DNA of 62,899 bases, the filler included, from Vannella sp. (taxonomy: Eukaryota): NCBI GenBank assembly GCA_023345925.1. It is 8 parts of 8 records of this genome, joined end to end, with 100 filler letters (N's around TTAATTAATTAA, not from the genome) between each part and the next. Parts side by side here need not be neighbours in the genome. Positions count along the whole stretch, not along the records: positions 13,155 to 24,383 come from JAJQQN010000249.1; 7 more parts are not named here. One strand, given 5' to 3'. The notes beneath the pieces were generated by a model, which did no database searches, was not told the DNA's origin, and worked only from the letters and a program-made list of their open reading frames with translations. The stretch's first letter is position 1. Each line of letters opens with the position of its first letter. Both the position numbers and the translations under genes were made by a program. Below, piece by piece: positions 1 to 62,899 of the stretch.

Positions 1-427
1 CTCCTACTGCTGGGCCTTGGCCACCAAGAACGTCCCGCAGGACTTCCCACAAGGATTTTGCATGATTTTCGAGCCCATTTCGGTACACCTACATCACACT
101 TACCTCGATGGAGGCGAGCTTCTCATCAGTTGCAGAGTCAAAAGGCTGATGCATTTTGACCTGAAAAGGCTCCACGGGGCCCGTATTGAGAGAATCTACG
201 AGCCTGAGATGTCTCGCTGGTAGTGTGACTCTGAGTCGAAGTTTCCGATTAAGAAGCCGATAGAGTATATCCGAAGTGGGAGCTGATGAAGATGCGTCTC
301 TGTAGGTAGGATCGAGGCATTTCCATGACAGCTGTTGACTCCACAAGTTGTATTCACCAGGATCCTCTGCCAAAGAAAAAGTGGCGAAAATTGTCCACAG
401 AAAATCAAACGATGTTTCACCACACAT
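1..427 (-). CDS. Hypothetical protein, 5' part; runs off the window edge
   Basis: ATG at 427, 112-codon ORF, then a GTAAGT donor near 103 and a further exon. No family recognised. Confidence 0.4.
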
Positions 428-451
428 GAATTTAATCGATCAAAGAATATC

Positions 452-2028
452 TTAGAGGCGATCAGCTTTGGGTTCTTTCTTGCGGCGTTGCAATGAGGGA
501 GATTGAGAAAAGCGTTTCTTCACGGAGCGTCCGGACCGCAAAGCCACCGCAGGTAGTCCACACACTAAAGATAATGGGACTCCCGCAACCCCAACCACTC
601 CCACAAAGGCAACCAACTGCCGTGCGTCGTCCTTGTCCGACTCAGCGAACTCTCGACTTCCCAAAGCTTGTTTCAACAAACGAGGGTAAAAGAAGGCCGC
701 CTTCTCCACCCAAGTTTCATCTTTTTTCTAATCCACCATCAGATAAGATAGAAGAACACCCGCATTCTCTACCACATACCGAGAAGCCATCCGAGTTCCA
801 GTTGGGGTCATCGTAATACCAATTCCAAGAGTTTCTGTCCAGAATCAGGGACTTGTGCATTGGCGACGGACGGACTGACTTACTGGCAATTGATGCAAAC
901 CATATCTGGGCAGCCGCTTGACCGGATTGTGTCTAAGGAACAATGAGGGCACTTCTTGACGCCGTGTTTCTTCTTCCACTTCAATGTCCTACGAAGTCTG
1001 TTGGTCCTGTGGCTTTGCACGCCAAGCAAGAATGGAGTGGGCGAACTCACTTGGGATCATCTTTCTCCAATGTCCTCATGACCTCTTCACAGGACTGGTC
1101 ATCGTGCCACACTTGCATGCACTTATAACAAAAGGGTTTGGAACATCCAGGGCAACTGACCCGATCCTCCCCGGTATCATTCTCACCAACAATCACCATA
1201 TCACACCCCGGATGGGGACACCATCGAGATGTCGGGTCTGCCTTCAGACAAGCAATCAAGGAGAAGTTCTGGAACTTGGAAAAGGCGCTTTCCTCCACAA
1301 TCCTTTGAATCTGCCTCACAGTCAGCTCCATTGGGACACTCTGAGTCATCTCCACTCACATCATACACTGTCACAGCACACTCACACTCCATGTCGGGAC
1401 AGCGAATGTCATTCACGCTGCCAGACTCGATGTAGCCAGTGTAATAGTGTTTCAGGCACTACGAAGGTCCATTCAGTCCAGCTGCCTCCCACGAGAGAGC
1501 TCTTACTTCCTTACAGAACTCATGGTTGCATGACTCAAAGCGATAGCCATCTGTTGCTTCCACATCCTCGTAGCAGATGGAACACGGGAAGCCCTCAGCA
1601 GGGACGTTCCCTTCTGTGAAGTTCCTGGCCTTTGGGGAGTGCGGTGGTGTGTATCTTAACATCGGTTGGTCTTCCTTTGGTGGGCTTGATGCCTCCTCAG
1701 TGCTCCAGAGGTCTCCTCCAGCGCGAACGTCGGCCTTCGCCCCTCGTTCTCCGCGGCTGAGCTCCGAACGCACTCGAGGATTGCGCGCCTTCTCTAGAAG
1801 AGAAGTCACATGGTCGTGGAGGTGAAGCTGCTCCTCAATCCGCTGTGTTTCCCCACTCTCGAACGAGTGTTGGATAGTGACCGCCAGCATCTCCAATAGA
1901 TCCTCCAGGGTGCCCTCATACTCCACTGTCGAACTCCCCATCGCTGTAGACTCTTGCAACGCACTCTGAAACGTCTCCAACGTCGAGTGAACGTGCGGAA
2001 TGAGCTCGGAAGCTCGCATGGACTCCAT
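452..2028 (-). CDS. RBR (RING1-IBR-RING2) E3 ubiquitin ligase with C-terminal hydrophobic anchor (RNF144/RNF19/RNF217-like), spliced
   Basis: RING1 CSICYE...CNHEFC, IBR WCPHPGC...CPGCSKPFCYKCMQVWH, RING2 KKCPHC...GCPDMVCINC. The last exon encodes VAFVGVVGVAGVPLSLVCGLPAVAL. Short GT-AG introns join the ORF pieces. Start codon approximate. Confidence 0.85.
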
Positions 2029-2099
2029 CAATGGCAGACAGCCGCCGCCGCTGTCACCCGATAAACTGAGCCTTCTAGTGGACCATACGAACACGTTTA

Positions 2100-2447
2100 T
2101 CATCGAGGAGGAGAAGGGGGAGAGGGAGGGAGGCTTTGCTCCTCTTGGGGAGGGGCGGAGACGGAAAGTTGGTGTTCTACTTGAAGGATGAGTGAAGCCC
2201 ACGGGTCTTGAACCCATGATGGGTCGTAGAAGGTTCGGAGGCATGGCGTGGGGCGGTTGGGGCGGGGGGCTTCGCCAAGAAGGGCGGCCCAGGGATCCTC
2301 TACCCATGATGGATGGTAGAGGACCCGAGACTCCCTCTTCTCTCCTGGAGCGCCACCATCCCATCCTCTTTGAATCCGTTTACCTTGAGGACCACCTCTA
2401 CGTTGCCCCCCGCCACGACCTCGTGACCCTCCACGTCCCCTCCGCAT
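2100..2447 (-). CDS. Small RGG-rich protein with two MPLKIP/TTDN1-like YxPSWVxDPW motifs
   Basis: N-terminus MRRGRGGSRGRGGG. YHPSWVEDPWAAL and YDPSWVQDPWASL resemble the conserved MPLKIP C-terminal motif (YxPSMLEDPW). Confidence 0.6.
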   Translation of the reverse strand: MRRGRGGSRGRGGGQRRGGPQGKRIQRGWDGGAPGEKRESRVLYHPSWVEDPWAALLGEAPRPNRPTPCLRTFYDPSWVQDPWASLILQVEHQLSVSAPPQEEQSLPPSPPSPPR

Positions 2448-2535
2448 TGGAGTGGCAAGAAATGCTAACTGGAGCGTTTGGATGGCTTGGCAGCAAGCTG
2501 AACACCTTTGAGTGGGTTCTATAATTGTGTTTATA

Positions 2536-3324
2536 CTACTCTCGCGTCTTGGAAGGGTCCCAACGTCTCACAATATGGTCTTTGATCTTCATTTTTGACA
2601 TGATCGAGGGCGATGACCATGTTGGGGAGGTCCCTCCTTCTTCCCATGATACGAGACAGAGAAGTAGCCCTTTGGAGACTGTTTCTGTGACGCGGGAGAG
2701 GCTTTGAAGGTCGCTCAATCGGTTGATCTGATCGGCTGTGAGGAAAGTCGTTGAAGGGGATCCATCTGGCAAGGGTTCTGAACCTTCTACCTGAATCCGA
2801 ACAGCCAGTTCCCCGTGCTTCACCAAGGGGCCGCCCTTGGAGTAGAGGATGAAGTCCACTCCATACTTGAGACCTCCTCGCACCACCCAACCCATTGTAC
2901 GGTAGTGGCAGTATGCGCAATAGTCGATCACAAATCTTTCACCTCCTCTCGTGACAAGAGCACTCCACAGATCCTCTTTTGAGAGAGGCTCTCCACGAGG
3001 CGTCCCCAAGACGTCACCAAGGCGGATGGACAAGCTTTCCGTGGTATCATGAAGAAAGAAGCATTCAAGGAAGCTCAATTGAAGCTGTTCCACTCCTCCA
3101 TCTAACCCTGACTTGAGTCTGGGTGCGGCGCGCTTGGCATGGAAAGGTTCTCTCAGAACACTCTTCTCCCCCGAAGAAACCGCGCGCTCTCCACCTGTGC
3201 GAAAGAAGGAAGGCTGTGATCGAGAAAGAATACCCTTGCCAAACCCCCCTCGAACGAGCCAAGCAATCCCCTCCGGATCAAACACCCAAACCCCAAAGCC
3301 GAGAAGTACTGCCTCGAAGGCCAT
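2536..3324 (-). CDS. TSEN2: tRNA-splicing endonuclease catalytic subunit Sen2
   Basis: LQLSFLECFFL, then GWVVRGGLKYGVDFILYSKGGPLVKH (catalytic Tyr/His) and C-terminal RRWDPSKTR. Confidence 0.9.
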   Translation of the reverse strand: MAFEAVLLGFGVWVFDPEGIAWLVRGGFGKGILSRSQPSFFRTGGERAVSSGEKSVLREPFHAKRAAPRLKSGLDGGVEQLQLSFLECFFLHDTTESLSIRLGDVLGTPRGEPLSKEDLWSALVTRGGERFVIDYCAYCHYRTMGWVVRGGLKYGVDFILYSKGGPLVKHGELAVRIQVEGSEPLPDGSPSTTFLTADQINRLSDLQSLSRVTETVSKGLLLCLVSWEEGGTSPTWSSPSIMSKMKIKDHIVRRWDPSKTRE

Positions 3325-3429
3325 CCAATAATAATTGAATTTTATGCGATCCTCTCCCCTGCTGAGAAGGCAATCCTGGAGGGTCCATCAAATTCGTTGC
3401 CTTGCTGGCAGTCTCTTCCTTGGTCACTG

Positions 3430-3772
3430 ATGGTGGGCACGCTCCCCCAACTCGGCCTGATCCTGTCTCATCCTCTGTTTAGCCTAACACTGCCTCTCCC
3501 CGAAAGCTTCGTCACAAGTCCAATAAGTTCAATGAGAACATCACTAAGCGAGGTGCCCAGACTGTAGAGGCTGTGAGTTTGCAGTTGCCAACGAAACTTT
3601 GTCTTGCTAACAAGGTCTGTCTAGAAGAAGGAGAGTGCCCCCTTCGGCCCTGCTCTGATCGCACTCTTCGTTTTTGTTGTGGTCGGCTCCGGTGAGATCA
3701 TCGCAAAGCACTCCTCATGACGCTCACTCTCCTTGGGAAGCTATCCTGCAGGTCTTCCGTGGCGTTATTTAA
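3430..3772 (+). CDS. SERP1: Stress-associated ER protein / RAMP4, 4 exons
   Basis: Exons 3430-3432 (ATG only), 3483-3572, 3625-3691 and 3741-3772 give MPNTASPRKLRHKSNKFNENITKRGAQTVEAKKESAPFGPALIALFVFVVVGSAILQVFRGVI. Missed by the ORF track. Confidence 0.92.
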
Positions 3773-3885
3773 TCTTCCCGCATCCAAACATAAAGATCTC
3801 TCGTCAGCTTCTTCCTTGGACGGTTGCTTGAAGGTGAAGGGAGAAGGAGCCAATTTATGATTGTCGTTTAATACACACAAAAGAT

Positions 3886-4499
3886 TTACTTCTTGCGCAT
3901 GCCGAGCTTCTTGGCGACAGTCTTAGATCGGCGTTCACGGAGCTGCTTGTTCTTCAAGCGACGGGCCTCAGCCTGATCCTTGAGAACCTTTTGGGTGGCA
4001 GCCTCGTTCTTCTCCTTGTGGATGGCCTCCATGATGTTCTTCTTGTTCTTGAAGACGTTACCCTTGGCGCGCAGGTAGAAGTCGTGGTACATGTGTCTGT
4101 CGATCTTGTTGGCATCTCTGTACTTCTTCAACAGGCGGCGAAGAACACGCATTCTGCGGATCCAAAGGACCTTGCCGGGCATACGGGCGTTTCGGGTACC
4201 ACGTCTCTTACCGGTGCCAGTGTGGCGACCGAGACGCTTGGCCTCCAGCCTCTTTCGGGTGCGATCACGAGAGTGGATGACTGGGGGCTTTCGGATGATG
4301 AAACCATCCTTGATAAGCTTGCGAACGTCCTGGCCTAGTCCCCCCTGTAAGAAAGCGAAGCCTAGAAGTCCCGTGGGTCGAACGTACGAGAGTTGGCCAT
4401 GGAGATCTCGGAAGCCTCATTAGGGTCCAGCCAAACCTTGCGTTTGCCACAATCCAAGACCGACGCTGCGAGGCGCTTCTGCAACTTCAAGAGGACCAT
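3886..4499 (-). CDS. RPL19: 60S ribosomal protein eL19
   Basis: [28 protein letters not shown]...[16 protein letters not shown]; one intron at 4335-4387. Confidence 0.97.
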
Positions 4500-4510
4500 C
4501 GTGCGGTAGC

Positions 4511-4524
4511 GAAAAAAAAGGAAG
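4511..4524 (-). promoter_or_regulatory. Polypyrimidine (TCT/5'TOP-like) element upstream of RPL19
   Basis: Pure-pyrimidine run (CTTCC followed by a T run and C) on the minus strand, about 12 nt upstream of the ATG. Confidence 0.5.
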
Positions 4525-4601
4525 CTAGCAGGCGACCAACGAAAATTTTGAACGAAAGTTGTGATACTTATGACATGTTTATTACGGAGTGTTGACTTCA
4601 G

Positions 4602-4805
4602 CTATTCTTTCTGTGATGGTGGTGGTTCATGACCAAGTGATATAGTGCCAAGATCGACTGGTTCGGGCTTCTTCTCCTTGGCTGCTTGTATCTGGTCGTT
4701 GATGAGGCGGTGAGCTTCCTCGGGAGTCATTTGTTTGACGTGGCGCTCTTTGTATCCCAGATCCTTAAGCTTCTTCTTCATATCCATGGTGATCTTGATC
4801 TCCAT
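4602..4805 (-). CDS. Small hypothetical protein (may have upstream exons cut by the contig end)
   Basis: Coding-like motif ITMDMKKKLKDLGY...MTPEEAHRLI; function unknown. Confidence 0.55.
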   Translation of the reverse strand: MEIKITMDMKKKLKDLGYKERHVKQMTPEEAHRLINDQIQAAKEKKPEPVDLGTISLGHEPPPSQKE

Positions 4806-4964
4806 TGAGTATCATTCGATCGAAGGCATAGTGGTCTTACCACAAAAGGAACAGAGCACTTCTGCCCCTCCCGAGGAGAAACATACGATTGCAGATCGTA
4901 CCACAAGCGATTCGAGTCCTGCTTTGTCTTCCGATAGAACTGATCCCAACTGTTTTGTAAATCC

Positions 4965-5064
4965 NNNNNNNNNNNNNNNNNNNNNNNNNNNNNNNNNNNN
5001 NNNNNNNNTTAATTAATTAANNNNNNNNNNNNNNNNNNNNNNNNNNNNNNNNNNNNNNNNNNNN
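4965..5064. other. Artificial contig spacer
   Basis: 44 N + TTAATTAATTAA (stop codons in all frames) + 44 N. Confidence 0.99.
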
Positions 5065-5121
5065 TGGGGTGATGAGGGACAGCTGCGCTAATACTCGGTC
5101 GGCTTGGGTTGGGTTGATTAG

Positions 5122-5672
5122 GTGTGGGGAAAACGTGCGTCCTCTTGCGATACTCCGAGGATCAGTTTGAAGAGCGTGGTATGACGACGTTGGGAGTAGA
5201 TTACAAGGTCAAGACTATCGAGTCGGAAGGAGAACAGGTTCGACTTCAAGTTTGGGACACCGCGGGCCAAGAGAGGTTCGGCAACGTCACATCCAGCTTC
5301 TATCGTGGAGCCCACATCATCGTTGTAGTATACGACGTGTCCAGCAAAGAATCATACGAAAGTGTGGAGAACTGGCTGAAAGGCATCGACACCTTCTCAC
5401 AGGGAAACCTCGCTAAGATCGTCCTCGGTAACAAGTCGGATCTCCCTCATCAAATATCACTTGCGGAAGCCAAGGAGGGTCTCTCAGATCTCGGTGTGGA
5501 CGTACTGGAGGTGAGCGCCAAGGATGGTACGGGAGTAGAGGAAGCTTTCGCCCATGTTGCCTCCTTGGCCATCAGGACTCTCCGTTCCATGGGTTCTCCT
5601 CTTAAGCCCGCCAAAGGACTTATTAAGCTGGATCGACGCCAAGCCCAAACGAACAAGAAGTGCAACTGCTAA
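5122..5672 (+). CDS. Rab-family small GTPase (Rab1/Rab8-like), 5' exon missing
   Basis: GVGKT, WDTAGQERF, GNKSD, EVSAK, C-terminal CNC prenylation motif; preceded by a TAG acceptor. Confidence 0.93.
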
Positions 5673-6040
5673 AGTCGCAACCGCCGTACCAGCCCTGACC
5701 GCCTGTAGAAACGTCCGCGAGGACGCGTGTATCATTATCTATCTTATAAGAACCCCTTCCTACACCTGCTGGCTTCCTTTGTTGTTGTTGTAAAGAGGAG
5801 GCGACTCCTTGAAGGGAAACACCCATATCGAGAAGGGCCACTGCACAGCACTCCCATTTGGGCATCATCTCTTGACGTCCATAGCACCTCCCTACTTGGG
5901 ACAGAAGGAGACAGCATTCACAAGGAGGATCACACCTTGCATACGAACCCTTTTCTAACGACTTGGGTTGAACGCGACGCGGGTTGACCCAAAAGGGACT
6001 GCGTTGAGGGTGATGCGTTTGTCCTTCCGGAGATGGTTTA

Positions 6041-9000
6041 TTAGGATCGTCCGGAACAAGTCACTTCTAGCCTCTGGAGGCCCATTCCTCCACACAGGAT
6101 GCGGAAGGCTGATCGGCCGTTTTGGGGAAGAGGCACAACATCAAAGCAAGAGGTATCCGCCACCTCAAGGAAGTAGGAGCTGATAAAGGTGATCAAGACG
6201 GTTGGGTGGCTTACCTGAACCTCCCAAATGGTAATCCTTTGGTCTGGTCCAACGGAAAAGAGGAAACCAGCGACTAGTTTGACACATGTGACTGCTGCTC
6301 GGTGAGCCAATGTAACTGTTTGCCTTGCTTTCACTTGTGCAGAGATGTCATGAGGTCCTCCCAGCTGTAGTAAGAGGCAAGTCACCGCTTGGTCATCTCC
6401 CCCTGTGGCAATCAAGAAGGCCCCCTCCACATCTTGGTACGGCTGAATAGATATAGAAGAAATGCCACTCTGGTGGACATTATCAACTAGGAAGAGTGGG
6501 CGAGTCTGCGGAAGGTCCTCAGAAGTGGTTGGGCTGGAACACTCTTCTTGCAAGACACTTTGAAAGACGAACGAGTTAGTTCATGTGCCATCTACTTGCT
6601 TAACCAAACCACTTACAATTGAATGATCTTTGAGAGATCCCACACAAGAAGTCGTCCATCAGTGGAGGCTGAGATGGCATAGTGGGCCACTTCGCCTTCT
6701 ATGCCCACTTCCACATGCTCCAGAGCCAATACGGGGCCAAAGTGGCTCACCAGGTTTGTCACTGAAGAGAACTCTCTCCGATCTGACCGATAACTGAGTA
6801 CTTCAATGTAGGAGTTTGACAGACCCATGAGAATAACGTGAAGGTTCAGAGATAAAGAAAAGGTGGCCAAACACATCACACGACAATCAGCTTGCTTTCT
6901 TTTCAGATACTTTTTGACCAATGCACACCTTTTCTGTGCAACAGACAAATGCCAACCCACCAGACAGTATTCACCTCCTCCAGAGAACAGGAGTGCAGAT
7001 CGACCATCTTTCGCAGCTATGACTGATGTGCATCGGACAGAAGAGGCTTGCCCTCGAAGGGTTTGGTGCACACGGAACTCACTTACTCCAACAGGAGACT
7101 CAGCAACTTCCACGATCTTCATCATTGTATCTTCACTGCCAGTGAGGAAAAGACTCGGGGATAAAGAGGTCACTGTGTTGACTTGGAGGCCATGAAGTGG
7201 AACATTAAAGGTATGTTGAATTGATGTTGCTCCCCCTCCGGCTTCTTGTGCAAGGAAGATTGAGCTTTGATGGACAAATATCTTCTTATGGGAGAGATAT
7301 GCACATGTGTAGAGAGAGGGGTTTGTAGCCACCGCCCCTTCTTGAGAGGAAAGGAAGGCAAAGGAATGAGGACGATGAAGTCCACCACAGGCGATGTTGA
7401 GAAGCTGAACACCGCTATCAAGTCCCTCCACTACAAGTTGATCTCCGTAAAATCCTACAGCATAGGTTTGTTGCTCATCTCCAGTGCCAATAGAATAGAT
7501 TTGCTCCACATTGTCAATTCGGCGACGAACCTTTCCTGTGGAAGTGAGCTCACAGCCCGCTTGGTCGTCCCACAGGAAGGTGCAAAGCCGCCCATCTCTA
7601 CCAACGGATAAGATCTCACCAACATCGCTCACAAATAGAGAGCTAACCCTCTCCTTTCCATGAACGCGAAGGAATTGAGCACAAGGTGCCAGAGGTTCTG
7701 CTTCTTCTGGAACTAACGGATTCGGATTGATATCTGCTGCTGAATAGAAGAAAACGCTGCCCTTAGCATCACCCGCGATGATTCTCCCTGGGAGAATGGG
7801 GCTCATAACAAGAGAGCGGATGATTTCTTGCTGTGCAGTGAGAGTGGCCTTCAGTTTAAGAGAGGCTGTGTTGCCTTCTTTAACCAGAATCCACCATTTG
7901 CAGCAAAATCCTCTGTCCTCAAATCCTCCTGAGAAGACGTTATCTCCCTCTGGCCAAAAGATGCTTGTGATCCTTTTGTGAGCCATTATTTGTATGACTT
8001 CAGCTTCTTTGCCAAGAGGAACTATTGTTATTGCACCACGGTCCTCACCGAGTAAGGCAGCGGACATTCCGAAGGACGATGAGACAGGACTGATACTCAT
8101 GAAACGAAAGACACACCCTTGCTGGTGATAGATGACCTCCCAACTCAAATGAGGAAGAGTTAGTTTGGCCAAAAGTCCTTCTCGGGTGGATACGAGAATC
8201 TGGTTGTAAGCTAGGACTTCAATAGCTTGCACAAAGTCTCCTGTTGCTCCAGGAACGATTTCTGTTAACCCTCCAGGGAAGGGCGTGACTGAGATAACAC
8301 CGCCCTGGAATCGGTCGAGAATCTCTTGAACAGACCACATCTTGATGGCTCCATCGGCTCCGCTGCTGACTCCAACGGCTCTATTATGGTCAATAGCGAC
8401 GCTCCAGACGTTTTTTCCAGAGTGCCCCTGATAGGTTCCCACGCACTGGCCGTTTTCTGCATTCCAGAGACGACAAGTAAGATCTTCAGAGCAGGTAAGG
8501 ACCAGAAGAGCCCTATTTGGAGGCTCCCCATGCTGCTGGTGAGGCCATTCGGTGAAACCAACCCATCTACCTCTCCACACACGACAAGAGTGGCCAGTGA
8601 GTATGACGCAGTCTCGCTTCTCCTCTTCGGGAGAAGCCCAGAGATTGCTCCAAATGCGAGCGCTGCGATCATCTGAGGTTGAGATCAGACTGGAGCCTTC
8701 GCTGTTCCAAGAGATCGAGAAAATAACACCCTCGTGGCCTACTAGTCTCTTTTGGATCCTGTCAGGCTCCACCAAAGGCTGCCAAAGGAGAACTTGGTTG
8801 AAAACAGTTCCACTTGCTGCCCAAAGACCTCTCTCAGAGCTGTAGAAGAGCTGTGCCGAGTAGAGGATGGAGTTTTCAGGAGACTGGATGGTCTTGGTGT
8901 GCTCCCGCGTCATAAGGTCCCAGATATCCACGCAGTTGTGCGCAGTGATTAGGAGGAGCTGTAGTTGATCCGTTGAGTCAAAGGTACCCAAAAGTACATC

Positions 9001-9408
9001 CCAGACCCAATCCTTTCGTATTGGTAGTGTCCAGAAGATGGAAAGAGTCCCGAAATGGCGTGATCGTGCCCACTGAAGCACCCGGACCTCCTTTTGTCCC
9101 CACACTACTACCAGAGTGGCATTCTGGCGCTCCAATGTACTTAAGGGAGCAGGGGTTCTCCCTGATCCAGGTGATATCCCACGGATGCCCCGAATAAGAG
9201 TCCCTGGCTCCAAGCAAGGGAAAGTGCAGACTTGTTCGAACGGTTCCACCACCGAATAGATCCTCAGCTCGCTTCCCACACCTGCAGACCCTTAGTTCCT
9301 CTTCATTCTGTCCATCTATCCTCTCAACTGACCAGCAAACAGCCAACCATCCACAAACTCAACACAAATCGTTGGCACCGAAGCGTGCTCTCGCCTCCAC
9401 TCCGCCAT
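6041..9408 (-). CDS. WDR6: WD40-repeat protein WDR6/Trm734-like
   Basis: ASGTVFNQV, GHEGVIFSI, GHSCRVW, CGGLHR, HQSGI, TGGDDQA and SVGPDQRI motifs typical of WDR6. Introns near 9282-9332 and about 6560-6612. Confidence 0.85.
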
Positions 9409-9566
9409 CCCCAAAATATCCCAAAATATCTTCCCCGTATCATAATCTCTCTTTTTGATGTCCACAGCGATTATTCTCCGTTTTTTCCTCGTTTGGTCGC
9501 CCTGATTCTCCGTTTTTTCCTCGTTTTGGAATCCTGCGTTTACCGTCTTCCCTCTGTCATTTCCTC

Positions 9567-10491
9567 ATGAACAAGGGGCTGAGTAAGCTCCATACCTCCG
9601 CTTTGGCGGTGATACCTCCAAAGGAGGTGTGGGACAGCATTCAGGCGATAAGACAGATTCACGATAAGAGCTTCGAGAGGTGGATGCCGCACATTAACAT
9701 GTAAGTAAGCCAGCAGGCCAAAAGAGCTTCTCATTGACCCGTGAAAGGCTTTACCCGTTCGCTGCGGACTACGAGTTTGATGAACTCGAAACGGCCATTG
9801 AGGAGGCTCTCTTCCAGATAGACCCGTTCGAGATTACTTTTGACAGTTTTGGTATCTTCCAGCACAGCAAGAGCTCTTCTACCCTCTGGTTACATCCCCA
9901 GGAGCAACGAATGGACGGCTCTTCTTCGCTCCAACGGAAGATCAATTGGTGCAAACCTTTCCCTTGTTCAATGACTTGGTTGACCGTTCAGAAGAAGGTT
10001 TTCGGCCTCATCTCACCGTTGGGCAGTTTAAGGGCAAGCAGCAGGTGGAGCAGATGCAAAGGAAGTTCCAAGAGACTTGGCGACCCATCAAGTTCCTTGT
10101 CAACTGCGTGTTCCTCATCAGCCGTTCCGACAACGGTCCGTTTGAAGTTCGAAAAGTGATTCCCTTGAGGGGTGTCACTTACCAAGAGGCCGTGAAGGCC
10201 TCCGGATTCAGTAATTCCCAACCAGTGACCCAACGACCGAAGGCCGACCAATTCACAGTGTTTTTGGGGAACATTCCACCAGGTACAACCGTAGATGAAC
10301 TCAAAGTGCTCTGTAGTAGTGTGCCAGATCTCCAACTGGTCTCCATTGTCATCCCAGTGGACAAACGAACCAAAATCCAACGCAGTTTCGCCTTTCTTGA
10401 GGTTCACGGCCTCAACCAAGCCACTGCCGTGAGTGCCCTCACAGGATCTACTCTTCGAGGGGCCACAATCTCTGCTAAACTAGCCAAATGA
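9567..10491 (+). CDS. 2H-phosphoesterase (2'-5' RNA ligase-like, LENG9-type) with C-terminal RRM; apparent frameshift near 9935
   Basis: HTSALAVIPP...RWMPHINMLYPF and FRPHLTVGQ motifs; RRM TVFLGNIPP...RSFAFLE; intron 9701-9747. Confidence 0.8.
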
Positions 10492-10591
10492 ACTCGAAAA
10501 GCCAATCAAAAATGGCGGGAAAGTGGCAACGGACTTGGAGGCTTTCCCTGTTGGGGTTGGTGTATTGCTGTCGTGACTGCTTGGAGCCAAG

Positions 10592-11503
10592 ATGTCATCA
10601 GCAGAGGGGATAGGAATCATGGAGGGAGCCTACTTTGTGGGGCGAATGGAGCTGTTGGCTTGGCTGAAAGACTTCTTTGCGTTGAACTACGCCAAAGTGG
10701 AGGAATGTTCCACTGGTGCTGCCTACTGTCAAATCCTCGATGCGATCTATCCAGGCAAGGTCGCTCTCCATCGAGTCAAGTTCGCTGCAAAGCACGAGCA
10801 CGAGTACATCCACAACTTCAAGATACTTCAAGCTGGCTTTGACAGGGCCAACTTGAAACGCCTCATCCCCGTTGAACTGCTCACCAATGGCAAGTATCGC
10901 GACAACCTGGAGTTCCTGCAGTGGTTCAAACGCTTCTTTGACCTTCAATACGACCCAGAGACGAGCTACAACGCTTCTCAACGTCGAAAAGAAGCGATCG
11001 CGTCCTTCAACTCAAGTCGACACATCCGTAACCGAGCCTCCACCGTTGGAGCCGCCAGAACTGTGGCTCCTGGTAGGACTGCTGTGCCCTCTTCGAGAGC
11101 ACCACCGTCTCCCACAGTGGCAGCCACCCCAGCCCGTACTGTGTCGCGTAAGAAGGTTCCTGCGCCCGTCCCTCCTCGAGATGACTCCATGGTGTTAAAG
11201 AAAGAGAATGAAACACTGAAAGAAGAGCTCCTCAGCACTCGCAAGACGGCTGCTGAGCTGGAAAAAGAGCGCGACTTTTACTTCGGCAAACTCCACCGAA
11301 TGGACCAGCTCTTCCATGAGGGAGGTTGCGCTAATCCTGAAGACCTACTCAAACAGGTGCAGTCCATCCTCTATGATGATGTGACCTCTGTTCCAGAGGT
11401 TGACGATCTCGAGCTCCCTCTTCCCAAAGGTATCTCGCCAGAGAGGCTGGCGGATGTTGCCAAGGAGAACCTGTCCAATGTATCCAGTTCGCCGCTCTTT
11501 TGA
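10592..11503 (+). CDS. EB1: Microtubule plus-end-binding protein EB1
   Basis: CH domain (GAAYCQILD, DNLEFLQWFK) and EBH motif EKERDFYFGKL; intronless. Confidence 0.95.
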   Translation: MSSAEGIGIMEGAYFVGRMELLAWLKDFFALNYAKVEECSTGAAYCQILDAIYPGKVALHRVKFAAKHEHEYIHNFKILQAGFDRANLKRLIPVELLTNGKYRDNLEFLQWFKRFFDLQYDPETSYNASQRRKEAIASFNSSRHIRNRASTVGAARTVAPGRTAVPSSRAPPSPTVAATPARTVSRKKVPAPVPPRDDSMVLKKENETLKEELLSTRKTAAELEKERDFYFGKLHRMDQLFHEGGCANPEDLLKQVQSILYDDVTSVPEVDDLELPLPKGISPERLADVAKENLSNVSSSPLF

Positions 11504-11583
11504 TGTGCTCTGCCTTCCCCCACTCCCCTCGGAATCGATGAAGTGGTGGGGAAAGCGACCCTTCCTTCACTGTATAAACACAA

Positions 11584-12724
11584 TCACTCCTTCTCCAAGG
11601 CCATAAGCAACGCCTGAGTCCCTCGGTCTCCCCATCCTATCGAATGAGATGAGAGGAAGGTGTCCTCCTCAGAAGTGGGAAACTCACCTTCGTCCTGAAG
11701 TGACTTGTACAGTGAGTGGGCGAGCTTAAGCCCAGGCAAATCCAATCCCATCTCATCAGCCTCTTCCAACGCGATCTTCAAGTCCTTCAGGAAGTGATCA
11801 ATGTAGAATCCAGGGGCAAAGTCCCTCTAGTGAGTGGGTGAATGTGTGTTAGTGATGATCTCCTTCCAGTGGGACTAATACCTTGACAATCCGAGGTCCA
11901 TAGTTGGCCAAACTCCAAGACCCTGCAGCACCTGCTCCAAGTAGCTCGATGATCTTGGTCTGGTCGAGTCCGGCTTTGTGTGCGTAGTGCAATCCCTCCA
12001 CCAAGCCCATCATGCCAGAAGCAATGAGGATCTGGTTTACCATCTTGGTATGTTGTCCATAACCAGCAGGTCCCATGAGCTCATACTTGCTCCCCATGGC
12101 TCGAAAGAGAGGCTTGATGCGGTCCATTGTGGAAACCTCCCCACCAATCATGAAGGAGAGAGTGCCATTCCGTGCACCGATATCTCCTCCTGACACTGGA
12201 GCGTCCATACCAACTCCACCTTGTGCTGAGAGTGCGCTTGCAATCGCCTTGGCGAGACTCGGCTTTGAAGTGGTGCAGTCCACAAAGATTTTCCCATCAG
12301 TGAGCTCTGGCAGCATTCCATCAACAGGGTGGTACATAATGCTCTCCACTATGAGGTCGTCAGAACTCAGAGCGAACCACATTGGGACAAGCAGCTCACC
12401 GTCATGGGGATACCCGACAATGGAGAAGACAACGTCTGCAGAGGCAGCCACCTGACGTGGAGAGCTACACACTCGAACATTGGAAACATCCTGCCCCGCT
12501 TTCTTCGCCTTCTGAATGACAGCCTCGGCCTTGGAAGCCGTCCGATTGAACAAAGAGAGAGAACCAAACCCCGCAGAGAGAAGGTTCTGACACATCGATT
12601 GCCCCATGATCCCTGTCCCCACCCATCCAATACGAACGCTCTTGTCAACCTCTTCGGACGAGCACCGAAATCTCACAGCCCAACAAGTGTTCCCGGCTCG
12701 GGAAACCGTGCGGCATGAAAGCAT
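11584..12724 (-). CDS. NAD-dependent beta-hydroxyacid dehydrogenase (HIBADH/tartronate semialdehyde reductase family), probable mitochondrial presequence, spliced
   Basis: IGWVGTGIMG, DAPVSGGDIGA, GQHTKMVNQI, C-terminal GTQALL; several short introns. Confidence 0.9.
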
Positions 12725-13054
12725 GACCCAAGTAATAACCAAAAACACAACGAGAGGCTTTTGAGAGTCAACTGCCGGTTCGTAGAGTGGGTCGTTTCAC
12801 CCCACTGAGGTGGGAGATCATCGTGGTACCACAAGCTTGGAGAAAAGAGAAGGTAGAGGGGACCTCCAGTAGCTTCTGGTTAACGGACACATCGATCCAG
12901 TCCATTGCAGGTTGGCTCGGGAAGGAGCACCGGATAGAGGTTTTTGGCTCTGCAGGGAAGCAGCTGGAGTTCATGTAGGAAGTAGATGGAGGTGTGTACG
13001 TTCATGCGAGATCCCCAAATTTATGCAGGAGCGCTGGGGTAGAGGAACAAAGAG

Positions 13055-13154
13055 NNNNNNNNNNNNNNNNNNNNNNNNNNNNNNNNNNNNNNNNNNNNTT
13101 AATTAATTAANNNNNNNNNNNNNNNNNNNNNNNNNNNNNNNNNNNNNNNNNNNN
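13055..13154. other. Artificial contig spacer
   Basis: N44-TTAATTAATTAA-N44. Confidence 0.99.
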
Positions 13155-13583
13155 AAAAGGAGCTCCTTTTTGCAACTCTTGGAACAAACTCCGCCCTTTT
13201 CGTGAAGGTCTCTTCTTGAGAATGTGGCACTCATCGAACTCTCACGATTGGGTCGTTGGAGTGATCGGGGCCATCGAGGAAGAGGTCTCCAGGACTATCA
13301 CGATTGGGTTTTCGGAGGGGGTTTGAGGGCCTGCGAGAAGGGGTCACAAAGCTCGTTCAGTCCTCCAATGAGTGCCTCGAATGAGCCATCCCATGTTTTG
13401 TTCTGGTGCCAAAGGCCGGCACCGCAAAAGACAACAAAAAAAAAGAACGATTCCGAATTTTGCCACAGAAGAAATTATAACATTTGTGATAGCAGATACA
13501 GCACAAATCAATCTAATGATCAATCCACGAAAGAGCACTGGACGAAAATTTTCGTAGATTTTTCGGCTGTCAACTGGACAGCG

Positions 13584-13601
13584 CTCCTTTTTCCCTCTTC
13601 C
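13584..13601 (+). promoter_or_regulatory. Polypyrimidine (TCT/5'TOP-like) element upstream of RPS5
   Basis: CTCCTTTTTCCCTCTTCC ending 13 nt before the ATG. Confidence 0.5.
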
Positions 13602-13613
13602 AGCTTCTGAAAC

Positions 13614-14299
13614 ATGGCTGAGAACGCTACTGAAGTCACGCTTTTCGGCAAGTGGTGAGTGAAGCTGTACAGTATGCAGGGGAGAAAGATTCACCAGAGT
13701 TTGCAGGACCTACGAGAACGTCAAGATCGACGATATCGCTCTTCGTGACTACATGACTGTGGACTCGAAGAAGGTCTTCCTTCCCCACAGCGCTGGACGT
13801 TACAATGTCAAGCGTTTCCGCAAGGCCCAATGCCCCTTGGTTGAGCGTCTCACCAACTCCCTCATGATGAAGGGCCGCAACAACGGAAAGAAGCTGATGG
13901 CTGTCCGCATCGTCAAGCACACCTTCGAGATCATCTCCCTTCTCACCAGCTTGAACCCCCTTCAAGTCTTCATTGACGCTGTCATCAATTCTGGTCCTCG
14001 TGAGGACTCCACCCGTGTTGGTGGCGCTGGTACCGCTCGCCGACAGGCTGTGGATGTCTCCCCTCTCCGCCGTGTGAACCAGGCCATCTACTTCTTGACC
14101 CAGGGCGTAGGTTTCTCAGTTTTCCGTCTTGTTCGTCTGCTCACCCTCCCCTTAGGCCCGCAAGGCTGCTTTCCGCAACATCAAGACCATCGCTGAGTGC
14201 CTCGCTCTGGAGGTGATCAACGCTTCCAAGGAGTCCCCCAACTCGTTCGCCATCAAGAGCAAGGATCAGCTCGAGCGTGTCGCCAAATCTAACCGTTAA
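13614..14299 (+). CDS. RPS5: 40S ribosomal protein uS7 (S5)
   Basis: Introns 13655-13706 and 14107-14155; [31 protein letters not shown]-terminal ERVAKSNR. Confidence 0.97.
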
Positions 14300-14410
14300 G
14301 CTCTGTGTAATTATCTATGCAGATGACCTTCCAATAAAGCGGTGGTCATTCATGGTACTCAAAGGCCCTTTTTGACTGGACCGTTTCATCATTTCTTACT
14401 CTACGCGTGG

Positions 14411-16650
14411 ATGTCGAGTGGGGCGTCTCCCTCTATGTTGGTCGGTCCTAAAGAAACCACTCAAGTTGCTGTCGATGAGAACAGGACAAAAGATACATTG
14501 GGGGAGACGCAGGCCCTCACAGAGAAGCGGAAGAGGCGCCATCGATCTTCTGTAAGTAAACATGGCAAACACACAGAGTCCGAATCGCGAGGAGCAAGCC
14601 GTAGTAGAACTGGCAAGAAGAAACGTCGAACTTCCTCAAAGCCTGTTGAAGAAGCACCTGAGAAGCCAACCCTTTCTCGTCTCGAACAGTTGAAGAGTGA
14701 CATGAAGGGGCATGTGCTGGACTTTAATGATCACTTCTCCTCCATTGGAGAAGAGATTGGCGTTCATAACTATCAAGTACTGGCTCTCCTTGGTGTGGGT
14801 TCACAGGGACGCGTGTACCTGGTAAAACTCTTGGACACTGGGTGTCTTTATGCTCTCAAGGTGTTCATGAAGATCCAGATCGTGGAGAACGCGAAGGTGT
14901 GTACACTTATTCTCCTTCCCTTTGGTCTTGATCTAACACTGGAAAAGACCGTTCGGTCCGTCATGACAGAGCAACGGTTTCTTGCAGGAACCAGCCACCC
15001 CTTCGTCACCAAGCTATTCCACTCCTTTCAGACACAGGAGAGGCTTTTCATGGTGATGGAGTACTGCCCGGGAGGCGAGCTTTGGACCGTCATCAAGAAG
15101 CAACCACACCACCGTCTTAACGAAGATCAGGTGCGCTTCTACGCCTCAGAAGTACTCCTTGTTCTTGAATATGTTCATTCAAAAGGCTACATTTATCGCG
15201 GTATGGATCTTCTCAACCTCTTGAACGCTCCTGATCAGTTGGACGGCAGACTTGAAGCCAGAGAACATTCTCCTCCACACAGACGGGCACATTCGCGTAG
15301 CTGACTTTGGGTTGTCGAAGCAATCAGAGTCTTTACCTCAGATGAAAGTGATCCAGAGAAGGAGCCTCTTCAATGTGGGTATCCTGGGCCCAACAGTTTC
15401 TCCCTGTTTGGTATTCTAACGACTGGGCAGCGAGCAAGCTCTCATATGGACTTCTCTCTCTCTCAGGGGGAGGTTATTCGTACAAGCTCTTTGGTTGGAT
15501 CTGTCCACTACCTGGCCCCTGAGGTTCTTTCGGTCAATGGTTCCTACGACGTAATGGCAGATTGGTGGTCGTTTGGGGTTCTACTCTACGATATGGTTGT
15601 ACGTAGAGTATTGTTTGATGTGTAGCACCACTCATTGGATCGCAGCATGGCTTCCCCCCATTCCAAGGGCGATGCAACGAGGAGGTCATCATGAAAATCG
15701 TCCAGGGCGAGTATCACTTCGCTGATGACATCCCCTTGGGAACTCCTCTCAAGAGTTTGATCAGGGGACTGCTCAGAATTGATCCAAAGAAGCGCATGTG
15801 CGCCAAGCGGGGGGCCAACGACATCAAACGACATCCTTTCTTTATGGACACACAATGGGGACTCCTGCGCAACCGAAAGCCTCCCATTCTTCCTGACATA
15901 GCAGACGAAGAGGACATCAGCAACTTTGAGATCTACGAGGGAGAGGAAGACGAGTTTGACTTCGAGTTCTTCAGTGAGCTTCCAGAAAGCCTCGACATTC
16001 TCACTCCCAAGGAGCAGGAAGACTTTAAAGCATTCACCTTCACTCGGAAGAGCTTCGCACAAGGTATTGTTGGCGACATTCCACCCAAACCTGAAAGAGG
16101 ACGCGAGCGAGACCGTTCCGAACGCCGATCATCGCGATCAAAATCCAGATCATCCAGATCGCGATCTCGTTCCTCCCGATCTCAGGACAAAGATGATGTC
16201 AAGCCGATGAGGCGTGCCACCAGTGACATAGTCGGTAACCATGGCGATTTTTATCTGCCTGATGTACCCGGATCTGATGAATGGCTCTCTGGCGAAAGAT
16301 TGTCGCCTCGAGAGGAGCTTGAAAACGACTTTGACCGTGAGCTTCAGAGGCTTGAGTCGCCTCTTTACACAGAATCCCCGTTTGGAGGAAGTCCGAGATG
16401 CTTGAAATCGCTCTCTGCCCCCATTCCTATGACCATCCCCATCACCCAATCCTCTCCCCCACGGGGACCGTTAAGCCCTCTCTCATCCCGAAGTCAACAA
16501 GAAGGAGAGTACTCCCCCAGAGAAAGGAGTAGCAATGCAGACCCCTTCTCCGATGATCCCTCCCTATCCGAAGACCAATTTAGTGGGAAACGGCAACGCC
16601 GAAAGCCCGCCCGCAAAGGCTCAGCTACCCATATCACCCCCACGCTCTAA
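14411..16650 (+). CDS. AGC-group Ser/Thr protein kinase, spliced
   Basis: LGVGSQGRVYLV, YALK, YRDLKPEN (across an intron), ADFGLSK, YLAPE, DWWSFG, AGC tail DISNF; Ser/Arg-rich C-terminus. Confidence 0.92.
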
Positions 16651-17125
16651 TTTGGGGGTTGTACAATAAATCGATGCAATTCTAATCCTCTCATCGATTT
16701 ATCGGAAACCACTTTCACCAAAGTTTGGTTTGTTGAACTTTGTTCTGTTTCCCTCCGCCTGGTCACGCCAACATGCTCATGATCGCTCTTGTTGAGAACA
16801 AAAGCGTTTGCTAGCTTGATGGAGTGTTGATAGTGCTTGGGAGAAAGAGGCAAAGGCCTCCTGTTGACTGATAAGGGGCGAGTAATGATGATAACAACTC
16901 ACATTCACAAACGTCTGAGTTCCTCCTGTAGACACTTCTGCAATTCTGAACGCTCGTCCCCTTCCACTCCTCTTCTATTTGATAAAGTTCTTCTCACCTC
17001 TCTCGTCAATCACAGCTTTCCCTTACAAGCCCCTTTATGGCTGAGACTTTGGGACAAGCAGTGAATGGTACCACCCACAACGGGAGAAGACCGCTTTCGG
17101 CTCATAACTTGGCGAGTAGGCATTG

Positions 17126-19909
17126 ATGGAGCCACATTGGGCTTCCAAACCGCTCCCCCGTCCTCCCAATCGGCCTGAGGCATCACCAACACCGCCCAGA
17201 GCCATCCCAGAGATTCCTAAGAGAGCGAATCCACCAAAGAGCTCTGAAAGTCCCACGAGCGGATGGGTCAACGTCCCTCGAGAGCGTCCCTCCACCGTTG
17301 CTGGGGAGATGAACGTCTTTGCCATTGGTACAAGAGACGGGCAGTTGGGATTCAACTCAGCACCTTCGAGTCCTCAGCGTAGCATCAACGATCTACGCTC
17401 TTTTGCAGGCCGGCGGAGCATCGCCCCTCCCCCGCCGCCCCCTTCGGACAGCGAAGATGAGCTGCCACCCTCAGACAGTGGAATGTCATTCGGAGAAGAC
17501 GAAGCATTGCCACCTCCCTCCTACGAGGACAGCCACGAGGATTTGGGGGTGTTGGGGCTTCCTGATGTGCCAGGTGTCTCCCTGTTTGATTCTTCGGACC
17601 TCGTAGGAACTACTACACTTCTAAACCACCCGGAGTATTCCATGCCTCAGCGAGACGTCCCAAGCGTCATGGAAGAGGACGATATGGTCCCGCCTTCCTA
17701 CAGTGACAGCTTTGAAGACCCCTTAGCGGGGAACATAGACCTAAGCACCATCGAAGACGACGAAGGAATCGAAGACACAGAAGAAACCGCCCGCTTATTG
17801 GAGCAAGCTCGACTGCAAGAGGAGAACGAGGGCGAGGATTCTCTGGAGGCTTGCAAGTTCGTCGTGCAATGGAGCGAACCAGGCATGGCTCCACCTATTC
17901 CCTCTCGCAACGACCCCTCTCACCTTCTTAGTGAAGACGGAGCGCGCCAATTCATCAAGCAGAAGGAGGAAATCCCTGACGCCTACAAGATGATCGGCAC
18001 AGACCCTCGTTTCACCCGTTTAAGGGTCAAATGGGCCCCAAACTTTGTCCAGAAAGAGGGTATCATTCAACTGTGCAAGAACATGGTCGATCCCACCTCC
18101 CTTCCTTACCTTGGAGTTCTCTTCCACGCTGACCGCGTGCGTTATGCCAAAAGGGGGCACAAGATCATTGAAATGGCCGCACAACAGGCTAGCGATGAGC
18201 TCAAGCCTTCTTTAGATACCATGCTTGGTGGCCAGGTCTGCCGGGGGCTGTCAGAGACAGCATACACGGGGATATCTGCGGCGTGCATGTTCTTACCTGT
18301 GTTGGATGTTATTCCAGGTGCTTCAGCTCAATTGATGCTCCTTGGTGCTATTGGAGGAAAGGCAGTAGAGAACTCTGCAGAGTGGGGACTGAAAGTGATT
18401 ATTTCAAAGACAGCTGGCCAAGTCACTCAGGCTGCCATGGAATCCACCGAAGCCTTTAGCGGGTTTGGCGAATCAAAGGCATTTTTAATCTATCTTGGGT
18501 ACCCTGCTACAGATGACCCACTCTATGCTGAGTGGGAGCCTTATCGTCTCAAGTTGAAGGCACTTTACGGATGCGCAGCGGAAGATGACCTGTTTAAGAT
18601 GAGGCCCAAGGGGAAGGCGCTCCAATTCTTAGAGCAGGAGGAGCAGGATAGCGGAAAATCGTATTCAATTGAGATTCCTCTTCTCATCCTGCTTTGGCGC
18701 TCTTACCAATGCTGGGACGATCTCTATTGGGACCGAATCGTGCGCGTTAAAGATAACGCAAAAGCAACTACACGTGAGAAGTTGGGACTTCGGCGGGAGC
18801 TAACTCTCCAAGAAAGGCATAGAATGAGAGATTATCGTGCCTTCCAGGATACAGTGAATGTCATCGAGAACAGCCCAGCAATCGATCCACAACTTAAGAT
18901 TCTCAGGGTGAATCGGAAGAAAGAGATCGTCGAGTTGATGACTCGCGCGTTCCTCCATTCTCCTCATGTTTCGTATCTTTTCTCTCGAAAGAGGACGAGA
19001 GATGAGCAGAAAGACCGCTTGCAATGGTTCTTGCGGATGGTTGTGGACTACTTTATGGCCAACAACGCTTTCTTCTGGGGCTACTTGGGCGTGGATAAGA
19101 GGATCAAGTCAGTTGCTATCTGGGAGAGACCCAGCGAGACAGCTTCTATTTCCTTCTTGAGTTTACTGCGAACTTCAGGAGCCTTTAAACTGGGTCCAAA
19201 GCGCTGGAAGCTCATGTCTGATGTCCTATTCAGGACAGAAGAGATCCGAAAGCAAAATATTCGCGGGTTGAAGTGTTGGATGCTCCACTGGCTTGCCGTG
19301 GACCCCGACCATCAGAACGCGGGATTGGGTCGTTTGCATGTGGAAAACACGGTTAGAAGGCACGAGGAACCCGTTTATGCTCAAGTGTATGATAGTGAAC
19401 CGGAGGTGATGGAGTTCTTCAAGAAACTCTGCTTCATTCCAGTCGCGAATGAAGCCTCAAGGTTCTCCATGTATGGAATGCCTGTTTCTGTTATTGCATA
19501 TTGGCAAGGCATTCAATCCCCTGATGAGCTTCGCGCTTTGATGCCCGCAAAGAGAAAAAATCCGCTTATGGTCACTTATTCTACTCTCCGAAAGGCGGGC
19601 TCCATTCCCTCCATCTTGGCAAGGAGCACAGACGCCCAGTTAAGACTGACCCACCAGGAGACTTTGACTAACTCTACCGAGAATAAGTTATTGAGGGAGG
19701 CTCAGCAGCGTTATGAGGAGACAGCCACCCTTTTGGACCATCTCAAGATGGACTTTGCTTCGCTTCCAACCGAAGGGCGAGAGGAAGATCCGCTTGCCCA
19801 AGCGCTTGCCTCCAAGATCAAAGAATATCAACACTTACAAGAGACTTATCGCGCTTCCCTAAGCGATGCGAAGCATAATCTCAAGACCTTAACGCTCGGT
19901 TCGCCCTAA
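17126..19909 (+). CDS. Large protein: Pro/acidic disordered N-terminus, unknown middle region, GNAT acetyltransferase domain, C-terminal coiled coil
   Basis: Intronless ORF of about 928 aa; GNAT motif A WMLHWLAVDPDHQNAGLG and SVAIWERP. Confidence 0.75.
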   Translation: MEPHWASKPLPRPPNRPEASPTPPRAIPEIPKRANPPKSSESPTSGWVNVPRERPSTVAGEMNVFAIGTRDGQLGFNSAPSSPQRSINDLRSFAGRRSIAPPPPPPSDSEDELPPSDSGMSFGEDEALPPPSYEDSHEDLGVLGLPDVPGVSLFDSSDLVGTTTLLNHPEYSMPQRDVPSVMEEDDMVPPSYSDSFEDPLAGNIDLSTIEDDEGIEDTEETARLLEQARLQEENEGEDSLEACKFVVQWSEPGMAPPIPSRNDPSHLLSEDGARQFIKQKEEIPDAYKMIGTDPRFTRLRVKWAPNFVQKEGIIQLCKNMVDPTSLPYLGVLFHADRVRYAKRGHKIIEMAAQQASDELKPSLDTMLGGQVCRGLSETAYTGISAACMFLPVLDVIPGASAQLMLLGAIGGKAVENSAEWGLKVIISKTAGQVTQAAMESTEAFSGFGESKAFLIYLGYPATDDPLYAEWEPYRLKLKALYGCAAEDDLFKMRPKGKALQFLEQEEQDSGKSYSIEIPLLILLWRSYQCWDDLYWDRIVRVKDNAKATTREKLGLRRELTLQERHRMRDYRAFQDTVNVIENSPAIDPQLKILRVNRKKEIVELMTRAFLHSPHVSYLFSRKRTRDEQKDRLQWFLRMVVDYFMANNAFFWGYLGVDKRIKSVAIWERPSETASISFLSLLRTSGAFKLGPKRWKLMSDVLFRTEEIRKQNIRGLKCWMLHWLAVDPDHQNAGLGRLHVENTVRRHEEPVYAQVYDSEPEVMEFFKKLCFIPVANEASRFSMYGMPVSVIAYWQGIQSPDELRALMPAKRKNPLMVTYSTLRKAGSIPSILARSTDAQLRLTHQETLTNSTENKLLREAQQRYEETATLLDHLKMDFASLPTEGREEDPLAQALASKIKEYQHLQETYRASLSDAKHNLKTLTLGSP

Positions 19910-19985
19910 AATGGATTCTCCCAAACGCAAGCCTTCTTCTTGTCCTTTTGTGGTCTATTGTTGAGGAAAAGGGTGATAGTCAGGC

Positions 19986-22371
19986 CTAGTTGTTGGGGTG
20001 ATTCATTTCGTCTAAATAGTCATCCAAAGCCTCTTTGCTGCCGGGCTACTTACGGGTGAGAAGCAAGGAGTGGAGAGGAAAGGACAGCGAAAACAAAACC
20101 TACAGAAAAGGGAGCGCCAATTCCCCAAAGGTAGTCAAGAACGTCAACGAAGCCACCATGCAGTGCAATATCAAAAGCAGTCTGTAACAGTTCTGGAGGG
20201 GAAATCGTCAAAAGGTGGAAAAGAAAATCTGCGTTAACTCACACCTAAAGGTCACCGCAGCTCAGATGCGTTACTTACGGGAATATCCCCCTATTTACGA
20301 GTATTAGATACAAAGATGATTGGCCTCTTCATGACTAAGGTCCCTACATCTGCTTGGAGTTGCCCTTGACCACCCCGCTCTACTAAGAGTTTGACAACGT
20401 CAACGTGACCTTCAGTGCATGCCCAAAAGATCGGTCGGTCCTTTGCTAGATTAGAAGAGAGGAGTGAGAGGACGTTGGAGACAAACCGTTCCATTTGCCT
20501 GCAGTCAAAGGTGAGACAGGCAGTAAAAAACAAACAAGCTTACCTTGGAATTCACTTGGTCGAGACCTCCAATGTCTAGAAGAAGCTGGACGGTTTCAGC
20601 GTGACCTTGAAGACTGGCGTAGTGAATAGGTAGCGCCTTATGTACTAGTGAGATGCGTTGGCATGCCCAAATCACAAGATAGACTCACTCCGTCTGAATC
20701 CTTGGCAAAGATTGAGTTCCCTGTTGAATCAGAAGTGGTGGGGATACTCACTGGAGCCAAGGAATAGCTTGGGCCAAGGATGCTCACTAAAAGCCTAATT
20801 ACTTCCTCATGTCCTTCTTGGCTAGCACATGAAATCGGGAGCGACTACAACAGATTCAGGAGCGGTTTCAGTTTCTTAAGAATAACGCACGCCTGCTTGA
20901 GTCTACAATTCATGTTAACCGATTAAGGAAAGCCTAAGAAGCCAGCTTACCACTTCTTGGAGTTGATCTTTCCCCCCAAACTCAACCAAAAGGCGCACAG
21001 CGTCGACACATCCGGACAGGCAGGCTCGGTGTACTGGGAGTGCCTGTGCAATGGATTGGTGAATTAACTTTCTTCTTTAAGAGTCTCTTCACAGACCCCT
21101 TCTTCATCCTAGGACTGAGTTAGACCCTTCACCCAAACGTCAAAGTATCCACACACTCTGCAGGTAATCTGCTTCATCCCACTGTGGGAGAGGAGAAGCT
21201 GAGCAATGTCGGTGTGATGTTCCATCACAGCAATGTGAATAGCTGCGTATCCCTGAGAGTTCCAGTGAGATTTACCTTCCGAACAAATAGAAACCCACCC
21301 CTGGATTCTCTTGTAAAAGTAACTGCTTCTCCGCTTCACCCGTTTCCAGAAGAAGCCGAGCAATGCCGATTTCGCCTCCCATTACAGCAAAGTGGAGCGG
21401 GAGAAGCTGAAATAGAAGTTAGTTTCCTTTTCTTTCCCTTCTGGGTGAATGTCTTGCCCCCATCTTGGTGCCAACGAGAAGTTGGTCCGAACCGGCACTC
21501 ATTATCAACACTCGGACCACTCCTTCATGGCCCTGCTGACAGGCATAGTGGATTGGAAGATTCTGAATGAATTCTTGAGTATTAATCTACCTAATGTGAA
21601 CGATCTTACGCCATCTGAGTCCTTAAGAGCCTGGTCAGGGTCCAACCAATGGTGAAAGAAGGGATTCCTTACCGAGGCCAGCGCCTGCTTGCTTCCCCCA
21701 GCCTCTACAAGCAATTGAACGACCGAATCACATCCATTCAGGCTTCCAAAGTGAATAGGAAGGCTCTACAAAGCGCCTGGTAAGAAGCACAGATGGCGAG
21801 CAAATCAGACCTCCTCACTCCGTCCTCATCCTGCAAGGGATCAGCTTCTAATCGAAACCCAAGATGCTTTGTAAGTGTGAGGAGCACCTACTTCAAGGTA
21901 AAGCTGTTCCTCTCCGCCAAGATCGAGAAGTGCCCGAACAAGATCAGGATTGCCGCCTTGGCACGCCATGTGGATCGCTCCACTCTATCAGTAAGACCAT
22001 TAGATAGATCGGGGATCTTTAGACATGCTCCAACGTACTTGATCGGCTTCCTACGGAGGCTAAGTGGGTGATGGGAGGTGGAAAGCTTCTCTTACTCGTT
22101 GCTGGAGCAAGCCTTTGCCTTTCATCTCCAACACAACTTTGGCACTCTCTATATCACCTGCTCTGCACGCCAGAAGGAGCAAAAGAAAGGCAGAGGGCCC
22201 GTTTCCAGTTCCCAAACGCAAAAGTACCAACCCACGCTCACACGTTGCTCTCAAAGCAGCTCTCCACTGCTCCTGCGTCCCTCCTTCTTCTCTGAAGGCT
22301 TCCAATAGTCCCCGCGCGGTCGCATAGTCCCCAGCCGCCAGCAAAGCGTTCGTCAACCTTTGAGTCTCCAT
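19986..22371 (-). CDS. Ankyrin-repeat protein encoded by at least 20 exons, including eight 12-nt microexons
   Basis: Exons: 22096-22371, 22039-22050, 21892-21984, 21819-21830, 21673-21765, 21610-21621, 21458-21562, 21299-21406, 21157-21252, 21097-21108, 20951-21043, 20891-20902, 20752-20844, 20689-20700, 20544-20636, 20487-20498, 20348-20440, 20279-20290, 20104-20181, 19986-20045. The joined frame is open and gives about 11 repeats (DxDG-xLPIHxAxxxGHxxxVxLL). Confidence 0.88.
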
Positions 22372-22451
22372 GTCTCCTCAATCCCGTGCCTAATGAATAC
22401 CAAAAGCAACCCATTCGAATCCAACTACTTCAAGACACATTAGAACAAGAA

Positions 22452-23576
22452 ATGGCTCATAACAAGCCCTTCCAGAAGAAGTTAGAGAAAGTGGCTCGAT
22501 CGAGAGGGGTTTGTCGCTGTTTCGAGGTTCCTCGAGCTCTAGAGCGCGTCCAACGATGTCACTTGGTTCGCACTCTATGTAGTGAGCTTGATACAGCAGC
22601 CCTCCTTTCCGGGAACGGAATGAAGGGTGCCATTCCCCCACCCAGGGGACAGGAGTGGTGGGATGGAGAAGGTTGGCTCATTTTGATGTTGGTGGACATC
22701 GATTGGCCTGAAGGGGACGTTGAGGGTCGTTCTGGGTCGGTTGTGATCATCTTTGGATGGTTTGGGGCGAGGAAAGGGCAGCTTACGCGGTATTCTCGCA
22801 TGCTTTGTAAGCAAGGCTATGTGGTTGGTCGATGTGTGATGCCACCAGGTGCTGTACTCGGCTTGGATTCGCGGAGGCGGGAGTTTGTGGAAGGGGTTCT
22901 CGAAGAGATGGACCAGGCGTTGCCCCCAGGTCGTACAGACTTGATTGTATACTGCTTCAGCAACGGAGGTACTCTTGCGTACGAGCAGATCCTCCTTTCA
23001 GCGAATCTACGTCAATTTGTGGTGAAAGGGGTGGTGATTGACAGTGCCCCAGGGCAAATGTGCTTCTCTAAAGCTTATCTCACTCTTTGGGCGATGAAGA
23101 ACCATACACTAACTGTATGTACACATCTTGTGGCACTTCTATCGCAAGCAGGAGTCTTCCAAGCCTTCAAACAAGCAACTGGCCTTCTTCTTCCCAACTG
23201 GTCTGCCATGCAGCTGAACGTAGCAGCCTCTCTCTCCCTTATTATGAGTTGGATACTTGTTTCGGTGATACTCGCGCGAAGAAACACTCAGTATTGGACC
23301 CGCCTGGCCCAATCGCCAAGTGACTATCCTGAACTCTATCTCTACTCGGATACCGACCGCTTGTGCGAAGCACACGTTATTGAGAAGCTCGTTCGATCAA
23401 GGAGAGATCGTCAACCTCATCTCATCCAGAGCAAGCGCTTTGAGGGATCTGCTCATGTTCAACACTTTCTCCGCTTTCCAGCCGAGTATGAGACAACGCT
23501 TTCCCTCTTTCTTTCTCTTTGCCACTCTCGCCTCTCATTGAGAGGTGCTGCCACACTTGCGAACCGGTCCCCTTGA
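22452..23576 (+). CDS. TMEM53/DUF829 alpha/beta-hydrolase-fold protein
   Basis: VIIFGWFGA, FSNGG, IDSAPG, LYLYSDTDRL, SAHVQH; start uncertain. Confidence 0.88.
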   Translation: MAHNKPFQKKLEKVARSRGVCRCFEVPRALERVQRCHLVRTLCSELDTAALLSGNGMKGAIPPPRGQEWWDGEGWLILMLVDIDWPEGDVEGRSGSVVIIFGWFGARKGQLTRYSRMLCKQGYVVGRCVMPPGAVLGLDSRRREFVEGVLEEMDQALPPGRTDLIVYCFSNGGTLAYEQILLSANLRQFVVKGVVIDSAPGQMCFSKAYLTLWAMKNHTLTVCTHLVALLSQAGVFQAFKQATGLLLPNWSAMQLNVAASLSLIMSWILVSVILARRNTQYWTRLAQSPSDYPELYLYSDTDRLCEAHVIEKLVRSRRDRQPHLIQSKRFEGSAHVQHFLRFPAEYETTLSLFLSLCHSRLSLRGAATLANRSP

Positions 23577-23781
23577 ATGAAGAACCTCTTTTGGTCTCAA
23601 ACTCACTTCCAACCCTAACTGGGGCTGGCCTCAACAAGGAGACTCACTCAGTTGATGCAGTTGTGTAGTAATGACATCCCTGGCAGCAGTGAGCTGAGAT
23701 AGAAGATGTTCTGAGAAGGCTGGATGGGGAATAGACAGGTATATTGATACAGAAGCATGTACATAGTGGCCTAAGAAGGCC

Positions 23782-24383
23782 TTAGTGTGATTTTGTGAAG
23801 GGAGCCCATAGTCTAGGGCGGACGGCTCGGCGCAGCTTAGAAGTGATGGTTTCTGTGGGATTGGACGTTTCGGGGACGACGCTCACGTCGAAGAAGGAGT
23901 GTTGCATTACTTGACTCATTGAGGGCCTCTTGTCTCCATCTTCCACAAGCATGAAGTTCAAGAGGCTGATAGCTTGGTACGAAAGCTTTCGGTTCTGGCG
24001 GTAGAGAGTACTGAACTGTTCGGGAGAGAATTGTTGAGTACAGTCCGCTTCACAGGCGTCATAAGGGAAGAATCCAGTGAGCATGACATGCAATAGAATG
24101 CCCAAACTCCACACATCAGCCGCTTCTGGAGAGAATGGTTGTTCGAATGCCATCTCAGGACAGGTGTAGCCTGGAGTTCCGCGGCGTCCTCGGTACTTCT
24201 TGCCAGATTTGTACTCAACTGAGGCTCCAAAGTCGCACACAACGGGGAGCCCGTCGGCGTTCAAAAGGATGTTTTCGGGCTTGATGTCAAGATGAGCCAG
24301 ATGGACTTGATGCATGTTGTACGCTCCCACGCAGATGGAATGGAACAGTCTGACCGTCGCGTCTTCGTCAGGGCGTTGGTGAG
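23782..24383 (-). CDS. CAMK-type Ser/Thr kinase, 5'-truncated by the contig end
   Basis: AHLDIKPEN, CDFG, GTPGYTCPE, DVWSLG. Confidence 0.9.
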
Positions 24384-24483
24384 NNNNNNNNNNNNNNNNN
24401 NNNNNNNNNNNNNNNNNNNNNNNNNNNTTAATTAATTAANNNNNNNNNNNNNNNNNNNNNNNNNNNNNNNNNNNNNNNNNNNN
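24384..24483. other. Artificial contig spacer
   Basis: N44-TTAATTAATTAA-N44. Confidence 0.99.
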
Positions 24484-25918
24484 TATCTGTCTCATACTTC
24501 TTATAGTATTTAGATGATCTCGTATTCTACCGCTCGGCCAACTTGGGCCAAAATCGAATTGAAGATGTCGATCAACGCATTACCCAGGACGTAACAAATT
24601 TCAGTACCCAGGTGCGTTGATCGACATCTGAGCGTGTCCAACCTATTCTCATGCAGAGTTGTGGATGCTAGCTGGTGCAGATTTACGGGAATCTTCTGAA
24701 GCCCATCCTGGAAGTGATCTTGTACAGCCGAACTCTCGCGAACCTGATGGGAGGTCGTCAATTGGCAGGCTTCTTTGTCTTTTTGTGCTCGCGGGACAGA
24801 TTCTTCGCTCTGTCATGCCTCCGTTCTCTGCTTTGACTGCAGAAACTCAAAGGGTGGAAGGAGAGTTCCGGTCACATCATCACCGAGTCATTGGCCATGC
24901 AGAGGAGATTGCCTTCTATGGCGGGGGTGACCGAGAGCGTCAGCTGATTGAAAGCAGCTTTGCAAAAGTCAAGCGAGTGATCAAGAAAACCTTGGCCCTT
25001 CGAGCCATCATGGGTGTGTTGGACCAGTATTTGGTCAACCATGGCGCTGCTATGACTGCCTACTCCATGATGATGCCTGCAGTATACTTGGGTCTGCAGG
25101 GTCTTAAAGACAAGTCAGCACCAGCCATAATGCAGTACTATTTGACCAGTACTTCTCTCTTCCTTGCCTTGGGAGAGGCTTGCAAACACTTAGTACTAAG
25201 CTACAAGCGAGTGCAGGATCTCTCTGGACTTACTGAGCGGGTCAGTGAGCTTTTCGATATGCTCAGACGTCGTGCAGGTGGCTTTGATGGTCGAGAAGAT
25301 GTGGAACAGATGAAGGCTTTGGCCCTAAAAGACGGCACACGATTGGGCGGGCCGCCAAAGGTGGTCATTGGAACGCACATTAAGTTCGAGAATGTCGACC
25401 TCTTCTCCCCCACAGGCGCTCTGTTGGTACGCGGCCTTAACTTTGCTGTTAGGGGGAAATCCAATGTCCTTATCAGTGGCCCCAATGGGAGCGGAAAGAG
25501 TTCTCTTTTCCGGGTCTTGGGAGGCCTTTGGCCTGTCTGCTCTGGCACTTTAACCAAGCCAGCCAAAGACAAGCTCTTTTACATCCCGCAACAACCCTAC
25601 TTGGCCCCTGGAAACCTGCGTGACCAAGTGACTTACCCGTTGTGTCTGGGCCACTCCCAAGATGATGGGCACCTCCGAGAGCTCATGCAAATGGTCAATC
25701 TGGAGTATCTCATTGAGCGCGAGGGTGGTTGGGACAGTGAACGAGAATGGGCGGATGTCCTCAGCGGAGGAGAGAAGCAGCGAGTGGCCATGGCCCGCCT
25801 CTTCTACCATTGTCCAGCTTTCGGCATTTTGGTGAGCTTCTTCCCCTTCTTGGGGGTTCTGTTGCTCATGGGAGTACAGGATGAATGCACTAGCGCGGTG
25901 AGCATGGACGTGGAGTAG
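24484..25918 (+). CDS. Peroxisomal ABC transporter (ABCD family), partial; 3' end apparently missing
   Basis: EGEFR...HAEEIAFYGG (EAA motif), Walker A GPNGSGKS, signature LSGGEKQR, DECTSAVS. Confidence 0.88.
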
Positions 25919-26985
25919 GCCTCCGTATCGGTATCCAAATACTCGGTACTACCGAGACTGGCTGCTGAATGATGGCATTATTACAATTTGCAACCAAATT
26001 CTGTGAATGATCAGTACTGCGGGCTGTGCTGTCATTCTCATGTCTCAAGAAGAGGGAGGAGGGGGGTTTAACATGTCGCCTAAAAGACCCGACCTTCTTG
26101 CGGCCTCGCTTGCCTCGTGGCATCAAGACTGACTTCTTTCCACCAATCAGAAGCCGTTTGATCAACTGACCAATGAGAGAGGGGGGGCCATTGGTCTAAA
26201 ATGAGAAGGCTCAGTCGAGGAACGACCGATGACCTCGCCACTTCAACAGGATCTTTTTTAGAGTGTTTATGAAGATATGAGAGAAGCTCGAAGGAGCTCT
26301 CGATCGGAGAGCAGAGATATCCGCAGAAAAGGAGCAAAAGTTGGAAAGGGGGCCACATGAAACTGGGAATGAGAAAATCCACCAACAGGCGACCATCCAC
26401 TTGCGCAACGAGGACCTTCAGAAAAGGGCCCCAAAATCGATGGCGAGTGGTTAGAATCGTATTTATATATGTTTTTAGGTTTTCAACTTTCTGCGTCCTA
26501 TTGCGTGACAGGTCGCCCAGGCTTGGACTTAATCTTTGTTTCAGCTTATTGACGAAAAAACTGAAGTTTTAAGGATCGCAAAGCTGACAGTTTTTGCTTA
26601 CACCGCCAGTCCTTGCCATCCCGAAGATCCTGGATCGGGCGCAACATCAGTGATCACGCACCATCTTGATCTGTCAGTCACTCGATGACCTAACCACCCT
26701 GAAGGTGTCCGGTGATGGAGAAAGACGGAGGGAAAAGTGATTTCATGATTAATGAGCTCAAACGCACGACAATGAAAGTGCAGGATCTTTCCAAGCTTGG
26801 TCGAGTAATGTGCTTGCCAGACCATCTCTGGGAATCCTCAACTATTCGAGAGCCAGCAGAAAGACCGTCATCGCCACCCTGGAGCGCAGACGTCACGTGA
26901 CAAAAGCTAGTTCTTTGATGAAGGTTGACTGGTCCCTCTCCGGAGACTCTTCCTTTGGTTCGCTTTATTCATCGCTTGAAGGGAG

Positions 26986-28611
26986 CTAGGAAATGATGTA
27001 GTAGGGCTTGGGAGGGTTGAAGCCGTTGAAGCTGCTGGCAGCAGCGGACGTGTACGCTCCCATGTTGAAGAAGTAGATGTGATCACCAATCTCCATGTCA
27101 GGGAGTTCCACATCCTTACAGACCACATCGATCGAGTCGCAAGTAGGACCGAACAAGGTCGACTTGGACTCGCGCTCAAGAGAGGGAGTCCCCACAGGTG
27201 TTACGGAGGGGCTCTCCACTGGGGCTGCTTCTGGGAGTGCCTCGCGGATGGGAGACTTCTCCTTGCCCATGGCGTGGGGAGTGGGTCGGTAGTAGTCGAA
27301 GAACATGTTGTTGAAGGAGCCGTACACTCCATCAGAGATGTAGTAATCGACGTAAGGCTCCTCTTCACCGCTCTTCTCGTCAAGGTGCTTGCGGTCACGG
27401 CGAGCGATGACTGTGGTAACCAAGACGACGCACTCACTCGCGAAATAGCGACCGGGTTCAGCAATCACTCGGATGTCGGGGGAAGGGAAGAGTTCCTCCA
27501 GAGCGACAGCAATCGAAGTGGCGATCTCCGAGAAGATGACAGTTTCGGTGTCGGATCCCAGAAAGCCGCCTCCAATGTCGAGTAAGTGCATGGGGTGTCC
27601 CAAGCCCTCAGCAATATCAAACACTTGGCGCGCCAGCACGAGGGTGTTGCGGTAGGCCTCGCCGGATTGGCAGCCACTTCCAACGTGGAAGCTAACACCA
27701 ATCACCTCCAAGTTCAGTTCATAAGCAAGCTTCAAGAGAGGCTCCACTTCATCCACGCGTGCTCCAAACTTGGAGCCAAAGCGCATGGTGGAGTGAGAGT
27801 CATCAGAGAGGATGCGGAGAACCATCTGAGCGTTGGGATAGAACTTGTGTACCTTCCTAAGCTCCTCTTGATTGTCAAAAGTCATCTTTGCGATGCCTTT
27901 TTCGTTAGCAAAGCGGACGTGCTCTCCCATCTTGCAAGGATTGGCAAAGATGATGTTGTCGGGCACTTGCTTAGCAGCAAGACCCTTTTGCATCTCTGGC
28001 ATACTCGCAGTATCGAGACCAGCGCCACAAGCGACCAAGGTGTTGATCAAGAATGGGTCTGGATTGCACTTGACTGCGTAGAAAGGCTGTACTCGCGGCA
28101 GGTACTCTTTGAAGTACTTGAACTTGAGGATAACAGTGGTGAGATCCACCAAGTAGAAGGTATCGCAGCCCGTGGCGAGGATATTCTGGATCTTCTCCTC
28201 AAGACGCGCAGAGTGGGAGACTTTGGAGACCGAGTCGGCCAGTCCAACATCCTTCAGATGCGCAAGAACGCGAGTGCGAAGGTCTTTGTACGCTTGATCA
28301 AGGTCCTCGGAGTCCTCAAGAACGTCTTCAGTGATGGAGGTGACTTCCACGTTGTTCTTCTTGGCTCGCTTCTTCTTCTTCAGCTTAGTAGAGGGCTTGC
28401 CGGACTGAGCTTTAGGTGAAGGCTTGGTGGCTTTGGTGTTCTTCTTCTTCTTCGAGCGCAGAACCATCCCCTTCTTGTCCGCATTCGGCAGGGTCTCGTA
28501 GCTGCGCAATCAGATCAATGAACGCCATTCACAAGCTCCCCTCTCGTATGGAGCCCAGAGATCTTACGAGAGGAGGACCTGGATTTCAGCAGCGGGTTCA
28601 GTCACGGTCAT
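26986..28611 (-). CDS. ODC1: Ornithine decarboxylase
   Basis: PFYAVKCN (PLP Lys), FHVGSG, LDIGGG, AEPGRY, FGPTCDS, NMGAYT. First exon 28568-28611, intron 28502-28567. Confidence 0.95.
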
Positions 28612-28823
28612 CGCGGTTCAGCCAAAGACGAAACGAAAATGAATAAGATTCGGCAGAACCCACCAATCAAAGGCAACAAACAATTCTTAGGGTTCGGGAG
28701 CAACCAATCAACAGGGAGGAGAATAAGTATCCAATTATGAAGGAACTCCTTTGGGCTTCATCCAGGTTCTCACGATAGATCGGTTTCCAGCGCATCAGCA
28801 AGTGCAAGAGGACAACGCCCAAA

Positions 28824-28923
28824 NNNNNNNNNNNNNNNNNNNNNNNNNNNNNNNNNNNNNNNNNNNNTTAATTAATTAANNNNNNNNNNNNNNNNNNNNN
28901 NNNNNNNNNNNNNNNNNNNNNNN
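28824..28923. other. Artificial contig spacer
   Basis: N44-TTAATTAATTAA-N44. Confidence 0.99.
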
Positions 28924-29200
28924 CTTCTTCTCTTTCTTCGCCTTCTTCTCCTTCTTGTCCTTCTTCTCCTTCTTGGGCTCGTCCTCGCCGCCTTCCTTGT
29001 CCTTCTTCTCTTTCTTGTCCTTCTTGTCCTTCTTCTCTTTCTTAGGCTCGTTCTCGTCGCCCTCCTCCTTGTCCTTCTTGTCCTTCTTGTCCTTCTTCTC
29101 CTTCTTGTCCTTCTTCTCCTTCTTGGGCTCGTCCTCGTCAGCATCCTTGTCTTTCTTGTCCTTCTTCTCCTTCTTGTCCTTCTTGGGCTCGTCGACTTCC
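28924..29200 (-). repeat. Coding tandem repeat of KK(D/E) triplets with (D/E)EPK units
   Basis: Repeated CTTCTTGTC / CTTCTTCTC on the plus strand. Confidence 0.9.
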
Positions 29201-29659
29201 TCCTTCTTGGACTCTCCTTCCGGCTGCTCTGAAACAAGAGCGCCTCGTTCTATCGGGACATCCCCACCTTCGGCCTTTTCAAGAACAGACCGGTCAGATG
29301 ACTGCTCAGGAACTGATGAGGTTTGGTACTTTCGAAGGAGAGCTTCCTTCTCGTTTCTGATGGACTCGACCTCCTGCAGAACGAGTAAGTTTGAGAGGAA
29401 GTTTCGCGCTTTGACTTGCCTTTCTGATGTCCGCAACCTCCTTAATGGCCTCCACAGTGTTGCGGATGGAGTCGACTTCCTGTGGAATGAGTTAGTGCGA
29501 AGGAGTCTGCGTTCGGCTTCCGCCGTACCTTTCTGATGTCAACAGTCTCCTTGATTGTCGCTGCAGTGTTGCTGATGGACTGGAGCTCTTCCCGTATTGC
29601 GATTAACTCAGCCTATGTCATGTCAAAGAGGGATGAGGCGGAGAAAGGAGACCCACCAT
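28924..29659 (-). CDS. Coiled-coil plus Lys/Asp/Glu-rich repeat protein, 3'-truncated
   Basis: Exons 29657-29659 (ATG), 29529-29612, 29420-29479, then 29373 to the contig end. The third intron is GC-AG. Confidence 0.75.
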
Positions 29660-29780
29660 GGCACGAAACGAAATGAAATGTAGCCGGAGGCCGGTCACAA
29701 AACCACAGGAGCCATTGAAGAAAATTTGCGTAGATTAGATTTATAAAAGAAAGGGTGCTTACACAAGAGGGGTGGGCTGC

Positions 29781-30576
29781 TTAAGCGTCATCCTCCTCGT
29801 CGTCATCGGCATCATCGTTGCCCATGTCAGAAGTCCAGAGGGTCAAGTTGTCCCTCAGAAGTTGCATGATCAGAGTGCTGTCTCGGTAAGACTCCTCAGT
29901 CAATGAATCAAGCTCGGAGATAGCGTTGTCAAAAGCTTGCTTGGCGACGCTGCAAGCCTTCTCAGGGGCGTTGGCAATCTCGTACAGGAAGACGGAGTAG
30001 TTCAGCGCAAGGCCAAGGCGGAGGGGGTGAGTAGTGGGAATGTGTTCTCCAGCGATTTCCTCAGCGACCTTGTAGGCATTGGCGGCTTCCTCAGCAGCGT
30101 TATCACGAGCCTCACCAGTGCTGTACTCGGCCATGTAACGGTGGTAGTCACCCTTCATCTTGTTGAAGAAAACCTTGGACTCCTCAGAGGTGGAGTTAGC
30201 AAGAAGGTGGTTGTCGAGAAGGTCGAGGACATCCTTGCAGAGAGTGCTCAGCTCGTCCTCAATCTTCTTCTGGAGGTTGGTGGCGAGAGAAGTGTAGGCG
30301 GTCTCAGTCTGCTTCTGGAGGATGGAAGAGAGGATTCTCCAGGAAGAACGGCGAGATCCAATGACATTCTTGTAGGCGACGGAGAGGAGGTTTCGCTCCT
30401 CGACGGAGAGCTCACCCTCGCTTTGGGCGACCTTCTTCATGTACTCAACCATGTCTAAAATCGCAAAAATGTGAGAAGAGTCTCAAGGGGTGAGGAATGG
30501 CATCCTGACCTTCGTAACGCTCAGCCTGGTCAGCAAGCTGGGCCATGGCAACATTCTCTTCACGCTCGGAGGACAT
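29781..30576 (-). CDS. 14-3-3 protein
   Basis: [43 protein letters not shown]; intron 30455-30509. Confidence 0.97.
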
Positions 30577-31288
30577 ACTGAACAGAAAACAATGAGACAA
30601 AAAGGCGAAGCTTCCGCTTTACCAAAATTTTTCGTCAGCCAATCAGAGATGCCCGAAAATATCCGTCAAAGCTTCCCTCAAAAAATCCCCCGATAAAAAT
30701 CTACTTGTCTTATGTTTCAATTGAAGCGAAAAACAGGGTTTACTAATTGGGACAGAAAACACTCGAAGTAATCAATCCTTGCGTCCCAGTTCGAAATGGA
30801 ACAAAGAAATGGAGATAAGGAAACAGTAAGATGGAAATGAGGATCGCATTTCCTTCCTTGCTAGAAGATGGAAAAGTCGGGGACTTTGGCGGCATTTCCC
30901 TTGTGGATGCCGCAGCTCACCTCCCTGACAGCACGTTCGGGGCTGGGATCTGGAGATAGTGTGAGGGAATGTCAAGTTGGAAGGAAATGGGAGGCTAACA
31001 AGGGCTAGATCTACGAAATGGTGGTGGACGGTGAAGCGTTCACCACCTCAACGGGCGCTCTTCAATCTCTCTCGGCTCATATCGTCTCCAAGTTTCCGAG
31101 CCTCTCTCACATGAGGCCATCATGCGTCTCCAACGAAGGTGGCTGGAGTTCATACTTTTCCTTCAACTCTTCCCGTTTACCCATGGAAGCAGACGTTCTC
31201 ATCCCCAAGATCCAAGTGAGGCAGCTTTTGATCGTTCTCTCTGGTGGAATCTTATCCAACGTAGAGCATTCTCAGCTGTGAAGAGCTG

Positions 31289-33694
31289 ATGGCCGATGAA
31301 GATGTTAGAAAGTGGCTTCTTCAATCAGATACTTTCAAAGGAGACTCGGCCTTGCCATTGGGGGCCAAAAGGTCCCCTTTGTCCCTTTGTTCATTACCAG
31401 AGGACACCAAAGTCTCTTTTCTACGGTTTACATTAGGATTGACTTCCAATTGGTACACCAAAAGCGAGTTAGGGGAAACTGTTGCTTCGTCCCCGACAGG
31501 TCTTTTGTCACAGAAACTTATTGGATTGGTTCTTTGCGAGTTACAGCTTCCAACAGATATCATCAACGCCTCTTTAGAAGTGGCTACGGAGGATGCTGCT
31601 CGCTCATCCCATCAAATGGTGTGGGAAATTTGGCTGGAGCTTTGCAGCAGGCAAAAGAGTCAGGCCCCTCTATGGAAATGTGCAGATGAACCCAATGCTC
31701 AGCCTTTTTACTCAACAGAGGAGCACATTGACAGGTCTGAGGACTTTGAAGAGGTTATTGCACTCTCCTTTGACACCCCACCCCCAAGCCCTCAAGGACC
31801 CCTTCCAGACGAGTTCAGTGAAAGCCATTTGCTATCGATACCCACCAAAGTCATTGTTGACTTGCGGCAAAGACCAGAAGAGGAACGACTTACCCTAATT
31901 TGGGCTCTCTTTGTGTTGGCCATCCAAAGTAATGGAGGTCTGGATGCGCAGAGCCAGGTCACATTCATAGTAGCTGCACTTCTCTTGAACGTCTCTATAG
32001 AGAGAGTGCACGAATTTGAGTCTCGATTCGCGGAGCAAATGGCTCTCCCGACCGACCAGTCTCTTCCTAACCTCGGAATAACGCCACTTAACGGTGAGTC
32101 CGATGGAAGGTGGTGGAAAATAGGATTAGGCGCTGCCGTAGGGGGCTCTCTTCTCTTGGCAACGGGAGGATTTGCAGCGCCTGTTATCTTACCGGCTGTG
32201 GGGAATCTCGCGTAAGTAACAAGAGAGAAAAGGCGAATCCCTGACTTACACCCAACCTCTAGGTCCATGGCCGCGGCAACAGCTGGTGCAGTGGGATTAG
32301 GCACTCTTTCTGCTTCAATTACGATTGGCTCGGCCACTTTGATTGCGGGCGGGGTTCCTTTGGTAGCCAGCGTATTTGGGGCAGCAGGAGCTTCTTTGTT
32401 TTCTTACAAAGTCCACCTGCTTACCAAGGGGGTGGGCGAATTCGCCTTCCTTCAGGTGCCTTTTGAAGAAGCGGTTCCTACCTCTGAGGAGCAGAACATT
32501 CTTGAGCGGATTGACTACCAAGTCGACGCTGCTGTTGAGAGATTGGCTTCTGTTCTATCTCATCCGCAGGTAGTCTTTGACATCTATCGTGAAAGCCAGG
32601 AGCCTGAGGATCCAAAACAACCAAGTCCACGTAAATTGAACGAAGAAGCCATCATCGAGATGATAACTGACTTTGAGTTGATTCAAGATTCGTTGGGAGG
32701 AAGTTTGACCCCAATTCCCATGCCAGCGGCAGACTCCATCCCTTCTAGCGAGATTGAAGAGGACAAAAAGAAAGCGCAGGAGATAGTGGACCAGCTGGAA
32801 GCCAGTTTAGTGGATTTGCGAAGAGAATTGGAGAGGACCACGGTCGTCATTCCTCAAGTGATATCGGAAGAGACAGACCGGTGCGTGTCTATCCTCCGTA
32901 ACCCAGATTATCCTCCTCGGGTACAAGTTTGCGTGTGCGTTAGCGGCTGGATTTGGTCCGAAGCTGATTTTTCGTCAACCTGGGCGCCACTTTATGGCCA
33001 ACACTCTTCAACAGAGCTATTTTCGCTGCGCTGGGAGTCAAGCGAGTTACAAGAGCTTGGTAGACACTTTCTATCAGCTGCTGCTGCGGGTGTAGTCACA
33101 AAAGTGGCTCAAAACTATGCGATGAGGACCGTTTTTGCGAGCACTCTTTCTGCTTTGGCTCTTCCCATGACGGCTTTGCAACTCTCTGGTCTTATTGGGC
33201 ATCCTTGGAACGTAGTTTTTAACCGGGCTAGAAAGTGTGGGAAGCTCTTGGCTCACACTCTTATCAACAAGGTGTTAGGGTACCGTCCAGTGACTTTAGT
33301 GGGCTTTTCCCATGGTGCTCGGCTCCTCTTTCACTGTCTTGAGGAGCTGGCTCGATGTAAAGCTATGCATCTGATAGAAAACGCGTATCTGATGGGAGCT
33401 CCTGTGACTAACGACGGAGAAAGATGGAAAAACATCCGCCAAGTCGTCAGCGGACGGTTGGTGAATGCGTTCTCGCCTTCCGATTGGATTCTCGCGTTAC
33501 ACCAGACTGCCCGCGCAGAGTACGGTCTTGCAGGACTTCAACCTGTATGTTGCTTTGGGGTAGAGAACGTGAACATCTCCACAGCAGTCCCTGGACACTT
33601 GCTTTACCGCAAAAGCATTTCGGCCGCTCTCCAACTCTGTCACTTTGGCCACTCCGTCCCGGAGGCGCAGTTTCTCTATTCTGGGGTCTCGTAA
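31289..33694 (+). CDS. TMCO4/DUF726 family membrane protein (hydrolase-like), spliced
   Basis: IGLGAAVGGSLLLATGGFAAP, LRWES, RPVTLVGFSHGAR, VVSGRLVNAFSPSDW. Intron about 32212-32262; further 5' exons possible from about 31018. Confidence 0.88.
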
Positions 33695-33767
33695 ACGATA
33701 CATTGAATGAAGTGGGTGCTCTTGGAAGTGAAGGGGAGGTGAGTTTGGGTCATTTGTTGGTGTCGCG

Positions 33768-35792
33768 ATGGACGTGGCGTGGCCTCAGCTGGGAGGGAAG
33801 CGTCCTAAAGACTTTGGGAAGGCCTGGGATACTCTATTTGAGCTAAAGAAGCTCACTGGTGAGCTAATGGAACTCAAAAACAAGGTGAGAGACCTCGCTG
33901 AGGTGGAAGAGGGGCGAAGCTTACCTCTTTAGAAGGGGGCTTTGGCACAGGCAACAGCTCTGGTTCGTATAGAAGGGGCATATTTCAATGTCCTATACTC
34001 ATGGTGCTTAGGAGCGTCAAGCCAAGCTGCTAATGGTTCGCCTTAAGCGAAGCAACCAAACCGCTCATTTGGACTTGGACGCAGAGCAGAAGCTTCAGGA
34101 AGAGGAAGCTCGATCTATCTCACATCTGAGAAGGGAGCTCCACAACTTGGTGTACGAGCGCAGCTGCATCCAGGAGGAGATAGAAGGCTGCCAGGCGCAC
34201 AGGGCCAAGCACGAAGATCTCGACATCCTTCCCGCCTCTGCCATTGCCCCAGCACTCTTGGAAGAGGCCAAGGGTGATGAAGAGAAGGTCTTGAAGCTCC
34301 GACTCCAAGCGGAGTGTGCGGAGCGCCAGAAGATGTGCGAGCGCATTAAGGAACTGCGGGCCAGGAAGGAGCAGCTGCTCAAGAGTGGGAAGGAGAAGGC
34401 GTCTTTCTTCGATGGCATCCAATCGCACGTGGTTCAGCTGAGGGACATTGTCGAGCCTATCCGCAAGCAGCTGTCAGCGGAGCAAATGGAGCTTCACGAG
34501 AACACGGAGCTGGCGCAGAAGCTACCCAGTGCTTTGTATGTCATCTACTACCAGGCTGTAGTCTACGCTGCGGCCCATCCTGCGCAGATGCGAGTGGAGA
34601 TCAACGGGGACCGCGAACAAGCAGACCATTACCTCCAACAGCAGAGCCGGGGCGGGGATGAAGATGGCGAGTTGGTGGACACCTTTGATCGCCACCCTCT
34701 CTCTGTGAGCTGCACTGTGCTGCCTCCGCAAGAGAGACTCTCGCCCATCACTGCCAAGTTCCACTATTTGACTCGCCTTCAAGTAGTAACGGGTAAGCAG
34801 CGGCCCTGGCGCTTAGGAGACGGGTTCATAACAGTCTGGAACTTAGTGACAGAGAAGGACACGGAGAAAAGTCCCTTCCGACCCTTCCTGGGCTCTTTGT
34901 ATCCAAATGATTCCGGCAACAGCTCGCCCAATCCAGCCACAGCGTCTCTCTTACCTTCTGGGTATATTTCCTCTCTCTTTGACATGCGCTGGACTCTAAA
35001 GCGTTGGTCAGATTCGCCTTCAGCTCGACGAGGAAGGAAGGAAAGCCTTACAAGTTTGCTCAGCAACTGGCAGGATTGCGCGTTCTTACGGAAGAGCTTC
35101 CCAACGCAGCGCTTCCTTTTGAAGTACCCAGTCAGAGCCTGGGGCCTCCCCAGGCTATGGAGTTATTCGTCACTTCCATTCGATTCCGGATGGAAGCGTT
35201 TGAGGCTTTGCACGAACAAATCAAAACCTTGCGAGGAGGCGCAGTTCCACAAGTTGGCAATTACAAGGAAGCACGCGGGGTCACACTCAAATCCTGCACC
35301 AAAATCTCCCGCAGAGACTATGTGGAGGAGATGGAGCGGGTGCACCAGGGCGACATTCATTTGGATTCCTTGGCATTTGAAGACCAAGAGCATTCCAGTT
35401 ACCTTCTGCTTACGGTAGAGCCAACAGGGAACTCAGCAAATAAGAGCATCCGGGTGGTGGTGCACATCAGTATGAGTTATCCTTTCGTCCCGCCTCTCTT
35501 CACGCTCCTCCCGTCTTCTTCCACCGCCAAGTCCGATTTGCCCGAGTTTGTGCGAAACTCTGTTCCGATTGGGAACAAGTCGCCTCGGCTTGCCCGCTCT
35601 AACGATCCGGTTCTCGATGTAAGTCCGTGAAAGGGGGAAGAGAGTGTGACTGATGGATTGGGATCGTTCAAGGAGGTTGAGCGCCAAGTGAATGTACAAG
35701 GGCAGTTGGTTGGGTCCGAGCAAATGTCCCTTTTGGCTGTTCAAGTGACTCGCTTGATGAGTTTGTTGGCGGAGTATTTTGCTCGCGGATAA
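33768..35792 (+). CDS. THOC5: THO complex subunit 5 (FMIP family), spliced
   Basis: LHNLVYERSCIQEEI, LRLQAECAERQ, LPSALYVIY, HPLSV, LYPNDSGNSSPNP, KPYKFAQQLAGL. Confidence 0.88.
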
Positions 35793-35821
35793 GAAAGGTG
35801 ACTTTATTACAACTCTGCTGG

Positions 35822-38800
35822 CTATTGGGCACCTTGTGGGTTGGGCAACAGAGCGCGAAGTCGCACTGGCACTTCGCCTTCGCACAGAACATACTCGCGG
35901 CTATCAGCCAGGGCCTTATCGAAGTCTGACATGGGGAACATGAAGGGTTTGGCGTCTTCCTCCAGGAGAAGACAGTGAGTGCACGGGACGAAGCTTTCCA
36001 CATCAGTCAATCCAAGAGAGGAGTTAAGAGAAGTGAGGGTTTTGAGGAATGACAAAAGGTCTGTCGCGGCTTGCTCCCCGCGGACAGTGATGTGGAGGGT
36101 CTTGTCCGCCGGAACTAGTTTGACGAAAGCACTGCCACCGGCCGCGTTGGAGAGAATACTGCCGTTTCTCCAGTAGTTCTGAATCTCCCAGTTGAGGGAA
36201 TGAACCACTTTGCCAACAATACGAGGGAACAGAGTGTTCGGCACGAATTGATAGTGGATGGTGCGGCGGAACTCCGGCTCTTCCATCTCATAGCCAGGCG
36301 CCCACATCAAGTTCAGCGAGGCCAATGAAGGCGTCTGCTCTTCTTCCAGAAGCTCAGGGAAGAAGATGCGACCTTGCTCCTTGAGCCGCATGAGCATATC
36401 GAAGCGCTCTAGAAGCATGAGAATGTACTCGTGATACTTAACCGGATACAATTCGGGATCCCAAATATTCTGAAAGTCACTGCGAGCCACCATTCCCTTC
36501 TTGGCGTACTTTTTGATGCCGTTGAAAGAGGAAACCAAATCCACAATCCACTGGGGGTTGAGGAAGACAAGCGTTGGGCAAACATCAGCAAAGCAGACCA
36601 AAATGCCACTGTCGTTCATGAACCGCATTGCCTCTTTGACAGCGTCAGGAGCTACGCCGCAAGCCATTACTTCTTCAGAGAAGCGCTTGAAGGATGTTAG
36701 GGGAGTCTTCATCAGGTCATTGAGGAGCTCGATGCGCTCTTCCAGGTATTGGTATCCTCGCATGACTTGCTGAGGGATGTACGAGCGACTGGAAGCCACT
36801 TTCAGGACTCTTTCAAGAACAGCATCCGTCTTCTTGTTAAACTTGGCTGAAATCGATTCGTAACCAGCAATATTGGGGAAGCGGTCCGCCACTAACCCTT
36901 TGATGCGACCCCAAAACGCTTTTCGGTGCTTACCGTTGCAAGTTTTGTCATCCAAATGGGTTCCAACGATAATGATGGGCACTTGGTCATTGACTTTGCG
37001 AGTGATAAGCTCGAGCCATTGTTCAAGACGCGCATCCTCGCTGGGAGGGTCCATCATGTTGCACACGAGCAAGTAGATTGCACGCTCAGAGAGGAAGACT
37101 TGGTGTGTGTTATAGTATTGCTGGTCCCCGCTAAAGTCCCACGTACTGAACAGAATGTCTTTCAGTTTGAGGTTACTCGTGACAATGCCTTTCGTCGGTT
37201 CGGTCTCGAAGCTCTTTGTTGAGCCCTTGAGACCTCCCTTCGCCTTGGAGCGGAAAGACTCGTAAAGGCAGCTCTTACCCACACCCTCCTTGCCGACAAT
37301 CATCAATTTCATCCGGCTGACAGAAATAGGGACTTTGGGGAGTTGCTTGACGAGATTGAGAGTCATCTGCGAGCCTTCCTCGCGCTTCTCAGCTTTCTCA
37401 GACTTTTCGAACTTCTCAGCCTTCTCAAGGACATCTGAAGGCATTCCTTTGAGAGGGACATTCTGGTATAGGCGCAGGGTTTCGAGGGACACCAGGGTAC
37501 TGAGGAAGTGGTCGAGATTCTTCAGGCGGTTCTGGCAAAGATCCAATACTTTGAGGAACTTGAGAAGCTGAAGCGTTTTGGGGATGGCGGTGAGCTTATT
37601 GACTTGGCCATATAATTCGACAAGTCGCCACATGTTGCCGAAAGACTCTGGCAGCTCAGTAATCATGTTGTTCGAGATATTCAGCAGTTCCATGTTGTTC
37701 ATAAGGGTGAATTCGTTGGGCAGTTTCGAGAGCTTGTTGAAGGACAGGTTCATCCGACGCATCAACCCGAATGTCCCAAAGTACTCGGGGATGATGGAGA
37801 TTGCGTTGTTTGAGATGTCCAGCTCTTCCAAGCAAGGAAGATTGGGCTGCTCTTCTGGTAATTCAGTTAGTTTGTTGAAGGAGAGATTCAGTGCTCGCAT
37901 GCTGGCAATGAAGAAGAGACTTTCAGGCACCTCGGAGATGAGATTGTTTTGTACGAGGAAGATCTCCAAGTGGCTCAGGTTAGACATCTCAGTGGGGAGC
38001 TTGGTCAGTCGGTTATTGGAGAAGTCAACGCGCTTCAGACTTTGCATAAGGCGGAACATCTCTGGGAGTTCCTCAATCATATTATAGGAGCATTGGAGCT
38101 CCTGGACGTTGACTAATTCGCAAAGCTCGTCTGGAAGGCGAACCAACTTGTTGTAGGAAAGATCCAACTTCATGAGGCGGTCGAAATTGACAATGGCAGC
38201 GCCAGGAATGTCTGTGAGAAGGTTGTTGGAGGCCAAAAACTGTTGTACTTGTGACATCTCTTCAATCATAATGGGAAAGGTCTCCAATTCGTTGTAAGAG
38301 ATGTCAAAGTACTGCACGCGCTCAGCTCCTTCCAACAGGCGGGTCACCAGCTGCCGGTAGTTTCGCCCTGAAAGGACCAAGTCCGTGGACTTGCCATACT
38401 TGAAGGCTTGGTAGGCATAATTAGAGTTCAGGAGCCACTGGATAGACTGCAAGATATGCGCTAAATAACCCCGGTCTGTGGCTTGGAAGACTCGCTCTTG
38501 AATATCGAATCGAGTGATATTCAGATTGATCTTCAGAAGGCGCTCGATGGCCTGGGCCGCCTTGATGCCGATGTTGTTGTTGGAAACGTCAACGGCTGTA
38601 ATTTGCTCGTTGTTCAGTAGTCCCTTGGTCAGAGCGGACATGGAGTTCTCGGCATCCCAAATGCCCCGGTTGGAAAGATCAATCTTACGAGCTACGTTGT
38701 TCTCGGATAAGGATGCGTTGAGCTCCTTGAGTTTGCCACGAGGAAGTCGGCAGGAGGAGAGAGCTATCGTTGAGAGTGTGGGGTCGTTCGCGCGGACTTG

Positions 38801-40474
38801 GTCAAAAGTCTTTTTGACATAGGCGCGCACTTTGCTGTTCTCAATGATGCCAACTTGCTCTGCCACAATAGTGGCTCGCTTGGCGACGACTTTGCCAGCG
38901 TCTATGGTGCGGTCACGAAGGAGAAGACCTCCTGTTCGGCGAGTTTCTCCTCCTATTCCCGGTCCTGAGGAAGTTGTTTCGTGCATGCTGTAGTCTACTT
39001 GGGTACTGGCCCCAATGTACTCATCTTGGTCTTCGGTAGCAGTAGCTGCGGGATTGGGCGCTCCCATGCCCATACCCATTCCCATCATTGGTGACATGGC
39101 AAAGAGAGAGGCTGAATCCTGATACTCTGTATCTAGCAGCCCTGCCGGAGCCACCAAAGTGCGAGGAGCAGTGGGCATCTTACCACGAGCAGGGCCACTG
39201 GTAGCACCAGGAACAGCAACGGGTGAGTACATTCCGGAGCTGGAGTTACTGTGGGAGCCGTTCGAAGGCGCCACAAAGCCCATTTCGTCTTCGTCGTCGT
39301 CTTCACCAAAGTCAATGAGGCGAGTCTTGGGCCCCAACTCCTCATAGTCTTCCATGGGAAGGTTTGGATCGTACACAAAGTTGGGATCAAGAGGTAGCAG
39401 CCCACCATCATCCATAGGCATACTAGGGTCAAAGAGCATCTCGCCTGGGTCCATGTTAGGGTCGAAAGGCATCAGTCCGTCAGAGAGGCCCATTTCAGGG
39501 TCAAACGGCATCAAACCGTCCATCGAGAGGCCCATGTTGGGGTCAAATGACAGTGGTTCTAATGTGAAGCTCATGCTTGGGTCTAAGGAGAAGTCAGGGT
39601 CCAAAGGAATGCTGGGGTCGAACGACATCAAGCTGGGGTCGAGGGCGGGAAGTTCTTTGGCGAAGACGTCTTCAGTCTGCAGCTGTGGTAACCCGCTTGT
39701 GGATCCGCGCTGCGTCATTTGACTGATTCCTCCTACTCGACGTGTAGGGCGGTTCTCCTTTGTGGGGCGGGTCAAGGACGAACGCGACTGTCCGGAGGGA
39801 AGACCTCCTTTGATGCTACCGGGGAGGCCTGTCTTACCGCGGAGGGTTCCTCCAAAGGGCATGTCTCTTTCAGGGTTGTTTAAAGGTATGCCAATCACTG
39901 CTCCTGGAACACCACTGCGTGAGCGTCTTGGGTCCACAGGAGTCACTCTCAGAGAGCCAGGAGTGCTCCCAGGGACGCTTCGTAAGGTCCCAGGAAGAGA
40001 GGAGTTGCCAGCGTATCCTGCTTGGTTCCGCATGGAGTTGAGGTTGGGAGCGGCACTAGCTCGAGGGGCCTGGTTGGGGACAACGCTCCCTCGGAGGGTT
40101 CCTCCTGAGTTGAGTTGAGAGGGGACGTTACTCTTGTTCCTCATTGTCCCGTTGAATACGCTGGGGACGGCACTCCTATTGCGTAGGGTGCCTTGTGCGA
40201 CATCCACGGAGGACTCTCGCTTGGGGGCTCGGTTGTTCTTGGTGGGCCGTGCCATCTTACTCGACACTCCTTTACCAGGCTCTGTTTCATTCGGTTGTGT
40301 CTGCTTTGCAGGTGTTTGAGCGGGTGCGCTCAAGTGGGGACTCAAGACGAGAGTCACGCTGGGAGGCAACGCCAACGTTGGGGGTGGTGGAGGTGCCGCC
40401 CCTTTCTCTGCGTTCATGAAGATTCGGTCTCGCAACTCATTGTTAAGCTGCGGCTTCGGCGGTCGAGTTGTCAT
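35822..40474 (-). CDS. Roco-family protein (RI/tropomodulin-like LRR + LRR + ROC GTPase + COR), no kinase domain
   Basis: Many LxxLDLSxNxLxxLP repeats; ROC MKLMIVGKEGVGKS, TWDFSGDQQYYNTHQVFL, VGTHLD; COR VFLNPQW, FFPELL. Stop codon followed by AATAAA. Confidence 0.92.
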   Translation of the reverse strand: MTTRPPKPQLNNELRDRIFMNAEKGAAPPPPPTLALPPSVTLVLSPHLSAPAQTPAKQTQPNETEPGKGVSSKMARPTKNNRAPKRESSVDVAQGTLRNRSAVPSVFNGTMRNKSNVPSQLNSGGTLRGSVVPNQAPRASAAPNLNSMRNQAGYAGNSSLPGTLRSVPGSTPGSLRVTPVDPRRSRSGVPGAVIGIPLNNPERDMPFGGTLRGKTGLPGSIKGGLPSGQSRSSLTRPTKENRPTRRVGGISQMTQRGSTSGLPQLQTEDVFAKELPALDPSLMSFDPSIPLDPDFSLDPSMSFTLEPLSFDPNMGLSMDGLMPFDPEMGLSDGLMPFDPNMDPGEMLFDPSMPMDDGGLLPLDPNFVYDPNLPMEDYEELGPKTRLIDFGEDDDEDEMGFVAPSNGSHSNSSSGMYSPVAVPGATSGPARGKMPTAPRTLVAPAGLLDTEYQDSASLFAMSPMMGMGMGMGAPNPAATATEDQDEYIGASTQVDYSMHETTSSGPGIGGETRRTGGLLLRDRTIDAGKVVAKRATIVAEQVGIIENSKVRAYVKKTFDQVRANDPTLSTIALSSCRLPRGKLKELNASLSENNVARKIDLSNRGIWDAENSMSALTKGLLNNEQITAVDVSNNNIGIKAAQAIERLLKINLNITRFDIQERVFQATDRGYLAHILQSIQWLLNSNYAYQAFKYGKSTDLVLSGRNYRQLVTRLLEGAERVQYFDISYNELETFPIMIEEMSQVQQFLASNNLLTDIPGAAIVNFDRLMKLDLSYNKLVRLPDELCELVNVQELQCSYNMIEELPEMFRLMQSLKRVDFSNNRLTKLPTEMSNLSHLEIFLVQNNLISEVPESLFFIASMRALNLSFNKLTELPEEQPNLPCLEELDISNNAISIIPEYFGTFGLMRRMNLSFNKLSKLPNEFTLMNNMELLNISNNMITELPESFGNMWRLVELYGQVNKLTAIPKTLQLLKFLKVLDLCQNRLKNLDHFLSTLVSLETLRLYQNVPLKGMPSDVLEKAEKFEKSEKAEKREEGSQMTLNLVKQLPKVPISVSRMKLMIVGKEGVGKSCLYESFRSKAKGGLKGSTKSFETEPTKGIVTSNLKLKDILFSTWDFSGDQQYYNTHQVFLSERAIYLLVCNMMDPPSEDARLEQWLELITRKVNDQVPIIIVGTHLDDKTCNGKHRKAFWGRIKGLVADRFPNIAGYESISAKFNKKTDAVLERVLKVASSRSYIPQQVMRGYQYLEERIELLNDLMKTPLTSFKRFSEEVMACGVAPDAVKEAMRFMNDSGILVCFADVCPTLVFLNPQWIVDLVSSFNGIKKYAKKGMVARSDFQNIWDPELYPVKYHEYILMLLERFDMLMRLKEQGRIFFPELLEEEQTPSLASLNLMWAPGYEMEEPEFRRTIHYQFVPNTLFPRIVGKVVHSLNWEIQNYWRNGSILSNAAGGSAFVKLVPADKTLHITVRGEQAATDLLSFLKTLTSLNSSLGLTDVESFVPCTHCLLLEEDAKPFMFPMSDFDKALADSREYVLCEGEVPVRLRALLPNPQGAQ

Positions 40475-40659
40475 CGCTCACGCCTCCCGCCCAGCTCCAA
40501 CCAAGAATGGACACCAGAATGCTGACTTCGACAGCTCGATTCCCTTTTCCGTCATTTCAGTCTCACCAGAATAAATGATTTAAAAGGTAAAGTTGATTCC
40601 TCGAGTGATTTCTCAAGCCAGACGGCAAGGTAATAATGGGATGTTTATGATAGACTCGA

Positions 40660-43506
40660 TTAGCGGCGTTGGGTTCGTCCAACGTTGTTGGAAGCTTGGT
40701 TGGGACGCCCAGCGTTGTTGTTTGGTTGGTTGGGACGCCCAAAGTTGTTGGGGGGCTGTTGGTTGGAACGCCCTGAGTTGGTGTTGGGGGGTTGGGGCTT
40801 GGAAGGCCGTGGGGGTGGAGGGCGAGAAGCGGAGATCTCTTTGACGAACTCGAGAACGTTGGGAGCTTTGGTTTCCTTGGGAAGGTGCTCTTGGAGGTCG
40901 ATCTCGGTCAGGTGCTCAAGGTTCTCGTGGAGTTCCCAGTACTTTCCGTGCGCCAACAGCTCCTTGGCGGACTGCGCTAACTCAGCCAAAGAGATGTTCT
41001 GTTGGAGAAGCTCTTTCAGGATCGAAGCCAACTCTGGCAACTTCCGATCGCGTGTGACAGCGAGGAGGGCAAACACGTAGAAGGGGGCGTTGAGAGTGCT
41101 ACCAAGTTCGTTGGTGGCGTAACGACGCAGCTCGAGTATGCCATCAGTGTCCCGCTTCTCCATCAGGTAGTAGGCGATTCCTTCCAGTACGGGCTTGGTG
41201 ACAGTTACTTCCGCTGCGACCATGTGGGCTACAATGCTTTGGCCCTTGGCGCGAGCAAGGGGGCCGTGCATCATAGCTAATGCGATGTGGCTTGGCCAAC
41301 GAAGAGCCTCGCTGAAGCGACTGATGACAGTGGCCTTCTCTTTCTCAAGAACGCCTTCCAACACAAAGGTCAGGTTGCGCGGCTTCAGGAGGAAGGGGAG
41401 GTCCTTTCCTTGCTCTAAAACCTGGAATGCTTCAGCATAGAGCTTCTCTTTGCACAGCAACTCGATGAGCTGTTCGCCGCGAGTAGCATTGATCGATTGG
41501 TACCCACAACTGTGGAGGCTGTGCAAGCAAGCTACGAACTGCTCCAAGTTACCAGTCCTATAGAATGCCTCGCAAGCGAGCTGCAAGATACGCTCAGATG
41601 GCTCGGTCCCATCCTTGGAGAGTTGGAGGAAGCTATCGAGCGCGTGTTGCCATTGCTTGGCTTCGACAAACCCACTCAATGCCGCATCGTAGAGGGCTAG
41701 TTTGTCTTCAGAGGTGGGCTGGGGAAGGGCGAGGGCCTGTTTCACAGCCTGGATATCCCCTTGGGAGGCACGGACGAAGATGGCTCCGCTCTCCTGCTCT
41801 GGATTGCCGGTGTAGTCTGATTGCTTCAACTCCTCGAGGATGGCGTTGAAAGAGGGGATGTTCTTGGAGCGCCCGTACATGTACAAGAGAGCATTCAGCG
41901 TCTCCGCTGTCAGTTTAACTTTGCAGCGTCGCGCTTCACTCAAGAGGAACTCTGTTTTGGGGGTGACAAGGTTGCGAGCAAACGCTTGGATAGCGCGGTT
42001 CGCTACAGCAGCGTTGGGATCAACGCAGATGTCCGCCATTTCGCGAAGAGTCAACTCCACTGCCTCCACTCTGCCTCCACGACCATAACCGTTCACAAGG
42101 GCTGCGTAGAGCTCTTGGCACCCTTGTAAGCCCTCAACAAACATGGCAGCTAGCAATGACTGCTTTGCAGCAGCTCCGCGATCGTAAGAGAGAGAGAACT
42201 GAACATCCTCGTCAATGCGAAGCATCACGCCCTTTCCTTCGTCGATCTTCCTCTCCACACAGAACTGCTCTGTGATAGGCTCCTTAGTGGTGTTCATGTA
42301 CTGGTAGCGTGAGGACAGAGAGAACAGGTCAGTGTTATCATGGAAGGGGATGGCGAGATCCTCTGCAAGAGCGCTTCCTTCTGAGTCAATGCGAGCACCA
42401 GTGAGGGCACAGATACGCTCTCTCCCACCATCGCGTGATCCGCCGCGAGTGTCTTCGGGTGAAATGATGGTGAACTCGTTCACCAAAGCGGTCTGGAAGT
42501 TCGCAAGATCGGGCTCAGTCAATGGGCTACGATCAGTGCCTAACAGTGCTTCTCTCTCACGGTTCTTCTCTGCAGTGGCAGCCTGAGTAAGCTCGTTAAC
42601 CACGCGGAAGACAGCGGAGTACTTGAGGCGTTGTTGCTCGTTGGAAACGGCTCGGTACGTTCCACTACGAGATGTAGACGCGCCAAGGAAGTTCTCTTCA
42701 CTCTCCTTTGCACTAGCAGCGTTCGTTTTGGTCTGGGCCAAGTCCAAGTCGCTGATGATCGCAGATGCTTTGGCACCACCTCCTGGCTTACTGAATAGGC
42801 GATTGAGCGAGTCCAAGTCTTTTCTTTGTCGAGTATCCTTTGGTGGGGTGGCTTCTTGAACGAGTGGAGCGGTGGGGGAGCGAACAAGAAGATCAGCGAA
42901 GCTCACTCGAGACGGGTCGGGGACGGGGCTGGCGTAGGACGTAGGCCGCTTCTGTTTGATTATCTGTCTACGGAAGAAGTCGTTCTTGATGTCTTTGGCT
43001 AGGAAGAAGGCTTCTGCGTTCTGAAGGATGAGTTCAAAGGTTCGTTCGGTGATGGGCACTTCCGCGCGCCTCATTTGATCTAAGGTCTTCTGTAGGCCGG
43101 CAAAGTCACCCTGGCGAGTGTGGGCGATCAAGAGATAGTGGAATGCGTTCTGAGAGGGAGGGATTCGCTCCTCCTTGATGTAGGAGTCGAGGAGCTGCTC
43201 ACCACGACGAAGTTGTCCTGTTAGGCTGAGGTTGTAGACAGTGTAGTCAAGAGATTGATCGTTAAAGGGAAGTCTTTCTTTTCGAGCTTGTTCGAAAAGC
43301 TGAACGGCAACTGCAGGTTGGCGGTAGTGCAGACAAGTGGACAACCGAAGATTCAAATCCTCAGGTGTTCGCGCTCGTTCTCCTAAAAGAGAACCGCGAA
43401 TCGCTGCGTATGGACTCTCGCGCTGAGAGAAGTTGAACGAACAACTAGCCCGGGTTCCAGACACCGCGACCATGCTCGGTCTCCAGCGAGTCGTCAATCG
43501 CAGCAT
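40660..43506 (-). CDS. Pentatricopeptide-repeat protein, probably mitochondrial
   Basis: PPR-like units (FHYLLIAHTRQGD, YAALVNGYGRGGR, LNALLYMYGRSKN, YDAALSGFVEAKQ); presequence-like MLRLTTRWRP; intronless. Confidence 0.8.
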   Translation of the reverse strand: MLRLTTRWRPSMVAVSGTRASCSFNFSQRESPYAAIRGSLLGERARTPEDLNLRLSTCLHYRQPAVAVQLFEQARKERLPFNDQSLDYTVYNLSLTGQLRRGEQLLDSYIKEERIPPSQNAFHYLLIAHTRQGDFAGLQKTLDQMRRAEVPITERTFELILQNAEAFFLAKDIKNDFFRRQIIKQKRPTSYASPVPDPSRVSFADLLVRSPTAPLVQEATPPKDTRQRKDLDSLNRLFSKPGGGAKASAIISDLDLAQTKTNAASAKESEENFLGASTSRSGTYRAVSNEQQRLKYSAVFRVVNELTQAATAEKNREREALLGTDRSPLTEPDLANFQTALVNEFTIISPEDTRGGSRDGGRERICALTGARIDSEGSALAEDLAIPFHDNTDLFSLSSRYQYMNTTKEPITEQFCVERKIDEGKGVMLRIDEDVQFSLSYDRGAAAKQSLLAAMFVEGLQGCQELYAALVNGYGRGGRVEAVELTLREMADICVDPNAAVANRAIQAFARNLVTPKTEFLLSEARRCKVKLTAETLNALLYMYGRSKNIPSFNAILEELKQSDYTGNPEQESGAIFVRASQGDIQAVKQALALPQPTSEDKLALYDAALSGFVEAKQWQHALDSFLQLSKDGTEPSERILQLACEAFYRTGNLEQFVACLHSLHSCGYQSINATRGEQLIELLCKEKLYAEAFQVLEQGKDLPFLLKPRNLTFVLEGVLEKEKATVISRFSEALRWPSHIALAMMHGPLARAKGQSIVAHMVAAEVTVTKPVLEGIAYYLMEKRDTDGILELRRYATNELGSTLNAPFYVFALLAVTRDRKLPELASILKELLQQNISLAELAQSAKELLAHGKYWELHENLEHLTEIDLQEHLPKETKAPNVLEFVKEISASRPPPPRPSKPQPPNTNSGRSNQQPPNNFGRPNQPNNNAGRPNQASNNVGRTQRR

Positions 43507-43828
43507 CCCCGTCTGGCTCAAAGAAGAATGATTCCTTCCATCTGAATGAATTGCTTGTATTATTGTCAAATATCAATATGCAAAGCAGGCAGGCTTGGTT
43601 ATTGCTTAGCAATAAGAAGCAATAAGGATCAGGCTTCGTGAAAAGGGGGTTTTTTGCGCGGGTTTAAGGGTAAACCCGAGCTTCAAAGAAAGTGAGGCTG
43701 ATCTTCATCGATTATTGGAATTTGCCATGCGAATGGTTTGCATGGCAAATTCAAGGAAAGACCAACTTTTCTTTGCTCGAAAATCGTCTTTATGCAAGAG
43801 ATGACATCAATGATATAAAGTTAAACGG

Positions 43829-43928
43829 NNNNNNNNNNNNNNNNNNNNNNNNNNNNNNNNNNNNNNNNNNNNTTAATTAATTAANNNNNNNNNNNNNNNN
43901 NNNNNNNNNNNNNNNNNNNNNNNNNNNN
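43829..43928. other. Artificial contig spacer
   Basis: N44-TTAATTAATTAA-N44. Confidence 0.99.
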
Positions 43929-43933
43929 AGAAG

Positions 43934-44230
43934 TGACTTCCCGCCTCCGCCTCCGCATCTGTTACTTCTCCGCCTCCGCCTCCGCATCTGTCTCCACATT
44001 TGCTACAGTACTGCAAGCCAGAGTGAGATTGACTCGCAGTATTCTTTGGGAGTTGTTTTTTGGTTGACTTCCCGCCTCCGCCTCCGCATCCGCCTCCGCA
44101 ACTGTCACATACTGAAAGCCGGAGAGACTGACTCGCAGTATTCTTTGGGAGTAGTTTCTAGAAGCTCTGAGAAGTTACGCCGAGGGGATCTGGTCTCGCA
44201 GTATTCTTTGGGAGTTGTTTCTAGAAGCTG
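43934..44230. repeat. Composite non-coding repeat patch
   Basis: Three copies of CTCGCAGTATTCTTTGGGAGTWGTTT (about 44033, 44132, 44195) interleaved with three CCGCCTCCGCCTCCGCATC blocks. Confidence 0.85.
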
Positions 44231-44278
44231 AATCCATTCAGCAGCTCCTTCCTGGTTCAGTGAAAGAACAAGATGAAC

Positions 44279-44653
44279 CTAATGTGACAACAACTGAGCG
44301 TGAGTGTAGTTAGCTTGAGACTTTCTGCTCAATTGTGTGACCAAGTAGTCAATTTGAGTTTGAAAAATCAGTTTCATGTCTTTGATGTCATCGCGGAGCT
44401 CTTCTGCTCGTTCTTCTTTGGCTCCGTAAAGCTGCATCAGAGCAGAGTGGTCCTGCTCAAGTTTCTCAAGCCTTTCGTACTTGTCGGAGTCTCTCCTGAC
44501 ATTGTGGTCATTTGTTGTGGTTTTTTTCTCCAATCGATCCTCTCAGTTAGCCTTGGCTACTTCCATCTGCTCGATTTGTTGTTTCAAAGACACTTTTTCA
44601 CTTTGGTGCTCTTGTAGACCCATCTGCAGTCTTTCGTAGGTTGCAGAGGATTC
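44279..44653 (-). pseudogene. TMF1/Sgm1-like C-terminal (TMF_TATA_bd) fragment with an in-frame TGA
   Basis: LEQDHSALMQLYGAKEERAEELRDDIKDMKLIFQTQI. TGA at 44543-44545 lies in frame between two open stretches; no 5' portion seen. Confidence 0.6.
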
Positions 44654-44687
44654 CTGATGAAAAAAAAAGAAAAAAAAGAATTTTGTT

Positions 44688-44993
44688 TCAAGGACTTTGC
44701 AGTTGGAAGGAGACAAAAGCGACATCGGATGTGCGCACCTGCGCTTCAGGGTATCTAAAGGTCACAGTCTGAAGGTCAGAGATCAATAGATGAGTGTTCG
44801 AGCAGTTCGTTCCTCGAAAGATCCCAGAAGCAGCCGCTCTGTTGCGAAGTCGCATGAGAAGGAGATGCACCGAACCAATGAAGTCTTACGAATCAACCAG
44901 CTCCACAGAACAGGGAAGGTTCTCCACCAGCGCCCAGAAGTCCAACATCCTCTTCTTGTTGACAGCCGCCAGCTCCCTCCCGTCCTCCTCCAT
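44688..44993 (-). CDS. GEMIN7: Gemin7-like Sm-fold protein (SMN complex)
   Basis: Intron 44839-44889 gives MEEDGRELAAVNKKRMLDFWALVENLPCSVELVDSAAASGIFRGTNCSNTHLLISDLQTVTFRYPEAQVRTSDVAFVSF, matching the Gemin7 pattern F.atD...vS.LQTP.g...eA.lR.sD. Confidence 0.75.
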
Positions 44994-45054
44994 GACCTGC
45001 CAAACAGAGAAATGACGGAATGAGAGTCCGAGAAGGTGAAGAGAGGCCATTTCC

Positions 45055-45450
45055 ATGTTGGGGCGCTTGTTTGGGCGTCTGTTGGGAGGCGCCGCTCCTT
45101 CTTCAAGCGCGACGGTGGCGAAGGACCGGTTGAAGATCATGATTCAGCAGCAGAGAAGGGAGAGGGATGCTCCTGTGGAGCATCAGAAGCTAGCGAACGA
45201 CGTTCTTGCCATCGTTCAGGTGAAGACGCCTCATTCAGACTCTCCTATCTCTTTGCTTACGTGTGGTGGGGTAACAGAAGCATTGGGCAGGTGTAGACAC
45301 AGAGGATATCTCTATCAATGGTGAGTACATCGCTGATCCCTTGCCCTGGTCGGCTCAAGACTCATCGCTCGGACAGTTCGACACACAGAGGACAACTTAG
45401 AGATCTTTGAGATGCAAGTGAAGCTTCCTAAGGAAGCGCTTTCAGCCTAA
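45055..45450 (+). CDS. minE: Nucleus-encoded MinE (organelle division topological specificity factor), 3 exons, 93 aa
   Basis: Exons 45055-45219, 45278-45320 and 45377-45450 give MLGRLFGRLLGGAAPSSSATVAKDRLKIMIQQQR...KLANDVLAIVQKHWAGVDTEDISINVRHTEDNLEIFEMQVKLP. This aligns end to end with bacterial MinE (AKERL.II...R, DIL.VI.KY, LELNVTLP). Confidence 0.88.
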
Positions 45451-46712
45451 TATATTGTACGTCTCTCTCTGATAGCTGCATTCCGCTCTTTTTGCCTTCA
45501 TTCGCTCCAGTCTTCATCAAGAGAGTTCATTGCGATCTCTCGTCTCTCACCATTGGACTTTTGTTTTCTCCTGAAGTTGGTGTGAATCTTCTGCCTCTCC
45601 GGCTCCCAACCAGAGTTCATCGGATCGAATTAGAGCAAGTTCTGTCTCATCCAGACACGATCAGACACTCCAGTCCTGGACTAATGAGCTTTTCATGGGC
45701 TTTCGTTGAGATTCTCTTAGCTCACATGAGTATCCTCTCACATGATGGAAAGTAGCCCTCATCAATCATTAGAAATCGTCATTCGCATTGTTGCAAGTCA
45801 AATGTTGAACCATTTTCAAACGGAGCCCAGTTAGGATCGATTCTGAGCGTTCTAACACCTGGTCAGTTGGAGAATTTCCGTAGAAGGCAAGTGGAACAAG
45901 ATAAATCCAGAGCTTAGAGGTGAATGACAGACGAGATGACAGAGAAACTTGTTTTCTTGTTGCACTTTCCCCATCTGATTCTGCGATCTGAAGAGAGCTA
46001 AGTCAACGACTCGCATACCGATGACCCAGGTTCATGATTAAGAGAAGAGTGATGATGGAGAGTCAAGAGAGTTAAAAGAGCGAAAGGGAATAGAAGTGGG
46101 CTGGTGTGTAGGCCATTGGTAGTTTGCATGCCTTTTCTAATTGTCTGTCCAATTGGATGCGTGCGTGTGCCCATCGGAAGTAAACTTCAATAATGAGCAC
46201 AGAAAAGCATACCACAAGGACAGCTCCAGATACATTCCAAGAGAGATCCATGAGAGAAATTTATCTCTTGTACTGCAGGGATTAACTTAAGCACGGTCAA
46301 CAGAAGAGCTTAGTTCGTTCGGTGATCCGTTTCACCACACAAAAGATGCTGCTGTTTAGTTTAGTCCCTGCGTTGGACGCTTTCGCAGGTTTGGTTAGGC
46401 AATTGTCTTCGCAGGACCTCTTTTCTTCAGGGTCGTCGGAATAGCTCAGGCACAACTTATCGTTCTTCTTTGTGTCGTTGGTAACGGCCAAATAGATAGT
46501 CAGCAGGGACTCCAATTGAGCGATGGGGTCCAAAAGGGGTTCATTCAGGATAGCACTTCCCAGCACATGCTCATTTGATGTGAGGTTGCGGAAGTAGCTT
46601 CCTGAGTAAGAAACGATCAATGTGCGGTCAGCAAAATTCATGAGCAGCGTTTAGTTTAGTTGCTCTACGCTGAGGCCATGACAGCTTTGAGTAAGGGAAA
46701 GAAGTGTGTCTA

Positions 46713-49700
46713 TTAAGATTGGAATCGGTTACCACATTCCCCACAGAACTTGGCACCGACTACTCGAGGGACACCACATGAAATGCAAAACTTCTGGCCC
46801 GCTGGAGCTCCCACTGGTGGGCCACCCCGACCACCCGCTGGAGCTCCTGTTGGTGGACCCCGACCACGGGTTGGTCCAGTTCCACGTGTGGCTGTGGGAG
46901 GGGAACCACGCAGGATGGGGTTGGGTCCTCTGAGTGGCACTCCTCGAGAGCGGATGGGGATCCCTCTTCCTCGGGGTGGAGGCTCATGACCACTGGGGGG
47001 TCCTGCTTTGAGAGATCCTTCCTGCCGACTCAAGGGCGGATTACTTGATTGCCTTCGTACAGGCAAACCCCGGCGGGCCCCAGAAGAGATGACTGCTGTG
47101 GGAGCAGTTACAGTCCTAGGCTTATTCCCAGCTACCACGCTCTGACTAAGAGAGCCTGCCAACCAACATTTAGGGCATTCTGTCGTCTTCTAGAAAGGCC
47201 TCTTACCGACTGGAGGCTTGGTGAAGATAACAGACATGTTACTTCTTGTCCCATTTCTCAACACGCTTTGCCTTCTCTGAGTCACCAGTGAGAAGGGCCC
47301 ATAGTTTGGATAAAAAGCTCACCTGGGCAAGTGGCACTACGATAGATTGACTGCCAGGAACATTCTCCTCCATTTGATCGTCGAGGGTGTAGATGACCTC
47401 ATCGTCATCATCATCGTAGCCGCTGTCCTCTATTTTAGGAGAAGGGGGTGGACGTTGGGGAGCCTCCCTGCGAACTCGACGAGAGTATTTGGTTGCGGGG
47501 GTGGAATAGAGAGCGCGAGAGCGGGCTTGCGCCGGCCTTGCTGCCGGATTCTGTTGGAGGAACTGCAAAATAGAAGGATCTACCTCTTTTGCCATCTGAA
47601 GGGCACTTCCTTGTGGGGAGTTTTGCGCCGGATTGGCTCCCTTTTCAATTAACAGCTTAACCACAGCCAGATTAGCAAAGTTCCGGTTAGATACAGAATA
47701 ATGGAGCGCGCTAAATCCTGCCTTGGAGACGAGGTTAACTTTGGCACCTGCTTCAATAATCCAAGTGATCCCCACAATGTTTCCTCGCATTGCTGCTTCA
47801 TGAATGGGAAGGATTCCTTCGTTTGTGGGAGCGTTCAATGAAGCTCCCTTAGCCTTGACTATTCCCAGGACTCTGATGTACGTTTCTTTGTAGGAGGGAG
47901 ATCGGAAAGAGTTGATTCGCATCAGGTAGTGAAGAATCGTACTTCCACTGGCTGTTTGAGCATTCACATTGACTCCGTAGGCATTTGTCAGTACTGTGAG
48001 AACATCTAAATGTCCTGCAGATGCAGCACAGTGCAAGGGAGTCCACCCTTTCGTATCGCTGTCGTTGACACTGGCATTCCGGATGAGGAGTCCAAAGACA
48101 GCGTCCAATTGATCCGCCTCTGCAGCCAAGTGCAAGGCAGTTCTCCCATCTTCATCCCTTGCGCCGCCAACATCCGCTTGATTTGGTAAACCCAAGGTAT
48201 TCCGACGTAAAGGAGTCGAGGCAAAGTCTCGCATGTAAACCATCAAGTCCGGGTCAGCTTTCTTCGCAACATCGAGTGGAGAGCCGACGTTGGGGGCCTC
48301 CATAGTTCTATCTGCACCATTTTTAAGAAGGAGAGTAACAATGTCCTTTCGTCCCACCCTAACTGCATAATGCAGTGGCGTCTCCCCAGCACTTTCAGGT
48401 GTTAGAAGTACTCTTTGGCAGCTGGTTAGTAGTGGACCTACTTGTTAGGCGAATTAACTCTTGCCATATTGTCAATCAGCCAAGAGACCGCGTCAATCTT
48501 GCCTCCCTTGATGGCTTGGTGAAGCGGAGTTTCCCCAAAGTCAGCAATAGTGTTGAGATCGACATTGGCCCGCTTAAGAATGCTCATCACTGACGCCCAC
48601 TTCCGCTCGTCTACGTCCAAGCGAGCGTTGCACATGTAATGAATGACTGACTTGTTGTTGTTAGCTTGCTTATCAACATCAATAACGGGCTGCTGCAAGA
48701 GGACAATCATCACATCAAAATTGCCCTTCTCAGCAGCGGCGATTAAAGGCGTGTTTCCGTTCAAATCGACTGCGTTCACATCCACTGGTCCCTTTAGAAG
48801 CTCGAGAGTAGCAGCCACATCATTCTCCAACACAGCACAATGAAGGGCAGTCTGCCCATATTCATTTCTGTCTTCTGTGTAACTTGCTTTAGCCTCTACA
48901 ATGTAGCGGCACCTTGCAGCTATGTCCTGCACAATTTGAGACGCCTGAGGAGTCTTAAAGCACACTGGTTGATTCAAAGTGTCATACTCTGCACAAAATG
49001 AGTATCCCTGTGAACAGCTATCAGAGAGGAGTCTTTCCTACCAATATAGAAAGTGTCAGATGCTTGTTCGTCCAAGACTAGGTTGGAAACGCTCCCATAG
49101 AATTGGTTCTCTCCGTTCTTACCGCCTTTCAGCCGAATGGATTCCTTGTCAAGCACCAAAGTGCGGCTGGAGAACTTCCCTTTTTGCTCGTGCTTGACAG
49201 AATACTCGACATCATTGAAAGTCACTGGTAAGGAAGTGGGAGGGGGCGCTTGGCTGACGTATTCGAGGACTAATTGAAGAAAAGTCTTGTTCTTGAGGAT
49301 TTCTCGGTGGTCAGCCCCTTCAATCTCGGCAACTTTCACATTGATGGTTTCTTTCCAGGTTTTACAATAGGCCATGGAAGGATACGGCACAGTCCCATCC
49401 CCTCCACGTTTTTGTCCCTTTAGAGAGTTTTGGCGCGTCTTCTTGGTCTCGTAAGCAATCCCGCCTTCACACTTGAAGTTACTAGCCTGTCCCCGACTAT
49501 CCAAAGCGAACGTAGTGATGGGCTTCTTGCTGGGATTGTCCTTAAAGAAGTAGAAAGTCTCTGTCTTCAGGTTAATGCCGTAAATGGCATAGATACGGTC
49601 TACTGGAGGTGCTCTCAAGACATCAGTGATACTTCCCACAAGTGGGTCGCCCTCAAAGAAGTCCCGATAGCGGTTATAAACCATTTCGGCTCCTCCCTGA

Positions 49701-50927
49701 ACCAAGGCTTCGCGATTGTCCAGGTTGAAGACCTTCCCCGTGCTGTCACGGTACTGGCTGTAGGTCGTGAACTCGTGGTCAATGGGAGAGATGTAAGGGA
49801 ACATCCAAGGAGAGCTTCCCAGACTTCGAGCCAGCCGAATGCCTTCATGAGGGAACAGGAACGCTTCCAGACCCATTCGATCCCCCGTTACCATAGCCCG
49901 TAGCAACTTTGGAGCCCCCACTACAACCAAGAAGTGCTCTTAGTCAGCAGAAGCTGGCTCAGGACGGTACATACACCACAAAGGACCGATGGCGAGCCAG
50001 TTATCCAAGTACTTGGAGGCCCATTGGCGTCCAGCTTTCTTCTCCACCCAGCGAGAGAAGTAGTGGACCACGCGGTTGCCCAAGCTGTGAGCAACGAGCA
50101 CCACTTTGGTGTTGTCGTTGTTCTGATACATTTCCTCGATCTTTCGCTTCATCTCAGTGAAGTAACCGTCCCTCTCTTCCATACGCTTTGGTGGTAAGCG
50201 CCAGTCGTACTATGACACGTTAGAGAAGGCTTCTGTGGCTTCGAGTGAGTCCACTCACCGGCATGGCGTCGAGATTGAGCCCGTCCACGTAGCCCAGGTC
50301 CTGTCGTAGGTGTCAGTCAGCAGATGATGCTTCCTTATAGAAGCAGTCACCTCAAGCATCTCTGCCAAAGGCCCCATCACGTAGGAGAGAGCGTCAGTGA
50401 TAGCTCCGGGGTCCAAGTACTTGCAGCCTTTCAGGCCCTTGACGGGCCGGATTTTGATGCCTGCGTAAGGTCAGAAGGTTGTACAGGGATGCTCTGACTC
50501 GCTCTGACCTTCTGGGTCTGAAAGACCGTCGGCTGCCAGACACATGTGAGCCATCCAGCGTCTCTTTGGGTGTTGTGAGTAGCTGGAGCTCTGGTTAGTG
50601 CGTAACTTACTTTCAGAGCCTCATCAACATCATCAGGAGCCTGTTCTTCTGCTCCACTCTTGCGCTTGTTCTTCTTATCTGGAGGACTTGTCAACGGCTG
50701 CTCTTCGTTTGGGCGTTCTCACCTCCTGCTGGACCAAAGGGCGACCACATCTTCTCAAAGCCAATACTAGACATGCTCAACCAGATGCGTTTGCCCACCC
50801 AAGCTTCGAAAGGCGACTCCGTCACCTTCAAACAAGAAGAGCACAATCCAGGCACAATGATGACCGGCCGCTTTGGTGTGTAGCCATCCGCACGATACTT
50901 TGTGCCCAACGACTTTCCTGCAAACAT
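46713..50927 (-). CDS. LCAT/PDAT-family acyltransferase fused to a PH-like domain, ankyrin repeats and a C-terminal zinc ribbon, spliced
   Basis: PVIIVPGL, YDWR, AHSLG, GDGTVP, ADHREIL. In-frame introns link this to GQTALH/GETPLH/GRTALH ankyrin repeats and terminal CISCG...FCGECG. Confidence 0.82.
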
Positions 50928-51130
50928 TGCCGCGTGGGCGAAAGCTGCCGCCCACGAGAGAATGGCTCCAACGCTCTTCCCGCCAAGGTCTCGACCTCCA
51001 ATGATTGGCTCACAAGATTTCCTTTTGGGGAATAGTGGTGAGGGAAACCTCTTCAGTCTTCCAGCAATCACGGAATTCTAACCTTTTGTTAGTCAGTCAA
51101 CCAACAGAAATCTTCTCTTCAGCAAGATTG

Positions 51131-51150
51131 TTTAGGGTTTAGGGTTTAGG
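51131..51150 (+). repeat. (TTTAGGG)n telomere-like / telo-box motif in a divergent promoter
   Basis: TTTAGGGTTTAGGGTTTAGG between the LCAT fusion and ArfGAP starts. Confidence 0.7.
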
Positions 51151-51187
51151 ATTTCAAGGATGTGATTGGCTGCCACTTGGTCATTCG

Positions 51188-51860
51188 ATGGCGGACGCGA
51201 GGAGGTTGCAAGTGTTGAATGAGCGCCACGAGCAGATCCTTCGAGCGGAGGTGAAGAAGCCGATGAATTTGGAGTGCTTTGATTGCATGCAGAAGGTATT
51301 GGCTTGTGGAGGCGCTCCTGGGGTGAGCTGGAACGCTGACAAGTGGGCTGAAGGGACCGTTTAGTATTGTTCTGGACCTTGGAACGTTTGTTTGTAACGA
51401 TTGTGCCGGTATTCAGTACGGAAAGGGTCCTTTGAGGAAGATGGGAACTTATACGCCTTGTTCTAGTCGAGGATCCCCCTTCAACCATCGAGTGAAGAGC
51501 ATTTCCACCTCCACCTTCAAACCAGAGGAGGTTGCGCATCTCCTCAAGGAGGGAGGCAATGAAGTTCGTAGCTTAGCAGTGATTAAAGAGCTATGGGCTA
51601 ACCAGAGGGCTCTACAGAGAATGGGACTCATCTGGAGAGGGAAACTTCTCCGCAACACGATGAAACCTCGCGCTGGCGACTTAGCACGCATCCAGGAGGT
51701 TATGAGGCAGACCTACATTGAAAAGAAGTTCTATGTGCCTCCTTCTGTGGCTCTTAAGAACGTCAGTACCAAGGAAAGAGTGAAAAGGGGTACTGACCCC
51801 CTTACAGGAGGTTCCTCAAGAGGATCTCTCCCGAAGCGGCATTCTTGATCAGTTACCTTC
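51188..51860 (+). CDS. ArfGAP (AGFG-like), 3'-truncated, spliced
   Basis: NLECFDCMQK|GPFSIVLDLGTFVCNDCAGIH|R...HRVKSISTSTFKPEEV...GGNE. Confidence 0.9.
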
Positions 51861-51960
51861 NNNNNNNNNNNNNNNNNNNNNNNNNNNNNNNNNNNNNNNN
51901 NNNNTTAATTAATTAANNNNNNNNNNNNNNNNNNNNNNNNNNNNNNNNNNNNNNNNNNNN
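51861..51960. other. Artificial contig spacer
   Basis: N44-TTAATTAATTAA-N44. Confidence 0.99.
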
Positions 51961-52034
51961 GGATCCGGGCTGCACTAACAGAAGAGGGAAGGTTGCTGAA
52001 AGAACATGAAACGACAGAAGCGCTATGCGTGACG

Positions 52035-54448
52035 ATGAGGGGCATTGGGAACGGCGAGAAGGCTTCGGACCCTTCCGAGTTCGAGGATATCACCGCTTTT
52101 CTGAATGAAGGATGTGCTGGTATGTTCATACTCGTGTTGAATGGGCATATCTCACGAAAGTACTCCTTGCAGCCCTCAAAGACGGTGAAATGATCCACCC
52201 TCCTCGCTTTCGCCTTCAAGACACCATTTCCTGCCTCGAGGTGAGTGCCTTGGACCTACCAAAAGGTAGTTTCTCATGTCTTCTTGCTATGGTTAGATCA
52301 TGGACCCCAAGATGGACAGCGGTGTTGCCATGAGGTTGTCCCCCACTCTTTTAGCTTCTGAGGCCGAGCGTGCGGGGCGATTAGCCCAAGACAAGTCGTT
52401 TAGCACAGATCAGATAGTCTTGTTGATGGATCAACTACTAGCAGCAGAAGTAGCCTTCTACCAGGGCCACAATCCACTTCAGACCTTCCTCACGTGCCTC
52501 CTTCTGCACGATCTCCGGCGTATCAGCAACCCCTTCTTACGTACCTACGCATATTCTCTCATTAGGGCGTGTGACTTGATGCGGGAGATGGTCACGCAAA
52601 CGGATATCTGCGACGACGAGGACTTTAACAGCTTCATGATCGGCTATCACCTCCTTCCTGAAGTGCCTTTGGACTCCTTGTATAGGATGATTGATCTTGC
52701 ACGCGCTGAGTTACTTGGAAGAGGGAAAGAATCAGGCTCTGGCCCGCTTCAGTACAATCTGAAAGAGATTGGCCTGTTTCGGGCGATCAGCGCTCGACTG
52801 CGCTTTAAAGAGTTATTCTGCAAGATCCAAACGAACTTTGAGTCTCCTTTAAACTTCTTCCAGATCCCCCAACAACTCCAACAAGCACGAAAACTACTTT
52901 CTGTGATTCAGTCTTCTCACTCCACTCTCGTTAAGGATGGGACAACGCTTCCTGAGGGCATCTTTGACGCTACTATTTCTAGGAGGGTATATTTCACCGC
53001 TCCTCCGAATGTTGTCCCTTTGCCAACAGTCCCTGAGGCCATTCAATTTTTGGATCAATTCCTGGCCAATTGCGAGTCATTCCTGGCTTGGCCTAGCATT
53101 CAGGACGTCAGTATCACTGAACTAATGGGCAAAATTGAAGCATTCAGCTCCCAAAGACCAGATGTACTCAGCCGTGCCCGTCTTTTTGTGAGTTCTCCTT
53201 CCGCTTCCTTGTACCTGCTCCTCCACCATTAGGCATTAACCCTTCACCCTGCAGAGACTCGTACTACAAGGGCATGTTGTGCTGGGGAAATCGAGCATGG
53301 GAACCCTCATTCAAGACGATATGCTCCGCCGAGGCGTTCCCGTCAGATCTTTGAAACACAAAAATGGGCAGCTTGTCATCGATAACGCGGAGCACATCCT
53401 CTTGAACATGATTCATGTCTTTTTCAATAACCGGTCCCGCCAACGGGCGAGGATGATTCTCATTTTCCAGGACTTTGGCAATCTTCAAGTGCACGCCCAG
53501 TCCATCGATGTGGAGCTGGCCGGCCCTAAACCCGCTGAGACTGATCTTTGGTTATCCAATTATCTCTGCGAGGTGATCATTCAGTCCATGGTGAATTACA
53601 TCCGCATCGGCTTTGAGTTGGACTTGTATTCCGATTTGGAGTATCCTCTCGCCCTGTGGTATCTGGACTATCTTTATGGCCGATGGAGTATCTTCAAAGC
53701 TGCTCAGAGAGTTTACCTTCACCAACAACTAATAGCAGCTGCCAAAAAGCCTCTTCCAAAACGAGGGAAGAATGGCAGAAGGGTCAAGCCCCAGCGCCCA
53801 GAAGTCCCTCCTGAAATGCCTCCACCGACAGATGAGCATCTTTACATAGAAGCTCAACAGTCCCTCGCTCGTGGCTTGGCTCGTGTAAGTGCTAACCCTC
53901 GAACAAGACCGGAATCTCCCTTCGCAGAACTTAACTCGTCCGCCACAGTACATTGTTGCCATGCAATCCTCCCTCTCCCCTGATGGGCAGTGGAAGCAAG
54001 CTCCTTTCCAGTTTGGCACAAACAACTTGCGCTTTGTCCAACGCTTTGGAGCGTTCAACCACCTCATCATGCCCCCGCCTCTGCATTTTGCCCACTTTGA
54101 GCACTCAATGGAGTTTGGTACCAAAACAGTAAGACACTGAAGCACCCCTAAGAGGTCCAGACGGGACTAACGAGGGGCCAGGTCAAGCAGGTGTTGGAAT
54201 ATGCTTCGGAGATGTTCGCGTTCTCCAAGAAGTGTTTGGATCAGTTGCTGCGGTCTCCCACATTGGATCCCGCCCTCGCAGTGGAGCTCAAGTCCCTCAC
54301 ACGCGTGGCTCTGACCAACAAAATCAACATTCTGCGGTTCCCCGCTCAGCCTCTGGGAAGGATCATCCGCTTCTCCCACGAAGTGCACACCGTCTTCCCT
54401 ATTGCCAGTCTCGAAGAGAAAGTGCGCCGACAGTCAACACCAGAATAG
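52035..54448 (+). CDS. NAA35: NatC auxiliary subunit Naa35/Mak10, spliced
   Basis: FRLQDTISCLE|IMDPKMDSG, GHNPLQTFLTCLLL, DDEDF, NRSRQR, GFELDLYS..EY, RFVQRFGAF. Confidence 0.9.
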
Positions 54449-54478
54449 AGCAGAACCGCATCTTCATTGTTGTTGCAG

Positions 54479-54540
54479 AGGGAAGAGAGGGAAGAAGGAG
54501 AAGAGAGGGAAGAAGGAGAAGAGAGGGAAGAAAGGGGGAG
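54479..54540 (+). repeat. Polypurine tandem repeat (18-nt unit) between convergent 3' ends
   Basis: GAAGAGAGGGAAGAAGGA repeated about 2.5-3 times. Confidence 0.8.
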
Positions 54541-54543
54541 GGA

Positions 54544-54953
54544 TCACTCCTTGTCCTGCTTCTTACTTTCCCGCTCCTTCTCGATCAAGTCCTTTCCTTT
54601 CGATTGGAAGTAGTCGCATGCCTTGTCTACCATCAGGTCACCTGAAAGCTTCGTCAGAATAGAGCGCCCATCACTAAGCGGAAGCAAAGTGCGCACCCGC
54701 TTTGAAGTACATCGCTGTAGCACCTCTCAGAGTCTCATTAGTGATCCTTGAGACCAAGAATTGGGATACACTGTCACACAAGGCTCAGTCCACCTTCTTT
54801 GCAACAGAGGAAAGAGGGCGACCTACTTGATCCCAGCAAAGCGGCGGATACCCCCTGCAGCTGTAGTGATAGTGACCAGGTCTACAAGAAGAGAAGTGAT
54901 GCTACTAAGCGTCAGTCCGTGCCTGTGGAAGGGCAAACCACGGACAAACCCAT
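54544..54953 (-). CDS. Small DUF1748-like protein, 4 exons
   Basis: Spliced product MGF(S)ITSLLVDLVTITTAAGGIRRFAGINVSQFLVSRITNETLRGATAMYFKAGDLMVDKACDYFQ... Confidence 0.65.
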
Positions 54954-55084
54954 GTTCACAAGAGGAGAAGGCCGGGAAATGAGAGGAATGGCTACCGACC
55001 GGCCTTCCTGGAGCACGACATTGGATAATCGATTTATGATGGTACCCTGGGGAGAATGGAGCGTACGATTGCTCGATCATGGAC

Positions 55085-55954
55085 CTACTTGCGGATTCCG
55101 CCCTTGGCAGTTGGCATGTACTTCTTGGCCTCGTGGAGGTCACGTTCAATCCACCAGATACCACCCTGAGCACTTCCACACTGTGCCTTTACCTTCTTAA
55201 GGTAAGCCTCCGCCTCCTCCACGCGTCGCTTGACTTCCTCCAGAGTCTCCTCCGCAGCGCGCTTGGTCTTCTCGGCCTTCTTGACGGCAGCCTCCGTGGT
55301 GATCTTAGCACGGCGAAGTGGCAAAGGGTCCTCAGCCTGCAGTTGAGCAAGCTCAGCCTTGGCTTTGTTCATGGAGACGACACCTCCGCCTTGACTTCTC
55401 TTGGTTGCGTCCTCAATCTTGCCATTGTAGGAAGCCTCCTCCTCATGAAGGGCGTTCAGAGCCGCATTCAGTTCGTTCTGAGCAATACGGGCAGCAGAGG
55501 CAGCCTCTTCAGCTTCTTTGCAGGCGCGGTTGACCTCGTTCAGCATCTGTTGAGCTTGCTTCAGCTCCTCTTGGTTATCACCTTGAGTGGCGTTGACGAG
55601 AGTATGCCAGTCGTATCCATACTTAAAGGTGAGGTAGTGGGTGATGGGCACGGTCTTGGGGCGCTCGGTTTCACCAATAGCGCCGACGTCTCGCAGCTTA
55701 GCTCGGAGCTCACGAACGGTCAAAGTCTCGCCAAACTCCTCCAAGAAGCGATGAGCCATCATCTCGTCAAGGCCAGAGCCCTCCTCTTTGTTCTCCAAGT
55801 CGATTTGGCTGCACTTCTGCACGTACTCCCACATCCTCTCCGCCTCCTTCTCACCCAAGTCATTCCAGAATGCATTGAGGAACCAGACAGACTGCTCCTT
55901 GTAAGTCGTCTTGCACAAGTTCACAAACTTCTCGTGATCGTCAGCTCCTTCCAT
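55085..55954 (-). CDS. Calcium-regulated actin-bundling protein family (Dictyostelium 34-kDa ABP-like)
   Basis: YKEQSVWFLNAFW at the N-terminus, Ala/Glu/Lys coiled coil, QGGIWWIERDLHEAKK at the C-terminus. Confidence 0.75.
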   Translation of the reverse strand: MEGADDHEKFVNLCKTTYKEQSVWFLNAFWNDLGEKEAERMWEYVQKCSQIDLENKEEGSGLDEMMAHRFLEEFGETLTVRELRAKLRDVGAIGETERPKTVPITHYLTFKYGYDWHTLVNATQGDNQEELKQAQQMLNEVNRACKEAEEAASAARIAQNELNAALNALHEEEASYNGKIEDATKRSQGGGVVSMNKAKAELAQLQAEDPLPLRRAKITTEAAVKKAEKTKRAAEETLEEVKRRVEEAEAYLKKVKAQCGSAQGGIWWIERDLHEAKKYMPTAKGGIRK

Positions 55955-56204
55955 CTCCTTCCTCAGAAAAGTATCCAAAAGTGGTCGTCCACAAAACTTT
56001 CACCCAAAGTGAGTCTCCAACAATCAGGATCATCCGAAAGTTGGTTTCAGAGGATTTTGCATTTTCACTTTTTGATGACTTTCTGTCATGACATGTTAGC
56101 AAACTCCAACCAAGGTTACAGTCTGGCTTGGGAGTGTGTTTGTGTTCGCATGAGGAGATGGATGGGAGTGTATTTGTGTTTGGATCGGGTTCAGATGGCT
56201 CTGG

Positions 56205-57187
56205 TTACCGTGGAATGCCCAAGTAGTCGTGAATGTGCATGTTCCGTCTCTTCTTCCGCTCCTCTAGCCTCTCCGGAGTCATCCAAGGCTTACTCTTTAG
56301 CTCGATAGGAATCAAAGGGTGTTCTATCCAGGGGAAGGAACGAGGAGGGCCTCCAGCACGGATGGGACGAGGGACACGAGTGACCTTAGGTAGCACCAGC
56401 GGCTCACAAAGACGCACCCAGTGGATAAACTTCGGGTCCAACGACACAGGGTCCAACAGAGTGTACTGAGGAGTGACCAAATAGCGCCTCCCTTCAACCA
56501 CCAAGTTGAACTTCTTGCCAGGAGCTACGCGGTCCATTTGATCGGTCTCCAAGAAGGATCGCATCATCGACTTGTGAATCTGTATGGACATCTCCGGGTA
56601 GCCTTTGCCCTGGATGATGCAAGGGATGATCTTTTGTTCTCTCAGCTTACTACAACGTACAGTGAGTGCTTGCACATGGTTAGAGGGACAAGGGAGCCTT
56701 ACGCGCATCCGTATTTGCCACCGATCATGCGAGGCTCAGCTTGGAGGTCGTAAGTGGCCCTACGGGGGTGAGTCTAGTGAGGGGAAGAACAGAGTACGCA
56801 CTTGGGGTTGTAGAAGAACTCGTAGTCTTCGTCCAGTTCAATGGCAGGCTGTCGAAGAAGGCGGGACATGCTGTCACCGAGGAACTTGGTGTACAACTCC
56901 TTGGTGAGCTTCTGTTTGCCCTTTCCAATAACGTTTGCAAACTCCTTCTTCACATCCGCCACCCCCAAGTCGTCATCAAGGCGATGGATAGCGCTGTCAG
57001 GGTTATCCATTTGCTTCCACCAAGTAAAGTCGATAGGGCCTCGATAGCTCATGGGTGGGATCTCCACCGGAGCCTTACCTCCCTTGCCACCCTTAGCAGC
57101 AGCACCCTTAGCTGGAGGCTTTGCATACGCCCTGGTCACAACCAAGCGAGGGACCAACGAAGAAGACGCCAACCCCCGAACGAGCAT
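56205..57187 (-). CDS. Mitochondrial ribosomal protein bL25m-like with N-terminal extension, spliced
   Basis: Spliced YDLQAEPRMIGGKYGCA|KLREQKIIPCIIQGKG...LDPVSLDPKFIHW matches the L25p domain; presequence MLVRGLASSSLVPRLVVTRAYA. Confidence 0.75.
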
Positions 57188-57205
57188 CCAAAAATGACAG
57201 ATAAG

Positions 57206-57243
57206 CCCTAAACCCTACCCAGGCATTGCCCTAAACCCTAAAA
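57206..57243 (-). promoter_or_regulatory. Two telo-box-like motifs upstream of the bL25m gene
   Basis: CCCTAAACCCTA at 57206-57217 and 57229-57240. Confidence 0.6.
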
Positions 57244-57363
57244 AGACCTTACACAGATTTATTCTTTTGACCAGACAGATGAATCAGACTTGCCCAAAAG
57301 AGCCAATTCCCGTCGTTTCTTCGTAATTTGCTCGGATGCGATCTTTCATGGGGTTAGGGGATG

Positions 57364-57463
57364 NNNNNNNNNNNNNNNNNNNNNNNNNNNNNNNNNNNNN
57401 NNNNNNNTTAATTAATTAANNNNNNNNNNNNNNNNNNNNNNNNNNNNNNNNNNNNNNNNNNNN
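57364..57463. other. Artificial contig spacer
   Basis: N44-TTAATTAATTAA-N44. Confidence 0.99.
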
Positions 57464-57894
57464 CACGAAACCTCGACCACAAAGCCTGTGGGGAAATAGT
57501 CGAGGAATTGAGCGGCGTTGAGAGCAAGTTGGGGGGATTTACCACTGCCAGAGACTCTGTTGCAGAGCCGTGGCTGGCGAAAACCCGACTGGGTCGAACA
57601 AGTCGTGCCCCGCTGATCTGCAAACACGGGGAAATGGGAATGAGATCACTGGTCAATTCCGTCACTCAAAAGACAACTGTTGGAAGCATGAATCGAAAAG
57701 CGCTTCCTATGATATATCCTCCTTTTTTTTCTTTTTTTTTTCTTTTTTTTTTTCTTTTTTCCCCCCTTTTTTTGAAGGTCATTTTTGCGCAGGATTTTCT
57801 CGAGTTTAACTGAATTCTCCCTTTCGAAGAGAATGCGTTGGAGGTCTCTTGGAGGGGAGCCGGGGAATCAGTCTTTTCCCGCCTTCCAAGAGCG

Positions 57895-59658
57895 ATGATC
57901 GGGACAGCGGCTCAGGTCGTTCTGTCTCTGCTCGTCGGCCTTGTTGTCATTGGCGTAGTAAAGGCGGCTTTGTCTGTTGGCAGAAGGAAGAGGGATCTGA
58001 TGAAGCTTCGAGTAGACCTGAAGAAGGACGCTAACTTTGAACGCGTGATCAGGAGCCGCAATGAGCACACTGAGGAGTACCTGTTGAAAGGGTGCTATCA
58101 GAAGAGTCTGATTCCAAGGGCGGAGGACATTGTGGGTAGCAACCAGTGGGAAACTTGCTACGACTTGGCTCCCGCTTGCAGGAACCCAGACTGGGTCGCT
58201 CTGTCGGAGTATATTGACGCTTTAAGCATTCACAATCCGAATGCGCGTAGAGCTGTGGCTGAGACTCTTCTTGAAAGGCTCGAACACGGCATCTGTGGAG
58301 GGAGCTTGCCCTTTCCACTCACTTGGCTGCTTCCTAAGAAAGCTTTGAACGGTGACTTGCCTTTCCACGCTCTCCAAGTACTCCAATTCAGCTTGATGAA
58401 TACTCCAAGTATCCCAACAGCGATTGCCAGTTGCAAGAACTTCATCAAGAAGGAGTTTGGTGGTGCTCCAGACCCGAACCAGCCATCCATTTCCTTCTAT
58501 TTGCCGAGTTCCTGCCAACTGAATGAAGCTGTGAGCTATATGGAGAGTACTCTGCCGAAAGAGAGAAATGTGGTCCCACTGAATCCCAAACTCCTTCCTG
58601 GATTGTGCAAGGGCTGGGCCCCTCACAATCCTCCTCTGCATGCTGGAGAGGACGCGCTTCGTAACAACACGTTCCAGGAGATTTGTAACCGCCTCAGCTT
58701 TAACCACGCTCTCACTATGGGATTAGCCACTCCAATTGTCATTGAGAGCGTGTTTACTGTTGTTATGCCCGATGGAACACTCATTAAGCGTATGGATGAG
58801 TTTGTGTCCTATCTTCAGAGCAAAGGATGCGTCTTCCGAGCTCAAATTCGAGTGGCGACCGCGGTAATGGGCTTCAACTACTCTTTGGAGCGGGAAGCAA
58901 TCGGATTTGAAGCAGACGGAGACAAGAAGTACTTTGATATTCCTTTTGCCTTCTTTTCTAGGACTGGGGTGTACTCTGACAAGTACAGTGCCGAGGTTTT
59001 GGCCCCTCTTCTTCACACTGGTTTGGACCTTTTCTGTGAAGGCCAATTGGAAGGATTCGGTCCTATCAACTTCCACCTGCAATTCTACATGCAAATGGGC
59101 CAGTGTGTCCAGTGGAATGAACGCAACGGTCCGCAGGATCAAATCAAGTGGAATCCGGGTCGCGTTATCGACAGTTGGACGGATCCGAAAGAGATCGTCC
59201 GCCTTGTCCACCTGTGTGCCATTTATGCTTGCGTTTGGAATGATATTGCCAAGCGCGAAGAGCTGGACTCTGGAGGTTACGGAGTTATTGGTGTTTGTTC
59301 TGATGCCGTGGCACCGATTCAGCACTGCCTGAGCGGGAGAGCAACAATGTACCCTATTTTGGGAATGGGCGAGTATCGAGTGAAAACCATCAAGGAACTG
59401 GTCCATCTGGCAGAAGACCCTCTCTTGCAATTGACAAAACAAGATAGATCTGCTCTCAAGGATCTAGCAAGCGCTGTTCGCGATCTACCAAACGACAACT
59501 ATCTAGATCCTCCACACTATCTCGATACTGTCGAACGCATCAACACTTCCATCCCATTCGAGGAAGGAACTGAGCCTTTCGCATGCTTAGTCGTTGCCCG
59601 GAAGATCCTCCGAGATGAGCTGGAGTCTGCAGGGAAGTACTTTAACGGCAAAATCTGA
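57895..59658 (+). CDS. Uncharacterised protein with N-terminal membrane anchor
   Basis: Intronless ORF; hydrophobic VVLSLLVGLVVIGVV; enzyme-like motif GGYGVIGVCSDAVA. Confidence 0.75.
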   Translation: MIGTAAQVVLSLLVGLVVIGVVKAALSVGRRKRDLMKLRVDLKKDANFERVIRSRNEHTEEYLLKGCYQKSLIPRAEDIVGSNQWETCYDLAPACRNPDWVALSEYIDALSIHNPNARRAVAETLLERLEHGICGGSLPFPLTWLLPKKALNGDLPFHALQVLQFSLMNTPSIPTAIASCKNFIKKEFGGAPDPNQPSISFYLPSSCQLNEAVSYMESTLPKERNVVPLNPKLLPGLCKGWAPHNPPLHAGEDALRNNTFQEICNRLSFNHALTMGLATPIVIESVFTVVMPDGTLIKRMDEFVSYLQSKGCVFRAQIRVATAVMGFNYSLEREAIGFEADGDKKYFDIPFAFFSRTGVYSDKYSAEVLAPLLHTGLDLFCEGQLEGFGPINFHLQFYMQMGQCVQWNERNGPQDQIKWNPGRVIDSWTDPKEIVRLVHLCAIYACVWNDIAKREELDSGGYGVIGVCSDAVAPIQHCLSGRATMYPILGMGEYRVKTIKELVHLAEDPLLQLTKQDRSALKDLASAVRDLPNDNYLDPPHYLDTVERINTSIPFEEGTEPFACLVVARKILRDELESAGKYFNGKI

Positions 59659-60002
59659 TCAAACAACAACAACAATTGACTTCTAAATCGTCAGAACTCT
59701 TCCCAAATCGACCGAAAAAGAGCAAAGTCCCGTTCTCATGCTCATTCGATTAGCTAAAAGATCGTTTTAGTACAACAAAGATGGAGAATATCCTTTCCCG
59801 TCTATTGGCTAGAGAAAATGGCCTCCACTCCACGGCCACGAGGCTGAGAGAGAGGCAAGAGAAAACTGAATCTCGAAGATCCTTCAAAAGAGCCGAAAAA
59901 TGGGGTTTTTGTGGCGTTTCAACTATCTTTACGCAACATTCGTTTAGAGCAGGGGAAATTTAAAATGGCATTCTTGAGTTCCCCTTTGCGGGAGGAGGGG
60001 AA

Positions 60003-62432
60003 ATGCCGACTGAACTGGAGGTCCCTTGGTGTCAAGAGGACTTTGAGTGCCAGAATATGAGCTGTGCGCGTCGTCACAGGACGGCGAAGTGTACACGCAG
60101 CTGTGTTGACTTCTTCTGTGCAAACCGCCACCCCGTTTCAAGGCCTCTTTTGTGCCCTGAGGAGCTGCAGTGTAGGCCTTGCTCACTAGCAATATGCTCT
60201 CATATTCATGTCTGTCGCGATGCTGCTTGCCAGGTCCTCTTACCTCAGGTGTACAACGAGAAGATCATCTTCTTTCTGATGAACTCCCTTCCTGATGAGC
60301 TGCTGCACTTCCAAGACCTGATCGTTTCAGTCCATGCTAACAATCAGATCACTTCACTCTCTGCAGAGGAAGGAGCTCAACGCTTGTTAGAACATCTGTG
60401 GAGGACACTTGTCTCCTCCCCCGGAACGTTTTACCGCCGGGATCTGTTCATCTCGTGTCCCCCTCCCGTTACACAGATCAACCAATGGAAGAACTCGTAT
60501 ATGGCAAACTCTGAAGTGATAACGTCGTTCGAGGAAGGGATGAATGGAAGCTATCGGGTCATCTTCTTCACCACAAACCAACGCAAGTGCGAGCCCCTCT
60601 GGCATCTGATTAACCAATGGTGTGAACCGCCACAATCCACTCTTCATCTCAACCCTCCCTTGCAAACCAATTTCTTCCTGTTACCCACTCCCACTGACAT
60701 TCCTCTTCCTTTGGATGAAGCAAAGCCAACCAAGCGAAACAGAGTGCGGAAGCCTAGGACTAGGAAAGCAGCTCAAGGCTCTTCAAATCACCAGAGAATG
60801 GATCCAACTCCTAAACGAGGGAGTTCGAGATTTGGGATGGCCGCTTCTCCACGTTCCTTTGTGGCCCACGAGTTGAGTGATTCTCCTGTCAAAAAGGAAG
60901 GTAATCGAACAACATTTGGTGCCGCTATGGAGCAAGACAAACGTTCTGGACCTGGAGATAGGGCAAAGCAAAAGAGTGGTGAAGAGTTTGTCCCTCAAAA
61001 CTACAGCGCTTCCAGAGACAGTCTCCCATTCAAGCGAGGGCGCAATCTTATTTCTGTTGACCCTTTGCAGATGGAATTCTTAACGAGGAGGCATTTGCCT
61101 CTTCTCGAAGAGACCGAATACGACGCTCATCTTCGTTTACTGTCCTTCGTGGGTTCTGAAGGAAAGTTAATGGTGCAAGTGCGGGACGTTCTTCGAGTAC
61201 TCTCGTCATTGGCATGTCAGAAAATGCCACCTGGAAATGCCATCGGGCAATACCAACAATGCTGTTCACTAACGCTGAAAGAAAATGGGATTCCCTGTGA
61301 GCTGATTACTGTCCCTAAAGTTCAGGGGCTATGGCTCCTTGGAGAAGGTAATGCGGTGGAGAATGGAAGGAGAATTTTAGAATCTCTCTCTTTACAACAG
61401 TGTCCTATTCCAGTACCCGAGAGCTGGGAAGCTCCTACCGCTGTCAATCAATCTACAAGCAAGTTGCTAAGAAAGCATTTTTCGATTGATTCTGCAGTAA
61501 CTCTTCAAGTGAGTGAAGGAATGGCTTCCCGCACCATCCTTCTCAGTAGCTTTATTCGATCTGAATTGCGAGCTGCAGAGAAGACGATCACAGACAGCTT
61601 CAAACAGTTCAATGTCCCGGATACCCAACTTTCTGCATTTCAGTCCTGGAATGAAGAAGAACCTCCCATGCCGCAGAACTCTCGCTTCTCATCCCAACCC
61701 TTGCATAACCTGGCGAATGCTTCCAGATTTTCTTATGATGACCCATCTGCCGTGTTAGAATCTTCTGCTCCAAAAGGAAACAAGGACTCTCCTGCTATCG
61801 AGGATGAGACTTGGGGTTGGCCAGAAACTGATGTTCATGTTGCCCTCAGAGATGCTGGTTATCAACCTGAAAAGCTCCCCCAAAGAATAGAAAGACTCCC
61901 AAGAAGGAAGAGAGACGCTCCAGAAGAGCCAAATCCTGACGACTTTTTTGGGGGTGACTTGCAAATTGCACGCAAAGATATTGATTATCGTCTTCTTGAA
62001 GAGTTACCTTCAATAGAAAGCAGACTGAGAGACGCTCCAGAAGAACCAAATGATGAAGACGCTTTATGGAAGGGAGAACGACTTCACCTGAACTCCGCTA
62101 AAAAAGTTCCAATATCACGTGACCAGAGAAAGTGGCTCAAGGTGAACCTCCGCGCATTCAAGCAAGCCTGTCCTGAAGGGACCCACATCATTGTATCCAA
62201 AGAAGTTTCAATTCGAGGCGAACATAATTCTGAAGTGGAGGAATCTCTCATGCTCCTCTTGAACCGTCTTCAAAGTGTTGATGTCTCTCACTTGAATGGC
62301 GAAGCATTAGAACTCATTCAAGACATCGCAAGGCAGAGTGGCTGCGTCCTAGTTGATGAAAGTCGCTTGGTAGGAGTCCCAGAAATTCTCTTTGGTCTCG
62401 AGGATTTCATTCCAAAAGACAATGAGCTTTAA
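60003..62432 (+). CDS. Uncharacterised protein with N-terminal Cys/His zinc-finger-like repeats
   Basis: Intronless 809-aa ORF; CQEDFECQNMSCARRH, CTRSCVDFFCANRH, CPEELQCRPCSLAICSHIH. Confidence 0.7.
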   Translation: MPTELEVPWCQEDFECQNMSCARRHRTAKCTRSCVDFFCANRHPVSRPLLCPEELQCRPCSLAICSHIHVCRDAACQVLLPQVYNEKIIFFLMNSLPDELLHFQDLIVSVHANNQITSLSAEEGAQRLLEHLWRTLVSSPGTFYRRDLFISCPPPVTQINQWKNSYMANSEVITSFEEGMNGSYRVIFFTTNQRKCEPLWHLINQWCEPPQSTLHLNPPLQTNFFLLPTPTDIPLPLDEAKPTKRNRVRKPRTRKAAQGSSNHQRMDPTPKRGSSRFGMAASPRSFVAHELSDSPVKKEGNRTTFGAAMEQDKRSGPGDRAKQKSGEEFVPQNYSASRDSLPFKRGRNLISVDPLQMEFLTRRHLPLLEETEYDAHLRLLSFVGSEGKLMVQVRDVLRVLSSLACQKMPPGNAIGQYQQCCSLTLKENGIPCELITVPKVQGLWLLGEGNAVENGRRILESLSLQQCPIPVPESWEAPTAVNQSTSKLLRKHFSIDSAVTLQVSEGMASRTILLSSFIRSELRAAEKTITDSFKQFNVPDTQLSAFQSWNEEEPPMPQNSRFSSQPLHNLANASRFSYDDPSAVLESSAPKGNKDSPAIEDETWGWPETDVHVALRDAGYQPEKLPQRIERLPRRKRDAPEEPNPDDFFGGDLQIARKDIDYRLLEELPSIESRLRDAPEEPNDEDALWKGERLHLNSAKKVPISRDQRKWLKVNLRAFKQACPEGTHIIVSKEVSIRGEHNSEVEESLMLLLNRLQSVDVSHLNGEALELIQDIARQSGCVLVDESRLVGVPEILFGLEDFIPKDNEL

Positions 62433-62899
62433 CCAGAGATCAGAGATCCGGTAGCAGACGAACCCACTGACTGAGGAATAAACGAGTGTTGACTTTTAGA
62501 CTCTCCTCCCTTCCTTGGTCTTAAGTTAAGTGGTTGCCAAGTTGGAAAAGGTCTTGAGTCCTTGAATGGAACCTCTCACAGTGACCACGGCTTTAGAAGA
62601 TTAGGCGATCAGCCCCATGGGGCACAGGAAAGGGAAGAATGGAGCGCGGTGATTCGCGGATCGGATGATCGGGAAAGGGGAACTGAAGCCACAAATTGGG
62701 ATTTAAGGGAAAGGCTCGGAGAAATCGTCATTATCTTTCTGAGCAGCTGGTGTGGTCATGCTTGTATTCCAACCGATCTCCCTGTTGGCAGACTTTGACC
62801 AAAAGACCCTTTGACTTTGAGGGCCCCTCCCTTGACAGTAAGATCAGCTCCCGTTACCTCCTTTCCTTCCACTCACCTTCAACCAGAGAATGCGGACAT

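What the first reader, a model, noticed from the sequence alone, without database searches (positions are those of the whole stretch)
19986..22371. Ankyrin gene built from a periodic 93-nt exon + 12-nt microexon module, all phase 0
Seen in sequence: the ORF track shows only fragments here, but hand-splicing gives one open frame. Each 35-aa repeat is a 93-nt exon (31 aa, helix-turn-helix; six are exactly 93 nt) plus a 12-nt microexon encoding the hairpin/turn: EADQ 22039-22050, DEDG 21819-21830, DSDG 21610-21621, DEEG 21097-21108, TQAG 20891-20902, DSDG 20689-20700, ANGT 20487-20498, GDIP 20279-20290. All 19 introns are phase 0 and 18 are 45-61 nt; the period is about 205 bp. Established: ankyrin beta-hairpins form part of the ligand-binding face, and symmetric exons can be skipped without frameshift (cf. 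Schistosoma micro-exon genes). Inference: this could be a combinatorial-splicing or exon-shuffling system that diversifies a binding surface. I do not know of a description of this hairpin-microexon design. The ankyrin repeats in the 46713-50927 gene are almost intron-free, so this is not genome background.
Basis: partly seen in the sequence, partly recalled or inferred. Interest (0 to 1): 0.9.

Follow-up and report, generated by a model that had tools for sequence, protein, structure and literature searches.

The report
Ankyrin gene with microexon-coded turns
In a gene from what is probably a marine amoeba, eight of the turns between ankyrin repeats are each predicted to be spelled by their own 12-base exon between two ordinary short introns; the layout is likely a relic of ancient copying of one two-exon unit, not a system for varying the protein.

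Summary
The architecture holds at the DNA level. A 20-exon minus-strand model (22371-19986) gives one open 458-aa ankyrin frame. All 19 introns are phase 0 and 18 are 45-61 nt, like other introns in the window (median 50.5). All 8 long gaps hold an in-frame 12-nt AG..GT exon (shuffle chance about 5e-11). Four of them encode D-x-x-G, the ankyrin beta-turn, and differ mostly at silent sites. Including them fits outside ankyrin profiles better at 8 of 8 junctions. No RNA was available, so splicing is predicted.

The diversification idea is not supported. Each linker has one microexon and no spares, the microexons follow the structural consensus, the units show no DNA-level likeness (silent sites 20% identical), and skipping would need introns twice the usual size. 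No paralog or ortholog was found, but no genome is held.

Best reading: an old tandem expansion of a two-intron repeat unit, constitutively spliced, in a probable vannellid amoeba. One-exon-per-repeat genes (Ectocarpus, Tetrahymena) are published. This scan noted microexons in animal SOWAH ankyrin loops on other DNA, but not this periodic 93+12 module. New variant of a known kind.

The parts
22096..22371 (-). exon 1 (276 nt): ATG, helical N-terminal part (weak TPR-like match) and first, cap-like ankyrin repeat; may hide an 81/84-nt intron
22039..22050 (-). microexon 1, EADQ
21892..21984 (-). 93-nt ankyrin exon
21819..21830 (-). microexon 2, DEDG (beta-turn positions 1-4)
21673..21765 (-). 93-nt ankyrin exon (no Pfam hit alone; aligns in register)
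21622..21672 (-). intron 5, 51 nt, stop-free in frame
21610..21621 (-). microexon 3, DSDG
21458..21562 (-). 105-nt exon: repeat with the turn (TKMG) fused, no separate microexon
21407..21457 (-). intron 7, 51 nt, GC-AG
21299..21406 (-). 108-nt exon: repeat with the turn fused; the next intron lies one codon earlier in the repeat than the others
21157..21252 (-). 96-nt ankyrin exon
21097..21108 (-). microexon 4, DEEG
20951..21043 (-). 93-nt ankyrin exon
20891..20902 (-). microexon 5, TQAG
20752..20844 (-). 93-nt ankyrin exon
20701..20751 (-). intron 13, 51 nt, stop-free in frame, no clear branch point
20689..20700 (-). microexon 6, DSDG
20544..20636 (-). 93-nt ankyrin exon
20487..20498 (-). microexon 7, ANGT
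20348..20440 (-). 93-nt ankyrin exon
20279..20290 (-). microexon 8, GDIP (3' boundary less certain; a 16-nt form is possible)
20182..20278 (-). intron 18, 97 nt, the only long one; alternative acceptors possible
20104..20181 (-). 78-nt exon, C-terminal cap-like repeat
19986..20045 (-). last exon, short acidic tail and stop

Best explanation
This is a predicted 20-exon gene for a 458-aa ankyrin-repeat binding or scaffold protein of a probable vannellid amoeba, whose 93-nt-exon plus 12-nt-microexon period is likely the relic of an ancient tandem expansion of one repeat unit carrying two phase-0 introns, and whose microexons are likely included constitutively. Shown in the sequence: splice signals, phases, lengths, open frame, and the microexon register at ankyrin positions 1-4 (D-x-x-G). 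Inferred: (a) one 35-aa repeat gained two introns either side of its beta-turn, and the ~205-bp unit was then copied by unequal crossing-over until it filled the array; (b) the intron before the turn is absent in two adjacent repeats, most simply by loss; (c) ~50-nt introns are recognised by intron definition, so a 12-nt exon needs no special machinery and skipping it would take an unusually long intron; (d) the encoded turn is structural and under purifying selection.
For: The same two intron positions recur in every repeat, all phase 0, against 14 of 26 phase 0 among the background introns kept. In-gene repeats resemble each other more than 74 outside 35-aa repeats do (leave-one-out BLOSUM 31-55 against mean 30, max 39; p=6e-5), and share Leu2 (6 of 9 vs 2 of 74) and Gln27 (7 of 9 vs 0 of 74). 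The expansion is old: intron pairs align no better than background, and fourfold sites are 31 of 157 identical. In 417 outside repeat junctions, the four residues before the exon register are D (43%), x, x, G (69%). Inclusion beats skipping at 8 of 8 junctions with a general outside profile and 8 of 8 with an ungapped 35-aa profile; 118 of 120 outside proteins align better to the included form. Among the four D-x-x-G microexons, 11 codon differences are silent and 7 are not, and the first two bases of the D and G codons never vary. Microexon donors score as well as other donors and far above random GT (p=1e-5). Skipping needs 103-126-nt introns (166 for the last) against 42-67 nt background. 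Periods of 31 aa or less are 20 of 1193 outside. A family-blind gene finder trained on background introns recovered 5 of 8 microexons exactly at two of four intron penalties, and 2 of 8 at a third.
Against: There is no transcript evidence and no ortholog, so inclusion levels are unmeasured. A first 35-aa profile built from a gapped alignment of 29 units favoured skipping at 3 of 8 junctions; it was redone without gaps. Three microexons (EADQ, ANGT, GDIP) score below zero on the outside turn matrix. Seven of 8 introns that precede a microexon are multiples of 3, against 6 of 26 background (Fisher p=0.002, post hoc), which a neutral relic does not predict. The background set is 26 of 41 predicted introns outside the gene; I dropped 15 by judgement, 10 of them over 70 nt. 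For two dropped cases a short-intron model restored conserved motifs; the rest were not checked. In Drosophila 68.9% of internal microexons are alternatively spliced (PMC8042270), though that is an animal genome.
Confidence: 0.7

Rival explanations
1. Splicing-based diversifier: skipping of microexons or of whole exon+microexon modules would yield binders with different repeat numbers and turn/helix combinations.
For: Every internal exon is symmetric (phase 0, multiple of 3). The microexon carries positions 2 and 3, two of the six positions randomised in a designed ankyrin library (PMC4308713). Repeat-per-exon LRR genes of brown algae are alternatively spliced (PMC11378527).
Against: One 12-nt candidate per linker in 7 of 8 gaps and no spare or inverted exons. 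Microexons converge on D-x-D-G rather than vary. Donors are not weak. Skipping removes the Asp1/Gly4 turn and needs an intron twice background size. No signalling domain, and no family found in the searches made.
Confidence: 0.12
2. Regulated intron retention: the intron before each microexon would be kept at some rate, lengthening a loop (introns 5 and 13) or ending translation (the others) to tune protein level.
For: 7 of 8 such introns are 3n against 1 of 8 introns after microexons and 6 of 26 background. Introns 5 and 13 are stop-free in frame and use AAG acceptors; intron 13 has no clear branch point.
Against: The pattern was noticed post hoc. 5 of the 7 carry an in-frame stop, so keeping the frame gains nothing there. 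Two stop-free 3n introns is about what chance gives (my estimate).
Confidence: 0.08
3. Independent intron gains: an intron-generating element or a proto-splice preference would have hit the same two positions of each repeat in an already expanded gene.
For: The repeats are very diverged (34% mean identity). Outside 35-aa 'GG-xx-LL' ankyrin proteins are recorded as single long products from metagenome contigs, which suggests intron-free forms.
Against: The introns share no sequence, exon ends show no common proto-splice motif, and the in-gene repeats form their own group.
Confidence: 0.05
4. The locus would be silent or decayed, or several microexons are mis-called.
For: No expression data; ambiguity at both ends of the model.
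Against: An unbroken 458-codon frame through 19 canonical introns, silent-site bias in the microexons, and chance of about 5e-11.
Confidence: 0.05

Closest known systems
[quoted passage not shown]
   Same: Repeat units map onto fixed-length exons between same-phase introns, the sign of intron/exon unit duplication. The oldest Tetrahymena LRR genes also have introns back at background length (~50 bp).
   Different: Here the unit is two exons (93 + 12 nt) and the repeat is ankyrin. There are no spare or inverted exons, no recent likeness between units, no signalling domain, and no family found.
Drosophila sowah (FBgn0036302) microexons, FlyBase-tagged, 12, 3, 3, 6 and 27 nt (PMC8042270 Table S4 rows read)
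   Same: Tiny in-frame exons in an ankyrin-repeat gene; earlier notes of this scan place them in the inter-repeat loops (position not checked here).
   Different: In sowah, chains of 12+3+3 or similar exons build one or two loops. Here one 12-nt exon recurs periodically at eight linkers.
[quoted passage not shown] 2012, seen only as cited in PMC4986451)
   Same: Ankyrin-containing gene with many microexons in a microbial eukaryote.
   Different: Those are reported as multiple alternatively spliced 3-nt exons in NLR-type genes. This gene has no NACHT domain and no consecutive microexons.
35-aa 'GG-xx-LL' ankyrin proteins from metagenomes (P0084, P0398, P0408)
   Same: Same 35-aa period, with a Gly-Gly and a short predicted helix before the turn (single-sequence model of P0408, mean pLDDT 64, low confidence).
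   Different: They carry an N-terminal MYND-type finger (Pfam-listed for P0084; by eye for the others) and are at most 36% identical; none is an ortholog.
Schistosoma micro-exon genes (recalled; the paper was not held)
   Same: Symmetric microexons in a coding sequence.
   Different: As recalled, those are secreted proteins built mostly of microexons with shown skipping. Here 96 of 1377 coding nt are microexon and the protein is a folded repeat.

Membership tests
Ankyrin repeat proteins (PF00023 clan) | Helix-turn-helix repeat matching Ank profiles | tested here: met
   8 of 12 exon-sized pieces match PF00023 at E<=0.031, 4 of them above the gathering score; the exon profile finds 310 PDB sequences, led by ankyrins and designed repeats.
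Ankyrin repeat proteins (PF00023 clan) | D-x-x-G beta-turn before each repeat | tested here: met
   4 of 8 microexons are D-x-x-G and 5 of 8 end in G, in the register of the outside consensus.
Exon-shuffling repeat receptors (Ectocarpus ROCO/NB-ARC-TPR, Tetrahymena LRR) | Fixed-length exons between same-phase introns | tested here: met
   Six 93-nt and eight 12-nt exons; 19 of 19 introns phase 0.
Exon-shuffling repeat receptors (Ectocarpus ROCO/NB-ARC-TPR, Tetrahymena LRR) | Spare, inverted or inactivated repeat exons inside introns | tested here: not met
   Introns are 45-97 nt, too short for a 93-nt exon; a second 12-nt candidate occurs in 1 of 8 gaps.
Exon-shuffling repeat receptors (Ectocarpus ROCO/NB-ARC-TPR, Tetrahymena LRR) | Recent exchange: DNA likeness between units | tested here: not met
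   Intron pairs at background score; exon nt identity at most 54%; fourfold sites 31 of 157 identical.
Exon-shuffling repeat receptors (Ectocarpus ROCO/NB-ARC-TPR, Tetrahymena LRR) | Multi-gene family with the same exon unit | tested here: inconclusive
   No genome held; metagenome scans gave no such locus, but they did not return this locus itself either.
Exon-shuffling repeat receptors (Ectocarpus ROCO/NB-ARC-TPR, Tetrahymena LRR) | Alternative splicing or diversifying selection on repeat exons | not testable with these tools
   No RNA holder listed; no alleles or orthologs.
Tuber nank NACHT-ANK microexon genes | NACHT domain and consecutive codon-sized microexons | tested here: not met
   The model is ankyrin repeats with short ends only; microexons are single and 12 nt.
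SOWAH ankyrin family | Sequence orthology to SOWAH | not tested
   No SOWAH protein was fetched; treated as an analogy only.
Schistosoma micro-exon genes (features recalled) | Coding sequence made mostly of microexons | tested here: not met
   96 of 1377 coding nt.

The most novel reading that the evidence does not exclude
The amoeba uses a two-exon ankyrin module as a splice-assembled binder library: because turns and helices sit on separate symmetric exons, skipping modules in either register, or retaining the 3n intron before a turn, would give ankyrin proteins with new turn/helix pairings, a natural counterpart of designed ankyrin libraries, possibly for recognising prey, symbionts or giant viruses.
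Probability: 0.12. Interest if true: 0.8.

Novelty: new variant of a known kind. Interest (0 to 1): 0.42.

Why it matters
The gene has about 14 introns per kb of coding sequence in a window where many long genes have none, with intron positions that bracket one structural element. It is a clean example of a repeat array grown from a single intron-bearing unit, and of microexons that annotation would miss in a short-intron protist. If RNA showed module skipping, it would be a splice-diversified ankyrin binder in a single-celled eukaryote. The evidence here points to a fossil architecture instead.

Tried and rejected
No whole genome is held. No RNA holder was listed, which is no evidence either way; read laying could therefore not be used.

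A degenerate microexon+exon motif gave 3 matches in the window, all in this gene, against 0 in 100 shuffles. In viral contigs it gave 10 records (4 distinct stretches), none ankyrin-like. No motif scan of the metagenome collection was made, so a direct architecture search there remains open.

Protein-based scans with exon alignments found nothing in viral contigs and nothing in the first metagenome scan (193 pattern matches, 0 confirmed). The second gave 3 loci of 129 matches: two hold uninterrupted ankyrin frames and the third gave no hit to the exon profile. Protein searches returned only generic ankyrins; best identity over 250 aa or more was 36% among 340 proteins. Those searches score only the top ~8000 candidates or are swamped by long proteins, so absence of an ortholog is weak evidence. 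The Atlas gave no answer for an exon stretch.

A first gene finder with a flat intron-length prior gave nonsense. A predicted 5-nt exon in the RBR-type gene was rejected: the stretch is an ordinary exon. A hidden extra microexon in the 97-nt intron was sought by hand; the internal AG-GT-GT site would give a 2-nt exon out of frame.

Literature: ten searches, among them 'microexon'+'ankyrin repeat' (30 of 44 listed), 'micro-exon'+'ankyrin' (12 of 14 listed) and exon-structure terms, showed no paper on this design by title or abstract start. Street et al. 2006, the ANK2 exon paper and the Schistosoma MEG paper were not held; Iotti et al. 2012 was seen only as a citation. bioRxiv supplements are closed and genome annotations were not searched, so an annotated instance may exist unseen.

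Full report
Setting. The window is eight pieces joined by N-flanked spacers; the gene lies on one piece of about 11 kb. It is tail to tail with a 927-aa uninterrupted frame and head to head with a DUF829 frame. No genome is held. The organism is probably a vannellid amoeba: an RPL19 exon is 86% identical to a cluster that holds a Vannella robusta protein, and an actin-bundling protein falls nearest clusters whose commonest taxon is Discosea. Both marker genes lie on other pieces, so this placement assumes one organism; similar GC and intron sizes agree with that.

Observation. Twenty exons give 1377 nt with one terminal stop and 19 phase-0 introns (exon 17 corrected by 3 nt). Eighteen introns are 45-61 nt, one is 97 nt, one is GC-AG, and six exons are exactly 93 nt. 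Two adjacent repeats carry the turn on the large exon (105 and 108 nt), so the module is 8 of 10 linkers. Eight of 12 exon-sized pieces match Pfam Ank on their own.

Chance. All 8 composite gaps contain an in-frame 12-nt AG..GT candidate; shuffles give a joint chance of about 5e-11, and at most 0.1% per gap for D-x-x-G. A splice-motif scan found 6 such sites in 2386 nt of the gene strand and 5 in 123,412 nt elsewhere, 4 of the 5 antisense to known frames. A gene finder with no ankyrin knowledge, trained on background introns, recovered 5 of 8 microexons exactly at two intron penalties, 2 of 8 at a third, and printed no model at the fourth.

Background. Of 41 predicted introns outside the gene I kept 26 in recognisable genes. 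They are 42-67 nt, median 50.5, with the same donors, YAG/AAG acceptors and branch points. I dropped 15, of which 10 were over 70 nt; for the kinase and ArfGAP cases a short-intron model restores conserved motifs, and the rest were not checked. This gene has 13.8 introns per kb of coding sequence, while several genes of 800-1550 aa have none predicted. The ankyrin part of the 46713-50927 gene has one predicted intron among its repeats. No other microexon in the window survived checking.

What the microexon encodes. In 417 outside repeat junctions the four residues before the exon register are D (43%), x, x, G (69%). In a designed ankyrin library, Asp1 and Gly4 form beta-turn 1, and positions 2, 3, 5, 10, 13 and 33 are randomised on the binding face (PMC4308713, passages). 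The introns thus bracket positions 1-4 exactly. Inclusion scores better than skipping at 8 of 8 junctions with a general outside profile and with an ungapped 35-aa profile of 72 units. A gapped 35-aa profile of 29 units gave 5 of 8. 118 of 120 outside proteins align better to the included form. In the four D-x-x-G microexons, 11 codon differences are silent and 7 are not, the pattern of translated sequence under purifying selection. EADQ, ANGT and GDIP fit the consensus poorly. The 3' side of GDIP has alternatives that score lower (33.9/34.3 and 30.4/30.0 bits against 38.1/36.5).

How it arose (inferred). The in-gene repeats are more alike than 74 outside 35-aa units are to them (p=6e-5) and share private residues, which fits expansion inside the gene from one unit. 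The introns share no sequence and fourfold sites are 31 of 157 identical, so the expansion is old and units are not being exchanged now. Exon ends show no common proto-splice motif, which argues against repeated independent gains. The simplest history is a repeat with two introns, copied in tandem, with one intron missing from two neighbours.

How it is likely spliced (inferred). Short-intron genomes tend to define introns rather than exons (established knowledge, recalled; no paper found). Microexon donors are as good as the others. Skipping one would need a 103-126-nt intron and give a 31-aa period; periods of 31 aa or less are 20 of 1193 outside. There are no spare exons. Constitutive inclusion is the best guess (0.7). 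One pattern is unexplained: 7 of 8 introns before a microexon are 3n, against 6 of 26 background (p=0.002, post hoc), and two of them are stop-free.

Relatives. No ortholog or paralog was found; the best identity was 36% among 340 proteins. The metagenome scans gave three loci, none with this layout. These searches are weak for a gene cut into 31-aa pieces and did not return the locus itself. Similar 35-aa Gly-Gly repeats exist in unnamed metagenome proteins, so the repeat type is wider than this gene.

Comparison with what is known. Exons that span whole repeat units are common (PMC3995336, passages). One-exon-per-repeat arrays with shuffling are described for Ectocarpus LRR and TPR genes (PMC3341825, PMC11378527, passages) and for Tetrahymena LRR genes (PMC6564038, passages). 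This gene meets their geometric feature and fails the tests for spare exons and recent exchange. Microexons in ankyrin genes are known from Tuber nank (cited in PMC4986451) and Drosophila sowah (PMC8042270 Table S4 rows; lead from earlier notes). I found no description of a periodic 93+12 module in ten searches of the held library (listings only).

Verdict. The architecture is real and unusual, a new variant of the repeat-per-exon design, and most likely a constitutively spliced relic. Interest 0.42. The splice-diversifier reading has a probability of about 0.12 and would merit 0.8.

Noticed in passing
window 22095-20291, introns that precede microexons: 7 of 8 are multiples of 3 nt, against 1 of 8 introns after microexons and 6 of 26 background (Fisher p=0.002, post hoc). 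Unexplained.
   Followed up: partly
window 20278-20182 (-): The 97-nt intron holds an internal acceptor directly followed by two GT pairs, the second a perfect donor 50 nt before a good acceptor. It could be a recursive or vestigial splice site; no in-frame exon results.
   Followed up: partly
window 21614 and 20693 (-): Both DSDG microexons contain an internal CAG that the gene finder used as an alternative acceptor, giving a frame-shifting 5-nt exon.
   Followed up: no
whole window: Eight pieces joined by N-flanked 12-nt spacers, so neighbourhood across pieces means nothing.
   Followed up: yes
window 47239-50927 (-): Predicted fusion of an LCAT-like acyltransferase, ankyrin repeats and a low-complexity tail; 5-6 introns cluster in the LCAT-like 5' part.
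   Followed up: partly
window 35822-40474 (-): Uninterrupted 1550-aa LRR-Roc-COR (ROCO) frame with a long low-complexity N-terminus; its LRRs are not split into exons, unlike brown-algal ROCO genes.
   Followed up: no
window 17126-19909 (+): 927-aa uninterrupted frame with only a weak GNAT match (E=0.005), ending 76 nt from this gene's stop, tail to tail.
   Followed up: no
window 57895-59658 (+) and 60003-62432 (+): Two long uninterrupted frames (587 and 809 aa) with no Pfam match.
   Followed up: no
proteins P0084, P0398, P0408, P0353: Unnamed metagenome proteins with an N-terminal MYND-type finger and Gly-Gly ankyrin repeats, 35 aa in period where measured (P0084, P0398).
   Followed up: partly
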